DNA of 64,000 nucleotides from Myxococcota bacterium (lineage in GTDB: Bacteria > Myxococcota_A > UBA9042 > PHBI01 > JAWLBL01), in the NCBI GenBank assembly GCA_041687695.1, contig JAWLBL010000006.1:160001-224000 (forward strand). The letters are read 5' to 3'. Positions 1-64,000 of the stretch are shown here, piece after piece. A program made the position numbers and the translations under genes. Numbering within the stretch: position 1 is the stretch's first letter; each line of letters starts with the position of its first letter. The notes beneath the pieces are model-generated. The model was not told the origin of the DNA. It made no database searches and was given only the letters and a program-made list of their open reading frames with translations.

Positions 1-1032
1 CGAGCGGGCCTGCTCGAGGGCATCGGCGGCGGTGGTGACCTCGTAGCCCGAGGCCCCCGCGCGCGCGAGCAGCTCCGTCAGGCCGTGGCGGCTGGCGTCG
101 TCGCCGCCCGCGACCAGCACCGAGAGGCCGCGCAGGTTGCGGCGCTTGAGCAGGACCGGGCGCATGCCGGGGGGCTCGGGCAGGAGCTTGACGGACAAGC
201 GAAGCGCCGGGTCGGGATCGACGGCCAGCACGGCGCCGATGCGTGCCAGCGCCTGGCGGCCGGTGTCGGGGTGGGCCCAGGCCTCGGGCACCTCGGCGCC
301 CGGCGCGGGCGGGGACAGCGCTTGGGCGAGCCGCTCGAGGAGATCCCTCGGCGCGCCCTGGGGGAGCAGCCGGAAGCTCAGCACCAGGGCCTCGTCGCTG
401 GCGTGCTCGAGGCGGACCTCGACGCCGACGTCGCCGGACGCCCCGTCCCGCGTGACGCAGTCGAGGAGGGTCGCCAGGGCCTGACGCAGGGCGACCCGGT
501 CGCCGAGGGCCGCCCGCGGGACGCGCCAGTCGAACCAGCTCGTCAGCTTGACGCCCTCGACGTCCAGGTGGCGGGCCATGGTGGTGACCGCTTCGTGAAC
601 GAGTTGGCGGATGTCGAACTCCACGCCGTTTTGCTCCAGGCGGTCGGTCGCGCGCCCACCGGCGCCGTCCTCGGGGTGGTCTCCCGGGTGGACGAGGCGC
701 GCGAGGAGCTCACGGGAACGTTTGAGGCGCTCGAGGCACGGCTGCTGTTCGGGCGTCGCCTCCGTCTGTAGCAGCTGGTCGACGGTCTCGACCAGCCCAC
801 TGACGGATTCGGACGGCAACTGCACGGCCTCGGTGACCTGCTCGTCGGCCCCGGCGTGGGGGGCGACCGCTACCTCGTGGCCGGCGCGTCCGTCACCGTC
901 CTGGTGCAGCGCGAGGCGCTGGTAGGTCTGGCTGACGCGCCGGATGAGACGCGACCACTGCTCGGGCGAGGGGACGCGGGCCGCGTCGAAGAGCCCGAGC
1001 TCGTGCATCTGCTGCTCGAGGAGGGGGTGCAT
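1..1032 (-). CDS. Degenerate hybrid histidine-kinase-like protein (pseudo-HisKA, HATPase, receiver); runs off the window edge
   Basis: Not in the ORF track; translated manually from ATG at 1032. [14 protein letters not shown]...[18 protein letters not shown]-terminus, [20 protein letters not shown] (DHp-like), [12 protein letters not shown]...[16 protein letters not shown] (HATPase entry), [23 protein letters not shown] (receiver start). No stop codon down to base 1. Confidence 0.7.
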
Positions 1033-1275
1033 GGAGCCGCCACGTGCCGCGTGACTCGATCCTCGCCGCGGGCCCGGTCCGGGAGCGGGCGCGCGCCGCC
1101 GCCGGACGGGGCGCCGGCGGGGCCTTCGCGCGAGCGAGGTGCGATGATGGGGGCGGGGCGCCCTGGTCGGGCGCGACCTGCCAACAGCATGATAGACACC
1201 TTCGGGCCGGGCGCGTACATCCCGGGCGGGGTGGGCGCCGTCGGCCCGCTGATAGCGTGGGCGAGGAGAGTGGCG

Positions 1276-2073
1276 ATGAGCATCTTTCGTGAGGACGTCC
1301 TGGCCGGCCGGGTGGCGCTCGTGACCGGCGGCGGCTCGGGCATCTGCCGGGGCATCACCGAGGCCCTGATGCGTCACGGCTGCGACGCGGTCATCACCAG
1401 CCGCAAGCTCGAGCGGCTCGAGGCGGCGGCGGCCGAGCTGAGCGCCGCCACCGGCCGGCGCTGCGTCCCGGTCGCCGCGGACGTGCGCGATCCGGCGGCG
1501 GTCGACGCGGCCATCGACCGCGCCCTGGGCGAGCTGGGCGGGCTGGACATCGTCGTCAACGGCGCCGCGGGCAACTTCCTGTCGCCGGCGGCCGCCCTGA
1601 GCCCCAACGGCTTCCGGACGGTGCTGGACATCGACGCCGCCGGGACCTTCAACGTGTCCAAGGCCGCCTTCACCAAGGCCCTGAACCGGACGGGCGGCGT
1701 CATCCTCAACGTGTCGGCGACCCTGCACTACATCGGCCAGCCCTTCCAGGTGCACGCCGGATCGGCCAAGGCCGCGGTCGACGCGATGACGCGCCACCTG
1801 GCCGTCGAGTGGGGCCCGGCGGGCGTGCGGGTCAACGCCATCGCGCCGGGGCCCATCGGCGACACCGAGGGGATGCGGCGCCTGGCGCCGGGGGATCTGA
1901 AGGCGCGCATGGAGCGCAAGATCCCGCTCGGGCGCTTCGGCCGCGTCTCCGAGATCGCCGACGCGGCGGTCTTCCTGGCCAGCGACGCCGCCAGTTACAT
2001 CACGGGGGCGGTGCTGGTCGTCGACGGCGGGGCGTGGATGACCACGGGCGGCATGGATCTCATGGGCGGCTGA
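1276..2073 (+). CDS. SDR oxidoreductase, 2,4-dienoyl-CoA reductase (DECR2/Sps19)-like
   Basis: [43 protein letters not shown] motifs; GAGGAG RBS. Confidence 0.9.
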
Positions 2074-2219
2074 TCGCCGCGTCGCCGCCTGCGAAATCGG
2101 CGCCCGGTCACCTTGCGCGAGGCGCCGGGCGCCTTTACGGTCAGGGCTGTCCCGAGATCCAGCGGCCGCGCGCGCGGCCCGTCCTCCCAGACATCGACCG
2201 GTGGCCCCTGGAGGTCGCG

Positions 2220-4148
2220 ATGGGTGATCCGAACGTCGCGGCGGGCGTCGACGACAGCCAGCTCCGCGCCTTCATGCGCCGCATCCTGGACGACCTCGAG
2301 GCGCTCGAGCAGATGCTCGAGGGCGGGATGATCGAGTCGGGCGTGCGCCGCATCGGCGCCGAGCAGGAGATGTTCCTGGTCGACCGCGCGGCGGGCCCGG
2401 CCCCCATCGCGCTGCAGGTCCTCGAGACCCTGGGCGATCCGGCGTTCACGACCGAGCTGGCCCTGTTCAACCTCGAGGCGAACCTGCCGCCGCAGCACTT
2501 CGGCGGCCGCTGCCTGAGCGAGATGCACGCCCACCTCGACCGCCTGGTCGCCGCGGCGCGCGAGGCCGCGGCCCGCCACGGCGCCGACGTCCTGCTGACC
2601 GGCATCCTGCCGACCATCGCCCTCGGCGACCTGTCGCTCGACAACATGACGCCCAACCCGCGCTACCTGTCGCTCAACAACACGATGAGCCGGCTGCGCG
2701 GCGGCGCCTTCCGCACGATGATCAAGGGCCTCGACGAGCTGCAGGTCACCCACGACAACATCCTGCTCGAGGCCTGCAACACCAGCTTCCAGGTGCACTT
2801 CCAGGTCGCGCCGCAAGAGTTCGCGCGCCTGTACAACCTGGCCCAGGCGGTGACCGGGCCGGTGCTGGCCGCGGCCGTGAACTCGCCGACCATGCTGCAG
2901 CACCGCCTGTGGCGCGAGACGCGCGTGGCGCTGTTCCAGCAGTCGGTCGACGGCCGGCGCGACGTCCACCAGGCCCGCGGCGACCGCACCCGCGTCCACT
3001 TCGGCGACCGCTGGGTGCGCGAGTCGATCATCGAGCTGTTCCGAGAGGACATCGCCCGCTTCCGCGTCGTGCTGTCGACCGGCGTCGAGGAGGATCCGCT
3101 GGCGCTGGTGGCGCAGGGCATCGCGCCGTCGCTGACCGCGCTGCGCCTGCACAACGGGACCATCTACCGCTGGAACCGGCCCTGCTACGGCGTCACCGAG
3201 GGCAAGCCCCACCTGCGCATCGAGAACCGCGTGCTGCCGTCGGGCCCGACGACGGTCGACGAGGTCGCCAACGCCGCGTTCTTCTTCGGCCTGATGAGCG
3301 CGCTGGGCGACGAGTACGGCGACATCGCGCACGTCCTCGAGTTCGACCACGCCAAGGGCAACTTCACCAGCGCGGCGCGCCACGGCCTGATGGCGCAGCT
3401 GACCTGGATCGGCGGCCAGAACTACAAAGCCTCCGAGCTGATCCTGGACCACCTGCTGCCGCTGGCGCGGCAGGGGCTGGCGGCGCGCAACATCGACGCG
3501 GGTGACGCGGACCGCTACCTGGGGGTCGTCGAGGAGCGCGTGCGCAGCGGGCAGACCGGCGCGCAGTGGGCGCTGCGGTCGCTGGCGTCGATGAACGGGC
3601 ACGGCGGCCAGGGCAAGGAGGGCCGCTTCCGGACGCTGGCGAAGGCGACGCTGGCCCTGCAGAAGCAGGGGCAGCCCGTGCACACCTGGCCGCTGGCCGT
3701 CGCGCAGCCGTCGGCGGCGGACGACTGGCGCGACAGCTACCGGTATGTCGGCCAGATCATGACCCGCGACCTCTTCACCGTGCGACCGGGGGATCTCGTG
3801 GATCTCGCCGCCAGCGTGATGACCTGGGAGCACATCCGCCACGTGCCCGTCGAGGACGACGAGGGCCACCTGGTGGGCCTGGTCAGCCACCGCGATCTGC
3901 TCAAGCTGGTGGGCCGCGGCACGGCGCCGTCGCCGATGGCCGTCGAGAGGATCATGAAGCGCGACGTGCTGACCGTGTCGCCGAAGACCAGCACGCTCGA
4001 GGCGCTGCGGCTGATGCGTGACGCGCGCGTCGGCTGCGTCCCGGTCGTCGAGGACGGGCGCCTGGTGGGCCTGGTCACCGAGACGGATCTCCTGACCGTC
4101 GCCGCGGCCATCATGGAGCACGAGCTGAGCCGCCCCAGCGACGCGTAG
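2220..4148 (+). CDS. Glutamate-cysteine ligase family 2 (GCS2-like) protein with C-terminal CBS pair
   Basis: IGAEQE, TELALFNLE, EACNTSFQVH, HNGTIYRWNRPCY, HLRIENRVLPSGPT; two CBS repeats (IMTRDLFTV...IRHVPV...LVGLVS; IMKRDVLTV...LVGLVTETD); GGAGG RBS. Confidence 0.88.
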   Translation: MGDPNVAAGVDDSQLRAFMRRILDDLEALEQMLEGGMIESGVRRIGAEQEMFLVDRAAGPAPIALQVLETLGDPAFTTELALFNLEANLPPQHFGGRCLSEMHAHLDRLVAAAREAAARHGADVLLTGILPTIALGDLSLDNMTPNPRYLSLNNTMSRLRGGAFRTMIKGLDELQVTHDNILLEACNTSFQVHFQVAPQEFARLYNLAQAVTGPVLAAAVNSPTMLQHRLWRETRVALFQQSVDGRRDVHQARGDRTRVHFGDRWVRESIIELFREDIARFRVVLSTGVEEDPLALVAQGIAPSLTALRLHNGTIYRWNRPCYGVTEGKPHLRIENRVLPSGPTTVDEVANAAFFFGLMSALGDEYGDIAHVLEFDHAKGNFTSAARHGLMAQLTWIGGQNYKASELILDHLLPLARQGLAARNIDAGDADRYLGVVEERVRSGQTGAQWALRSLASMNGHGGQGKEGRFRTLAKATLALQKQGQPVHTWPLAVAQPSAADDWRDSYRYVGQIMTRDLFTVRPGDLVDLAASVMTWEHIRHVPVEDDEGHLVGLVSHRDLLKLVGRGTAPSPMAVERIMKRDVLTVSPKTSTLEALRLMRDARVGCVPVVEDGRLVGLVTETDLLTVAAAIMEHELSRPSDA

Positions 4149-4224
4149 GCGGCCCGCTCGGGGTGTCGGCGCGGCTGGGAGGCGAGGGCGAGGGCGACGG
4201 CGGCGAACAGGGCGCCGGCCGCGG

Positions 4225-5415
4225 TCACGGCCGCGGGTGGGCCATGAAGAACTCCATGGCGATCTCGCCCCAGGTGAAGGCGTTGGGCGGCTGGCAGCCG
4301 AAGCCGACGATCTGGCCGGGGGCGCCGCCGTTCTGGTCGCCGCTGCCCGGGTAGCAGTGGCCGGTGATGAGGAGGGACTTGGCCAGGTAGTCGTGCGCCA
4401 CGAGCTCGTAGACGGCCCCGTTCGGGCCCTCGAAGCGGGTCCACTCGTGGTCGCCGTCCTTCGAGATCACCTGGGTCTGCTTCAGATCCCAGCCGTCGAC
4501 GACGGCCTCGTGCTGCAGCTCGGCGCAGGCCCAGCTGACGATGCCGTCCTTGCGCCCGTGCATGTACAGCACGGGGATGGGCTGCGAGGGCATCTGCCCC
4601 GCCGAGAAGGCGCACGCCGTCGCGCCCGACCACGAGCAGCCGGCCGCCGGCGCCACCGAGGCCAGCGCGTCGGCGTGCTCGCACAGAAAGCGCCAGGTCA
4701 TGAAGCCGCCCTGCGAGAAGCCCGTGAAGTGCAGGCGCTTTTCGTCGATGGCCAGGGCCTCGATGGCGCGCTGCACGAACTCCCAGACGTCGTCGTCGTC
4801 GCCGCCGGTGTTCGACCAGGCCGGCGGCAGCCCCTTGGCCGTGGGCTGCACGACGACGTAACCGTACTGCTTGCCGAGCGCGCGCATGTCCGTGTTGTCG
4901 TCCTGCATCTGCGCGCTCATCGTGAACCCGTGCACGTCGACCACCAGCCCGCACCCGCCCCCGGTGCACTGCGGCGGGATCTCGACGTCGAAGTCGAAGC
5001 CGAAGCAGCTGAAGAGGTGGTGGCCGGCCTCGACGCTGGTCACGCAGTCGTTCGGCGCCGGCGACGGACCCGGCGCCGCGTCGGCCACGGTCTCGGCCTC
5101 GGTGTCAGCCACGGTCTCGGCCTCGGCGTCAGCCACGGTCTCGGCCACGGCATCGGCCACGGTCTCGGCCTCGGCGTCAGCCACGGCCGCGGTCTCGGCC
5201 ACGGCGTCGGCCACGGCCACGGCCTCGGCCACGGCGTCGGCCACGGTCTCGGCCACGGCATCGGCCACGGTCACCGCGTCATCGGCCTCTCCGTCCGAAC
5301 GAGCCACGCTCTCGGCCTCGGCCGCCGCGTCGTCGCCCCCCGCGTCCCCCCCGATCACCGCGTCACCGCACGCCGCGACCAGCACCAGCCCGGCCCACCA
5401 CAGCGCCTCCCGCAT
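4225..5415 (-). CDS. Lipoprotein, PHB-depolymerase/LpqC-like alpha/beta esterase with A/V/E/T/D-rich linker
   Basis: Signal peptide with LVAAC lipobox, repeat linker, VHG, TGFSQGG nucleophile elbow, MHGRKD, GHC. Confidence 0.8.
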   Translation of the reverse strand: MREALWWAGLVLVAACGDAVIGGDAGGDDAAAEAESVARSDGEADDAVTVADAVAETVADAVAEAVAVADAVAETAAVADAEAETVADAVAETVADAEAETVADTEAETVADAAPGPSPAPNDCVTSVEAGHHLFSCFGFDFDVEIPPQCTGGGCGLVVDVHGFTMSAQMQDDNTDMRALGKQYGYVVVQPTAKGLPPAWSNTGGDDDDVWEFVQRAIEALAIDEKRLHFTGFSQGGFMTWRFLCEHADALASVAPAAGCSWSGATACAFSAGQMPSQPIPVLYMHGRKDGIVSWACAELQHEAVVDGWDLKQTQVISKDGDHEWTRFEGPNGAVYELVAHDYLAKSLLITGHCYPGSGDQNGGAPGQIVGFGCQPPNAFTWGEIAMEFFMAHPRP

Positions 5416-5548
5416 CGCTCCCCCCACGGCCTCGTCCGTCGCCCGCCATCCTACCTCACCCCACGGCGCCGGGAACAAGCCAAGCCCACCGTCGCTTGAC
5501 ACGGCCACGGCCGGGGCCGCCCAATGGCCCCCGCGGGAGGAGCACGGC

Positions 5549-6922
5549 ATGGCGCGCGACTGGGAGGATCTGGCGGGCGAGAAGGGGCAGGTGGTCCCCT
5601 CCGGCCGGCTCAAGCGGCTCTTCAAGATGGGCTCGCTGGGCGTCAGCATGTCCGCCTCGGTCGTCGCCCAGAAGATGGCCGGCTTCGTGTCGGGGCAGAA
5701 GGAGGGCGACGATCCGCTGTCGGCCCTGCGCGCCAAGCACGCCGACAAGGTCGTGAAGGTCCTGGGCGAGCTCAAGGGCGCGTCGATGAAGCTCGGGCAG
5801 ATCCTGTCGGCCGACCCGGACCTGGTCCCGGCCGAGTACGGCGACGCCCTGCGGGTCCTGCAGCGCAGCGCGCCGCCGATGACCTGGGCGACCATCCAGG
5901 CCCAGGTCGAGCGGGCCTTCGACCAGCCCATCTCGGCCGTCTACCGCTTCTTCGATCCCGAGCCCATCGGCTCGGCCTCCATCGGGCAGGTCCACCGCGC
6001 GACGCTGATGAGCGGCGAGGACGTCGCCGTGAAGATCCAGTACCCGGGCGTGCTCGAGTCGCTCGAGGCGGATCTCAAGAACCTGGGGTCGCTGCTGACC
6101 CTGGGCCGCGCCTTCGTCGACAAGCGGCGCCTCGACGAGTACCTGGCCGAGTGCCGCAAGGCGGTCATCGAGGAGGCCGACTACGAGCTCGAGGCCCGCA
6201 ACCTGCGCCGCTTCCACGAGCTGCTGCAGGACCGGGAGGGGCTGCGCGCGCCGCGCCCGTACGAGGAGTGGACCCGCCCCACGGTGCTGACGATGGAGCT
6301 CGTCCACGGCACCAAGCTCGACGAGGCCGTCGCCGCCATGGACGACGGGCCGCGCCGCCAGGCCCTGCTCGAGCGCTGGGTCCGCGCCTACGTCTGGATG
6401 TTTCACGAGCTGTTCCAGCTGCACGCCGACCCGCACCCGGGCAACTTCCTGGTCGACGCCGACGACACGCTGGTCATGCTGGACTTCGGCTGCGTCAAGG
6501 CGTGCGATCCGACCTTCGCCGACGGCATCCTGAGCGTGATGGACGCCTGCTGGCAGCGCGACGCGCAGCGGGTCGCGCGCCTGTACCGCGAGCTGGGCTT
6601 CGGCAAGGCCGGCGAGCGCGAGGACGCGTTCGACCCCGAGCTGCTCCGCCAGTACCACGACATGCTGCTCGCGCCCTTCCTGCTCGACCGCGAGTTCGAC
6701 TTCGGCGCCTGGGGCCTGCGCGACCAGATGCAGCGCTTCATGCTGCGCCACCCGCGCTTCATCCGCATGGTCCCGCCGGCCGAGGCCGTCCTTGTCGCCC
6801 GCGTCATGAGCGGCATCAAGGGCCTGCTCGCCCGCTCGGGCGCCAAGCTCAACGTGCACCGCATCGCCCTCGAGACCGCCGAGCGCCGCGGCGTCCTGAC
6901 CGGCCCGCCGACCTACCGCTGA
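5549..6922 (+). CDS. ABC1/UbiB/AarF family atypical kinase
   Basis: LKGASMKLGQ, SASIGQVHRA, VAVKIQYPG, HADPHPGN, LDFG; GGAGGAG RBS. Confidence 0.92.
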   Translation: MARDWEDLAGEKGQVVPSGRLKRLFKMGSLGVSMSASVVAQKMAGFVSGQKEGDDPLSALRAKHADKVVKVLGELKGASMKLGQILSADPDLVPAEYGDALRVLQRSAPPMTWATIQAQVERAFDQPISAVYRFFDPEPIGSASIGQVHRATLMSGEDVAVKIQYPGVLESLEADLKNLGSLLTLGRAFVDKRRLDEYLAECRKAVIEEADYELEARNLRRFHELLQDREGLRAPRPYEEWTRPTVLTMELVHGTKLDEAVAAMDDGPRRQALLERWVRAYVWMFHELFQLHADPHPGNFLVDADDTLVMLDFGCVKACDPTFADGILSVMDACWQRDAQRVARLYRELGFGKAGEREDAFDPELLRQYHDMLLAPFLLDREFDFGAWGLRDQMQRFMLRHPRFIRMVPPAEAVLVARVMSGIKGLLARSGAKLNVHRIALETAERRGVLTGPPTYR

Positions 6923-6950
6923 CGCGCCGCGGCCGGACCCCGGCTGGGTG

Positions 6951-7103
6951 GCCGTGGACCGTGGCCGAGGCCGAGGCCGTCCGTCGCGGTGGCGCCCGAC
7001 CTGGCGCGTAGCGAGCTGCGCGACCCACGAGCACGAGCAAGCTCGTGCAGTCCAGACGCAGCGTCCCGATGTGGCGGCCAAGGCCTCGGCCACGGTCCAC
7101 GGC
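6951..7103. repeat. 22-bp perfect inverted repeat enclosing REP-like hairpins
   Basis: 6951-6972 GCCGTGGACCGTGGCCGAGGCC is the reverse complement of 7082-7103; internal hairpin GCACGAGC-AA-GCTCGTGC at 7031-7048. Confidence 0.85.
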
Positions 7104-7205
7104 ACAGTCCACGGCCACGGTCCACGGCCACGGTCCACGGCCACGGTCCACGGCCACGGTCCACGGCCACGGTCCACGGCCACGGTCCACGGCCACGGAC
7201 CACGG
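7090..7205. repeat. Tandem 13-bp repeat (CCACGGTCCACGG), about 9 units, intergenic
   Basis: Direct reading; six consecutive perfect units at 7115-7192 plus flanking units, some variant; degenerate hexamers continue to about 7257. Confidence 0.92.
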
Positions 7206-7389
7206 TCTCGGCCTCGGTCCCTCGGCCACTGCCCACGGCCTCGGCCACGGCCACGGTCATCGCGTCAGAGGATGCGCAGAGGGTCGCAGTCCAGGCCTGA
7301 CGCCCCCCTTCCGATCCCGATCGTTAGCCCCGGCCGGGGAAGTTGCCCCTGTGGGCGCGGGCCGCTAGCTTGGCCGCCCGGAGGCCCGC

Positions 7390-8940
7390 ATGATCCGCTC
7401 GCTCGGCGAGGCCCTGGCGCGCTTCGCTGGCCGCTGGGTGCCCGACCCGTTCTCCATCGCCCTCACGCTGACCGTCCTGTCGCTCCTCGCCGCCTGGGCC
7501 TTCACCGGCCTCGGCCCCCTCGAGCTGGCCGGCCTGTGGGGCGGCCGCGTCCGGGACGGCGCGCTGCTGCCCGGCGAGCAGGGCCTGTGGCGCCTGCTCG
7601 AGTTCGCGATGCAGATGTGCCTCATCCTGGTGACCGGCCACGCCCTGGCCTCGTCGCGTCCGGTCCGCGCCCTGGTCGGCCGCCTGGCCGCCGTCCCGCG
7701 CACCGCCCGCCAGGCCGTCGCCCTGACCGCCCTCACCGCCATGCTGGCCGCCCTGGTCAACTGGGGCCTCGGCCTCGTGGTCGGCGCCCTGACCGCCCGC
7801 GAGGTGGGCCTGGCTGCGCGCCGCCGCGGCCTGCGTGTGCACTACCCGCTGCTGGGCGCGGCCGGCTACGCGGGGCTGATGGTGTGGCACGGCGGCCTGT
7901 CCGGCTCGGCCCCGCTGACCGTCACGCAAGAGGGCAAGCTGGCGGCCCTGCTCGGCGATCCCACGCTGCCGCCCATCCCGCTGGGCGAGACCCTGTTCAG
8001 CCCGATGAACCTGACCGTCACGGCCGCGCTCTTGATCGCCGCGCCGGCCCTGCTGGCCCTGATGCTGCCCCGCGACCCCGCCCAGATCGTCGAGGTCGAC
8101 CCCGCGGTCGCGCCCGAGGAGGCTGTAGTGAACAATGGGGTTCGTCGGATCCGCGTCGAGGTCGGAGCAGATCCGGTTCCGGGAGACCGAGGTGAACCGG
8201 GCGGTTCGCCGCAGCGTCTCCCGGGGCCGGAGCTGCCCGAGATCGGCCGGAGCCGGCGAATCAGCTTGTTCACTGCAGCCTCCGAACCCCCGCCCGCCGC
8301 CGCCGCTGCCCCGACCACGCCCGCGGAGCGCCTCGACCGCTCGCGCCTGCTCGCCTTCGTCGTCGGCGGCCTCGGCCTCGCCTACCTGGTCCGCTACCTG
8401 GGCCTCATCGGCTGGGACAAGGCCGACCTCAACAGCGTCAACCTGCTGTTCCTGTCGCTGGGCCTCCTCCTGCACGCCAGCCCCGTCGCCTACGGCGCCG
8501 CCATCGCCGACGCCGCCCGCGGCGCCTCGGGCATCATCCTGCAGTTCCCCTTCTACGCCGGCATCATGGGCGTGATGGCCCTGTCGGGCCTCCTCGAGGA
8601 CGTGGCCCGCGCGGTGGTCGACGTGTCGGGGCCGCTGTCCTACGGCCCGCTGACCTTCGCCTCGGCCGGCGCCGTCAACCTGTTCGTGCCCTCGGGCGGC
8701 GGCCAGTGGGCCATCCAGGGCCCGCTGGTGCTCGACGCCGCGCGCGCCCTGGACGTGCCGCTGGGCAAGGCCGTGATGGCCTTCAGCTACGGCGACGAGT
8801 GGACCAACATGCTGCAGCCGTTCTGGGCCCTGCCGCTGCTGGCCATCACGGGCCTGACCGCGCGAGACCTCATCGGCTACACGGCGGCCCTGATGCTGCT
8901 CTCGGCGCCCATCTACCTGGGCGCGCTGCTGGTCTTCTGA
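7390..8940 (+). CDS. atoE: Short-chain fatty acid transporter (AtoE family) carrying an in-frame insertion
   Basis: VPDPF, LLEFAMQMCLILVTGHALA, WHGGLSGSAPL, ILQFPFYAGIMG, NLFVPSGGGQW, GDEWTNMLQPFWALP. Confidence 0.88.
   Translation: MIRSLGEALARFAGRWVPDPFSIALTLTVLSLLAAWAFTGLGPLELAGLWGGRVRDGALLPGEQGLWRLLEFAMQMCLILVTGHALASSRPVRALVGRLAAVPRTARQAVALTALTAMLAALVNWGLGLVVGALTAREVGLAARRRGLRVHYPLLGAAGYAGLMVWHGGLSGSAPLTVTQEGKLAALLGDPTLPPIPLGETLFSPMNLTVTAALLIAAPALLALMLPRDPAQIVEVDPAVAPEEAVVNNGVRRIRVEVGADPVPGDRGEPGGSPQRLPGPELPEIGRSRRISLFTAASEPPPAAAAAPTTPAERLDRSRLLAFVVGGLGLAYLVRYLGLIGWDKADLNSVNLLFLSLGLLLHASPVAYGAAIADAARGASGIILQFPFYAGIMGVMALSGLLEDVARAVVDVSGPLSYGPLTFASAGAVNLFVPSGGGQWAIQGPLVLDAARALDVPLGKAVMAFSYGDEWTNMLQPFWALPLLAITGLTARDLIGYTAALMLLSAPIYLGALLVF
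8118..8283. mobile_element. MITE-like element, 166 bp, 18-bp terminal inverted repeats
   Basis: 8118-8135 GGAGGCTGTAGTGAACAA versus 8266-8283 TTGTTCACTGCAGCCTCC (17/18 inverted match); GA on both flanks; atypical codons (GCT GTA AAT GTT CGT) inside. Confidence 0.8.
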
Positions 8941-9314
8941 TGGCCCACCGCGTGTTCGTCTACGGCTCGCTGATGGGCGGGCTGCGCTACCACGCGCTGC
9001 TGGCCGGCGCGCAGGCGCTTGGGCCGGCACGCACGGCCGAGCCGCTGCGGATGCTGGATCTGGGCGACTGGCCGGGGCTGCGCGAGGGCGGGGGCGGGCC
9101 GGTCGAGGGCGAGCTGTACGAGGTGGACGACGCGACGCTGGCCGAGCTGGACCAGCTCGAGGACGTGCCCTCGCTGTACGTGCGGCGCCGGATTGCGCTG
9201 GACGGCGGCGGGACAGCGTGGATCTACATCCTGGCGGCGGGTTGCGGGCTCGACGGGCCGGTCGTCGCCGGCGGCTGCTGGCGTGCCCATCTGGCGCGGC
9301 GCAGTGTGACGTGA
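8940..9314 (+). CDS. Gamma-glutamylcyclotransferase (GGCT/AIG2-like)
   Basis: VFVYGSL, VEGELYEV, LDQLE...Y.R, AWIY; TGATG overlap with atoE stop. Confidence 0.9.
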   Translation: MAHRVFVYGSLMGGLRYHALLAGAQALGPARTAEPLRMLDLGDWPGLREGGGGPVEGELYEVDDATLAELDQLEDVPSLYVRRRIALDGGGTAWIYILAAGCGLDGPVVAGGCWRAHLARRSVT

Positions 9315-9392
9315 ATGTCGCGAGTGTGGTCGAATTACACATGCCAGGCGGCCGCGGGGCGCCTGCGCGGCTGGCTCTGGTGGGGCGGCGCC

Positions 9393-9408
9393 TGGCATAC
9401 TGATTGCT
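9393..9408 (+). promoter_or_regulatory. Sigma-54 (-24/-12) promoter
   Basis: TGGCATACTGATTGCT: GG and GC separated by exactly 10 nt, ending 56 nt upstream of the ATG at 9465. Confidence 0.72.
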
Positions 9409-9464
9409 AAGTCATTCGCTGCGGCCGGAAATGGGGCCAGCCGCGCACACAGCGGGAGGGAACG

Positions 9465-11441
9465 ATGGACACGCGCAGGGGCACAGGGAGCTGTAGCAGG
9501 GCCGTGGGCCTGGGGATCGCGGCGTTCGCGATGCTCGGCGTCGCGGGCGGCTGCTTGACGCCGGACAAGGCCGGCATGGGCGAGGACGACGCGAAGGGGA
9601 CGATCGACGCCAGCGACGACACGGGCGGCAAGGTCGACGTGTCGGGCGGCGGAGATGACGTGACCCCGGGGGCGTGCATCACCGCCAGCGATTGCAAAGG
9701 GCTGGCGCACCCCGACTGCGAGGGCACCTGGGCCTGCGAGGCGGCCGCGTGTGTCTGGCACTGCGACGTGACGCCCACGACCTGCGTGAGCGACGACGAC
9801 TGCGTGGAAGGCGCCCAGTGCGTCGAGGGCGAGTGCCAGCCGGTGAGCCCGCCGCAGTGCGGGCCCGGCGCCGAGTGCCCGCCCAACGCGGTGTGCGAGG
9901 ACGGCGTGTGCGTCGAGGTGACGCCCAGCGGCTGCCAGAGCGACGCCGACTGCCAGGAAGGCTACCTGTGCGAGCTCGCGCCGTGCGCCGCGCCGTGCGA
10001 CTGCGGGCCGAGCGACTCCGACTGCGCGTGTGAGCCGTGCCTGGGCGCCGGCACCTGCGTGGCCAAGCAGCCGCCGGTCGGCGAGTGCACCTACGACGAC
10101 CAGTGCGGGCCGGGCGAGCGCTGCAACGCGGCCGAGGTCTGCCTGCCGGGGCCGGGCTCTGGCGGCGGCGGCGGCGGGGCCGAGATGCCCGCGATCTGCT
10201 GGGGCGAGTGCGTGCCGGACACGAACGAGCCCGAGTGCTACGTCAGCTCCGACTGCGGCGTCGGCTACCTCTGCGACACGAGCTGCGGGGGAGACGGCCA
10301 GAAGATGATCCCGCCGTCCGACGGCGGCGACGGCATCGTGGCCTGCCCGGGCCAGTGCGTCCCCGACCCGAACGCGAACACCTGCTCGTCGGACTTCGAC
10401 TGCAAGGAAGGCTACACGTGCGCCTGGGTGTCGTGCTTCGCCATGCCGGGCGAGGACCCGGCGCCGCCGCCGTGCCCCGGGATGTGCGTGCCCGCGCAGC
10501 CGACCGGCGAGTGCACGAGCGACCTCGAGTGCGGGCCGGACCAGTTCTGCGCGTTTTACGCGTGCACCGACTGCGCCTGCCCGGACAACGAGCCCTGCGA
10601 CTGCGAGGCCGGCTGCTGGGGCTACTGCAAGGCCAAGGACCCCGTCGTGGTGTGCCTCGAGGACGGGGACTGCCCCAAGGGCAGCAGCTGCCAGTGCGTC
10701 TACGACCCCACCTGCGTCGAGTGCGACGGCTGCCTGAACCAGTGCGTCCCGGACGCGCCGATGGGCTGCACGTCCGACGACCAGTGCGCCGACGGCGAGA
10801 TCTGCGTCATCGGCCTGTGCCCGCCATGCCTGCCGGACGAGCCGTGCCCGCCGTGCACGGGCTCCTGCCAGCCGGACTGGAGCGGCGGCCAGTGCAACAC
10901 CGACGCGGACTGCGCCGAAGGCAGCAGCTGCCAGTGCATGCCCGACCCGAACTGCCCGGCGTGCGCGGTGTGTGTCTTCCAGTGCGTGCCCGACGCCCCG
11001 CAGGGCTGCACGTCGGACGCCGAGTGCGGCGACGGCGCCTTCTGCGACATGAGCGCCTGCGGCGCCTGGTTCATCCCGTGCGACCCGGCGACCGGCTGCG
11101 GCGGCTGCGAGGGCGTGTGCACGCCCAAGGAGACGCCGAAGGCGTGCACCTGGAACGGCGAGTGCGCGCCCGGACAGAAGTGCGAGTTCACCGAGCCGTG
11201 CACGGACGACGGGATCTGCCACGGGCAGTGCGTCGACACGCAGCCGGGCGAGTGCGTGGTGTCGGGCTGCTCCGGTGAGATCTGCGCGGCCGAGGCGATG
11301 GACTCGCCGTGCGTCTATCAGGCCTGGTACGAGTGCCTGCAGTACGCCCAGTGCGGCACCACGGCCGACGGCAGCTGCGGCTGGGTCGGCGACGAGCTGT
11401 TCGAGCAGTGCATGATCGAGAAGAAGGGCGGTGCCTTCTGA
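9465..11441 (+). CDS. Secreted cysteine-rich repeat (lipo)protein with C-terminal eight-cysteine-cluster-like domain
   Basis: Hydrophobic signal ending AGGC; repeated C-x-x-D-x-D/E-C modules; C-terminal CVVSGCSGEIC...C.Y..WYEC...C....G.CGW; GGAGG RBS. Confidence 0.8.
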   Translation: MDTRRGTGSCSRAVGLGIAAFAMLGVAGGCLTPDKAGMGEDDAKGTIDASDDTGGKVDVSGGGDDVTPGACITASDCKGLAHPDCEGTWACEAAACVWHCDVTPTTCVSDDDCVEGAQCVEGECQPVSPPQCGPGAECPPNAVCEDGVCVEVTPSGCQSDADCQEGYLCELAPCAAPCDCGPSDSDCACEPCLGAGTCVAKQPPVGECTYDDQCGPGERCNAAEVCLPGPGSGGGGGGAEMPAICWGECVPDTNEPECYVSSDCGVGYLCDTSCGGDGQKMIPPSDGGDGIVACPGQCVPDPNANTCSSDFDCKEGYTCAWVSCFAMPGEDPAPPPCPGMCVPAQPTGECTSDLECGPDQFCAFYACTDCACPDNEPCDCEAGCWGYCKAKDPVVVCLEDGDCPKGSSCQCVYDPTCVECDGCLNQCVPDAPMGCTSDDQCADGEICVIGLCPPCLPDEPCPPCTGSCQPDWSGGQCNTDADCAEGSSCQCMPDPNCPACAVCVFQCVPDAPQGCTSDAECGDGAFCDMSACGAWFIPCDPATGCGGCEGVCTPKETPKACTWNGECAPGQKCEFTEPCTDDGICHGQCVDTQPGECVVSGCSGEICAAEAMDSPCVYQAWYECLQYAQCGTTADGSCGWVGDELFEQCMIEKKGGAF

Positions 11442-11557
11442 GGCGGTGACCCGGGTAGCACGTCGGGGGCGTTCGGTTTCGGCCGGGCGCCCTCGGCGTT
11501 TCGAAGGCCGCGCCGGCCCCATGGACGGGCGGCGGGGCGGCGCGGTATCACTGGTCC

Positions 11558-13384
11558 ATGCGCATCCATCGCTGGTCGCTCCTCATCGCCGGCCTGTGGC
11601 TCCTCGCCGCGTGCGGCGACCCCGGCAGCCCGTCCCAGGTCCACGACACCGGGGCCGACGTCACGGCCGACGCCGAGGCCGACACGGCCCCGGATCCGGA
11701 CACGGCCACCGACACGGCCACGGACCCGGACACGGCCTCGAACACGGACACGGCCACCGATACGGCCACCGACGCGGACACGGCCCCGGACACGGCCCCC
11801 GACACGGCCCCCGACACGGCCACCGACACGGCCACCGACACGGCCACGGCCACGGACTCGGCCACGGCCACGGACTCGGCCACCGATACGGCCACGGCCC
11901 CGGACACGGCCCCGGACACGGCCACCGACCCCGACACCGGCCCCGTCCCCGATCCCTTCGCCTGCCCAGCCCCTCCGGCCGACCTCCCGACCCCTGCCAT
12001 CACCGGCTCCGGCCGCTGGCGCTTCATCGCCCCGCTCTCCGTCCCCGGCCTGCACCCGCGCGGCGCCCGCGTCTACCTGCCCGCCGGCTACGACGCCGAC
12101 CCCGACGCCCGCTACCCCGTCCTGTACCTGCACGACGGCCAGAACCTCTTCCACGGCGCCGACGCGGCGTTCGGCGTCGCCTGGGAGGTCGACGAGGCCC
12201 TGGACGCCCTGACCGCCGCCGGCCTGGTCGAGCCCACCATCGTGGTCGGCGTCGACAACACCCCCGAGCGCATCGACGACTACACCCCGACCTGGGCCGC
12301 CAACTACCAACAGGGCGGCAAGGCCCCGCTGTACGCCGAGCTCCTGCTGGACGTCTTGAAGCCCGTCGTCGACGCCCACTTCCGCACCCAGTGCGGTCCC
12401 TCGCGCACGGCCCTGGGCGGCTCCAGCCTGGGCGGCCTGGTCAGCCTGTTCATCGCCCTCGAGCACCCCGGCGTCTTCGGCCGCGTCGCCGCCGTCTCGC
12501 CGTCCCTGTGGTGGGACGATCAGTGGATGCTGAAGGCCTTCGACGCCTACGAGGGCCCCTTGCCCGAGCGGCTGTGGCTGGACGCCGGCCTGGACGAGGC
12601 CAAGCCCGCCATCGCCGGCGTCCCCGGCGTCGCCGCCCTGGCCCGCGTCGCCCGCGACCGCGCGCTGGCCCTCGGGATGACCATGGGCGACGCGCTGGGC
12701 TACCTCGAGGATCCCGGCGCCGCGCACAACGAGGCCGCCTGGCAGGGGCGCCTGCCGGCCATCCTGGCCTTCCTGCTGGGCGACGCCCGCCCGGCGGACG
12801 TCCCCGCGACCAGCCTGCACCTGCACGTCCTGGGCAGCTTCCTGGCGCTGGACCCCGGACCCCAAACGACCAGCGTCTCGATCGAGGCGCGCCACGGGGA
12901 CATCCTGCGGCTGACGTGGCCACACCCGACCTTCGAGATGACCAGCACCAAGCCCGAGGTGGCGACCCTGGCCGCCGACGGCACGCTGACGGCGCAGGCG
13001 GTCGGCACCGCGCCCCTCGAGGCCGTGGGGTTGGGCCTCGTCGCCACGAACGACGTCGAGGTCCGCGCCGAAGACCACGTGAAGGTGACCTTCCTGGTCA
13101 CGGTGCCCTGGTGGACGCCCCTCGAGGACACCATCCACGTCTCGGGCAACCACCCGTCGCTGGGCGACTGGGACGGCGTCGGGCTGGCGCTGACGCCGAC
13201 CGGCGGCAACGCTTGGATGGGCAGCGTGTTGGTCCCGTGGGGGTACGATCTGGCCTACAAGGTGACCCGCGGCAGCTGGGCCACGGTCGAAAAGGGCGAG
13301 AGCGGCGAGGAGCTGGCCAACCGGACGGTGTGGGCCGGCGACGATCTCGCCCTGGACGTGGTGGTGCTCGGCTGGGCGCCGTGA
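11558..13384 (+). CDS. Lipoprotein: D/T/A linker, alpha/beta-hydrolase esterase, Ig-like segment, CBM20-like domain
   Basis: LLAAC lipobox; VYLPAGY...YPVLYLHDGQNLF, GGSSLGG, AHNEAAW; STKPEVATLAADGTLTA; TIHVSGNHPSLGDW...YKVTRGSWATVEK. Confidence 0.85.
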   Translation: MRIHRWSLLIAGLWLLAACGDPGSPSQVHDTGADVTADAEADTAPDPDTATDTATDPDTASNTDTATDTATDADTAPDTAPDTAPDTATDTATDTATATDSATATDSATDTATAPDTAPDTATDPDTGPVPDPFACPAPPADLPTPAITGSGRWRFIAPLSVPGLHPRGARVYLPAGYDADPDARYPVLYLHDGQNLFHGADAAFGVAWEVDEALDALTAAGLVEPTIVVGVDNTPERIDDYTPTWAANYQQGGKAPLYAELLLDVLKPVVDAHFRTQCGPSRTALGGSSLGGLVSLFIALEHPGVFGRVAAVSPSLWWDDQWMLKAFDAYEGPLPERLWLDAGLDEAKPAIAGVPGVAALARVARDRALALGMTMGDALGYLEDPGAAHNEAAWQGRLPAILAFLLGDARPADVPATSLHLHVLGSFLALDPGPQTTSVSIEARHGDILRLTWPHPTFEMTSTKPEVATLAADGTLTAQAVGTAPLEAVGLGLVATNDVEVRAEDHVKVTFLVTVPWWTPLEDTIHVSGNHPSLGDWDGVGLALTPTGGNAWMGSVLVPWGYDLAYKVTRGSWATVEKGESGEELANRTVWAGDDLALDVVVLGWAP

Positions 13385-13489
13385 GGCGGAAGGGTGCGCC
13401 CCGCCCGGGTGTTCGGAACCTGTGACGGCCGGAGGCTCGGCCGCGCCTCGGGCGAGGCGCGGGGAGGCTCGGCGAAAGGCTCGACAAGC

Positions 13490-14065
13490 ATGTATCGGCT
13501 GTTCGTCGCGATCGATCTGCCCGAAGACGTCAAGGAGGGGCTCGCCTGGATGACCGGCGGCATGCCTGGCGCCCGGTGGATCGCGGAAGAGGACTTCCAC
13601 CTGACCTTGCGCTTCATCGGCGAGGTGGACGGCGGCGTGTTCGACGACCTGTCGAACGCCTTCGAGTCCATCCGAGAGGAGGGCTTCGAGCTTCAGCTCA
13701 AGGGGCTGGGGCACTTCCCGCCGCGGCGCGAGCCCAAGGTCCTGTGGGCTGGCGTCGAGCCGTCGCCGCAGTTGCAGCGGCTGCGTGACGCGGTCGATCG
13801 CATCTGCACGCGCTACGGCGTCGAGCGGGACCCGCGCAAGTTCCACCCGCACGTGACGCTGGCCAGGCTGAGCGGGGCCTCGATCGGCCGCGTGACGCAG
13901 TTCCTGGCCGACAACGCCATGTACCGCAGCCGCACCTTCCCGGTGACCGAGTTCCACCTGTACTCGAGCACGCTGCACCCGGCCGGCGCCACGCACCACC
14001 GCGAGCACAGCTACCCGCTCATCACGCCGCCCGAGCTGATGTACGCCGAGAGCGAGCCCGGCTGA
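13490..14065 (+). CDS. thpR: RNA 2',3'-cyclic phosphodiesterase (2H phosphoesterase)
   Basis: RLFVAI start, HLTLRFIG and FHPHVTLAR (two HxT motifs). Confidence 0.92.
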   Translation: MYRLFVAIDLPEDVKEGLAWMTGGMPGARWIAEEDFHLTLRFIGEVDGGVFDDLSNAFESIREEGFELQLKGLGHFPPRREPKVLWAGVEPSPQLQRLRDAVDRICTRYGVERDPRKFHPHVTLARLSGASIGRVTQFLADNAMYRSRTFPVTEFHLYSSTLHPAGATHHREHSYPLITPPELMYAESEPG

Positions 14066-14093
14066 CGGTCAGCGGGTCGCGTCGGCACGCGCT

Positions 14094-14651
14094 TCAGCGG
14101 CCGCGCGGCGGCGGGGCGGTCCTGGGCGTCTCGCCCCGCGGCGGGCCGGGCCGCGCCGGGTTCGCCGCGCCCATCGGCCTCCAGGCCTGGTACTTGGCCG
14201 CCGACTCGGGGCCCGCGAAGACCTGCAGCCCGACCAGCGGCGCGTCCCCGTTCTGGACGCTGACCTGGGCGTTGGCCGGCATGTAGATGGTCGTGCCCGG
14301 GCCGACGTCGTGGGTCTGGCCGTCGATGGTCATGCGCGCGGTGCCCTCGAGCACGTGGATGAGCTCCTCGCTGGCGTCGCGGTGCTCGGGGACCGCCGCT
14401 CCCGCCTCGAGGCGCAGCAGCCCCAAGAAAGCGTTGCGGCCGCTGGGCAGCATCCGCACGGTGGCCTGGCCGTTCGGGGCCACCCGCAGCGCGGTCGCCT
14501 CGATCGGCAGCACGAGGGCGGTCGGCGGGGCGGGGGCCGTGGCGGCTGGTGGCGCCTCGGCCGGCTGGGCGAGGCTGGTCGCGCTGAGGGCCACGGCGAC
14601 GCCGAGGCCGAAGGTGAGGCAGGGGAGGGCGACGCGACCGAGCAGGTTCAT
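14094..14651 (-). CDS. Secreted cupin-domain protein
   Basis: Signal peptide; VPEHRDASEELIHVLEG and GPGTTIYMPAN cupin motifs. Confidence 0.8.
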   Translation of the reverse strand: MNLLGRVALPCLTFGLGVAVALSATSLAQPAEAPPAATAPAPPTALVLPIEATALRVAPNGQATVRMLPSGRNAFLGLLRLEAGAAVPEHRDASEELIHVLEGTARMTIDGQTHDVGPGTTIYMPANAQVSVQNGDAPLVGLQVFAGPESAAKYQAWRPMGAANPARPGPPRGETPRTAPPPRGR

Positions 14652-14665
14652 CGAGGGGCTCCGGG

Positions 14666-15280
14666 TCAGGAGTCGGGGTCGTTCAGGCGGTCGGCCAGCG
14701 CGCGCAGGGCCTCGCCACCGCGGACGGCGATGGGCCAGCCGTCGCCGACCAGCACGTGCCGGATCTCGTCGAGGCCGGCCAGCCGACGGATCGAACGGAC
14801 GGCGGCGGCGCGATCTTTCAGCATCGCCTCAGGCAGCATCGTCAGCTCGCCCAGCCGCGGCGCGCGCACCAGATCGCCGGTGATGAGCGTGGCCGGCTCG
14901 AGCCGCAGCGCCAGCTCGCCCGGCGTCTTCGAGCCGTCGAGCGCCAGCGCGGTCAGCCCCGGCACGACCTCGTCGCCGTCGGCCAGCCACCGGTGGCAGG
15001 CGACGGGGAAGGCCTCGCGCTCGCTCGCCGGGCCGGCGATCCGGGCGCCCGTGCGAGCCGCGAGGGCCTTGGCGTCGCGCACGTGGTCCGACGTCGTCAC
15101 CACGATCCACGCCAGCCCACCCAGCACGTCCAGGTGCGTCGCGTCGTGCGCCGACATCGGCAGCGGGTCGACGGCGACGTTGCCGCCGGGGCGGACCCAC
15201 AGCAGGCTGTTGAAGTCGAGGTTGCGCGGCTCATCGAAGGTCGACCAGGCGAACAGGTCGGGGCGGTGCAGGCTCTTCAT
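14666..15280 (-). CDS. MBL-fold protein with degenerate metal motif
   Basis: VAVDP, IVVTTSDHVRD, KTPGE, LITGD, VLVGDG. Confidence 0.75.
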   Translation of the reverse strand: MKSLHRPDLFAWSTFDEPRNLDFNSLLWVRPGGNVAVDPLPMSAHDATHLDVLGGLAWIVVTTSDHVRDAKALAARTGARIAGPASEREAFPVACHRWLADGDEVVPGLTALALDGSKTPGELALRLEPATLITGDLVRAPRLGELTMLPEAMLKDRAAAVRSIRRLAGLDEIRHVLVGDGWPIAVRGGEALRALADRLNDPDS

Positions 15281-15313
15281 GGCGGCGAGCCTAACCGACC
15301 GGCGCGCGCGCCG

Positions 15314-16243
15314 TCACCCCTTCGCGTGCGTCGCTGCGGACTGCCTGGCGGCGACCTCGAGCGCCCAGCCGTGGCGCAGGCCGCGGTCGCTGACGACGAC
15401 CTCGGGCGCGCCCAGCCAGCGGACCACCTCGGCCAGGATGAGCGTGCCGGCCAGCACGATGTCGGCCCGTCCGGCCAGCAGCGGCGGCGCCAAAGCCAGC
15501 GTCTGCGCGTCGGTCAGGCCGGCGAGTCGGTCGACCCAGGCGTCGACGCGCGCCGCGGGCAGGACGCGGTCGTCGACGGCGCCGGGGGCGCGCTGGGTCA
15601 GGCCGGCCTCGAGCGCGGCGACGGTGGTGGGCGTGCCGGCGACCGCGATGAGCGGCCCGGGCGCGGCGGGCCGGGCGGGCAGGGCGCCGGCGATCGCGCG
15701 TCGGGCGGACTCGAGCGCGGCCGGGGAGGGCGGCCGCCGCGTCAGGTGGCGCTCGGTGAACCGGACGCAGCCGACGTCCACGCTGAGGGCGCCCGCCAGA
15801 CCCGCCGGCGTGCCCCAGGCCAGCTCGGTGCTGCCGCCGCCGATGTCCAGCATCGTCGCGGCCGGTCGCTGGGCGAAGCCGGTCATCACGCCGCGGAAGG
15901 TGAAGGTGGCCTCCTCGACGCCGGACAGGACGGTCACCGGCGCGCCCGCGACCTCGGAGAGCCGCGCGGCCACCTCGGCGCGGTTGGCCGCGTCGCGCAT
16001 GGCGCTGGTGGCCGCGACGGCGAGCGCCTCGACCCCGAAGCGGCGCGCCGTCCGGCGGTAGTCGGCCAGCGCCTCGGCGACGCGCGAGATCGCCTCGGGG
16101 CCGATGCGGCCCGCCGCGTCGACGCCCCGGCCCAGGCGCGGGCAGCGCTCCTCGTCGTGCAGGACGTGGAGGCGACCGTCGGCGGCCTCGGCGACGAGCA
16201 GCAGGGCGGTGTTGGTGCCGAGGTCGACGGTGGCGACGCGCAT
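15314..16243 (-). CDS. Ppx/GppA family phosphatase (short form)
   Basis: VDLGTNT, RLGRG, ATSAMRDAAN, LSGVEEA, DIGGGSTE, GRADI, GLRHG. Confidence 0.9.
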   Translation of the reverse strand: MRVATVDLGTNTALLLVAEAADGRLHVLHDEERCPRLGRGVDAAGRIGPEAISRVAEALADYRRTARRFGVEALAVAATSAMRDAANRAEVAARLSEVAGAPVTVLSGVEEATFTFRGVMTGFAQRPAATMLDIGGGSTELAWGTPAGLAGALSVDVGCVRFTERHLTRRPPSPAALESARRAIAGALPARPAAPGPLIAVAGTPTTVAALEAGLTQRAPGAVDDRVLPAARVDAWVDRLAGLTDAQTLALAPPLLAGRADIVLAGTLILAEVVRWLGAPEVVVSDRGLRHGWALEVAARQSAATHAKG

Positions 16244-16261
16244 GCGGTAGATCCCGGAGCC

Positions 16262-16753
16262 ATGAAGAGCGAGCGCGCGACCAGGATAGCCCTCATCGGC
16301 CCGCGGGTCGCCAGCGAAGCGGTGCTGGCGGCGGCCGAGGCGGTCGGCGCGGGGGTGGCGCGGCGGGGCGGGATCCTGATCTGCGGCGGGCGGGGCGGCG
16401 CGATGGAGGCGGCCTGTCGTGGGGCCAAGGCCGCGGGCGGGCTGACCATTGGCGTCCTGCCGGGGCCGGACGACGGCGACGCGAACCCGTGGGTCGACGT
16501 GCCGATCGTCACGGGCGTGGGAGAGGCGCGCAACGCCATCGTCGCGCGCACGGCGCAGGCGGTCATCGCCGTCGGCGGCGCCTACGGGACGCTCAGCGAG
16601 ATCGCGCTGGCCCTGTGCTTCGGCGTCCCGGTGGTCGGGTTGGGCACCTGGACGGTGGCCCCCGGGGACGCGCCGGACGCGCCGGACCCCATCGTGCGCG
16701 CGGGCGACCCCGACGAGGCCGTCGAGGCCGCCTTCCGGCTGGCCGGGCGCTGA
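16262..16753 (+). CDS. TIGR00725-type Rossmann-fold (LOG/DprA superfamily) protein
   Basis: CGGRGGAMEAACRGA, TGVGEARN, GGAYGTLSEI. Confidence 0.88.
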   Translation: MKSERATRIALIGPRVASEAVLAAAEAVGAGVARRGGILICGGRGGAMEAACRGAKAAGGLTIGVLPGPDDGDANPWVDVPIVTGVGEARNAIVARTAQAVIAVGGAYGTLSEIALALCFGVPVVGLGTWTVAPGDAPDAPDPIVRAGDPDEAVEAAFRLAGR

Positions 16754-16756
16754 CGA

Positions 16757-18727
<1,971 letters not shown>

Positions 18728-18900
18728 CGCGGGTCTCCTCCACAGTCGGTGGCGCGGCAGGCAGGTTGAGGCTTGGGTGACCGAACGCTAGCCCCTCCCG
18801 GGCCTGCCTGGCAATCCGCGGCCCACGGCGGCGCGACACCCGGTTGCCAAGCACCGCCGGCCGTGGTCTCGTCCGGGCCTCCCCGCACCGCGAGCCCGCC

Positions 18901-20607
18901 ATGACCAAGAGCGTCTACGACCTGCTCCCGATGAAGGCCCCGCGCGCCGCCGGCGCCGCGCTGCACGCCCTGACGCGCCTCGCCGAGAACCCGGTGACCC
19001 GCGCCATGCTGTCCAAGACCCTGCTCGAGGGCGCCGGCGTCCTCGGCCTGCGCCAGGTCCCCGCCGACGAGCCGCTCGAGGCGATGCACCCCTTCCTGCA
19101 CGTGCGCGGCGAGGCCCCGACCGAGCCCTGGGCCCCGTCGGCCGACGCCCTGGCCGACGCCGCCCGCCCCGAGCGCTTCGCCGCCCCCGGCCACGCCTTC
19201 GAGACCGCCGCCGACTTCGCCGCCGCCTACCGCGACGGCCGCCTGACGCCCATCGACGTCGCCGAGCGCGTCCTCGCCGCCACGGCCGCCACCGAGGCTC
19301 ACGCCCCGCCGCTGCGCATCTTCATCGCCCAGGACGCCGAAGACCTGCGCGTCCAGGCCCGCGCCTCCGCCCAGCGCTGGGCCGAGGGCCGCCCGCTCGG
19401 CCCGCTCGACGGCGTCCCCGTCGCCGTCAAGGACGAGCTCGACCAGACGCCGTACCCGACCACCGTCGGCACCCGCTTCCTCGGCCACACCCCGGCCGCC
19501 GCCGACGCCGACGTGGTCCGCCGCCTGCGCGCCGCCGGCGCCCTGCTCGTCGGCAAGACCAACATGCACGAGATGGGCCTGGGCGTGACCGGCCTCAACC
19601 CGCACCACGGCGCCGCCCGCAACCCCTACGATCCGGCCCGCGCCACCGGCGGCTCCTCCAGTGGCCCCGCCGCGGCCGTCGCCGCCGGCCTGTGCCCCAT
19701 CGCCGTGGGCGCCGACGGCGGCGGCTCCATCCGCATCCCGGCCGCCCTGTGCGGCATCGTCGGCCTCAAGGCCACCTACGGCCGCATCAGCGAGCGCGGC
19801 GCCGCCCCGCTGTGCTGGAGCGTCGCCCACGTCGGCCCCATGGCGGCCACCGTCGCCGACACGGCGCTCGGCTACCTGCTGATGGCCGGCGCCGACCCCG
19901 GCGACCCCAACACCCTGCACCAGCCGGCCCCCGACCTCGATCGCTTCGACGACGGCGATCTGAAGGGCCTGCGCGTCGGCCTCTTCCAGCCCTGGTTCGA
20001 GGACGCCGACCCCGAGATCGTCGCCGCCTGCCGTCAGGCCGTCGCCGCCCTCGAGGCCGCCGGCGCGACCGTCCACGACGTGACCGTCCCCGAGCTGGGG
20101 CTGCTCCGCGCCGTCCACCTGGTCACCATCGTCAGCGAGATGGCCGCCGCGCACCTGCACCACTACGCCCACAAGCGCAGCGACTACGGCCTCGACACGC
20201 GCCTCAACCTGGTGCTGGCCCGCAGCCTCGGCGCCTACGACTACGTCCACGCCCAGCGCCACCGCGCGCGCCTGTACCAGCACTTCATGCGCGTGCTGGC
20301 CGACGTCGACGTCATCGCCACCCCGGCGACCGCCTGCACCGCGCCGCTGCTGCCCAAGGACGCGCTGTCGACCGGCGAGAGCAACCTCGCCATGACCGAC
20401 CGCATCATGCGCTTCGCCCCCGCGGGCAACCTGACCGGCCTGCCGGCCCTGTCCCAGCCGGTCGGCTACGACGCGGCCGGCCTGCCCATCGGCCTGCAGC
20501 TGATGGGCCGCCCGTGGGACGAGGCCCTGCTCCTACGCCTCGGCCGCGTCGTCGAGCAGACCGTCGCGCGCCGCGCCCCGCGGGTCCATCACCGCCTGCT
20601 GGGCTGA
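18901..20607 (+). CDS. Amidase signature family (fatty-acid amide hydrolase-like)
   Basis: GVPVAVKD, GGSSSG, GADGGGSIRIPAALCG. Confidence 0.92.
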   Translation: MTKSVYDLLPMKAPRAAGAALHALTRLAENPVTRAMLSKTLLEGAGVLGLRQVPADEPLEAMHPFLHVRGEAPTEPWAPSADALADAARPERFAAPGHAFETAADFAAAYRDGRLTPIDVAERVLAATAATEAHAPPLRIFIAQDAEDLRVQARASAQRWAEGRPLGPLDGVPVAVKDELDQTPYPTTVGTRFLGHTPAAADADVVRRLRAAGALLVGKTNMHEMGLGVTGLNPHHGAARNPYDPARATGGSSSGPAAAVAAGLCPIAVGADGGGSIRIPAALCGIVGLKATYGRISERGAAPLCWSVAHVGPMAATVADTALGYLLMAGADPGDPNTLHQPAPDLDRFDDGDLKGLRVGLFQPWFEDADPEIVAACRQAVAALEAAGATVHDVTVPELGLLRAVHLVTIVSEMAAAHLHHYAHKRSDYGLDTRLNLVLARSLGAYDYVHAQRHRARLYQHFMRVLADVDVIATPATACTAPLLPKDALSTGESNLAMTDRIMRFAPAGNLTGLPALSQPVGYDAAGLPIGLQLMGRPWDEALLLRLGRVVEQTVARRAPRVHHRLLG

Positions 20608-21557
20608 GGTCCCAACCCGAATAGCGCCCGCGCGTTGCCTCCCAGCACGCCCTCCAGCGCCTCGGGCGACAGGTCGCGCCCGGCCAGCCGCACCAGCTCG
20701 CGGTCCCAGGCGTAGGGCAGGTTGGGGAAGTCCGTCCCGTACAGGATCCGCTCGGGGCGCACGTCCAGCAGATCCCACGGCACCGCGCCCGGCAGGTACC
20801 CGGCGATGGCCATGGTCGTGTCGAGCCACAGGGTGTCGTGGCGCTCGAGCAGCCGCGCGTAGGCCCGGTACTCGTCTGCGCCCAGGTGCGGCACGCACAG
20901 CTTCAGCGTCGGGTGGTCGCGCAAGACCCGCTCGACCCGCTCGGCCGAACACAGCTGGTACGGGTCGCAGGCGTAGGCAGGGCTCTTAGGCTCGCGCCCG
21001 GCGTGCATCACCAGCGGCTTGCCCGCCTCGGCGCACGCCTGATAGATGGGCCGCAGCGGGTCGGCGTCGGGCGCGAAGCACTGCACGTGGCAGTGCAGCT
21101 TGACCCCGCCCAGCCCCGCCGCGAACGCCTCGCGCAAGATGCCCGCCGCGTCCTCGTCCTGTGGGTGTACCGTCGCCAGCCCGGTCACCCGCGGCTCGCC
21201 GCGCACCACCTCGGCCATCCAGGCGTTCATCGCCCGCGCCATCCCCGCCTGGTGCGCGTAGTGCAGCGCGACCAGGTGGTCGACGCCCCGCGACAGCAGG
21301 AACGCTATGACCGCCGGCGTCTGCAGCTTGTAGCGGATCGGCCAGCCGTGCTGCTCGAACCAGCGCCAGATGGCCTCGAACAGCCTGTCCGGGAACAGGT
21401 GCACGTGCGCGTCCACGACCGGCGGCAGGCCGGCCCGCACCGCCGCCCCCTCGGGGTCGTCCAGCGCCGGCAGCGGCGTCCGCAGCATCCCCTCGCCGCA
21501 GGTCGGCAGGCAGGGCTCCAGCGCGTCTTCGGCGCGGCTCGGGGGCTGGTCACGCAT
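20589..21557 (-). CDS. Amidohydrolase family 2 protein
   Basis: DAHVH, VKLHCHVQ, HAGREP, PHLGADE, YGTDFP; start uncertain. Confidence 0.85.
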   Translation of the reverse strand: MRDQPPSRAEDALEPCLPTCGEGMLRTPLPALDDPEGAAVRAGLPPVVDAHVHLFPDRLFEAIWRWFEQHGWPIRYKLQTPAVIAFLLSRGVDHLVALHYAHQAGMARAMNAWMAEVVRGEPRVTGLATVHPQDEDAAGILREAFAAGLGGVKLHCHVQCFAPDADPLRPIYQACAEAGKPLVMHAGREPKSPAYACDPYQLCSAERVERVLRDHPTLKLCVPHLGADEYRAYARLLERHDTLWLDTTMAIAGYLPGAVPWDLLDVRPERILYGTDFPNLPYAWDRELVRLAGRDLSPEALEGVLGGNARALFGLGPQPSRR

Positions 21558-21604
21558 CGCCCCCCGTGTACCATCGGGGGACTTCCCGACCAAGGCGGAC
21601 CCGC

Positions 21605-22408
21605 ATGCCGCTCCCGCTGACCCCGCTCGACTGCCCCGCCTGCCACGGCGACCTCGAACGCGCCGACGGCGCCGCCGTGTGCCAGGTGTGCCAGCGCCGC
21701 TATCCAGACCGCGGCGCCTTCCTCGATCTCCGCACCGAGGCCGCGCCTCGCCCCACCGGCCTCGGCCCGCGGCTGATGTACTGGCGCCCCCTCGCCCGCG
21801 CCTACGAGCGGCTGTGGCGCCCCGCCTTCGTCGCCGTCAGCTCGGGCCGCCGCCCCGACTTCGACCGCGAGTACGACCTGGTCCGCGCCTGGCTCGCCCC
21901 CGCCGCGGGCGGCGTCCTGGCCGATCTGAGCTGCGGCCCCGGCGTGCTCGGCCGACGCCTGGCCGCCTCCGGCGACTTCGCCCGCGTCTACGGCGTGGAT
22001 CTGTCCGCCGCCATGCTGATCCAGGCCAGCCGCCTCAACGCCGCCGACGGCACCACCGACGCCTTCCCGCTGGTCCGCGCCGACGTCGCCCGCCTGCCGC
22101 TGCGCGACGCCTCGCTGGCCGGCGCCCACGCCGGCGCCGCCATGCACCTGTGGCCGGACGTCCCCGCCGCCCTCTCCGAGGTCGCCCGCGTCCTGCGTCC
22201 CGGCGGCGTCTTCGTCGCCAGCACCTTCACCTACCGCGCCGGCAGCCGCCTGGGCCGCGCCGCCGCCGCCCTGGGCCAGCGCGCCGTGGCCGCCCGCCTG
22301 TTCGACGAGGGCCGCCTCGCCCGCGCCCTGGTCGACGCGGGCCTGGTCGGCTACCGCGCCCGCCGCTGGGGGACCTACACCGTCTTCCGCGCCGTGCGCC
22401 CCGGCTGA
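21605..22408 (+). CDS. Class I SAM methyltransferase with N-terminal Zn-ribbon
   Basis: CPAC...CQVC, DLSCGPG, GVDLSAAM, RADVARLP, EVARVLRPGG. Confidence 0.88.
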   Translation: MPLPLTPLDCPACHGDLERADGAAVCQVCQRRYPDRGAFLDLRTEAAPRPTGLGPRLMYWRPLARAYERLWRPAFVAVSSGRRPDFDREYDLVRAWLAPAAGGVLADLSCGPGVLGRRLAASGDFARVYGVDLSAAMLIQASRLNAADGTTDAFPLVRADVARLPLRDASLAGAHAGAAMHLWPDVPAALSEVARVLRPGGVFVASTFTYRAGSRLGRAAAALGQRAVAARLFDEGRLARALVDAGLVGYRARRWGTYTVFRAVRPG

Positions 22409-22509
22409 CGGGGGAAGGCCCTCGCCGCCCTGGGGGTTGGAGCCGAGACCCGGGGAGGGCCACGATGACCGCGCAGCCCGCGACGAAGTCCGAGCACGAG
22501 GAGCCGACC

Positions 22510-23835
22510 ATGAGCGCCCCCGACTCCGGCGAGCCGAAGAAGAAGCGTCGCCGCCGTCGCCGCCGCCCGGCCGACGCGCCGGCCGCGGCCACCTCCTCGA
22601 CCGGTGGCGCCGCCGGTCCCGAGCAGCGCCGTAGCGCCCCCAGCCCCGAGCAGCGCGCCGCCGCCGCCCTGCGCGAGCTGTCGGCCGCCGCCCGCGAGCT
22701 GGCCCTGCGCGCCGGCTGGTCGCCCGAGCAGCTCTCGGCCCTGGACCGGCTGGTGGTCCCCCTCGAGCTGCCCGCCCCCGGCGCCTCCGGCAAGGCCCTC
22801 GCCGAGCACGCCCGCGGGGTCTCGCGGGATCTCGCCGGCCGCATCGACGAGGCCCTGACCGGCGCCGTCGCCTTCCAGCCGGCGCGCGTGTACTGCTTCT
22901 ACTGCGACGCCGCCGACTGCGAGCACGCGGCGCCCCCCTCGGGGCACTTCACCTTCAGCGGCTACGGCCCCACCGGCCGCCCCGAGTGGCGCGACTTCGT
23001 CAACGCCTGCATCGACCGCCGCGACCCGCGCGTCGACCGCCTGTACGGCGACAGCCCCGAGATCCTGGTCTTCCTCGAGACCGGCGACGCCCTGACCAGC
23101 GGCCTGCTGCCCGAGTTCGGCCGCGGCAGCCTGGCCTTCCGCCTGGTCGGGCAGGTGGTGGCCGGCCTCATCCCGATGCGCACGGACGACGGGGTGGACG
23201 GCCCCGACCGCGTCGCCCTGACCGTGCAGCTGGTGGAGACCCGCTCGGGCGAGCGCGCCCGGCGCCTGCGCGTGAACCTGCTGGGGCTGCCCCGCGCGAC
23301 CCTGGTCGAGGCGGCCGCCAACGGCGAGGCGCGCGGGCTGGGCGAGCGCGTCCGCGGCGTCCTGGGCGAGACCCAGCGCCGCGTCGACGTGCTGGCGCGC
23401 CGGGTCCTGGCCGCCGAGCGCCGCGGCCAGCCGCTGGACGTCGACGCCGAGGCCCGCCCCGTGCTCGAGCGCCTGCGCACCGAGCTGCAGCGCGCCCTGC
23501 GGCCGACCCGCCACCGCACCCGCCACGCCCAGGAGCGCCACCAGAGCGGCGAGCGCCCGACCGGCAGCGCCGTGAACGACGCCCTGCGCGCCAGCGACCA
23601 GGCCCTGCTCGAGGACGTGCGCCACGGCACGGTCGTGGTCCTCGGCCCCCGCGGTCGCGCCCACGTCTTCAGCCCCGAGGGCCGGCACGTCACGAGCCTG
23701 CAGCTGCAGCCCGGCGAGGTCGCCCGCAAGACCGGCCGCTCCCTGTGGCGCGCCCTGGCCCGCCCGGCCGCCGAGGCCTTCCGCGCCCAGCTCGAGCTGC
23801 TGGCCCAGGGCGAAAAACCGGCCTACTCCGTCTAG
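22510..23835 (+). CDS. Hypothetical protein with polybasic N-terminus, CxxC-x4-C-x-H motif and possible RNase-like C-terminus
   Basis: GAGGAG RBS before ATG 22510; strong GC3 codon bias; YCFYCDAADCEH; RTRHAQER. Confidence 0.75.
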   Translation: MSAPDSGEPKKKRRRRRRRPADAPAAATSSTGGAAGPEQRRSAPSPEQRAAAALRELSAAARELALRAGWSPEQLSALDRLVVPLELPAPGASGKALAEHARGVSRDLAGRIDEALTGAVAFQPARVYCFYCDAADCEHAAPPSGHFTFSGYGPTGRPEWRDFVNACIDRRDPRVDRLYGDSPEILVFLETGDALTSGLLPEFGRGSLAFRLVGQVVAGLIPMRTDDGVDGPDRVALTVQLVETRSGERARRLRVNLLGLPRATLVEAAANGEARGLGERVRGVLGETQRRVDVLARRVLAAERRGQPLDVDAEARPVLERLRTELQRALRPTRHRTRHAQERHQSGERPTGSAVNDALRASDQALLEDVRHGTVVVLGPRGRAHVFSPEGRHVTSLQLQPGEVARKTGRSLWRALARPAAEAFRAQLELLAQGEKPAYSV

Positions 23836-23854
23836 TCCAGCTACCCTCGGGCCC

Positions 23855-25264
23855 ATGCCCACCGACTACGGCTGGCTCTCGGTCCTGCCGCCCCTCATGG
23901 CCATCGCCCTGGCGATGGTGACCCGCCAGGTCTACCTGTCGCTCTTCGCCGGGATCTGGGTCGGCACCACCGTCCTGGCCGCCGGCGACCCGCTGGCCGG
24001 CCTCGCCGCCGCCCTCGACGCCTGCATCACCGTCTTCGAGGACCCTGGCAACACCCGCGTCATCGCCTTCTCCGCCCTGGTCGGCGCCCTCCTCGCCTTC
24101 ACCCAGGCCTCGGGCGGCGTCGCCGGCTTCGTCGATCTCCTCGCCCGCCGCCGCCTCGGCCAGACCCCGCGCGGCGCCCAGCTCCTGTCCTGGCACCTCG
24201 GCGTCCTCGTCTTCGTCGAGTCCTCCATCACCTCGCTCGTCAACGGCTCCGTCTGCCGCCCCCTCTTCGACCGCCTGCGCCTGTCCCGCGAGAAGCTCGC
24301 CTGGCTCTGCGACGCCACCGCGGCCCCGGTCTGCATCCTCATCCCGCTCAACGGCTGGGGCGCCTACCTCATCGGCCAGCTCGAGGGGCAGGGCTACGAT
24401 CGGCCCGTCGAGGCCCTGCTCTCGGCCCTTCCCTACAACCTCTACGCCCTGCTCGTCCTCGCCCTGTCCCTGCTGCTCGTCCTGACCGGCCGCGACTTCG
24501 GCCCCATGGCCGCCGCCGAACGCCGCGCCCGCGCCGGCGCCCCGCCCGACGCCCCCGCCGACCAGACCACGGACGACACCCTCGCTCCGGCCGGCGTCCG
24601 CCCCCACGCCCCCTCCTTCGTCCTGCCGGTCCTGACCATGATCGCCATGATGCCCCTCGCCCTCTGGGTCACCGGCGACGGCGACCTCATGGCCGGCTCC
24701 GGCTCGACCTCGGTCTTCTGGGCCGTCCTCGCCGGCACCACCGTCGCCGCCGCCCTCGCCGTCGGCCGCCGCCTCATGACCGTCAACGCCTCGGTCGACC
24801 TCTTCTTCAAGGGCGCCGGCGCCCTGCTGCCCCTGGCCGTCCTGATGGTCCTCGCCTTCGCCCTCGGCGCCGTCGCCAAGGCCCTGGGCACCGGCCCCTT
24901 CGTCGCCGCCCTGGCCCGCGAGGCCGTCGACCCCGCCGCCGTCCCCGCGATGCTCTTCCTCGTCGCCGGCGTCGTCGCCTTCTCGACCGGCACCTCCTGG
25001 GGGACCTTCGCCATCATGATCCCCATCGCCGTCCCGATGGCCGCCGACCCCACCCTGGGCTCGTCCGCCCCGCTCCTGCTAGGCGCCGTCCTCGGCGGCG
25101 GCATCTTCGGCGACCACGCCTCGCCCATCTCGGACACGACCCTCATCGCCTCGATGGCCGCCGGCTGCGACCACATCGCCCACGTCAACACGCAGCTGCC
25201 CTACGCCCTGACCGCTGGCGGCCTCGCCATCGCCGGCTACCTGCTGCTCGGCCTGACCCTGTAG
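23855..25264 (+). CDS. Na+/H+ antiporter NhaC family protein
   Basis: WLSVLPPL, SREKLAW.CDATAAP, FSTGTSWGTFAI, FGDHASPISDTT, HVNTQLPYA. Confidence 0.92.
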   Translation: MPTDYGWLSVLPPLMAIALAMVTRQVYLSLFAGIWVGTTVLAAGDPLAGLAAALDACITVFEDPGNTRVIAFSALVGALLAFTQASGGVAGFVDLLARRRLGQTPRGAQLLSWHLGVLVFVESSITSLVNGSVCRPLFDRLRLSREKLAWLCDATAAPVCILIPLNGWGAYLIGQLEGQGYDRPVEALLSALPYNLYALLVLALSLLLVLTGRDFGPMAAAERRARAGAPPDAPADQTTDDTLAPAGVRPHAPSFVLPVLTMIAMMPLALWVTGDGDLMAGSGSTSVFWAVLAGTTVAAALAVGRRLMTVNASVDLFFKGAGALLPLAVLMVLAFALGAVAKALGTGPFVAALAREAVDPAAVPAMLFLVAGVVAFSTGTSWGTFAIMIPIAVPMAADPTLGSSAPLLLGAVLGGGIFGDHASPISDTTLIASMAAGCDHIAHVNTQLPYALTAGGLAIAGYLLLGLTL

Positions 25265-25271
25265 TCGTCGT

Positions 25272-25772
25272 CTAACCGAGCCCCAGCAGCTCCAGCACCG
25301 CCGGGCTCGGCACCAGCTCGGCGTCGCGCTCGCCCGACAGGCGCACCAGCCGGTGCTGCACCAGCGTCCGCGCCTCCAGCGCCGCCCGCAGCGCCTCCAG
25401 ATCGGCCACCGACGGCGGCATCAGCGGCAGCGCGTGCGACAGCCGCAGCCGCGCGCCCGCCCCACCGGCCTCGCCGAACAGCGCGCCCACCTCGGCCGCC
25501 AACGCCGGCGCCAGCTCGGGCAGCAGCGCCAGGGTCAGCACGCGCATCTCCGCCTCCTCGAGCTGGTAGCGCGCCCCCACCATGTGCAGCGGGCACAGCA
25601 CCCCCAACCGCTCCAGCGCGTCCATCCCCTCCTCGAGCGCGTCCTCGCACGCGGCCCGCCCCTCGGCCGCCCCGGCCACCCCGGCCACCTCGCGCGCCAG
25701 CCACGCCACCCGCTCGCCCTCGAGCCGCGTCACCCGCGACGCCAGCGCCCCGCTCGACTCCCACCCGTCCAT
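25272..25772 (-). CDS. Hypothetical protein resembling the N-terminal winged-helix domain of Afp15/Pvc15-like AAA ATPases
   Basis: PLHMVGARYQLEEAEMRVLTLALLPEL...TLVQHRLV...VLELLG pattern; GGAGG RBS. Confidence 0.6.
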   Translation of the reverse strand: MDGWESSGALASRVTRLEGERVAWLAREVAGVAGAAEGRAACEDALEEGMDALERLGVLCPLHMVGARYQLEEAEMRVLTLALLPELAPALAAEVGALFGEAGGAGARLRLSHALPLMPPSVADLEALRAALEARTLVQHRLVRLSGERDAELVPSPAVLELLGLG

Positions 25773-25927
25773 GCTCGCCTCCACGCGCCGCCCAACCGAC
25801 CCCGCGGTTCGCCGGGCCGGCCCCACACGCTACATTGCTCGTTGACGGCCCGCCACGTCCCGCGCCCCGCGCCCGCGACGTCCCGCTTCGGCCTCCCCCC
25901 AACGCCCCCACCCCGACGGAGCCCGCC

Positions 25928-27208
25928 ATGGCACGCCTCGCCGCGTCCTCGCGCGCCCTCGCGCTCGCGGTCGCCCTGCTCGGCTGCGACGAGCGCGACG
26001 CCTCGATCGTCGCCGTCGTCGCCGACACCCCCGACGTCAACGGCGACGACGCCGAGGGCGCCCCCGAGCCCCCCGGCGCTTCATGCGGCGACGCCCCCGG
26101 CGCCGGCTGCGCGGCCGGCCAGGTCTGCGACCGGCTGGGCTGCCAGGTCGGCGCGGCCGGCACCTGCCGCGACGTCCCCGACGTCTGCCCCGAGGTCGCG
26201 GACCCGGTCTGCGGCTGTGACGGCGTGACCTACGGCAACGACTGCCTGCGCCGCCAGGCGGGCGTCGGGCGGCACCATCCGGGCGCGTGCGGCGTGGCGG
26301 GCAGCGCCTGCGGCGATCTGGTCGGCGTCGCCTGTGGCGGCGGGCTGGTCTGCGATCTGACGAGCTGCGAGTCGCCCGCCCTGGGCGTGTGCAAGACGCG
26401 GCCCTGGACCTGCGCGGACGCGCCCCAGGCGCTGGTGTGCGGCTGCGACGGCGTCACCTACGGCAGCGAGTGCGACCGCCTGCGCGCGGGCGCGGCGCGA
26501 CGGCACGAGGGGCCCTGCGCCGACGGACCGTCGGTGTGCGGCACGCTCAGCAGCCCGCCCTGCCGCTCGGGCGAGGTCTGCGACGTGATGGGCTGCGCGC
26601 TGGGCGACCCCGGCGTGTGCGCGGCCCTGCCGACCAGCTGCAGCCCGCTGTACGCGCCGGTCTGCGGCTGCGACGGCGTGACGTACGCGAACGACTGCGA
26701 GCGCCTGCGGGCCGGGGTGCGGGCGGCCCACGCCGGGCCCTGCGGCGCGGCCGGGCTGCCCTGCGGTTCGCTGGGCGGCGGGGCGTGTGGTGACGGCCTG
26801 GTGTGTGACCAGGCGACCTGTGACGAGTCGGCGCCGGGGGTGTGCGTGGCCCTGCCCGACGTCTGCGGCCGCGAGGGCACCCCGGTCTGCGGGTGCGACG
26901 GCGTGACGTACGCGAACGACTGCGAGCGCCTCCGCGCCGGCGTGGCCCGAGCTTCCAAGGGCCCATGCGCCACGCCCGGCAAGGCCTGCGGTCCCATCCC
27001 CGACGGCCTGTGCCCCGCCGGGCAGGCCTGCGCCCGCGAAGGCTGCCTCCCGGGCGCGACCGGGACCTGCGTCGCCCAGGACGATCCCTGCCCCGACCTG
27101 GACGACCCGGTCTGCGGGTGCGACGGCGTGACCTACCCGAACCCCTGCGAGCTGCGCGCGGCCGGGGTCTCGCTCGACCACACCGGGCCGTGCGCCGCCG
27201 CCGACTGA
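25928..27208 (+). CDS. Lipoprotein with five Kazal-like repeats
   Basis: LLGC lipobox; five VCGCDGVTYx(N/S)xC...G.C units alternating with a second Cys module. Confidence 0.88.
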   Translation: MARLAASSRALALAVALLGCDERDASIVAVVADTPDVNGDDAEGAPEPPGASCGDAPGAGCAAGQVCDRLGCQVGAAGTCRDVPDVCPEVADPVCGCDGVTYGNDCLRRQAGVGRHHPGACGVAGSACGDLVGVACGGGLVCDLTSCESPALGVCKTRPWTCADAPQALVCGCDGVTYGSECDRLRAGAARRHEGPCADGPSVCGTLSSPPCRSGEVCDVMGCALGDPGVCAALPTSCSPLYAPVCGCDGVTYANDCERLRAGVRAAHAGPCGAAGLPCGSLGGGACGDGLVCDQATCDESAPGVCVALPDVCGREGTPVCGCDGVTYANDCERLRAGVARASKGPCATPGKACGPIPDGLCPAGQACAREGCLPGATGTCVAQDDPCPDLDDPVCGCDGVTYPNPCELRAAGVSLDHTGPCAAAD

Positions 27209-27342
27209 GCCGTCGGCTCGACCTTGCCCGCGCCGCGCGGCTCCACTAGCCTGCGGGGGCCCGCGGCGCGGCGGGCGGGGAGGGCGCCTTGGTGACGGAA
27301 CCGGTCAGGCTGATGCGGCGGCGGCAACCCGCCGAGGCGGCG

Positions 27343-28248
27343 GTGACCGACGCCAGCCTGGCCCTGTTCCGGCTGGGCGAGCAGTGCAACAACCGCTGTC
27401 CGATGTGCAGCAACTCCGGGCGCCCCGAGGCCTTCTTCCAGGGCGAGGCCGAGCTGCTCCGGCGGGCCGATCTCCTGGCCGATCGGGGCTTTCGGCGCGT
27501 GGTCCTGACCGGCGGCGAGCCGACCATCCACCCGGCCTTCTGGGCGGTGGTCCAGCGCCTGGGCGAGCGCGGCGTCGCCTGGGACATCAACACCCACGGC
27601 CGCAGCTTCGCCGACCCGGCCTTCACCGAGCGGGCCCTGCTCGGCGGCCTGCGCCGCGCCATCGTCTCGCTGCACTCGCACCGGCCCGAGGCGGCGCGCG
27701 TCATCTCGGGGTTCTCCCACGGCGCCTTCGAAGAGACGGTCGCCGGCCTCGACCAGCTGGTCCGCGCCGGGGCCTGGCTGATGATCAACTGCGTCCTGAC
27801 GACGCACAACCTGGACGTCGCCGACTACCTGCGGTTCTGCGCCGCGCGCTTCGGCAGCGAGCCGCGCTACAAGCTGGTCTTCCCGTCGACCGGCGGCAAG
27901 GGCGGCGACTGGGAGGGCATCCAGCTGCGCTTGAACGACGTGCGCGGGCCGGTGGCGCAGGCGCGCGCGATCGCCGCCGAGCTGGGCCTGCGCCTGGCCT
28001 TCGAGTCGCTGCCGAACTGCGTGCTGGACGACCCGTCCGCCGACGACACCAGCCGCTCGGGCTTCGGCGAGACCCACTACCTCGACGACCTCGACGGCGA
28101 GCGCCTGTACCCCATCCGGGCCATCGAGGCCGCCCTGTCGGCCTTCCCCGACTCGTGCCGCGGCTGCCGCGCGCTGCCCCGCTGCCCCGGGGTCGCCGAG
28201 AGTTACCTGCGCCGCCACGGCGCCTCCGAGCTGACCCCGTTCCGCTGA
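27343..28248 (+). CDS. Radical SAM protein, HxsC-like, with Cys-rich C-terminus
   Basis: CNNRCPMC, TGGEPT, VSLHSH, C-terminal CRGC...CPG...Y...G..EL.P; start uncertain (27289-27343). Confidence 0.85.
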   Translation: MTDASLALFRLGEQCNNRCPMCSNSGRPEAFFQGEAELLRRADLLADRGFRRVVLTGGEPTIHPAFWAVVQRLGERGVAWDINTHGRSFADPAFTERALLGGLRRAIVSLHSHRPEAARVISGFSHGAFEETVAGLDQLVRAGAWLMINCVLTTHNLDVADYLRFCAARFGSEPRYKLVFPSTGGKGGDWEGIQLRLNDVRGPVAQARAIAAELGLRLAFESLPNCVLDDPSADDTSRSGFGETHYLDDLDGERLYPIRAIEAALSAFPDSCRGCRALPRCPGVAESYLRRHGASELTPFR

Positions 28249-28255
28249 GGCCTCC

Positions 28256-29212
28256 ATGACGCCGCTCGCCCGCCTCCTCGGCGCCCTCGCCGTCGTCGCC
28301 GCCCTGGCCGCGCCCGCGGGGTCGGCCGAGAGGCTGGCCTGGCCTCACGAGCGCCTCGCGCCCGCGCTGGCCGAGGCCGCCGCGTCGGGCCGGCTGGTGC
28401 TGGTCAAGGCCGACGCCGCCTGGTGCCCCGAGTGCAAGACGCTCGAGGCCGAGGTCTTCGCCACGCCGGCCGGCGCCGCCCTGGCCCAGCGCTTCGTCGC
28501 GGCGCGGCTGGACTTCGACCATCCCGACAACCGCCCGGCCATGGAGCGCTACGTCATCCTGGGGTTGCCGACGACGCTGGTGCTTCGCGCCGACGGCAGC
28601 GAGGTGGGGCGCGTGACGGGCTACCAGGGCGCCGAGCAGTTCCTGGCCGCGCTCGGGGCCATCGAGACCCGCGGCGACGTCCTGCCCGCGCTGCGCGCCG
28701 CGGCCGCCGCGCGCCCCGACGATCCCGAGGCCCTGCTGCGGCTGGGCGAGGCGCTGCTGGTGCGCGGCGACCCGGCCGGCGAGGCGACGCTCGAGCGCGT
28801 GACCTGGCTGGCTGCGGGTGCGCGCCCCGAGCTGGCGGCCGAGGCGCTGTTCCTGCTGGGGCGCTTCCACCACCGGGTGCGCCGCGATCCGGCGACCGCG
28901 CGCCACCTCTGGCGCGAGCTGGCGACCCGCTACCCCGACCAGGGCTGGGCGGGCGGCGCCTGGGCCTGGTACGCCCGCGCGCAGGCCGAGCTGGGCCAGC
29001 CCCAGGTCGGCGCCACGGCCCTGCGCGTCCGCGCCGTCGCCGATCCGGCCAACGCCGCGGCCACGCGCCAGTGGGTGCAGTTCCTGGTCGACCAGCCGGC
29101 CTTCCCTGGCCGCGAGGTCGAGCTGAAGGCCCTCGGCGCCCACGTCGAGCGGCTGCCCGAGGCGCAGCGCCGCGACCTGGGGGCGCTCGTCCGGCCGCTG
29201 CTCACCCGCTGA
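28256..29212 (+). CDS. Exported thioredoxin-family protein with TPR-like helical C-terminus
   Basis: Signal peptide; AAWCPECK, GLPT (cis-Pro loop), AEALFLLG. Confidence 0.82.
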   Translation: MTPLARLLGALAVVAALAAPAGSAERLAWPHERLAPALAEAAASGRLVLVKADAAWCPECKTLEAEVFATPAGAALAQRFVAARLDFDHPDNRPAMERYVILGLPTTLVLRADGSEVGRVTGYQGAEQFLAALGAIETRGDVLPALRAAAAARPDDPEALLRLGEALLVRGDPAGEATLERVTWLAAGARPELAAEALFLLGRFHHRVRRDPATARHLWRELATRYPDQGWAGGAWAWYARAQAELGQPQVGATALRVRAVADPANAAATRQWVQFLVDQPAFPGREVELKALGAHVERLPEAQRRDLGALVRPLLTR

Positions 29213-29323
29213 CGGCGGCGCCCCGTCATGACCGAACCATGACCGAGCGATGACCGGCCCGTGACCCACGCCGGCCGAGGCCGCGGCAGACTGACCTCAC
29301 CCAACCCGCCCCGGAGGTCCGTC

Positions 29324-30103
29324 ATGCGCCGCCATCGCCTCGCGCCGCTCCTCGCCCTGCTCACCCTGGCCGCCCCGCTCCTGCTCGCCTGCGCCGCCCC
29401 CAGCAAGGCCCTCGCGCCGTCGCTGGCGCCCATCGCCGCGCCCGTCCCGCCGCCCGAGGACCCGTTCAAGCGCGACCAGGTGGGCGGCCTGGACGAGGCG
29501 GCGCTGCAGCAGCTGCTCCAGACCCCGCTGGTCCTCGACGAGCGCGCTCGGGTCGGCGTGGTCCCGGTCGCCAGCGCCTACGGCCCCGACGGGGCGCTGC
29601 CGCTGACCCACGTCCCCGCCGTCCTGGGCGAGGCCCTCGAAGGCACCGGCCACTTCGAGGTCGCCAGCGAGGTCGCCACCGACTGGCCCGCCGATCGCGG
29701 CCTGCCGGGCCTGCGCGAGCTGGGCGCCCGCTACCGCGCGCCCTACCTGCTGCTCTACCGCCACCGCTTCGTCGACCGCTCGTGGACCAACGCCTGGGGC
29801 GTGACCTGGCTGACGCTGGTCGGCGGCCTGGTGACCCCCAACCAGACCCTCGAGGCGGCCGGCGTCCTCGAGGCCACCCTGTACGACGTGCGCACCGGCG
29901 CCTTGCTGTTCACGGTCCACGAGCGCGTCTCCGCCCGCACCACCGAGACCGTCTGGCAGAACGAGCGGAAGCTGCGCGAGCTGCGCGAGCGCCTGCTCCG
30001 TAAGGGCGCCGAAGGGCTCGCCACGCAGGTGGTCGACAAGGTCCAGCGCCTCGCCTCCGTCCGCCCCCCGCGTTCTCCCTCGACCCAGGCCGCCTCCGAC
30101 TGA
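29324..30103 (+). CDS. Lipoprotein of unknown function (rhombotarget-lipoprotein-like pattern)
   Basis: LLLAC lipobox; WLTLVGGLVTP, LYDVRTGALLF; GGAGG RBS. Confidence 0.7.
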   Translation: MRRHRLAPLLALLTLAAPLLLACAAPSKALAPSLAPIAAPVPPPEDPFKRDQVGGLDEAALQQLLQTPLVLDERARVGVVPVASAYGPDGALPLTHVPAVLGEALEGTGHFEVASEVATDWPADRGLPGLRELGARYRAPYLLLYRHRFVDRSWTNAWGVTWLTLVGGLVTPNQTLEAAGVLEATLYDVRTGALLFTVHERVSARTTETVWQNERKLRELRERLLRKGAEGLATQVVDKVQRLASVRPPRSPSTQAASD

Positions 30104-30142
30104 CCCGGCCCGCGCCGCCGCGAACCCTTGCGTCCGGGCCCG

Positions 30143-30392
30143 CCCTGGGATCGCCGGCTTCCAGCGGCTGCCGCAAGAGGCGAACTGGAGTGCGCGAGCT
30201 TGCTCGCGCCCCGACACCGGCGGCTTGCCGCCGGGGCCTGGCCGCCGTCCCGGCGCAGCAAGCTGCGCCGGATCGGGGCTCCACCAAGTTGGAGCACTCC
30301 GGGTCCCTTCACGTCACTCGCTTCCAGCCGGCCCGCGCCTGCCTCGCTGGTCGCATCCGCCCCCCTGGGATCGCCGGCTTCCAGCCGGCCCG
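30143..30392. repeat. Cluster of REP-like palindromes of two families
   Basis: CCCTGGGATCGCCGGCTTCCAGC at 30143 and 30363, partial copy near 30320; four short hairpins with TT/AA loops at 30192, 30217, 30250, 30278 bounded by GGAGT...ACTCC. Confidence 0.8.
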
Positions 30393-30450
30393 CGCTGCCG
30401 CCTAGCCCGGCCCGCGCCGCCCCGTCCGCCGCCGTGGTAACGTCCCGGCC

Positions 30451-31764
30451 ATGCCTCGCCCACGCCTCCGCCTGATGGCCCTCACGGCCCTGGCCGCCGC
30501 GGCCCTGACCGCCTGTGGCGCGACCTGCCGCGAGATCGCGCGCGACCGCCAGGCCTTCCTGGCCCGCCGGGCCGCGCCCACGACCGCGCCCCACGCCCAG
30601 CTGATCATCCCCTTCCCGCTGGCCGACCGGCTGCTCACCCGTCGCGCCGCCGCCGTCCCACCCGCCTCGCTGGACCTCACCCCGCTCGCGCTGCTCGGCC
30701 TGCCGGTCGGCGTCGCCTCGGTCCGCCTCGCCTCCGTGCGCCTCGCCCCAGCACCCGACGGCCAGATCGGGTTCGAGCTGACCGTCTCGGTCGCCAGCGA
30801 CGCCCGCCCTCTGGCCCAGCTCGCCGCCGTCGCCCACGTCGCGCCGTCCTACGATCCCGTCAGCGGCGCCTTCCAGGTCCGCCTGCGCCCGGTCGACCTC
30901 CGCCGCCTCGAGCCGCGCCTGGTCGGCGACGGCCGCGACGCGGTGGCCGACTGGCTGCTCTCGATGCTCCCGCCGGCCGCGCGCCTGGTGGTCTCGCGCG
31001 GCCAGGTCGGCCAGCTGGCTTCGGATCTGTTGGCGTTCATCGCCTCCAACGCCTGGGATCTGCTGCGCGACGGCGCCTTGACCGACATCGGCCCGCTGAC
31101 CGAGCTGACCTTCGCCTTGCCCGGGCTCCCCGTCACCGGGCTGCGCGGCCGCACCTTGCAGCCCGACGCTGCGGCGCCCGCGCTGGCCCTGGACCTCACG
31201 ACCCCGCTGCCGGTCGCCACCGGCCTCGCCGCCCCGCCGCCACCGCTTCGCTCGCTCGACCTCCTCCAGGTCCGCATCGCCGGCGACACCCTGGCCGAGC
31301 TGGTCAACACCCGCATGGTCGCGGGCGAGCTGCCCGCGCGCTTCCGAGGCGACGGCCGCCCCGATCCCCAGGGCCTCTACGAGGCGGCGCTGGCCTGGGC
31401 GTCGGGCGCCGCCCGCCCGACCCGCCTCGTCCTGTGGCGCACGTCCGGCGAGTGCCTGCGCGCCACCCTGGCCGGCGCCCCCCGCGTCGCGCTCAGGGGC
31501 GACGCGCTGCAGGTCGCCGTCGAGGACGTCCGCCTCGAGGCCATCGAAGGCGCCACCCTGACCACGGCCTGGGCTTGGCTCCGCACCCTGTGGACCGACG
31601 CGCTGACCCTCGGTGGCGCCATCGCCGCCTCGGCCACCTTCGACCTGGGCGACGACCGCCTCGTGACCCGCGTCGTGGCGGCCGAGGTCACGTCCGAGGC
31701 CCTGTCCCTGTCGCTCGAGGTGCGCTCTGCGCCCTCGAACGTGACGCCCCCGCGCCCGCCGTGA
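30451..31764 (+). CDS. Hypothetical lipoprotein
   Basis: ALTAC lipobox; long GC3-biased ORF; beta-rich pattern. Confidence 0.65.
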   Translation: MPRPRLRLMALTALAAAALTACGATCREIARDRQAFLARRAAPTTAPHAQLIIPFPLADRLLTRRAAAVPPASLDLTPLALLGLPVGVASVRLASVRLAPAPDGQIGFELTVSVASDARPLAQLAAVAHVAPSYDPVSGAFQVRLRPVDLRRLEPRLVGDGRDAVADWLLSMLPPAARLVVSRGQVGQLASDLLAFIASNAWDLLRDGALTDIGPLTELTFALPGLPVTGLRGRTLQPDAAAPALALDLTTPLPVATGLAAPPPPLRSLDLLQVRIAGDTLAELVNTRMVAGELPARFRGDGRPDPQGLYEAALAWASGAARPTRLVLWRTSGECLRATLAGAPRVALRGDALQVAVEDVRLEAIEGATLTTAWAWLRTLWTDALTLGGAIAASATFDLGDDRLVTRVVAAEVTSEALSLSLEVRSAPSNVTPPRPP

Positions 31765-31935
31765 GATCACGGAAGGCGCGGTCGCCCCAACCCGGGGCCT
31801 CCGCGTCCCTTGCCCACCTTGCGCCCGGGCTTATCCCTCCCGAGGTCTCCCGCAACCCGCGCCCCTGGCCCCGCGCCCGGCCCTCGCCCGAGGGCCCCGG
31901 CCCGAGCCGCCCCGGCGTGGTGCCATGGAGGAGCG

Positions 31936-33510
31936 ATGCTCAGGCTGGAACAGGCGACCCGCCCGGACGATCTGGCGCGCTTCGAAGCGCGGGCGCGCGC
32001 CGTCGCCACGGCCCCGGACCCCCGCCCCGGCGCGACGGCGCCCTTCTGGTCCCTCGAGGCCAAGGTCGCCGGCGCCCCGGTGACCCTCGTCTTCGAGGAC
32101 GGCGTCCTCGCGGCGGCGACCCACGGCCGCTCGGGCGGCCCGCCCCGCGACGTCACCGAGCACGTCCGCGCCATCCGCTCGGCCCCCATTCGCCTCGCCA
32201 GCGATCGCCGCCCGGTCCCGCGGGTGCTGGTCGTGCACGCGACCGCGACCCTGCGGGCCACGGCCTTCGCTCGCCTCCGCCGGGGCCTGCAGAGCGCGGG
32301 CCGCGAAGGCGCCCGCACGATCGCCGAGGCGGCCGCCGAGGCGATGGCCCTGCGCGACTCGGCCCAGGTCGCCTGCTGGCCGCTCGACCTGGTCGCCCAC
32401 GACGTCGCCCCGGCGGGCGACGGCCTGGCGGGCCTGTCGCGCCAGCCGGAGGTGCGCGAGGCCCTGGTCGACTGGGGGTTCTGCGTCGTCGACGCCCTGG
32501 GCGAGGCGGACGACCTGCCCGGTGTGCTGGCGGTCATCGAGACCGTCACTGCCGTCCGGGACGAGCTCCCGTGGGAGCTCGACGGCGTCGTCATCAAGCG
32601 GGCGGCCCTGGACGCACGCGGCGCCGATCGGCCCGCGTCGGCCACCGCCGAGCCGGTCTCCTGGGCGGCCTCGGTCCCGGTCGAGCCGCGCCGCGCGCTG
32701 ACCCGGGTCGTCGATCTGGGCTGCGCGATCGATCGCTTCGGCGGCCTGCGGCTCGTGGCGACCCTGCGTCCCGTAGCGCCGGAAGGAGAGGCCGAGGTCA
32801 CCTGCGCCCTGGTGCCGGACGCGCGGTGCGCCCCCGAGCTGGCCGACCTGCGCGTCGGCGACCGCGTCCGCGTCGCCCCCGCCCCCGACGAGCCCGGCCT
32901 GCTGACCGTCGGCGAGCTGTCCCCGGCGAGCGAGTCGCTGCGCGGCGAGCCGTTCACCTGGCCGACCACCTGCCCCTCGTGCGGGCTCGAGCTGGCCGGC
33001 GCCCGCCGCCGCCGCTACTGCCCCAACCGCCATGGCTGCGCCGAGCAGGTCCACGCGCGCCTGCGGCACTTCGTCGCGGCCGCCGCCGACGGCGAGGCCG
33101 CCGAGCGCCTCGCGCGCTGGGTCGAGGGTGGCCTCGTCCACGCCCCCGAGGACCTCCTCCGGCTGACGACCGCCGACCTCGCCGACGCCGATCCGCTCGC
33201 CGCCCCGGGCCGCGACGGCCCGGCCCCCAACCTGTACCAGGCGCTGCGCGGCGCCCACCCGCTGCCGCTCGAGCGCCTCCTGTTCGCCCTCAGCGTCCCC
33301 GGCCTCGACCCGGCCGCCGCGCGCGCGCTCGCCGCCCACTTCGGCGACCTCGAGCGCCTCGCCTCCGCCGCCCCCGACGACCTGCAGGCCCGCGGCGACC
33401 TCGGCCCCGCCGGCGTGGCCGCCCTCCGGGCCTACCTCGACGAGCCGCGCAACCGCGCCACCCTGCGCGCGCTCGCCGAGCTCGGCCTCGACGCCCCTCA
33501 CGTCCCCTGA
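31936..33510 (+). CDS. Degenerate NAD+-dependent DNA ligase (LigA) paralog lacking domain Ia and BRCT
   Basis: Colinear with LigA: MLRLEQA (MLSLDN), EAKVAG (KxDG), DVTEHVRAI, RDELPWELDGVVIK, LRVGDRV, PTTCPSCG...C...C, LERLLFAL.VPG...AARALAAHFG; GGAGGAG RBS. Confidence 0.85.
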   Translation: MLRLEQATRPDDLARFEARARAVATAPDPRPGATAPFWSLEAKVAGAPVTLVFEDGVLAAATHGRSGGPPRDVTEHVRAIRSAPIRLASDRRPVPRVLVVHATATLRATAFARLRRGLQSAGREGARTIAEAAAEAMALRDSAQVACWPLDLVAHDVAPAGDGLAGLSRQPEVREALVDWGFCVVDALGEADDLPGVLAVIETVTAVRDELPWELDGVVIKRAALDARGADRPASATAEPVSWAASVPVEPRRALTRVVDLGCAIDRFGGLRLVATLRPVAPEGEAEVTCALVPDARCAPELADLRVGDRVRVAPAPDEPGLLTVGELSPASESLRGEPFTWPTTCPSCGLELAGARRRRYCPNRHGCAEQVHARLRHFVAAAADGEAAERLARWVEGGLVHAPEDLLRLTTADLADADPLAAPGRDGPAPNLYQALRGAHPLPLERLLFALSVPGLDPAAARALAAHFGDLERLASAAPDDLQARGDLGPAGVAALRAYLDEPRNRATLRALAELGLDAPHVP

Positions 33511-33533
33511 CCCCACGCACAGGACCATCCGCC

Positions 33534-34226
33534 ATGCCCCGCGGCAGCAACATCGTCGAGCGCCCCGATCTGCGGGGCCGAACCCGCGTCTTCCGCAGCC
33601 GCGCCGCCGCCGGCGAGCTGCTGGCGGCCATGCTGCGCAGCTACCGCGAGGACGACGCGATCATCCTCACCGCCGACTGCGGCGGGGCCGCCGTCGCCGC
33701 GCCCATGGCCCGCGAGCTGAACCTGCCCGTCAGCGCCGCGCCCGCGGTGCCCGTCCGGGCCCCCTCCGACGGCGCGATCCTGGGCGCCGTCGCCTGGGAC
33801 GGGACCGTGCTGCTCGACGACGACGCGACGCGGCGCCAGCAGCTGCTCGAGTCGCAGCTCGAGCAGGTCGTCGCGCGCGCCAGGCAGGCCGCTGCCCAGG
33901 CACGCGCCGCGCTGGCGGGCGAGCACCCGATGCCCGACCTGATGCGCCGGACCGTCGTCCTGGTCGACGACGGCCTGGCCTCGGACGTCGTGCTGCGCGC
34001 CGCCCTGCAGGCCCTGGCCGCCGCCGAGGCCGCGCGGGTCCTGGTCGCGGTGCCGACCGCCCCCTCCGAGGCCGCCGCCCGCGTCGCCGAGCAGGCCTTC
34101 GCCGTCTACTGCCCGAACCTGCGCGACGGCGGCGCGTTCTCCGTCGCCGAAGCCTACGAAGAGTGGGCCGAGCTGACGCCGGAGGCGGCGCGAGAGCTCA
34201 TCGCGCCGTTCCTGCCGCCGGCCTGA
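33534..34226 (+). CDS. Phosphoribosyltransferase-fold protein with degenerate PRPP loop
   Basis: FRSRAAAGELLA, GAVAWDG, VVLVDDGLASDVV, VLVAVPT, FSVAEAY. Confidence 0.85.
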   Translation: MPRGSNIVERPDLRGRTRVFRSRAAAGELLAAMLRSYREDDAIILTADCGGAAVAAPMARELNLPVSAAPAVPVRAPSDGAILGAVAWDGTVLLDDDATRRQQLLESQLEQVVARARQAAAQARAALAGEHPMPDLMRRTVVLVDDGLASDVVLRAALQALAAAEAARVLVAVPTAPSEAAARVAEQAFAVYCPNLRDGGAFSVAEAYEEWAELTPEAARELIAPFLPPA

Positions 34227-34253
34227 GCGCGCCCGCCGCCGCCTTCGGTAGGA

Positions 34254-34916
34254 CTACCAGGGCAGCTCCTCGCCGTTGGCGTGCCAGAACGTGCCCGAGT
34301 TGTCGGGTCCGAGGGCGTCGATGCGCGCGATCAGCATCTCGGCCGCCTCGGCGGGGCCGACGTTGCCGCTGCCGCCGGTCATGTCGGTCTTGACGAAGCC
34401 GGGGTGCAGGATGGCGACCGCGACGGCGCGGCGCGCGAGATCGAGCGCGAGCGACTTGCCGGCCATGTTCACGGCCGCCTTGGACATGCGGTAGCCGTAC
34501 ATCCCGCCGGACGTGTTGTCGGCGATGGAGCCCATGCGGCTGGTGATGATGGCGACCTTGCCGCCGCGCGCGAGGCGGTCGGCCAGCGCAGCCGTGACGC
34601 GCAGCGGCCCGAGGGCGTTGACCTCGAGCTGCTGGCGGATCGAGTCGAAGTCCAGCTGGTCCAGGGTCTCGCGCCGCAGGAGGCCGGCGTTGTTGATCAG
34701 CAGATCGAGGCTGACGTCCGACAGGCGCCGCGCGAGATCGGCGACGCTCGCGTCCGAGGCGACGTCGACGTCGCGCTCGATGCGCACGCCGAGGGCCTCG
34801 AGCTCGGGCGAGGCGTGACGGCAGACGGCGATGACGGCGTCGCCGCGGGCGGCGAGCTGGCGACACAGCTCGAGGCCGATGCCGCGGTTGGCTCCTGTGA
34901 CGAGGGCGGTGGCCAT
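34254..34916 (-). CDS. SDR oxidoreductase (CsgA/C-factor-like subfamily)
   Basis: TGANRGIG, NNAG, ITSRMGSIADN, YRMSKAA, HPGFVKTDM; AAGGAG RBS. Confidence 0.92.
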   Translation of the reverse strand: MATALVTGANRGIGLELCRQLAARGDAVIAVCRHASPELEALGVRIERDVDVASDASVADLARRLSDVSLDLLINNAGLLRRETLDQLDFDSIRQQLEVNALGPLRVTAALADRLARGGKVAIITSRMGSIADNTSGGMYGYRMSKAAVNMAGKSLALDLARRAVAVAILHPGFVKTDMTGGSGNVGPAEAAEMLIARIDALGPDNSGTFWHANGEELPW

Positions 34917-35168
34917 CGGGCGCTCCTTGGGCGAGGGCTGGCGCGATGAATGGACGCGCGGGGTGACGCGCGGGGTGACGCGCGGGTCGGGACTGCGATG
35001 AGGCCGCGGACGGTAGCCAAGGCGGCCGGGCCCGACAATCCCCCGGCCGTCGGACGACCGTCGAACGTCGACGACTACTCGCTTGCCGCCATGACGTCCC
35101 GTGCCAAAGGCGAGAGCCTTCGATCGTGACCCCTTGCCGGAGCGCCGTTCTCGGGAGCCGCCACGGGC

Positions 35169-35573
35169 CTGCGCATCCTCTGCGTCGAAGACGATCCAAC
35201 CTGCGTGAAGCCATCGTCTACCTTCTCGAGGACGAGGGGTACGACGTCACCGCCGTCCCGACGGCCGAGGACGGGCTCGCCCAGCTGAAGCGCGGCGGCT
35301 TCCACCTGCTGCTGACGGACCAGCGGGAAGAAGTCGGCGAGTTCTGCCATCGGCGGCCCGATCGACGTGGCGCGCACCGCGCCGTACCTGCTGACCGTCT
35401 CCGACGTCATCCTCAGCCTCGATCAGGTCTACGGCGACGACGGCCGCGCCGAGCGCGTCATGCGGGTCGTGAAGATGCGCGGCTCCGGCCACGACACCCG
35501 CGCCCACCGGTTCGTCATCGGCCAGGGCGGCATCGTGCTCGAGGGCCCCGAGGCCACGGCCGGGGCGTCCTGA
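35169..35573 (+). pseudogene. Frameshifted receiver-domain fragment joined to a KaiC/RecA-like ATPase C-terminal fragment
   Basis: LRILCVEDD (one frame), then NLREAIVYLLEDEGYDVTAV...LLLTD (second frame), then SDVILSL...RVMRVVKMRGSGHD...FVIG.GGIV (back in the first frame). Confidence 0.7.
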
Positions 35574-35687
35574 CGGCTCTGGGCGCGTCGGTTCTGCGCC
35601 TCAGGCTTTGCCTGAGCGCCGGGCGACGTATCTTTCGCGGTGGTGGTCCGCGCGTCGGGCCGCGCCCGACGCCTGCGAGAGGTGACG

Positions 35688-36413
35688 ATGCCCGAGCTCT
35701 CTCATCAGTCGCTGCTGGACGCGCTCGGCAAGCGCTACGACTCGGCGTCCGCCCGGGTCGTGCTGGCCGAGCTGCTCGAGACGACGCGCCTCGAGGCGCG
35801 TGACCGCTACACCGAGGACGAGGTCGAGCGGCTGTGCCGCGCGCTCGAGCGGGTGGACCGCCGCGCGACCCGCGCCGTCGCGGCGCTGCGCCATGGGCTG
35901 TCGTGGCAGACGCGCGAGGCGCCGACGCCAGCGGCGGTCGAGGCCGCGCCGTTTCCGGGCGGCGGGCCGGACGATCTGCCCGAGCCCGAGCCCGCGCCCG
36001 ATCTGCCCTTCCCGAACCCCGATCCGCTGCCCGACGAGGGGGTCCCAGGGCCCGAGCCGGAGCCGGACCTTCCCTTCCCGGAGCCCGAGCCCGAGCCGGA
36101 CACGCCCGTGCCGACGCCGCCCGCGGTCCGCTTCGTGGTCCACGACGTCCACACCGAGCCTGGCCAGGCGGTCTTCTTGTGCGGCGATCACGCGGCGCTC
36201 GGCGCCTGGGACCCGCAGGGGGCGGTGCTGCTCGACCCGACGGACTACCCCAGCTGGAGCAAGCGCCTCGAGCTGGCGCCGGGCACGGCGCTGTCGTTCA
36301 AGTTCGGCGTCCGTGACGACGCGGGCGGCGTGCGCTGGCAGCCCGGCGACAACCACGTGGTCGTCGTCCCGCCCGACGGCGAGGCGGTGCACGAGGTGCG
36401 CTGGGAGGGCTGA
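35688..36413 (+). CDS. Protein with small helical N-domain, Pro/Glu linker and C-terminal CBM20
   Basis: TEPGQAVFLCGDHAALGAWD...YPSW...FKF...RWQPGDN; GAGGT RBS. Confidence 0.82.
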   Translation: MPELSHQSLLDALGKRYDSASARVVLAELLETTRLEARDRYTEDEVERLCRALERVDRRATRAVAALRHGLSWQTREAPTPAAVEAAPFPGGGPDDLPEPEPAPDLPFPNPDPLPDEGVPGPEPEPDLPFPEPEPEPDTPVPTPPAVRFVVHDVHTEPGQAVFLCGDHAALGAWDPQGAVLLDPTDYPSWSKRLELAPGTALSFKFGVRDDAGGVRWQPGDNHVVVVPPDGEAVHEVRWEG

Positions 36414-36422
36414 GCGTGCGGC

Positions 36423-37346
36423 CTATTCCGTCGCGGGCGTCGCGGGCGTCGCGGGCGTGGGTCGGGCCCGGACCGCGCCGCCGGAGACGCGGTCCTCGGC
36501 CAGCATGACGAAGCTGAAGTGGCCTGGGTTCTCCTCGGCGCACGAGACGCGGTCGAGCAGATCCGACGTGTCCATCGAGATGAGGCGGTAGTCGCCCTCG
36601 GGGCCGCCGACGACCGTCCAGGTGCCCGGGTTGATGAGGTCGATGTTGGGCCCGAGCTGGATGCGCAGCCGGCGGTGCTCGATGGTGGCGAGGCACAGGC
36701 TCGAGAGGCGGCGCACCTCGGTGTAGACCAGGCGCCGCGAGGGCCGCAGATCGATCTCGTAGGGCAGCTCCTCCATGGGCAGCCCGTAGCTCTCGGTGTC
36801 GGGCGGCCGCTCGGAGCCCGAGAAGACGGCGGCGATGAGCGGGCCTTCGAGCTCTCGGAAGACCAGGGCGTAGCCGTGGCGGTCGCCCTCGGGGCCGCCG
36901 ACGCGGCGCGGGTAGAAGCGCGCGTAGACCCGCTCGCCACGGCGCAGCGGCAGCTCGTAGCCGGCGTAGGTCGTGTAGTCGAGCGCGACCGGCGGGCCCG
37001 AGGGCAGGCTCAACAGCAGGCGCCGGTACCCCGCGAGCGGGGAGGGGCCGTGCTGGACCACCTGGACCTCGTACCCTTCGGTCAGGCCGCCGATGGGGCG
37101 GATGCGGACCTTGGGCCGAGGGTGTCCGATGGCGCGCACGGCGGCCGCGCGCGTCCCCGACCGCACCGCGCGCAGCGAGGGTGGTCGCTGGGCCTCGGCG
37201 GGCAGCGTGAACGACGGACCGCCGCAGCCCCAGGGCAGGGCGAGCCAGACGAGGAGCAGGCCCGCGAGCGCGGCGCGCAGCCGATGAGGCGGCGGCCGCA
37301 CGGCGCCGAGGGCCAGCTTCGAGCGCGTGACGCGAGACGCCGTCAT
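36423..37346 (-). CDS. Hypothetical (lipo)protein
   Basis: Hydrophobic signal ending PWGC; GC3-biased ORF; start uncertain. Confidence 0.65.
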   Translation of the reverse strand: MTASRVTRSKLALGAVRPPPHRLRAALAGLLLVWLALPWGCGGPSFTLPAEAQRPPSLRAVRSGTRAAAVRAIGHPRPKVRIRPIGGLTEGYEVQVVQHGPSPLAGYRRLLLSLPSGPPVALDYTTYAGYELPLRRGERVYARFYPRRVGGPEGDRHGYALVFRELEGPLIAAVFSGSERPPDTESYGLPMEELPYEIDLRPSRRLVYTEVRRLSSLCLATIEHRRLRIQLGPNIDLINPGTWTVVGGPEGDYRLISMDTSDLLDRVSCAEENPGHFSFVMLAEDRVSGGAVRARPTPATPATPATE

Positions 37347-37446
37347 GCCGCGAGGATGGCGCGGAGCGACGCCGCCAGCAAGCCCGAGACGGGCCGGCGA
37401 GGCGATGGTCGTCCGCGCGGCTTCACGGTCGCGACGTCCGCGCGGC

Positions 37447-37695
37447 TCAGGTCCTGTCGGCGATGATCTTCTGGGGATCGAGCCCCAGCTTCTTGCAGTA
37501 CGCGACGAATCCCAGCTTGTTGATGCTGCGGATGGCGCGCGTCGACAGCGTCATCGTGATGGTGCGGCCCTCTTCAGGAATGAAGATTCGCTTCTTCTGA
37601 AGGTTGGGCTGCTGGTGCTTCTTGGTCTTGTTGTGGGCGTGGGAGATGTTGTAACCCACGAGCCGGCGCTTGCCGGTCAACTCACAGACGCGCAT
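37447..37695 (-). CDS. rpmB: 50S ribosomal protein L28
   Basis: MRVCELTGK...NISHAHNKTK...PNLQKKRI...STRAIRSI; GAGGAGG RBS. Confidence 0.95.
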   Translation of the reverse strand: MRVCELTGKRRLVGYNISHAHNKTKKHQQPNLQKKRIFIPEEGRTITMTLSTRAIRSINKLGFVAYCKKLGLDPQKIIADRT

Positions 37696-37751
37696 GTGAC
37701 GTCCTCCTCACGAGGGGCGAGCCAAGTAACAGAGGGCGCCGAGGCCTGTCA

Positions 37752-38609
37752 ATGCTTTCGCACCGTAGCGACACCCACGCCGAGGGGCTCGAGGTCCTGG
37801 CCCTGCGGACCCCGACCCTGCCACCGGCCACGACGACGAACACGGCCCTGGTCGGCCGTCGTCAGCTGTGGGTGGTCGATCCCGCGACCCCGCACGCGGC
37901 CGAGCGCGAGACCCTGGCCACGGCCATCGCGGCGCGCCTGGACGCGGGCGCCGCGCTGGCGGGGCTGGTGCTGACCCACCACCACCGCGACCACGTCGGG
38001 GCGGCGGCCTTCCTGCGCGAGCGGTTCGGGGCGCCCGTCCTGGCGCACCCGCGCACGGCCGCGCTGCTCGAGGGCACGCTCGCGGTGGACCGCCCGGTGG
38101 TCGAGGGGGACGTTCTCGAGGGCTCCGCGGCCCCGGACGACCGCTGGCGCGTCCTGCACACGCCCGGGCACGCCTCGGGGCACGTCGTCCTGTGGGAGCC
38201 GACGCGCCGGCTGATGGTGGCGGGGGACATGGTGGCCGCCGTGGGCACCATCGTGGTCGAGCCGCCCGACGGGCACATGGGCACCTACGTGGCCCAGCTG
38301 CGGCGCCTCGCGGATCTCGCGCCGCGGCTGCTGGTCCCCGCTCACGGCGACGTGGTCGACGATCCGGTCGCGCTGCTCGAGCGCTACGTCGCGCACCGGC
38401 TGATGCGAGAGCGCCGCGTCGCCGAGGCGCTCGAGGCCGCGCCGGCCGAGCTGGCGACCGTGACGCGGCGCTCGTATCCGGACGTTCCGCCCGCGCTGCA
38501 CCCGCTGGCGGCCCGGTCGGCCCTGGCCCACCTCATCAAGCTGGCGGAGGAGGGGCGGGCGATCGAGGGGCCGGAGGGGGCGTGGCGAAGCGCGCCGGCA
38601 GCGCCGTGA
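37752..38609 (+). CDS. MBL-fold metallo-hydrolase (LACTB2-like)
   Basis: RTPTLPPAT.TN, THHHRDH, HTPGHA.GH, AGDM, PAHG, SALAHL.KL. Confidence 0.9.
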   Translation: MLSHRSDTHAEGLEVLALRTPTLPPATTTNTALVGRRQLWVVDPATPHAAERETLATAIAARLDAGAALAGLVLTHHHRDHVGAAAFLRERFGAPVLAHPRTAALLEGTLAVDRPVVEGDVLEGSAAPDDRWRVLHTPGHASGHVVLWEPTRRLMVAGDMVAAVGTIVVEPPDGHMGTYVAQLRRLADLAPRLLVPAHGDVVDDPVALLERYVAHRLMRERRVAEALEAAPAELATVTRRSYPDVPPALHPLAARSALAHLIKLAEEGRAIEGPEGAWRSAPAAP

Positions 38610-39570
38610 GGGCCTGAACGTCGTCGCGGCTGCGCGTGGTGGCGCCGCTGCCCATCACCAGGGCCCCGTCGTCACCCAGCAGCTCGAGCGTGGCGCCGCG
38701 CAGAGCCTGCAGGCGCAGGCGCCAGCGCGGCCGAGTCGCGGTGACGGTCCGCTGGGCCCAGCGCAGCGGCCCCAGCCGGAACCCGTGGGTCCAGCGGTCG
38801 CCCGCGCGGGTCAGCTCCTCGCGCGCCAGGCGCTTGACGGCCGGCACGGCCAGCAGGACCAGCCCGAGCAGCGCCAGCAGGGGCGCGAAGAACAGGCCGA
38901 AGACCGGATGCTCGGCGGTGACGGTGAACATCGCGCCGCCGACCACCGCCATGCTGGCGCCGAAGAGCGCCAACACGCCCTGCAGGGCCGCGCCGCGGCG
39001 GACGCCGAAGCGCACCCGGGTCTCGGCCGGGGCCTCGTCCGCGAGGGCGGCTGCGTCGGCGGCGTCGTCCCGGCGGTCCGACAGGCGCGCGAGGCCCGTC
39101 TCGCCCGCCAGATCGTCGGCCAGGGCCGAGATGCTGTCGTGGTCGGGCGACTCGAGCAGCACGATGGACAGGCCGTCGGTGCGCTCCAAGGCGGCGGTCC
39201 ACAGGCGGAAGACGTCGCCGTCGCGGCGGACGTCGGTCGGCTGGACGCGGATCCCGCGGAGCTCGGCCAGCGGCACCCACCAGACGTCGCGCTGCCCCGT
39301 CAGGCCGAGGCCCAGACGGCCGCGCGCCCGATCGAGGCACAGGCCGCCCGGCCCGGCCAGCAGGCGCACGGCGGTCAGGGCCAGGGCGCTGGCGAAGAGG
39401 GCGCCCACCCCGATGGACACGCCGCGGGCGGTGTCGGTCAGGGCCGGGTCCAGGCCCAGCGCCAGGGCGGTGGCCGCGATGGCGGTCGCGCCCACGGCCG
39501 CGCCCAGCCCGGCGCCGGTGTTGCGGGCGGGCGGGACGATGACCAGGGGGCTGGGGTCGGGCGCGCTCAG
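38536..39570 (-). CDS. Hypothetical membrane protein (two TM-hairpin plus soluble-domain units)
   Basis: 3' part of the 38536..41595 frame has GC3 bias and four hydrophobic segments; start uncertain (CTG 39570 overlapping the upstream TGA, or GTG 39495). Confidence 0.65.
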   Translation of the reverse strand: MSAPDPSPLVIVPPARNTGAGLGAAVGATAIAATALALGLDPALTDTARGVSIGVGALFASALALTAVRLLAGPGGLCLDRARGRLGLGLTGQRDVWWVPLAELRGIRVQPTDVRRDGDVFRLWTAALERTDGLSIVLLESPDHDSISALADDLAGETGLARLSDRRDDAADAAALADEAPAETRVRFGVRRGAALQGVLALFGASMAVVGGAMFTVTAEHPVFGLFFAPLLALLGLVLLAVPAVKRLAREELTRAGDRWTHGFRLGPLRWAQRTVTATRPRWRLRLQALRGATLELLGDDGALVMGSGATTRSRDDVQALTALPARFATPPPAPRSPAPPPPA

Positions 39571-41498
39571 GCGGCGACCCCGGTCAGGCCCCGCGCGGAC
39601 AGGCGGGCGTGGAGGCGCTCGGCGGCCCGCGAGGCCAGGGCCATGATGGTGATCTGCGGGTTGACCCCCAGGCTGCCCGGCACGACCGAGCCGTCGACGA
39701 CGTGCAGGCGCTCGGTGCCGAAGACCTCGTGATCCGTGTCGACGACGCCGTCGCCGGCGCGGGCGGCCATGCGCGCCGTCCCCAGCGGGTGGTAGGCCGA
39801 CAGATCGAAGTCGCGCGGGCCGAGGCGCGCCTCCTGCAGCCTCCGGTAGTCCTCCTCGCGCTGTAGCGTGACGTGCCCCTGCACGTTGGCGTAGACCTTG
39901 CGCGCGCCGGCGGCGCGGAAGACCCCGACCAGGATCTTCAGGGCCCGCGACAGCCGCTGCCCGTCCTCGTGGTTCATCGAATAGGTGATGAGCGGGCGAC
40001 CGCCGGGGCCCAGGGTCACGCGCCCCCTCGAGGTGTCCTTGATCATGAAGCCAAAGGCCGCGAGGTGCCGGTAGGCCTCCATCAGCTCCGTCAGCTCGGG
40101 GCCCATCGGGCGCATGTCGAGGGCGAGCATCTCGACCGGCGTGAAGGCGCCCTCGAAGAGCAGGCCCTCGCGCTGGAACTCCTCGATGGCGTAGCCCTGC
40201 GGGACGCCGCGGCTGCCGTCGACCAGGTGGTCGAAGCGGGCGTAGGCGGCCGTCGCCGGGTGGACCGACAGGTTGCGCCCCAGCTGCCCGCTGCCCGAGG
40301 CCAGGCGGTCGCGCATCAAGACCAGCGGCGTCCGCAGGGTGCCGCAGGCCAGGACGACCCGCGAGGCGCGCACCGTCAGCCGCGCGGGCGGGGCGCCCTG
40401 CCGCGTCACGCGGGCCGACACCCCGTAGGCGACGCCGCCGCGGACCAGGACCCGGTCGACCCTGGCCCCCGTGACGAGCAGCGCGCCCGCCTTGAGGGCC
40501 GCCGGCACGAAGGTGACGTTCATGCTGCGCTTGGCGTCGGTCGGGCAGCCGAAGCAGCAGACGCCCTGGCCGTCGCAGCCGACTGCGTTGCGGCTGAGCG
40601 GGCCGTGCGCGTAGCCGAGCGCCTCGCACCCGCGGGCGATGACGTCCGCGCAGCCACCCAGCACGTCCGGCGCCGTCGGGGCGACGCCCAGGGCCTGCTC
40701 GACGCGGTCGAAGTGGGGCGCCAGGTCGCGGGGGCCGAGGCCCTCGAGGCCCAGGTCGCGGGCCCAGCCGTCGAGCACCTCGTCGGGCGCGCGGTAGCAG
40801 GTGCCCGAGTTGACCGTGGTCGAGCCGCCCACGGCGCGGCCGGCAAGGATGGGCAGCAGGACGTTGCCGACGGCGGTCGTCTCCTGGATCGGCAGGTAGG
40901 CCGCGCGGGTCAGCTCGACGCGCGACAGGCGCGTGAAGTCGGCCCGGTCCAGGTAGCGCCCGGCCTCGAGCATGACGACCTGGTGGCCGCGCCGCGCCAG
41001 CTCGGCGGCGACCACGGCCCCGCCCGCGCCGGTGCCGACGACGACGACGTCCGCCTCGATGACCCCGACGCCGGCGAGGCCGTCGCCGTCGAAGACCTGC
41101 TGCTCGCGGACGCGGGACCGCTCTCGGGCGGCGGGCGCCGGCCGGTAGGGGACGCCCAGGGCGGCGAACAGGGCCGGATCGTCGAAGTGCAGGGTCTTGA
41201 TCGGCGCCAGGACCGACTTGACGGCCATGCGCGTCGGGTAGCTCAGGCGCTCGAGGCCCCGCAAGACGTCCAGGCGCCGCTCGGGCGACAGGGCGGCGAG
41301 CCGGCGGCCGGTGCGGAGCCGGGCGGCGGCTTCGAGGCCGGCGAGGGCCGCGTGGTAGGCGATCTCGGTCTCGCGGCCCTCGTCGGTGACGAAGCGCAGG
41401 ACGCGATCGGCGGTGGCCTCGCCGAACCCGGGCAGCACCCGCCCTGGGGGGAGGACGGCGCGGCCGATGGCCAGCACGGTGTCTCGGAGGTGGGACAT
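39567..41498 (-). CDS. GMC family oxidoreductase (long-chain alcohol oxidase-like)
   Basis: VVVGTGAGG, GRAVGGSTTVNSG, C...G.C.FGCP, HPLGTARM, DGSVVP.SLGVNPQITI. Confidence 0.92.
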   Translation of the reverse strand: MSHLRDTVLAIGRAVLPPGRVLPGFGEATADRVLRFVTDEGRETEIAYHAALAGLEAAARLRTGRRLAALSPERRLDVLRGLERLSYPTRMAVKSVLAPIKTLHFDDPALFAALGVPYRPAPAARERSRVREQQVFDGDGLAGVGVIEADVVVVGTGAGGAVVAAELARRGHQVVMLEAGRYLDRADFTRLSRVELTRAAYLPIQETTAVGNVLLPILAGRAVGGSTTVNSGTCYRAPDEVLDGWARDLGLEGLGPRDLAPHFDRVEQALGVAPTAPDVLGGCADVIARGCEALGYAHGPLSRNAVGCDGQGVCCFGCPTDAKRSMNVTFVPAALKAGALLVTGARVDRVLVRGGVAYGVSARVTRQGAPPARLTVRASRVVLACGTLRTPLVLMRDRLASGSGQLGRNLSVHPATAAYARFDHLVDGSRGVPQGYAIEEFQREGLLFEGAFTPVEMLALDMRPMGPELTELMEAYRHLAAFGFMIKDTSRGRVTLGPGGRPLITYSMNHEDGQRLSRALKILVGVFRAAGARKVYANVQGHVTLQREEDYRRLQEARLGPRDFDLSAYHPLGTARMAARAGDGVVDTDHEVFGTERLHVVDGSVVPGSLGVNPQITIMALASRAAERLHARLSARGLTGVAA

Positions 41499-41521
41499 GC
41501 GACCCGGGCCCGCGGGAGGGG

Positions 41522-42517
41522 TCAGAGGTGGGGCGCCGAGCGGAAGCGCCGGGCGGCCTCCTCAACGCTTTGGCGGACGGCCGACGCGCTGTCAAGGATG
41601 GCCACCGCCGCCTCGAGCAGCGCGAGCTGGGGCGGCAGCTCGGCGAGGGCCAGGGGCTGGTCGTCGAGCGCCTCGAGGCGAGCGCGGGCGGCCGCGCCGA
41701 GTCGGTCTTCGACGGGGCCGAGCAGGCCCGGGCGCGTCGCGGCGGAGAACGGCGGCGGCACGGGCGACAGCGCTAGCGGGCGCCAGGGGGCCGGGCCCGC
41801 GAGGACGGCGTAGAAGATCGTGGCGCCCTCGGGGCAGAGGCCGTCGACGAGGCCGTCGGCGTCGGGCGACAGCGGCAGCGCGTCGGGGGGCGGAGCGTCG
41901 CGCCAGGCGGCGATGTCCTCAGGCGCGATGAAGCGGTCGCGGACGACGGCGGCGAGCTCGGCGCAGGCGGGGGCGGACCAGCCGAGGCGGGTCAGGTACC
42001 AGCGCTGGTGCGTGCCGAAGCCGCCGGGTGGCCGCGAGGGCGAGGCGGCGTCGGACGGCTGGCCAGAGACGGCGGCCGCGACGCGGCGGGCGAGGGCGTC
42101 GAAGTCGGGCGGGGGGCCGGCGCCGGCGAAGACCAGCGGGACGTGGTCGTCGGGGGCGTGGGCGTGGGTGACCGGGCCTTCCAGCAGCCGCGCGGCCGGG
42201 GGGCTGGCCGGGGCGACGCGCAGGGGCGGGCCGGCGGCGGGCGCGCCGGCGGCGTCGCGGGTGATGAGCGTGAGGGCGAGCGGGCGGCCGGCGGGGACCT
42301 GAAGGCGGGCGTGGCCGGCGCGCGGGTCGACCGGGTAGCGGATGAGGTCGGTGTCGAGGGCGCCCGCCCAGAAGGCGTCGGCGAGGTCGTCGGTCAGGGG
42401 GCGCAAGGCGACGATGACGGCGGCGCGCGAGGTCGCCGACAGGGCGGACGGATCCCAGGCGACGACCAGGGCGCCGTCGTCGGTGGTGGCGTGGGCGAGG
42501 GGCGGCAGGGGGCGCAT
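41522..42517 (-). CDS. Hypothetical protein
   Basis: GC3-biased ORF filling the gap in a minus-strand run; GAGG RBS. Confidence 0.65.
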   Translation of the reverse strand: MRPLPPLAHATTDDGALVVAWDPSALSATSRAAVIVALRPLTDDLADAFWAGALDTDLIRYPVDPRAGHARLQVPAGRPLALTLITRDAAGAPAAGPPLRVAPASPPAARLLEGPVTHAHAPDDHVPLVFAGAGPPPDFDALARRVAAAVSGQPSDAASPSRPPGGFGTHQRWYLTRLGWSAPACAELAAVVRDRFIAPEDIAAWRDAPPPDALPLSPDADGLVDGLCPEGATIFYAVLAGPAPWRPLALSPVPPPFSAATRPGLLGPVEDRLGAAARARLEALDDQPLALAELPPQLALLEAAVAILDSASAVRQSVEEAARRFRSAPHL

Positions 42518-42568
42518 CGGGACCTCGGGACCGGGCGGGCCGGAGCGTGCCGGCAGGGGCCGGGGTGG

Positions 42569-44005
42569 TCAGCCCATGAGGATGAGGATCAGCACGAGCT
42601 GCCCCAGGTTCCAGAGGCCGTGCACGGCGATGGGGACCAGCAGCGAGCCGCTCTGCTCGTACAGCCAGGCGAGGGCGGCGCCCAGGGCGGTGAGCGGCAG
42701 GATGAGGTGGGGCTCGAAGTGGACGAAGCCGAAGATGACGCCGCTGAGCAGGCCCGCGACCATGGGACCTGAGCGGTCGCGAAGGTTGCGGTAGAGGAAG
42801 CCGCGGAAGATGACCTCCTCGAACACGGGGGCGAAGAGGACGACCGCCACGCCGATGAAGAGGCGGGCCTCGGGGGTGCCGGCCTCGGTGAAGAGCTCGA
42901 CGGCGTCCTGGGAGCCGTTGGGCTCGCCGAACAGGCCCGTGTTGATGATGGAGGCGACGAAGGTGACGACGAGGGCGAGGCCGGCGCCGGCGACGAGCCA
43001 GACGACGAAGCCGGAGCGGCCGCCGCCGGCGGCGCGGGCGCTGAGGCGGAGGGTCTCGCTGAGGGGGCGGGTGTCGCCGGCCCGGCGGCCGTAGCGCTGG
43101 ATGAGCGCGAGGCCGATGCCGCCGTGGAGGAGCGTCTGGACGGCGATGAGCATGGAGATGGTCTGGGCGGAGGCCTGCAGCAGGCCGATGACGAGCGAGG
43201 TCACGAGGCCCGCCAGGATGAAGGCGAGCAGCCAGCCGACCATGACGTGGTAGGTGCTGGTGGTGTCGAACGGGCTGGCGGTGTCGGCGAGGCCGCCGCC
43301 CCAGCGGGCGCGGACGGTCTGGCCGAGGAAGAGGGGCCAGGTCAGCAGGACCGCGAGCCCGAGCAGGCCCAGCCCGAAGACGATGAAGGTGAGCAGGGTC
43401 AGGCGGCCGATGAGCGAGAGCGACTCGGCGCGGGCGGCGGCGCGCTGGGCCTCGGCGGCGGCGAGATCGCCGGCGTTGGCCTGGTGGCGGGCGGTGACCA
43501 TGGTGGTCAGCCAGGGGGAGGCGCCCATGGCGCGCAGCTGCTCGGTCAGCGCGTCCAGGTGCGGGGCCGGCTCGCCGCGGGCGAGGGCGTACAGGCTCTC
43601 GTACGAGGGGCGCCAGGCCTCGACGTGCTCGGGGGACTCGGCCAGGGCGTCCAGCTGCGCCACGGCGTCCTCGTCGCGGTCGAAGGCTACGGCGACGGCG
43701 CTCAGGACCAGGCGCAGCTCGTGGGCCCAGGGGGCGCCCTCGTCGACGCGCCGGTCGAGCTCGGCGAGGGCGGTCTCTGGGTCGGCGGCCAGCGCGTCGC
43801 GGACCTCGGGCGGGACCTGGTCGGCGACCTGCACGAGGCGGGCCTGCAGCTCGAGGGTGCGGACGTCCGAGGGGCTGACGCGGCGGGCCTCGGCGGGCGC
43901 GGCGGCCTTGAGCGCGAGCAGCCCGGCGACGAGCACGAAGGCGAGGGCCGTCATGAGCCCGTCGAGGAGCTTGCGGCTCCCTCTGTGGGGGTGTCGGCTG
44001 GTCAC
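42569..44005 (-). CDS. CPBP (CAAX/Abi) intramembrane metalloprotease with extra N-terminal helical domain
   Basis: APVFEEVIFRG, FGFVH, HGLWN motifs. Confidence 0.9.
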   Translation of the reverse strand: MTSRHPHRGSRKLLDGLMTALAFVLVAGLLALKAAAPAEARRVSPSDVRTLELQARLVQVADQVPPEVRDALAADPETALAELDRRVDEGAPWAHELRLVLSAVAVAFDRDEDAVAQLDALAESPEHVEAWRPSYESLYALARGEPAPHLDALTEQLRAMGASPWLTTMVTARHQANAGDLAAAEAQRAAARAESLSLIGRLTLLTFIVFGLGLLGLAVLLTWPLFLGQTVRARWGGGLADTASPFDTTSTYHVMVGWLLAFILAGLVTSLVIGLLQASAQTISMLIAVQTLLHGGIGLALIQRYGRRAGDTRPLSETLRLSARAAGGGRSGFVVWLVAGAGLALVVTFVASIINTGLFGEPNGSQDAVELFTEAGTPEARLFIGVAVVLFAPVFEEVIFRGFLYRNLRDRSGPMVAGLLSGVIFGFVHFEPHLILPLTALGAALAWLYEQSGSLLVPIAVHGLWNLGQLVLILILMG

Positions 44006-44059
44006 GGGCCTCGGGGCGGGACGGGGGAGGGCTCGGCGGGGCGGTGCGCGGGCGGACGA

Positions 44060-44272
44060 TCAGCGCTTGGAGAGCTTCTTGAGGACGCGCTCGCAGGTCT
44101 CGTCGGTCAAGGCCTCGCGACGCTCCGGCTCGCGGAGCAGCTCGCAGGCCTCCTTGTCGGGCTGCTGCTCGCACACGCGCTGCTCGAGGGCCTCGCAGGG
44201 GCGGTCGCACCCGGCGAGCGCCGGCGCGAGCAGCAGGGCGAGGGCGAGCGCGGTGGCTTTCGACGCGAGCAT
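44060..44272 (-). CDS. Small lipoprotein (70 aa) with four Cys after the lipobox Cys
   Basis: LAGC lipobox, PCEALEQRVC...C...C; GGAG RBS. Confidence 0.72.
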   Translation of the reverse strand: MLASKATALALALLLAPALAGCDRPCEALEQRVCEQQPDKEACELLREPERREALTDETCERVLKKLSKR

Positions 44273-44349
44273 GGACCAACTCCGGTCGGTTCGAGGGCGC
44301 AGCGTGACCAGCATGATGCCGCAACTCGCCCCGAAGTGCATGCCTGTGT

Positions 44350-46005
44350 TCAGGGCGCGGCGGCCAGGGCGCGCGGGCCGCGCATGCTGAGCTCGACCAG
44401 GTCGGCGTAGCGGGCCACCTCGGCCTCGACCCACGCGGCGTCGCGCCCCAGCAGGTCGGCCATGTGGCGGGCGACCAGCGGGGCGCAGGCCAGGCCCTGA
44501 TCGGGCGCGCGGTAGAACACGTGCAGCCGCCGGACGAGCACGTCGTCGAGGCGGGCGGCCTGCTCACCCAGCACGCACCAGGAGACCTGGGCCAGCACGT
44601 AGGGCAGCTCGGCCGTGAGCGTCGCCGCCTCGTCCGGGTGCGAGGCCATGCGCGCGCGGATCCAGCCGGCCGCGCTGCCGTGCAGGCGCCACAGCGCGTT
44701 GTCCAGGGGGTCGGGCAGGCCGCGCACGATGTCCGCGACCCGCGGCAGGCCGGGATCGAGCGGCAGGCGGTGCGTCCTGCAGCGACCCGCGCGGACCCCC
44801 GCGACGCGCCGCAGGCGCCGGACGGCCGCGTCGACCACCTCGGCGGCCATGGACCGATAGGTGGTCAGTTTGCCGCCAGCGATGGTGGTGATGCCGCGTT
44901 CGTCGTCGTAGCGCTGGTGCTCGCGGCTGGTCTTGTAGGCCGACTCGGCGTCGCTGCGGATGAGCGGCCGCAGGCCGGCCCAGGTGCTGCGCACGTCGGC
45001 CGCCGTGAGGCTCGCCTGCGGGAAGTAGCGGTTGGCCGTCGTCAGCAGGTAGTCGACGTCGTCCGAGGTCGCGCGCACGGCGTCCAGGTCGCCGTCGTAG
45101 TCCGTGTCGGTCGTGCCGATGTAGGTCGTGTTCTCGAAGGGGATGGCGAAGACGACGCGCCCATCGGTGACGGCGGTCATCACGACGGCCGCCTCGAGGG
45201 GCAGGCGGGTGCGTGAGACGACGATGTGGACGCCCTTGGTGCGGCGGAGCAGGCGCCCCTCGCCGGGGGCCTGGTCGAGGGCGTCGGTCCACGGGCCGCC
45301 GGCGTAGACGATGTGGCGGCAGCGGACCGAGCGCTCGAGGCCGGTCAGGGCGTCGACGACGCGGGCGCCGACCACCTTGCCGTCCTCGAGGATCGCGGCC
45401 TGGAAGCCGACATGGTTGAGGCAGGTCGCGCCGTTGCGCTCGGCGTCCAGGACGTTGGCCAGGGTCAGGCGGGCGTCGTCGGTGTGGCAGTCGTAGTAGT
45501 GGACGCTGCCGGTGAGCCCCTCGGTCGCGAGGCCCGGGACGAGCGCGCGCGTGCGGTCGCGGCCCATGCGCCGGTGCAGGCGCCACGAGCGGAAGAGGCT
45601 CAGCAGGTCGTAGAGCCACAGGCCGATGTCGATCTTGAACAGGCTGTGGCGGTCGGTGCGGTAGACCGGGAAGACGAAGGGCAGCGGCCACACGAGGTTG
45701 GGGTTGAGGCGCCGCAGGCGGTACCGCTCGCGCGTCGCCTCGAAGACCAGGCCCAGCTCGAGGTTCTCGAGGTAGCGCAGGCCGCCGTGGACCAGCTTCG
45801 AGGACTTGCTGGACGTGCCCGAGCCGTAGTCGCTGCGCTCGACGAGCGCGACCGACAGGCCCCGCAGGGCGGCGTCGCGGGCGACGCCGGCGCCGGTGAT
45901 GCCGCCACCGACCACGAGCACGTCGAAGGTCTCGGCCTCGAGCCGCGCCAGGCGATCGTCGCGGGAGGCGCCTTCGGCTCGCGCGCGCTCGGGGACGGGG
46001 ATCAT
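44350..46005 (-). CDS. glpD: FAD-dependent glycerol-3-phosphate dehydrogenase
   Basis: GGGITGAGVARDAALRG, GTSSKSSKLVHGGLRYLE, DDARL, KGVH, GLRPL, GGKLTTYR; start uncertain. Confidence 0.92.
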   Translation of the reverse strand: MIPVPERARAEGASRDDRLARLEAETFDVLVVGGGITGAGVARDAALRGLSVALVERSDYGSGTSSKSSKLVHGGLRYLENLELGLVFEATRERYRLRRLNPNLVWPLPFVFPVYRTDRHSLFKIDIGLWLYDLLSLFRSWRLHRRMGRDRTRALVPGLATEGLTGSVHYYDCHTDDARLTLANVLDAERNGATCLNHVGFQAAILEDGKVVGARVVDALTGLERSVRCRHIVYAGGPWTDALDQAPGEGRLLRRTKGVHIVVSRTRLPLEAAVVMTAVTDGRVVFAIPFENTTYIGTTDTDYDGDLDAVRATSDDVDYLLTTANRYFPQASLTAADVRSTWAGLRPLIRSDAESAYKTSREHQRYDDERGITTIAGGKLTTYRSMAAEVVDAAVRRLRRVAGVRAGRCRTHRLPLDPGLPRVADIVRGLPDPLDNALWRLHGSAAGWIRARMASHPDEAATLTAELPYVLAQVSWCVLGEQAARLDDVLVRRLHVFYRAPDQGLACAPLVARHMADLLGRDAAWVEAEVARYADLVELSMRGPRALAAAP

Positions 46006-46137
46006 CGCGCCGCCCGGGCGCGCCGACGACTTCATCGCGGGGGCATCCACGCGCGCGAACGTAGGGGGTTCGACGCGCCGCGTCAATCTCGCCGGCCCAA
46101 GCGGGGCCACCCCAGGCGGGGGCCCGTCCCCAGATGA

Positions 46138-46170
46138 CGAAAAGCCGGGCCACGCGTGGTGACCCGGCTT
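46138..46170 (-). terminator. Intrinsic terminator
   Basis: Minus strand AAGCCGGGTCAC-loop-GTGGCCCGGC followed by TTTT. Confidence 0.6.
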
Positions 46171-46257
46171 CCAGAGTCGAGGCGTGCCCGGCCAGTTTGG
46201 GGGCGCCGCCCGGTGGCTGACGATCGGACCCGGCGACCGGCCGCGTCCGGGGGCGAA

Positions 46258-46371
46258 TCAGCGTCGACGCTGAGGCATCAGCGCGATGAGCGCGCTCATC
46301 CCCAAGCGCGAGACCAGCACGGCCGCGCCGAGCCCTCCACCCACCGTCAGGACCAGCGTCAGGGTGTCCAT
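46258..46371 (-). CDS. 37-aa hydrophobic small protein
   Basis: AAGGAG RBS 8 nt before ATG; MDTLTLVLTVGGGLGAAVLVSRLGMSALIALMPQRRR. Confidence 0.65.
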   Translation of the reverse strand: MDTLTLVLTVGGGLGAAVLVSRLGMSALIALMPQRRR

Positions 46372-46486
46372 CGAGATGACTCCTTGAAACCCATGTCTCA
46401 TGTAGCGACCGCATCGATCGGCGGGCGCACGACCGCGCACCCGCGCGTCCGACACGCACCGCCGACCAACCAGATACGGCAAGTAC

Positions 46487-46502
46487 AGCAAGCGCCGTGC
46501 CG
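46487..46502 (-). promoter_or_regulatory. Sigma-54 (-24/-12) promoter
   Basis: Minus strand CGGCACGGCGCTTGCT matches YGGCACG-N4-TTGCW. Confidence 0.75.
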
Positions 46503-46876
46503 AAGCGTCGATCCCAAGGATCGCTCGAGGCGCGGCCACGCCTCCGTGCGATCCGTGTCCACCGGACCACACCCCCGTCTCCCATCGGCCACGAAGCCGC
46601 GCCGAGCGGGAGCCAGGGCCAAGCTACGGCGCCCCGGACCCGGGCGCCAGAAAACCGATCGCATGCTCCGGACGCGTTGTCATCGAGCGCGCGCGACGGC
46701 GTCGCTCATGCCCTAGGATAATCACGGCAGGCGCCCGCCGGGAGGTCGCGCCGTGCGAGTTTTGTGTTTTCATTCCAGCGTGTTACGGGCTTGAGCCCCG
46801 GCCCCTGGGGGACCTTCGAAACGCCGAGAGCCGGGCGCGGGCCCGGCTCTCGGTCGAAGGCGCTCGGAGCGAGGGC

Positions 46877-48583
46877 TCAGAGCTCCTTTTTGGCCATGTC
46901 GTAGTACTTCTTGGCGATGGCCTCGGGCACGCGCGCGGTCAGCTTGAGCGTCGCGCCATCGCGGGTCAGCTCGACGCCGTCGAAGACCTTCTCGGCGTCG
47001 GCCTTCTGATCGCCCTCGAGCTGATCGAGGCCCGAGCGGCCCATCATCTTCACCAGGGCCCAGCCGCTCTCGAGCTCCTCGGCCCGCTTCTCCTCGGTCG
47101 CGATGAACGCGACGCGGAGCACGATGTCGCCCGAGACGTCGAGGCTGAAGGCCATCCGGTCGCCGGCCTTGACGCGGTCGCCGACCATCGCCATCTGCGG
47201 GCCGCCCATCTTCAGCATGGCCTCGCTCAGCGTGACCGCGCCCCACATCGCCTTGCCGCCCGAGGCCGCCTTCAGCGCCGCGGTCAGGCCTTCGTTGTCC
47301 ATGACGCTGGCGCCGCCCTCGCGGACCGCCATCGCCGACTTCGCGGCCTCCTCGCCCGAGGTGAACAGGACCGCGTCGCCGACGACCGCCGCCAGCTCAC
47401 GCTCCTTCTTGCCGTACCAGGTCGCGCCGGCGATGTCGTGCTTGCGGCTGTCGTCCTTGCGGCCGATCTGCTCGAACATCACGGCGCCGACCTTCTCGGC
47501 GTCGAACTTGCCGCCGAGCGCCGCGATGACCTGCGGGCCCTTGTCGGTCATCTTCGCGCCGACGCTGAGCGCCTCGAGGGACGAGACCTCGATCTTGGCC
47601 TCCTCGAGCAGCTTGGCGACGGCCTTGTTGTCCTCGAGCGCCTGGGCCACCAACTTGTCGTCGTAGAGCCAGCTCGACCGCAGCGCGTCACCGTCGGCGC
47701 CGAAGACCACGTCGACGTCCTTGGGCAGGTTCTGCTTGGCCGAGGCGCCCGCCGCGCCCGACATCGCGCCGCCGCCGCCGAGCATCAGGTAGGCCGCCAC
47801 CGCGCCGCCGATGAGCAGCACCGCGATCACCGCGACGAGGAGGCCCTTGTTGCCGCCGCTCTTGGCCGGCTGACGTCCGGGCCCACCGGCGGCCGCGCCG
47901 CCACCCTGGCCCCCACCCTGCGTATACTTGTCCATCCAGTCGTCCTCCCTCCCCACGCCGGACGCCGGAGGCGTGGCGGGCTTGCTGCTCGGGCCATCGA
48001 ACCGGTCGCCGAACATCGCCGACGGATCGATGGCCGCGGTCTTCTCGACCTCGGGGCTGGCGACCGGGTCGATCCCCAGCCCCAGCTTCGAAGGGTCCAT
48101 GGCCAGGGTCTTCTCGGGCTCCGGCTCGGCCGCGGGCTGCGGACGCGCCGGAGCAGGCCCGGCGTCGAGGCCGAGCCGCGAGGGATCGATGGCCAGCGTC
48201 TTCTCGGGCTCCGGCTCGGGGGCCGGCGGGCGCTGCTGGGCAGGCGCCGGGACCAGGCCGGCCGCCATCGCGGCGCCGCCCCCAGGGCGCGACGGCCGGG
48301 GGGCGCCGCCGCCGATGCCGGGCATCCCGATGACGGTCGAGGCGCGCTTGGGCGCGGTCATGCGCGGCGCCGCAGGCTCCTCGGGCGGCTGCGCGGCCGG
48401 GCTGGCTCCCCCGCCACCCTCGAAGTCGAACTTGCTGATGTCGAAGGCGACCGTGCGTTGATCCGCCTCGATGAGGTTGGGCTCGTCCTGCGAAGGGGCC
48501 GCTCCACGCTGGGGCACGGCACCGCAGAACGGGCAGAAGGTGGCGGTGTCGGCGTAGTCGCGGGCACAAGAATGACATTTCAT
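46877..48583 (-). CDS. Zinc-ribbon protein with low-complexity linker, single TM and large extracytoplasmic domain
   Basis: MKCHSC...FCPFCG; TM LLVAVIAVLLIGGAVAAYLML; GAGG RBS. Confidence 0.8.
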   Translation of the reverse strand: MKCHSCARDYADTATFCPFCGAVPQRGAAPSQDEPNLIEADQRTVAFDISKFDFEGGGGASPAAQPPEEPAAPRMTAPKRASTVIGMPGIGGGAPRPSRPGGGAAMAAGLVPAPAQQRPPAPEPEPEKTLAIDPSRLGLDAGPAPARPQPAAEPEPEKTLAMDPSKLGLGIDPVASPEVEKTAAIDPSAMFGDRFDGPSSKPATPPASGVGREDDWMDKYTQGGGQGGGAAAGGPGRQPAKSGGNKGLLVAVIAVLLIGGAVAAYLMLGGGGAMSGAAGASAKQNLPKDVDVVFGADGDALRSSWLYDDKLVAQALEDNKAVAKLLEEAKIEVSSLEALSVGAKMTDKGPQVIAALGGKFDAEKVGAVMFEQIGRKDDSRKHDIAGATWYGKKERELAAVVGDAVLFTSGEEAAKSAMAVREGGASVMDNEGLTAALKAASGGKAMWGAVTLSEAMLKMGGPQMAMVGDRVKAGDRMAFSLDVSGDIVLRVAFIATEEKRAEELESGWALVKMMGRSGLDQLEGDQKADAEKVFDGVELTRDGATLKLTARVPEAIAKKYYDMAKKEL

Positions 48584-48894
48584 TGGGGTTTCCTCAGCGG
48601 AGCCTGCGTGCGTGCGCCCTTTTACCAGCGGAGCGCGACGGCGACAACTGCCCGTGAGGCATTCGAAATGCCCGGCGGGCGGCCGGCGAGGCGCGCCCTC
48701 ACCGTCGGGTGCGGGGGCGCGGCTCGGGTCGCCTGGTCGCGAGGGGGCGATGGCACGCGGCGGACCCGGGCGCCGACGCACCGGCCACGGCCGGCGAGCA
48801 CCGAGGCGGGCGGGGTCGGGGCGCGTGGGTCGCCGAGGAGGTGCGAGCGCCGGGCCCGACGCGCGGGTCCGCGGCGCGGCGAGTCACTTCGGGC

Positions 48895-49173
48895 TCACTC
48901 CTCGTTGACGCGGTCCCGGAGATCCTTGCCGACCTTGAAGAAGGGCAGGCGCTTGGACGGGACGGGGACCGACTCGCCGGTCTTCGGGTTGCGGCCCGTG
49001 TACGACTCGTAGTCGCGCGTGGTGAAGCTGCCGAAGCCGCGGATCTCGACGCGCTCTCCGCGCTTCATCGCGTCGAAGATGGACTCGAAGACGGCGTTGA
49101 CGGCCGCCTCCGCCTGCTTCTTCGGCAGGTTGTGGCGCCTCGCCAGAACCTCGACGAGCTCGGAACGGTTCAT
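48895..49173 (-). CDS. ihfB: Integration host factor beta subunit (HU/IHF family)
   Basis: MNRSEL, GERVEIRGFGSF, GRNPKTGE, PFFKVGKDLRDRVN. Confidence 0.85.
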   Translation of the reverse strand: MNRSELVEVLARRHNLPKKQAEAAVNAVFESIFDAMKRGERVEIRGFGSFTTRDYESYTGRNPKTGESVPVPSKRLPFFKVGKDLRDRVNEE

Positions 49174-49250
49174 CTGATCATCCCCCCAATCGCCGCGACC
49201 TGGACATGGGGCCCCCTGGACGATGCGCGCGTCCCGCCCAACGCGGGACG

Positions 49251-49326
49251 TGCCCCCGACAGGAATCGAACCTGTGACTCACAGGGATTAGGAATCCCCG
49301 GCTCTATCCAACTGAGCTACGGGGGC
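49251..49326 (-). tRNA. tRNA-Arg (anticodon CCU), CCA not encoded
   Basis: GCCCCCG/CGGGGGC acceptor stem, GCTC-AGTTGGATA-GAGC D arm, GGGGA-TTCCTAA-TCCCT anticodon arm, ACAGG-TTCGATT-CCTGT T arm. Confidence 0.93.
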
Positions 49327-49418
49327 TTTTCTCATTGAAGGACGCGGCGGGTTCTAGCAGAGCGCGCCGGGGCCGGTCAAGGGCCCAAACGCTCATGTCC
49401 AAGCGCACTTGCGCCATG

Positions 49419-49447
49419 TTGACACGCCCAGAACGGGTGCCCACTAT
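49419..49447 (+). promoter_or_regulatory. Sigma-70-type promoter for metG
   Basis: TTGACA-17 nt-CACTAT. Confidence 0.6.
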
Positions 49448-49471
49448 AGGCGCCCTCCCGGAGGTGCCGTC

Positions 49472-51415
<1,944 letters not shown>

Positions 51416-51433
51416 CGCGCCCCCGGCGGGCCC

Positions 51434-51964
51434 TCAGCCCGTGACGTGCAGCAGGCTCTGGATCTCGACCCCGTCGGGCAGCCTGGCGCGTCCGCTCAGG
51501 AAGTCGAGCTCGATGACGAAGGCGAAGCCGGCGAGATCGGCGCCCTGCGCGCGGACCATGCCGGCCACGGCCGCGGCCGTGCCGCCCGTCGCCAGCACGT
51601 CGTCGACGACCAGGGCCCGGTCGCCGGCGCCCAGGCTGTCCTCGTGCATCTCGAGGCGGTCCTGCCCGTACTCGAGGTCGTAGCTGACGCCGATGGTCGC
51701 GCGTGGCAGCTTGCCGGGCTTGCGCACCAGCACCAGGCCGACCCCCAGCGCGTAGGCGACGGCCGCGCCGAAGATGAAGCCGCGCGACTCGATGCCCACG
51801 ACGCGCGTGATGCCGCGGCCGCGCCAGGCGTCGGCCACCGCGTCGACCACCTCGCGCAGGCCCTCGGCGTCCGAGAGGACGGGCGTGATGTCCTTGAACA
51901 CGATGCCCGGCTTGGGGAAGTCGGGGACGTCGACGATGAGGCGGCGCAGGGTGCCGTCGGCCAT
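51434..51964 (-). CDS. apt: Adenine phosphoribosyltransferase
   Basis: [42 protein letters not shown]. Confidence 0.96.
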
Positions 51965-51965
51965 G

Positions 51966-52757
51966 TCAGGGCTCCTCGGAGTTCCAGGGCTCGAGCGCCT
52001 CGAGCGCGCGATAGTGGGTGGTGTCCAGGGCGAGCGGGGTCATCGAGACGTAGCCGCTCATGACGGCCTGGCAGTCGGTGCCCGCGATGTTCTCCATGCG
52101 CGGCATCGACCCGCCGATCCAGATGTAGGGCTGACCGCGCGGGTCCTCTCGGACGATGATCTCGTCGGAGTACGAGCGCTGGCCGAGGCGCGTGACGTGC
52201 AGGCCGCGCAGGCCGGGGACGCCGGCCCACGAGACGCCCGCCTCGACGTCCTCGTCGCGCGGCGTCGGGATGTTCACGTTCAGCACCGTCCCCGGCGGGA
52301 CGCCCCGGTCGCGCACCCCCTCGAGGATGCGCGTGACGGCGGGGGCGATGGCCTCGAACGGGTAGCCGGGGCCGACCATGGACAGGGCGACCGCGGGGAT
52401 GCCCTTGACCAGCCCCTCGCGCGCGGCGCCCACCGTGCCCGAGTAGTACACGTCCCAGCCCAGGTTCGGCCCGCGGTTGATGCCCGACAGGACCAGATCG
52501 GGGCGTGCCTCGGCGCACAGGTGCCCCAGCGCGAACAGGACGCAGTCGACGGGCGTGCCGCTGATGGACCAGGTGGCCTCGCCGTGCTGCTCGGACCGCA
52601 GCAGGGTGTGCAGGGTGAGGCCGTGGCCCACGCCGCTCTTCTCGCTGGCCGGCGCGACGACGAGCACCTCGTCGAAGACCTGGCGCGCGCACTCGGCCAG
52701 CACGCCGATGCCGGGCGAGAGCAGGCCGTCGTCGTTCGTCACCAGGACGCGCGTCAC
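51966..52757 (-). CDS. surE: 5'/3'-nucleotidase SurE
   Basis: [36 protein letters not shown] start overlapping the upstream stop. Confidence 0.95.
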
Positions 52758-53110
52758 GGGGCCGTCTCGTCCTCGGTCGTCGTCGGCGCGGCGCCCGGGA
52801 AGACACAGGTCCAGTCCGGGCCACACTGCAGCGGCAGGCCACGCTCGTCGCGGACGTAGGCGCAGGCGACCGTCTGGCTGCACGGCTCGCCCTCGAGCGA
52901 GGTCCCCGTGCACACCGGGAAGGGCGCGCCCTGCACGTCGTCGCAGAGGAAGCCGGCGCCCATGGCGCAGTCCTCGTCGAAGTAGCACGGGTAGCCGGGC
53001 CCGCCGCCCTTGGACGGGAACTCGAAGTCCTCGGTGCAGGCGGCGAGGGCGCCGGCCACGAGCAGCCCCATCAGTCCACGAATCGCCAGTCGGTGCGCGC
53101 GCTTCAGCAT
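52754..53110 (-). CDS. Small Cys-rich lipoprotein
   Basis: LAAC lipobox; PCYFDEDC...C...C...C pattern. Confidence 0.72.
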   Translation of the reverse strand: MLKRAHRLAIRGLMGLLVAGALAACTEDFEFPSKGGGPGYPCYFDEDCAMGAGFLCDDVQGAPFPVCTGTSLEGEPCSQTVACAYVRDERGLPLQCGPDWTCVFPGAAPTTTEDETAP

Positions 53111-53265
53111 GGGCCGGACGGTACCCGCGGGCCCTGGGGACCGCAAGCCGCAGGTTGGGGGTCTGAAGTCACCAGGGCGCGTCGCGCAGGTGGGACGCCG
53201 GCCGCGCGTTCGCCGTGCGCGCGGGCCCTCGCCGGCTGGCACGCCGCCTGCACTGCGGCGCGGGC

Positions 53266-53766
53266 ATGGACACGCTACCGCCGACCCTCTCGCGCCACCG
53301 GGCGTGGCTGCACAAGCACGCTCGCATGGTCGCCGAACCCTACGCCGATCTCCTGGACCCCGACGACCTCGAGGCGCTGGTCGACCTGGGCATGGTGCAG
53401 GCCTTTCGCGCCTTCGATCGGCGCCGGGGCGTCGCCTTCCCGCGCTACGCCCGCCGGTACGTCGAGGGCCTGGTCCGCGACGCCGCCGGCCGCGAGATCG
53501 CCCATCGCCGCCTGCTACGGGCCGCCAGCGCCGAGCCGCCGCCGCCGCCTCGCCCCCACGCCGGCTACGCGCGCGTGCTCAGCCACCGGCTGCTGGCGCA
53601 GCTGCCCGAGGCCCAGGCCACGCTGTACCTGCGCCACGTGGCTGGCGGCGAGAGCCTGGCCGAGATCGCGCGCGACGCCGGCCACCACCGCGCCTGGGCC
53701 ACGCGCCTGTTCGCCGCCGCCGACGACCGCCTGAGGCGCGTCGTAGGGCGCGCCGGGATCAGTTGA
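53266..53766 (+). CDS. Compact, diverged sigma-70-family factor (regions 2 and 4 only)
   Basis: DDL...GMVQAFRAFDRRRGVAFPRYA...EGLVRD (region 2); LAQLPE...GESLAEIARDAG...W.TRL...A..RLR (region 4 HTH). Confidence 0.75.
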   Translation: MDTLPPTLSRHRAWLHKHARMVAEPYADLLDPDDLEALVDLGMVQAFRAFDRRRGVAFPRYARRYVEGLVRDAAGREIAHRRLLRAASAEPPPPPRPHAGYARVLSHRLLAQLPEAQATLYLRHVAGGESLAEIARDAGHHRAWATRLFAAADDRLRRVVGRAGIS

Positions 53767-53805
53767 GCGGCGCGTCGCGGGGCGCGCCGGGATCAGTTGA
53801 GCGGC
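53746..53805. repeat. 26-bp direct repeat at a convergent gene junction
   Basis: GGGCGCGCCGGGATCAGTTGAGCGGC at 53746-53771 and 53780-53805. Confidence 0.9.
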
Positions 53806-56075
53806 ACGACGCAGGCGGGCGTGGCCGTGTTGAGGTTGCCCGACAGGCCCTTCATGCCCTTGTTGCCGTTGGCGTCGCCGCCGATGCCGCCCAGGCCGCC
53901 GGTCCCCAGCGGCTGGAAGCTCACGTTCGAGCACAGCGGGTCGCTGCTGCCGGCCACGTACAAGCCGAAGGCCACCCCGCCGGCCCCGCCGCCGCCGTGG
54001 CCGCCGGCCCCGCCGTTGCCCCCGGCGCCGCCCGGGCCCCCCGCGCCGCCCTGGGGGCCGCAGTCGAAGCTCGAGCCCTTCTGGGTGGTGCCGCCCGGGC
54101 CGCCCGTCTTGCCCAGGCCACCGGCGCCGCCCATGCCGCCCGGCCCGCCCATGCCGCCCGTCTTGTGGCTCAGGCTCAGGTCCTTGAGCACGGGCTTGCC
54201 GTCCATGATGAAGACGGCGATCGACGCGCCGCCGGCTCCGCCGCCCTTGCCGGGGGTGCCGCCGCAGCCTGCGCCGCCACCGCCGCCGCCGCCCGCGCCC
54301 CACGACGCGCAGAAGATCCCGCCGCTGTTGCCGCCGCCCGAGCCGCCGCCGCCGCCGCCGTGGCCGTCCTTGCCGGCCGTGCCGGGCTCGCCGGCCTCTC
54401 CGATCCACAGCCCGTCGGCGTTGACGCTCCCACCCGCGCCGCCGCCCGCGCCATGGACACCCGCCGCGCCCGAGGCGCCGTCCGAGCCCTTGCTGCCCGC
54501 GCTGCCCCCCGCCGTGCCGTCGGGCGAGGGCGACCCCGCCTTGCCCGAGTCGCTCCCGCACGCCCCGTCGGCGCCCTTGCCGCCGTTGCCCACCCCGGAG
54601 CTGCAGGTCGACGCGCCGATGGCGCCGCCCTTGCCGCCGTAGGTGTTGAACTCGTTGCAGTTGCAGTCACAGGTGATGACGGACCCGCCCGGCTGCCCGA
54701 CCGCGCCGTCGTCGCCCTTGCCCCCGTGCCCGCCGCCGAGCCCGGCGCCGCCGTTGCCGGCCGTCACGTTCAGGCGGTTGAGCACCATGGCCTGCGTGAC
54801 CTTGCGCAGCCACACGCCATAGCTGGAGCCGCCGGGGTTCGGGTTGTTGCCGGCCTTGACGGTCAGGCCGCTGAGCACCGTCGGCTTGGTCAGCCCGTTG
54901 GCCATCACGACGCGGATGTGGCCGCTGTCGTCGACGGCGTCGTTGGTCACGATGGTCTCGTGCAGCGACAGGTTCCGCACCCACTGGCCGTCGCTCGAGT
55001 AGCCGCCGTAGATCGACACGCCGTCGACCAGCGCGATCTGGCCGGCGTAGGTCCCGGCCGCGACGTAGACGTGGTCCTTGCCGCCCTGCGTGGCCTTCTG
55101 GATGCCCTTGGTGATGGTGCGGACCGGGGCGGCGCGCGTGCCGGCGGCGTTGTCCTGGCCGCCGGGGGCCACGAAGATGGCCCGCTCGACCTCGCCGTCG
55201 ACCCCGTCGCAGTCCTCGTCGAGGCCGGCGTCGTCGGGCAGGTCCAGCTCGGACGTGACCGTGCAGGCGTACTCGCAGCCGTCGTCGGCCTCGCCGTTCA
55301 GATCGACCCACCCCGCCTCGCACCCGGCGAGCTTGCACTTGCCGCCCTGGCAACCGGGCACGCCGTTGTCGAACGCGCACGCGTGGCCGCACGTGCCGCA
55401 GTGCTCCGGGTCGTTCATCAGGTCGACGTCGGGGCCGCACAGGCACGAGCCGTTGTCCGGGACGCACTGCTTGCTCGTCGCGCCCCCCTGGCCGTCGTCG
55501 ACGTCGACGCAGCTGAAGTCGGCCGGGCACACGTTCGGGTCGGCCGCGCACGACCGCCCACAGTAGTTGCCCCCGTCGAGCGGCAGGCAGAGGTCGCCCG
55601 GCACCTCGCAGTCCGAGTGCTGAAAGCAGGGTTGGCACAGGTTGTCGATGACGGGGATGCACAGGAAGATCGGGTCGCCCCCACCCGCGATCGACTTGCA
55701 GCTCCAGCCCTCGGGGCAGCTGTCGATGCAGGTCTTCGTGCAGCGCTGGGCCACCACCTCGTCGTCGACGGCGATGCAGTAGCCCGACTCGCACTGCACG
55801 TTGAACTCGCACGGGCACAGAAAGCCCAGCGGCTCCTCGTCGCAGGCCGTCGGCGTCGGCCCGCCGTCACCGCTCACCTCCGCGTCGTCCGCGGGGGCCA
55901 GGTCGCCCGTGCTCAGGTCGACCAGCGGGATCTCCAGGATCGGGGGGAGGTCGTCGAGGACGTCCGCCGTCTTGCCGTCCTCGTCCGTGGCCAGGGGCTC
56001 GTCGCCGCAGGCGTGGAGGCCGGCCGCGGCGAGCCAGAGGACCAGGGCCGAAGCGGTGCGGGTCGGGGTGCGCAT
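53793..56075 (-). CDS. Large lipoprotein: Cys-rich repeats, DUF1565/beta-helix-like domain, Gly-rich tail
   Basis: LHAC lipobox; DPEHCGTCGHAC, DLNG..DDGCE, DEDCDGVDG, FVAPGG.D...GT..APVRTI, YVAAGTY, GG.GG repeats. Confidence 0.82.
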   Translation of the reverse strand: MRTPTRTASALVLWLAAAGLHACGDEPLATDEDGKTADVLDDLPPILEIPLVDLSTGDLAPADDAEVSGDGGPTPTACDEEPLGFLCPCEFNVQCESGYCIAVDDEVVAQRCTKTCIDSCPEGWSCKSIAGGGDPIFLCIPVIDNLCQPCFQHSDCEVPGDLCLPLDGGNYCGRSCAADPNVCPADFSCVDVDDGQGGATSKQCVPDNGSCLCGPDVDLMNDPEHCGTCGHACAFDNGVPGCQGGKCKLAGCEAGWVDLNGEADDGCEYACTVTSELDLPDDAGLDEDCDGVDGEVERAIFVAPGGQDNAAGTRAAPVRTITKGIQKATQGGKDHVYVAAGTYAGQIALVDGVSIYGGYSSDGQWVRNLSLHETIVTNDAVDDSGHIRVVMANGLTKPTVLSGLTVKAGNNPNPGGSSYGVWLRKVTQAMVLNRLNVTAGNGGAGLGGGHGGKGDDGAVGQPGGSVITCDCNCNEFNTYGGKGGAIGASTCSSGVGNGGKGADGACGSDSGKAGSPSPDGTAGGSAGSKGSDGASGAAGVHGAGGGAGGSVNADGLWIGEAGEPGTAGKDGHGGGGGGSGGGNSGGIFCASWGAGGGGGGGAGCGGTPGKGGGAGGASIAVFIMDGKPVLKDLSLSHKTGGMGGPGGMGGAGGLGKTGGPGGTTQKGSSFDCGPQGGAGGPGGAGGNGGAGGHGGGGAGGVAFGLYVAGSSDPLCSNVSFQPLGTGGLGGIGGDANGNKGMKGLSGNLNTATPACVVPLN

Positions 56076-56221
56076 GCCGAGCAAGCTACTGCAGACGCGC
56101 GGGGCGCGGCAAACGAACACGTGCCCCGGCGCGACCCCGCTTGGGGACCGCCACGCCGGCCTGCCCCCCGGGCGACGCACGAAGCGAGACATTTGCCGTC
56201 GGCGGCGGTATCACTCCGCCA

Positions 56222-57001
56222 ATGACCAGCACGCCGACCACCCACTCCGGCCCGCCCCTGGTGGCCATCAGCCCCAACACGCTGCCGCCCCAGGATCGGC
56301 GCTTCTACAAGAACAAGCCGCTCGAGTACGGCGAGGCGACCCTGGCGTACGCCGTGCGGCTCGCGGGTGGCCTGCCGATGATGGCCTACCGCGCCGGCGC
56401 GCGCACGCCCGAGGAGCTGGCCGACGGGGCCCTGCGCGTGATGCAGCGCTGCCAGGGGCTGGTCCTCAGCGGCGGCCAGGACATCTCGCCCGAGATGTAC
56501 GGCGAGCGCCTGGCCAACGAGGCCTGGCGCGGCGACGTCGACCGCGATCGCTGGGAGCTGGCCCTGTACCGGGCGTCCATCGACCTGGGGCGGCCGGTCC
56601 TGGGCGTCTGCCGGGGCGCGCAGCTCATCAACGTCGCCGAGGGCGGCTCGCTCTACCAGGATCTGCCGACGATGCGCGACGGCGCCTCGGTGCACCGCTG
56701 CCAGGAGCGCTACGACACGCTCTCGCACGACGTCCACATCGAGCCGGACACCGAGCTGCACGGCATCTTCGGCGACGAGGCGCACCACGTGAACTCGGTG
56801 CACCACCAGGGTCTCAAGGACATCGCCATGGGCCTGCGCGTCGTGGGGTCGGCCGACGACGGCGTCATCGAGGCCTTCGAGCGCATGGGCCCGCTGTGGG
56901 TCGTCGGCGTGCAGTGGCACCCCGAGTGGATGCTCGACCGCGAGAGCCAGCGCCGCCTGTTCCAGCGCTTCGTCGAGGTCTGCCGCCCGGTGCCGGCCTG
57001 A
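56222..57001 (+). CDS. Gamma-glutamyl-gamma-aminobutyrate hydrolase family (peptidase C26, PuuD-like)
   Basis: LSGGQD, RD.WE, LGVCRGAQ, VNSVHHQ, GVQWHPE. Confidence 0.92.
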   Translation: MTSTPTTHSGPPLVAISPNTLPPQDRRFYKNKPLEYGEATLAYAVRLAGGLPMMAYRAGARTPEELADGALRVMQRCQGLVLSGGQDISPEMYGERLANEAWRGDVDRDRWELALYRASIDLGRPVLGVCRGAQLINVAEGGSLYQDLPTMRDGASVHRCQERYDTLSHDVHIEPDTELHGIFGDEAHHVNSVHHQGLKDIAMGLRVVGSADDGVIEAFERMGPLWVVGVQWHPEWMLDRESQRRLFQRFVEVCRPVPA

Positions 57002-57888
57002 TGCGGGTCGCCGGGCTGCTCGCCCTCGCGCTGGCGCTGTCGGCGCCGGCCTGCGAGTCGACCCCGCCGCCCGAGGCCGCGCTCGCCTCCCAGCCCCTGC
57101 CGCCGGGCGACGCGCTGCCGCCCCGCGTCGCGTCCATGCTCTACGGCAGCACCGACGCGTGCCGGCTCGACGCCGAGTGCCCGTCGACCCTGTGCAACTT
57201 CGGCACCTGCGTGGGTGTCCTGGTGATCGACCAGCGCTGGATGCAGGAGCAGGCGACCCAGGCCGTCGTCGCGGCCGTCGAGCGGCAACCCGAGCTGCGC
57301 GAGCGGGTCGTCGCGGCGCTGGTGTCCGGGCTGCGCCGTCAGTCGGGCGACACGGCCTTCCAGGCCCGGGCCCTGCTGCCGCTCGAGGCGCTGGGGGCCA
57401 CCGACGCGCTGGCCCAGGCGCTGACCCTGGCCGACGAGCGCCTGCAGGCCGCCGCGGCCCTGGGCCTGACCCGGCTGGGCGACCCGCGCGGCCTGCCGAT
57501 GGCCGCGGCCCTCACCGAGAGCGCCCAGCCCGCCCTGGCGGCCGAGGCCATCTGGTCGCTGGGGCGCTCCCGGCAGCCCGACGCCCTGGCTCCGCTGCTG
57601 CGCTACCTGCACCCCGAGACCGACCGCACCCTGCTGCGCGCGACGCTGTCCGCCCTGGGCGAGCTGGGCGATCGGCGCGCCGTCCGCCCGCTGGTGGCCT
57701 TCCTCGACGAGGCGCCCGAGTCCCTGCAGGTCCGCGTCGCCACCTCGCTGCGCCTGCTGACGGACGCGCCGCTGGGCCGCGATCCCGAGGCCTGGCGCGC
57801 CTGGGTCGACCAGAACGCGCCGCCGGCGCCCCCCGCCTACGAGGTCCGCGTCCCCGAGCCCGATGGCGACTTCCTGCCGCCGCCCTGA
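57001..57888 (+). CDS. Lipoprotein with small Cys module and HEAT-like repeats
   Basis: Signal ending PAC; CRLDAECPSTLC..G.C; AAALGL.RLGDPR, ALGELGDRRAV; TGATG overlap. Confidence 0.78.
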   Translation: MRVAGLLALALALSAPACESTPPPEAALASQPLPPGDALPPRVASMLYGSTDACRLDAECPSTLCNFGTCVGVLVIDQRWMQEQATQAVVAAVERQPELRERVVAALVSGLRRQSGDTAFQARALLPLEALGATDALAQALTLADERLQAAAALGLTRLGDPRGLPMAAALTESAQPALAAEAIWSLGRSRQPDALAPLLRYLHPETDRTLLRATLSALGELGDRRAVRPLVAFLDEAPESLQVRVATSLRLLTDAPLGRDPEAWRAWVDQNAPPAPPAYEVRVPEPDGDFLPPP

Positions 57889-58026
57889 GCCCGCGCGCCC
57901 GTCCCTTGGGACCTACACGGATCTGACGGGCCGTCGCATGGGGACCCGGCCGGCTTGCATTGTCGCGCGCGGACCGACTAATCATGACGTCGGGGGCCGG
58001 TCCGACACGCGACACGAGGGCAGCCT

Positions 58027-59010
<984 letters not shown>

Positions 59011-59113
59011 GGGCCGGGGCCGACGGGCGCAGGAGCCGCTGCGCGACGCGCGTTTGAATAAGTGGACACCCCGGGGCGTAGGAGCCATTCGTTCCCCCCG
59101 CCCCGGAGAGCCC

Positions 59114-59614
59114 ATGCGCTTGTCCACCGTCCTCGTCGCCCTCGGCCTGACCTGCGCGCCCGCGGCCGCCCTCGCCGACACCGGCCTGTACCTGGGCGTC
59201 GGCCCGCGCTTTTCGAGCGCGGGCGCCGACACGACCGGCGTCCTGCGCGTCGTGATGGGCCTCGAGCCGATGCTGCACCTGGCGCTCGACGGCTACGGCT
59301 ACCTGACCGGACCGGGCACGACCGACGGCACCCCGCTCGCCGGCGGCGGGGCGACGCTCTTGTTCCGACCGCCCATCCCGGGCCCGTTCACCGCCGAGCT
59401 GGGCCTGGGGGTCGGTCTCGCGAACTTCACGCCCGACCGCCACGGCGTCGACGACCTCCGCGCCTACTGGAACGGCGAGGCCGCGGTGGGCTTCGGCCTC
59501 GGGCCGCTCGAGAGCCGCCTCGTCTACCAGCGCGTCCTGGGCGCGCCCGACGGCGTCCGCGTGGGCGGGTCGCTGACGAGCCAGCTGATGTTCATGGTGG
59601 GCGTCGAGCTCTGA
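59114..59614 (+). CDS. Small outer-membrane beta-barrel-like protein
   Basis: Signal peptide ALA-D; alternating Gly/hydrophobic strands; terminal strand FMVGVEL. Confidence 0.65.
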   Translation: MRLSTVLVALGLTCAPAAALADTGLYLGVGPRFSSAGADTTGVLRVVMGLEPMLHLALDGYGYLTGPGTTDGTPLAGGGATLLFRPPIPGPFTAELGLGVGLANFTPDRHGVDDLRAYWNGEAAVGFGLGPLESRLVYQRVLGAPDGVRVGGSLTSQLMFMVGVEL

Positions 59615-59621
59615 GGACCGA

Positions 59622-59936
59622 TCAGCCGGCCAGGCGCCCGGCCACCTGGTCGGGATCCAGGCCCTCGACCCGCACGCGCTTGCGGCGCCCGGTCGCGCCG
59701 GCCATCAGCGTCACGGCGCCCCTGGGCACCCCCAGCGCGGCCGCGAAGAAGCGCACCAGGGCCGCGTTCGCCTCGCCGTCGACCGGCGGGGCCGCCAGGG
59801 CGATCTTGAGCATGCCGTCGTGCACGCCGACGACGGCGGTCCGGCTGGCGCGCGGCTGCGCGTAGACGGGGACGACGCACGCGTCCCCGTCCGCGCTCAG
59901 CACGGCGCGCACCGCGGCCGGGTCCAGGGCGGCTAT
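59622..59936 (-). CDS. DUF167/YggU family protein
   Basis: [28 protein letters not shown]; start uncertain (ATA 59936 or GTG 59912). Confidence 0.88.
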
Positions 59937-60871
59937 CGGAACAGCTCCGAGATCGAGTCGCCGTCGTGGATGCGGCGGATGGCCTTGGCGAAGATCTCGG
60001 CGACCGACAGGACGCGGAACTTCGACGACTCCTTGCCGGCGAGCGGGATGGTGTCGGTGAAGACCAGCTCGTGGATGGCCGAGCGCTCGAGGCGTTCGAC
60101 GGCCGTGCCAGCGAGGACCGGGTGCGTGAAGGCGGCCGTGACCGCCTGGGCGCCCCTCTCCATCAGGAAGTTGGCGGCCTCGACCAGGGTGCCGCCCGTC
60201 GAGACCTCGTCGTCGATGATGATGGCGTGCTTGCCCTCGACCTCGCCGATGATGTGGGTGGCCTTGGGGCGCTCGGAGTCGTCGTAGCGACGCTTGTCGA
60301 TGATGGCCATCGGCAGGTTCAGGCGGTTGGCATAGCGTCCCACCTCCTTGGCCTCGCCCGCGTCGCCGGCGACGAGGACGGCGTTCGTCAGGTCCTGGGT
60401 GCGCAGGTAGTCGGCGATGATCGGCGTCGCCTGCAGGTGGTCGACGGGCACGCGGAAGAAGCCGGCGATCTGCGGGGCGTGCAGATCCATCGTCACGACG
60501 CGGTTGGCGCCGGCCGTCTCGAGGAGATCGGCCATCAGGCGGGCCGTGATCGAGATGCGCGGCTTGTCCTTCTTGTCCGAGCGCACGTACGGGAAGTAGG
60601 GCATGACCGCGGTGATGCGCCCGGCCGAGGCGTGCTTGAGGGCGTCGATGGTGATGAGCAGCTCGATGATGCCCTCGTTCACCGGGGGCGCCGACGTCTG
60701 CACCACGAACACGTCGCAGCCGCGCACGTTCTCGTTGATCTTGACCATCAGGTTCTCGTTGGAGAACCGGATGACCTCGCTCCGGCCGACCGGCACGTCG
60801 AGGATGTGACACATCTGGGCGGCGAGGAGCGGGTGCGAGCTCCCGCTGAAGATCTTGAGGGGACCGTTCAT
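59933..60871 (-). CDS. prs: Ribose-phosphate pyrophosphokinase
   Basis: [41 protein letters not shown]. Confidence 0.95.
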
Positions 60872-61073
60872 GACGACGTCTCCGAGCAGGCGAGGGGAGC
60901 CACAGGCGCGCCCTTCCTAATGACCGGGTCCGCCCATGTCAACGACTGCCGCCAGCCGCCACGGGGCCGCTCGGCAACCGTGCAACACCATCCTTGACGC
61001 GGACTTGGCCGGGGACATAAACAAGCGCCCCGCATACCGGAACCAGGACGAGCCACCAGCGCGGAGCCGAACC

Positions 61074-62312
<1,239 letters not shown>

Positions 62313-62389
62313 AGAGGTCCGACGCGCGGGGGGCGGTCCGGCGACGGGAGCCCCTCGAGCGACGTGCCCGCCACTACCCGGGGAACCCC

Positions 62390-63550
<1,161 letters not shown>

Positions 63551-63561
63551 GGAGGAGACCG

Positions 63562-64000
63562 ATGGCCATCTTCGTCGACGAGAACACCCGCGTCGTCGTC
63601 CAGGGGATCACCGGCTCCGCCGGCTCCTTCCACGCCCGCCAGATGGTGGAGTACGGCACCAAGGTCGTGGCCGGCGTCACCCCCGGCAAGCAGGGCCAGG
63701 ACTTCGACGGCATCCCGATCTTCGACACGGTCGGCAAGGCCGTGCGCGAGCAGGGCGCCAACGCCTCGGTCGTCTACGTGCCCCCGCCCTTCGCGGCGGA
63801 CGCCATCATGGAGGCGGCGGCCGCGGGCGTTCAGCTCATCGTCGCCATCACCGAGGGCATCCCCGTCCTCGACATGATGAAGGTCAAGGTCTTCCTGCGC
63901 GACTACCCGGGCGTGCGCCTCATCGGGCCGAACTGCCCCGGCGTCATCAGCCCGGGCAAGTGCAAGATCGGCATCATGCCGGGCCACATCCACAAGGAAG
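63562..64000 (+). CDS. sucD: Succinyl-CoA ligase alpha subunit (partial, runs off the window)
   Basis: Manual translation: [61 protein letters not shown]. Confidence 0.95.

What the first reader, a model, noticed from the sequence alone, without database searches (positions are those of the whole stretch)
31936..33510. Catalytically eroded LigA paralog with domain Ia cleanly removed (pseudo-ligase, possible DNA clamp)
Seen: a 524-aa uninterrupted ORF with GGAGGAG RBS and normal GC3 bias, colinear with NAD+-dependent ligase. It starts exactly at the MLSLDN-equivalent (MLRLEQA), so the NAD+-binding domain Ia is absent, and I found no remnant of it in the 170 bp upstream. It ends after the HhH region, with no BRCT. 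Motif I KxDG is KVAG, TRGDG is THGRSG, EVRGE is VVHAT, NPRN is TIAE, and the motif V AxKF is SVPV. Motif IV (DGVVIK), the motif I Lys, the OB fold, all four Zn cysteines and the HhH helices remain. Established: domain Ia, the motif I Asp, motif III Glu and motif V Lys are required for LigA activity, and E. coli LigB keeps Ia, so this is not LigB-like. Inference: a retained non-catalytic protein that could act as a nick/DNA-binding clamp, an AMP/nucleotide sensor, a dominant-negative regulator of LigA, or a decoy for phage or competitor ligase inhibitors.
Basis: partly seen in the sequence, partly recalled or inferred. Interest (0 to 1): 0.8.

Follow-up and report, generated by a model that had tools for sequence, protein, structure and literature searches.

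The report
Dead DNA ligase keeping adenine pocket
Beside its normal DNA ligase gene, this uncultured bacterium keeps an intact second gene whose protein has lost almost everything needed to join or grip DNA but still has the ligase fold and the adenine-holding pocket, so it looks like an enzyme turned into something else, though it has been seen in only one species.

Summary
Observation confirmed. The 524-aa ORF is a LigA core without domain Ia or BRCT; 30 of 58 near-invariant LigA positions are changed. An intact ligA lies elsewhere in the genome (27% identical). Three corrections. (1) It is probably not a duplicate of that ligA: it falls in a separate LigA clade that one other genome of the order carries intact (AU p 0.037). 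(2) It is not neutral decay: GC3 is 0.96, 49 of 54 core hydrophobic positions stay hydrophobic, four Zn cysteines remain, and eight private indels are all in frame. (3) A DNA clamp is unlikely: the OB-fold and three of four HhH DNA-contact motifs are eroded. What survives is the adenine side of the AMP pocket (E113, K115, K290 equivalents; Y225 as His), and those two lysines are the protein's only lysines. Best reading: a folded pseudo-ligase that binds an adenine nucleotide (0.4); main rival: a functionless remnant kept folded (0.3). The next gene, a phosphoribosyltransferase homologue, is also eroded. No orthologue was found outside this species, so dN/dS could not be computed. The scan noted a similar pseudo-LigA before, in a protist (unchecked).

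The parts
31936..33510 (+). Pseudo-LigA ORF, 524 aa (P0001): NTase, OB, Zn finger, HhH; no domain Ia, no BRCT
31927..31930 (+). GGAG Shine-Dalgarno-like site, 5 nt before the ATG; it lies in what were the codons between the conserved His and Met of LigA
   Evidence: 87 of 1984 ATG genes have GGAG at this spacing
31765..31935 (+). 171-bp gap to the upstream gene; no codon periodicity; at most a faint vestige of the Ia-NTase linker (His at -4)
31936..32685 (+). Nucleotidyltransferase domain (about aa 1-250); catalytic acids and nick-binding residues lost
32056..32064 (+). E41 and K43 (E. coli E113, K115): adenine N6 contact and motif I lysine, kept; next Asp is Ala45
32398..32400 (+). H155 (E. 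coli Y225, M. tuberculosis H236): adenine-stacking position
32581..32598 (+). Motif IV DGVVIK, D216-K221 (E. coli D285-K290); K221 is the second and last lysine of the protein
32689..32922 (+). OB fold (about aa 252-329); fold predicted, GRTG, LHN and RAGDVIP motifs eroded
32971..33039 (+). Cys4 zinc finger, C346/C349/C362/C368, all kept
33040..33486 (+). HhH domain; helices kept, hairpins 1-3 altered (DGEA, DPLA/PG with insertion, PGLD), hairpin 4 kept (DLGP)
33534..34226 (+). Downstream phosphoribosyltransferase-family gene (P0227, 230 aa), itself eroded; possibly co-transcribed

Best explanation
History (inferred): the lineage held a second, full LigA of a clade other than its own; with the native ligA and three ATP-type ligases in place the copy was redundant, lost domain Ia and BRCT, came to start at the conserved internal Met, and lost the residues for NAD+ reaction, metal and ribose binding, nick recognition and DNA clamping. 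Shown by sequence: those losses, and selection for frame, codon pattern, hydrophobic core and zinc site. Inferred: the kept E41, K43, H155, K221 (with D216, R208) still hold an adenine ring, so the protein binds AMP or an adenylated ligand without chemistry, and the hinged NTase-OB-HhH body serves as a sensor or scaffold for an unknown partner.
For: Of the seven essential residues in Table 1 of PMC5052709 (section 6 read), the adenine-contacting ones (E113, K290, Y225/His) and K115, G118 are kept, and the two acids D117 and E173 are lost. K43 and K221 are the only 2 lysines in 524 aa; 22 clade relatives have 5-16 in the same span; 2 of 11 majority-Lys columns are kept, and they are these two (Fisher p 0.018, or 0.055 if K314 is counted as a pocket residue). 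The stacking column is Tyr/Phe in 22 of 22 clade members and changed to His, which 22 of 179 LigAs use. Selection: 49 of 54 conserved hydrophobic positions stay hydrophobic, GC2 0.574, GC3 0.96, 4 of 4 Cys against neutral simulations; 8 private indels, all in frame. Redundancy: intact ligA, three ATP-ligase matches.
Against: No orthologue, so no dN/dS and no conserved context. The pocket set is small and was examined after the pattern was seen; 29 of 69 conserved polar positions survive overall, so four survivors are only modestly unusual. The kept residues lie on core strands and may be kept for folding. The ribose and phosphate contacts are gone, so binding may be weak. The next gene is eroded as well, which fits general relaxation. 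No expression data.
Confidence: 0.4

Rival explanations
1. Functionless remnant under weak selection: a redundant acquired ligA that is still translated, so frameshifts and misfolding changes are purged (cost of misfolding, or coupling to the downstream gene), but the protein does nothing.
For: Found in one species only; terminal branch 1.84-2.76 against medians of 0.38-0.39; drift to GC-rich-codon residues (FYMINK 3rd percentile, GC1 98th); the downstream PRTase homologue keeps 35 of 46 conserved positions against at least 39 in 119 homologues, and a second eroded copy of that subfamily lies elsewhere in the genome. With strong GC bias an open frame alone is not improbable (P 0.23-0.67 without indels).
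Against: About two substitutions per site and 8 indels without a frameshift or large internal deletion; a useless 1.6-kb gene is expected to be deleted much sooner (general knowledge). A ribosome-binding site sits at the new start. Selective survival of the two pocket lysines.
Confidence: 0.3
2. Non-catalytic DNA or nick clamp: NTase, OB and HhH still encircle DNA and protect nicks or block LigA.
For: All three clamp domains and the Zn brace are present; R267 (E. coli R333) and HhH4 are kept; net charge is less negative than in relatives (K+R 56, D+E 68 against about 64 and 83). A ligase-dead E. coli LigB still causes a growth phenotype (PMC5507437, passages).
Against: OB identity 0.35 to the clade against 0.76 within it; NPRN, GxLRQ, PRWA Arg, GRTG Thr, LHN and RAGDVIP are lost; HhH1 has a 3-residue deletion, HhH2 a 4-residue insertion, HhH3 has Asp for the hairpin Gly. 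The closed-clamp look of the model comes from an alignment of 126 ordinary LigAs and is no evidence.
Confidence: 0.13
3. Protein-interaction role unrelated to the pocket: decoy for a phage ligase inhibitor, regulator of the host LigA, or partner of the eroded PRTase next door.
For: Fold under selection; two adjacent co-oriented eroded nucleotide-binding folds, 23 bp apart.
Against: 27% identity to the host LigA and a different clade make a poor mimic; no PADLOC match for it or 4 of 5 neighbours; no shared neighbourhood in relatives.
Confidence: 0.12
4. Still an enzyme: uses ATP, or seals or de-adenylates pre-adenylated nicks, for which domain Ia is dispensable.
For: Motif I Lys and motif IV are intact; PMC5052709 says Ia is not needed once adenylation has occurred.
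Against: D117 and E173 (needed for adenylation and sealing), R136 and K314 (roles recalled) are invariant in 179 of 179 LigAs and all changed here; DNA contacts are eroded.
Confidence: 0.05

Closest known systems
NAD+-dependent DNA ligase LigA (E. coli, PDB 2OWO; NCBIfam TIGR00575, PRK07956)
   Same: Colinear NTase-OB-Zn-HhH core; phmmer E 3e-38 to 2owo; model TM 0.71 to 2owo; motif I Lys, motif IV, Cys4.
   Different: No Ia, no BRCT; 30 of 58 near-invariant positions changed; scores about half of the family cut-offs or less.
Intact LigA clade holding the second LigA of G010 and Gemmatimonadetes-labelled proteins (P0005)
   Same: Nearest relatives, 33-37% identical; P0001 nests in the clade with SH 0.999 and SH-aLRT 99-100.
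   Different: G010's copy has Ia, BRCT and all motifs; no shared gene neighbours.
E. coli LigB
   Same: Second NAD+-ligase-family gene beside ligA; lacks BRCT; a catalytically dead mutant still has effects (PMC5507437, passages).
   Different: LigB is weakly active, has KxDG and lacks two Zn cysteines; P0001 has all four Cys, no Asp, and scores 39 bits against a 498 cut-off. That LigB keeps Ia is recalled.
Degenerate LigA copy in Plasmodiophora brassicae (earlier scan note e1-7154330, unchecked)
   Same: Second LigA copy that keeps the adenylated lysine and has lost other catalytic residues.
   Different: That note says DNA-binding parts are kept and the gene is transcribed; no sequence likeness was found by the findings index, so at most a parallel case.

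Membership tests
LigA (active NAD+-dependent DNA ligase) | NTase-OB-Zn-HhH core fold | tested here: met
LigA (active NAD+-dependent DNA ligase) | N-terminal domain Ia | tested here: not met
LigA (active NAD+-dependent DNA ligase) | Motif I KxDG | tested here: not met
   KVAG; Asp in 179 of 179 references
LigA (active NAD+-dependent DNA ligase) | Motif III Glu (E173) and motif V Lys (K314) | tested here: not met
   T103 and P248; each invariant in 179 of 179
LigA (active NAD+-dependent DNA ligase) | Adenine contacts E113, K290, Y225/His | tested here: met
   E41, K221, H155
LigA (active NAD+-dependent DNA ligase) | DNA-contact motifs of OB and HhH | tested here: not met
   residue roles partly recalled
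LigA (active NAD+-dependent DNA ligase) | Family score above curated cut-off | tested here: not met
   195/369 and 180/444 bits
LigA (active NAD+-dependent DNA ligase) | Self-adenylation and nick sealing | not testable with these tools
   needs purified protein
LigB (Enterobacteriaceae type) | PRK08097 score, KxDG present, two Zn Cys missing | tested here: not met
   39/498 bits; four Cys present; LigB features from PMC5507437
Pseudogene under neutral decay | Stops or frameshifts, flattened codon-position GC, random loss of core residues | tested here: not met
Conserved pseudoenzyme family | Orthologues with the same losses and dN/dS below 1 | tested here: inconclusive
   only one near-identical second record (2 of 524 aa differ); no other orthologue found

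The most novel reading that the evidence does not exclude
A bacterial LigA has been repurposed as a non-catalytic adenylate reader: the motif I and IV lysines, Glu and His hold AMP, an adenylated second messenger or an adenylylated macromolecule, and it works with the equally eroded PRTase-fold protein next door as a two-part nucleotide-sensing module.
Probability: 0.2. Interest if true: 0.8.

Novelty: new variant of a known kind. Interest (0 to 1): 0.47.

Why it matters
LigA is among the most conserved bacterial proteins and no natural catalytically dead bacterial form turned up in the paper searches made. A copy that has run about two substitutions per site, shed catalysis and DNA contacts but kept the adenine pocket would show that the ligase scaffold can be recycled as a nucleotide-binding module, and is a natural experiment on which LigA residues serve fold, cofactor or DNA. 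The weight is limited: one uncultured species, no expression data, no partner.

Tried and rejected
Orthologue searches found only ordinary LigAs at 37% identity or less: 63 non-self hits of 8000 candidates, best 149 non-self of 6511 hits, 13 metagenome loci of 256 stretches, 17 genome loci of 181, 61 relatives, 401 phylum genomes with a stricter first look, 0 of 7999 short candidates, 38 phage and 90 plasmid records, Atlas clusters of LigA only. Three hits that also begin at the MLS Met (P0135, P0181, P0197) keep the catalytic motifs in their first 130 residues, and P0197 has a 746-aa cluster mate: taken as start-call truncations. No sequencing run was listed, which says nothing on expression. 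Single-sequence AlphaFold gave pLDDT 40, uninformative. The test of P0001 as sister to G010's second LigA did not finish. Promoter and terminator scan: none. Split gene with Ia elsewhere: rejected. Synteny with G010's second ligA, or ligA/PRTase within 1.5 kb of 9 orthologous loci of the upstream gene: none. A genome-wide look for other eroded paralogues gave 37 candidate pairs; 6 were aligned and read by eye and mostly looked motif-intact, so erosion was not shown to be general. The primary mutagenesis papers PMC2516987 and PMID 15671015 were not held.

Full report
OBSERVATION. Window 31936-33510 (+) translates to 524 aa with no stop (P0001). Pfam finds the LigA adenylation domain (aa 1-223), OB (weak, E 0.022) and HhH, but no Ia or BRCT. 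NCBIfam LigA models match from position 69-74 to 568-576, at 195 and 180 bits against cut-offs of 369 and 444; LigB scores 39 against 498. 28 of 58 columns that are at least 95% conserved are kept, against 99% on average in 22 clade relatives. The gaps to the neighbouring genes are 171 and 23 bp, too short for Ia or BRCT, and the genome's only Ia match is in the intact ligA. A GGAG lies 5 nt before the ATG, a spacing seen in 87 of 1984 ATG genes; the longer GGAGGAG ends only 2 nt before it. The upstream frame is open for 57 codons without codon periodicity and has His four codons before the Met, as in LigA H-x-x-P-M; its Ia-profile score (1.0 bit) is reached by 30 of 800 controls. So a faint vestige is possible, and the 'clean' start may simply be the first conserved Met after Ia.

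GENOME AND ORIGIN. The genome (G000, 7.97 Mb, 99% complete) has an intact 689-aa ligA on C7 with all motifs, 27% identical to P0001, and three ATP-ligase matches. 'Uncultured myxobacterium' is a label taken from an earlier scan note, not tested. In the order, 17 of 18 genomes have a LigA match and two have two: G000 and G010. G010's second copy is complete and intact. In a 128-row FastTree P0001 sits in a clade (SH 0.999) with that copy and Gemmatimonadetes-labelled LigAs, on a branch of 1.84 (median 0.38). With 40 of those rows under a mixture model the clade has 99-100% support and the branch is 2.76; forcing P0001 with the host-type ligA clade costs 20.9 log units, AU p 0.037. The program warns that a long, compositionally odd row is unsure, so I rate this as probable: a second, separately acquired or separately inherited ligA rather than a duplicate. 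Among 107 class genomes (101 with a match) only G000 has a near-full-length NTase match at a low score (85 bits); other low scores are partial stretches that I did not inspect.

NO ORTHOLOGUES. All searches returned ordinary LigAs at 37% identity or less (counts under Tried and rejected). The only kin is a second record of the same length that differs at 2 of 524 residues, L40V and L408F: this shows the gene is no assembly artefact, but without its DNA no dN/dS. G000 is the only held genome of its family, so absence of orthologues partly reflects sampling.

IS IT DECAYING? GC1/2/3 are 0.84/0.57/0.96 (98th, 82nd, 54th percentile of 3003 crudely called genes); AT-rich-codon residues are at the 3rd percentile. 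I evolved G010's second ligA neutrally in 16 settings. At the matching divergence (45-57% residues kept): with equilibrium GC 0.5-0.74 the chance of no stop is 0.027 or less and GC3 falls to 0.75-0.87; with 0.90-0.96 stops are often avoided (0.23-0.52), but GC2 rises to 0.64-0.70 and only 64-73% of hydrophobic sites stay hydrophobic. Observed: 49 of 54 (binomial p 7e-6 to 0.005 for 0.64-0.76, 0.04 for 0.81). Seven insertions and one deletion private to P0001 (shared by 0 or 1 of 22 relatives) are all in frame. Neutral decay is rejected; selection acts at least on frame and fold. The AlphaFold model (pLDDT 88; TM 0.71 to 2owo) rests on 126 ordinary LigAs in the alignment and shows compatibility only; without an alignment the model is uninformative.

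WHAT IS KEPT. Table 1 of PMC5052709 (section 6 read whole) lists K115, D117, G118, E173, K290, Y225 (His in M. tuberculosis) and E113. P0001 keeps the three adenine contacts (E41, K221, H155), K43 and G46, and loses D117 and E173. D285 and R277 equivalents are kept; R136, N198/R200/N201, R208, R308 and K314 are lost (their roles are recalled, the primary papers were not held). K43 and K221 are the only lysines of the protein; of 11 columns where Lys is the commonest residue in the clade, these 2 survive (p 0.018-0.055). As an anecdote, a Lys-poor PLP enzyme of this genome also has a single Lys, in its cofactor motif (motif recalled). Against over-reading: 29 of 69 conserved polar positions survive overall, and structural versus polar retention differs only at p 0.08. 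The DNA-facing parts are not preserved: OB identity is 0.35 to the clade against 0.76 within it (NTase 0.32/0.60, Zn 0.39/0.59, HhH 0.34/0.53); GRTG is DRFG, LHN is VPD, RAGDVIP is lost, and HhH hairpins 1-3 carry a deletion, an insertion and a Gly-to-Asp change. PMC7470946 (passages) states that HhH provides essential DNA binding. Hence a clamp is unlikely.

CONTEXT. Upstream is a 437-aa gene without a Pfam match, with orthologues in 10 other order genomes and no ligA or PRTase within 1.5 kb in 9 loci tested. Downstream, 23 bp away on the same strand, is a PF00156 protein (P0227) at most 45% identical to 119 homologues; it keeps 35 of 46 conserved positions (lowest homologue 39), has no lysine (median 8), and lost K72, R123, R128 and the Gly after DDGLAS. 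The genome has three intact-looking PRTases of a related subfamily and one more eroded partial copy. Two eroded nucleotide-binding folds side by side may be partners or may mark a relaxed locus; this is open. PADLOC finds nothing for P0001 or P0227.

MECHANISM. Shown: ligase-dead by sequence, under selection for frame and fold, redundant as a ligase. Inferred, 0.4: adenine-nucleotide binding without chemistry, as sensor or scaffold. Rivals: functionless folded remnant 0.3; DNA clamp 0.13; protein decoy or partner role 0.12; residual enzyme 0.05.

COMPARISON AND NOVELTY. It is a LigA homologue but fails the defining tests for an active LigA and for LigB (membership table; LigB features from passages of PMC5507437). 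Paper searches for a dead or Ia-less LigA homologue (listings only) gave none; most subscription papers and all supplements were outside what I saw. The scan's notes hold one parallel, a degenerate LigA in Plasmodiophora (unchecked; no sequence likeness). Verdict: real, a new variant of a known kind (LigA pseudoenzyme), single-species, function open; interest 0.47.

Noticed in passing
window 33534-34226 (+): PRTase-family gene (P0227) is itself eroded: 35 of 46 conserved positions, no lysine, PRPP-loop Gly replaced by Asp.
   Followed up: partly
L072 (G000:C14:149271-149540, -): A second, partial and strongly eroded member of the same PRTase subfamily (VDEGLTRPD; 12 of 46 positions) elsewhere in the genome.
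   Followed up: no
L004 / L033 (G010:C35, about 57.5-59.4 kb): A genome of the same order carries a second, fully intact LigA of the Gemmatimonadetes-like clade beside its order-type ligA.
   Followed up: partly
L001 (G000:C7:239574-241643, -): The order's own LigA is a divergent type on a long stem (0.77-1.27), apart from the LigA of several other families of the class; it lies next to the same gene in G000 and G010.
   Followed up: partly
window 30451-31764 (+): 437-aa gene with a lipoprotein-like N-terminus, no Pfam match, no lysine, with matches in 10 of 17 other order genomes.
   Followed up: partly
window 27289-28248 (+): Radical SAM-like protein with weak PADLOC viperin matches (E 1e-9, N-terminal part only); probably a generic radical SAM hit.
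   Followed up: no
window 25835-27208 (+): Secreted-looking protein with repeated PVCGCDGVTY Cys-rich units.
   Followed up: no
G026 (C187 and C138): A class relative with two full-length LigA NTase matches of about 203 and 183 bits.
   Followed up: no
G000:C5:218261-220072 and C10:76919-78088: Lys-poor paralogues of DnaK (8 versus 47 Lys) and of a PLP enzyme (1 versus 16) that appear to keep their motifs.
   Followed up: partly
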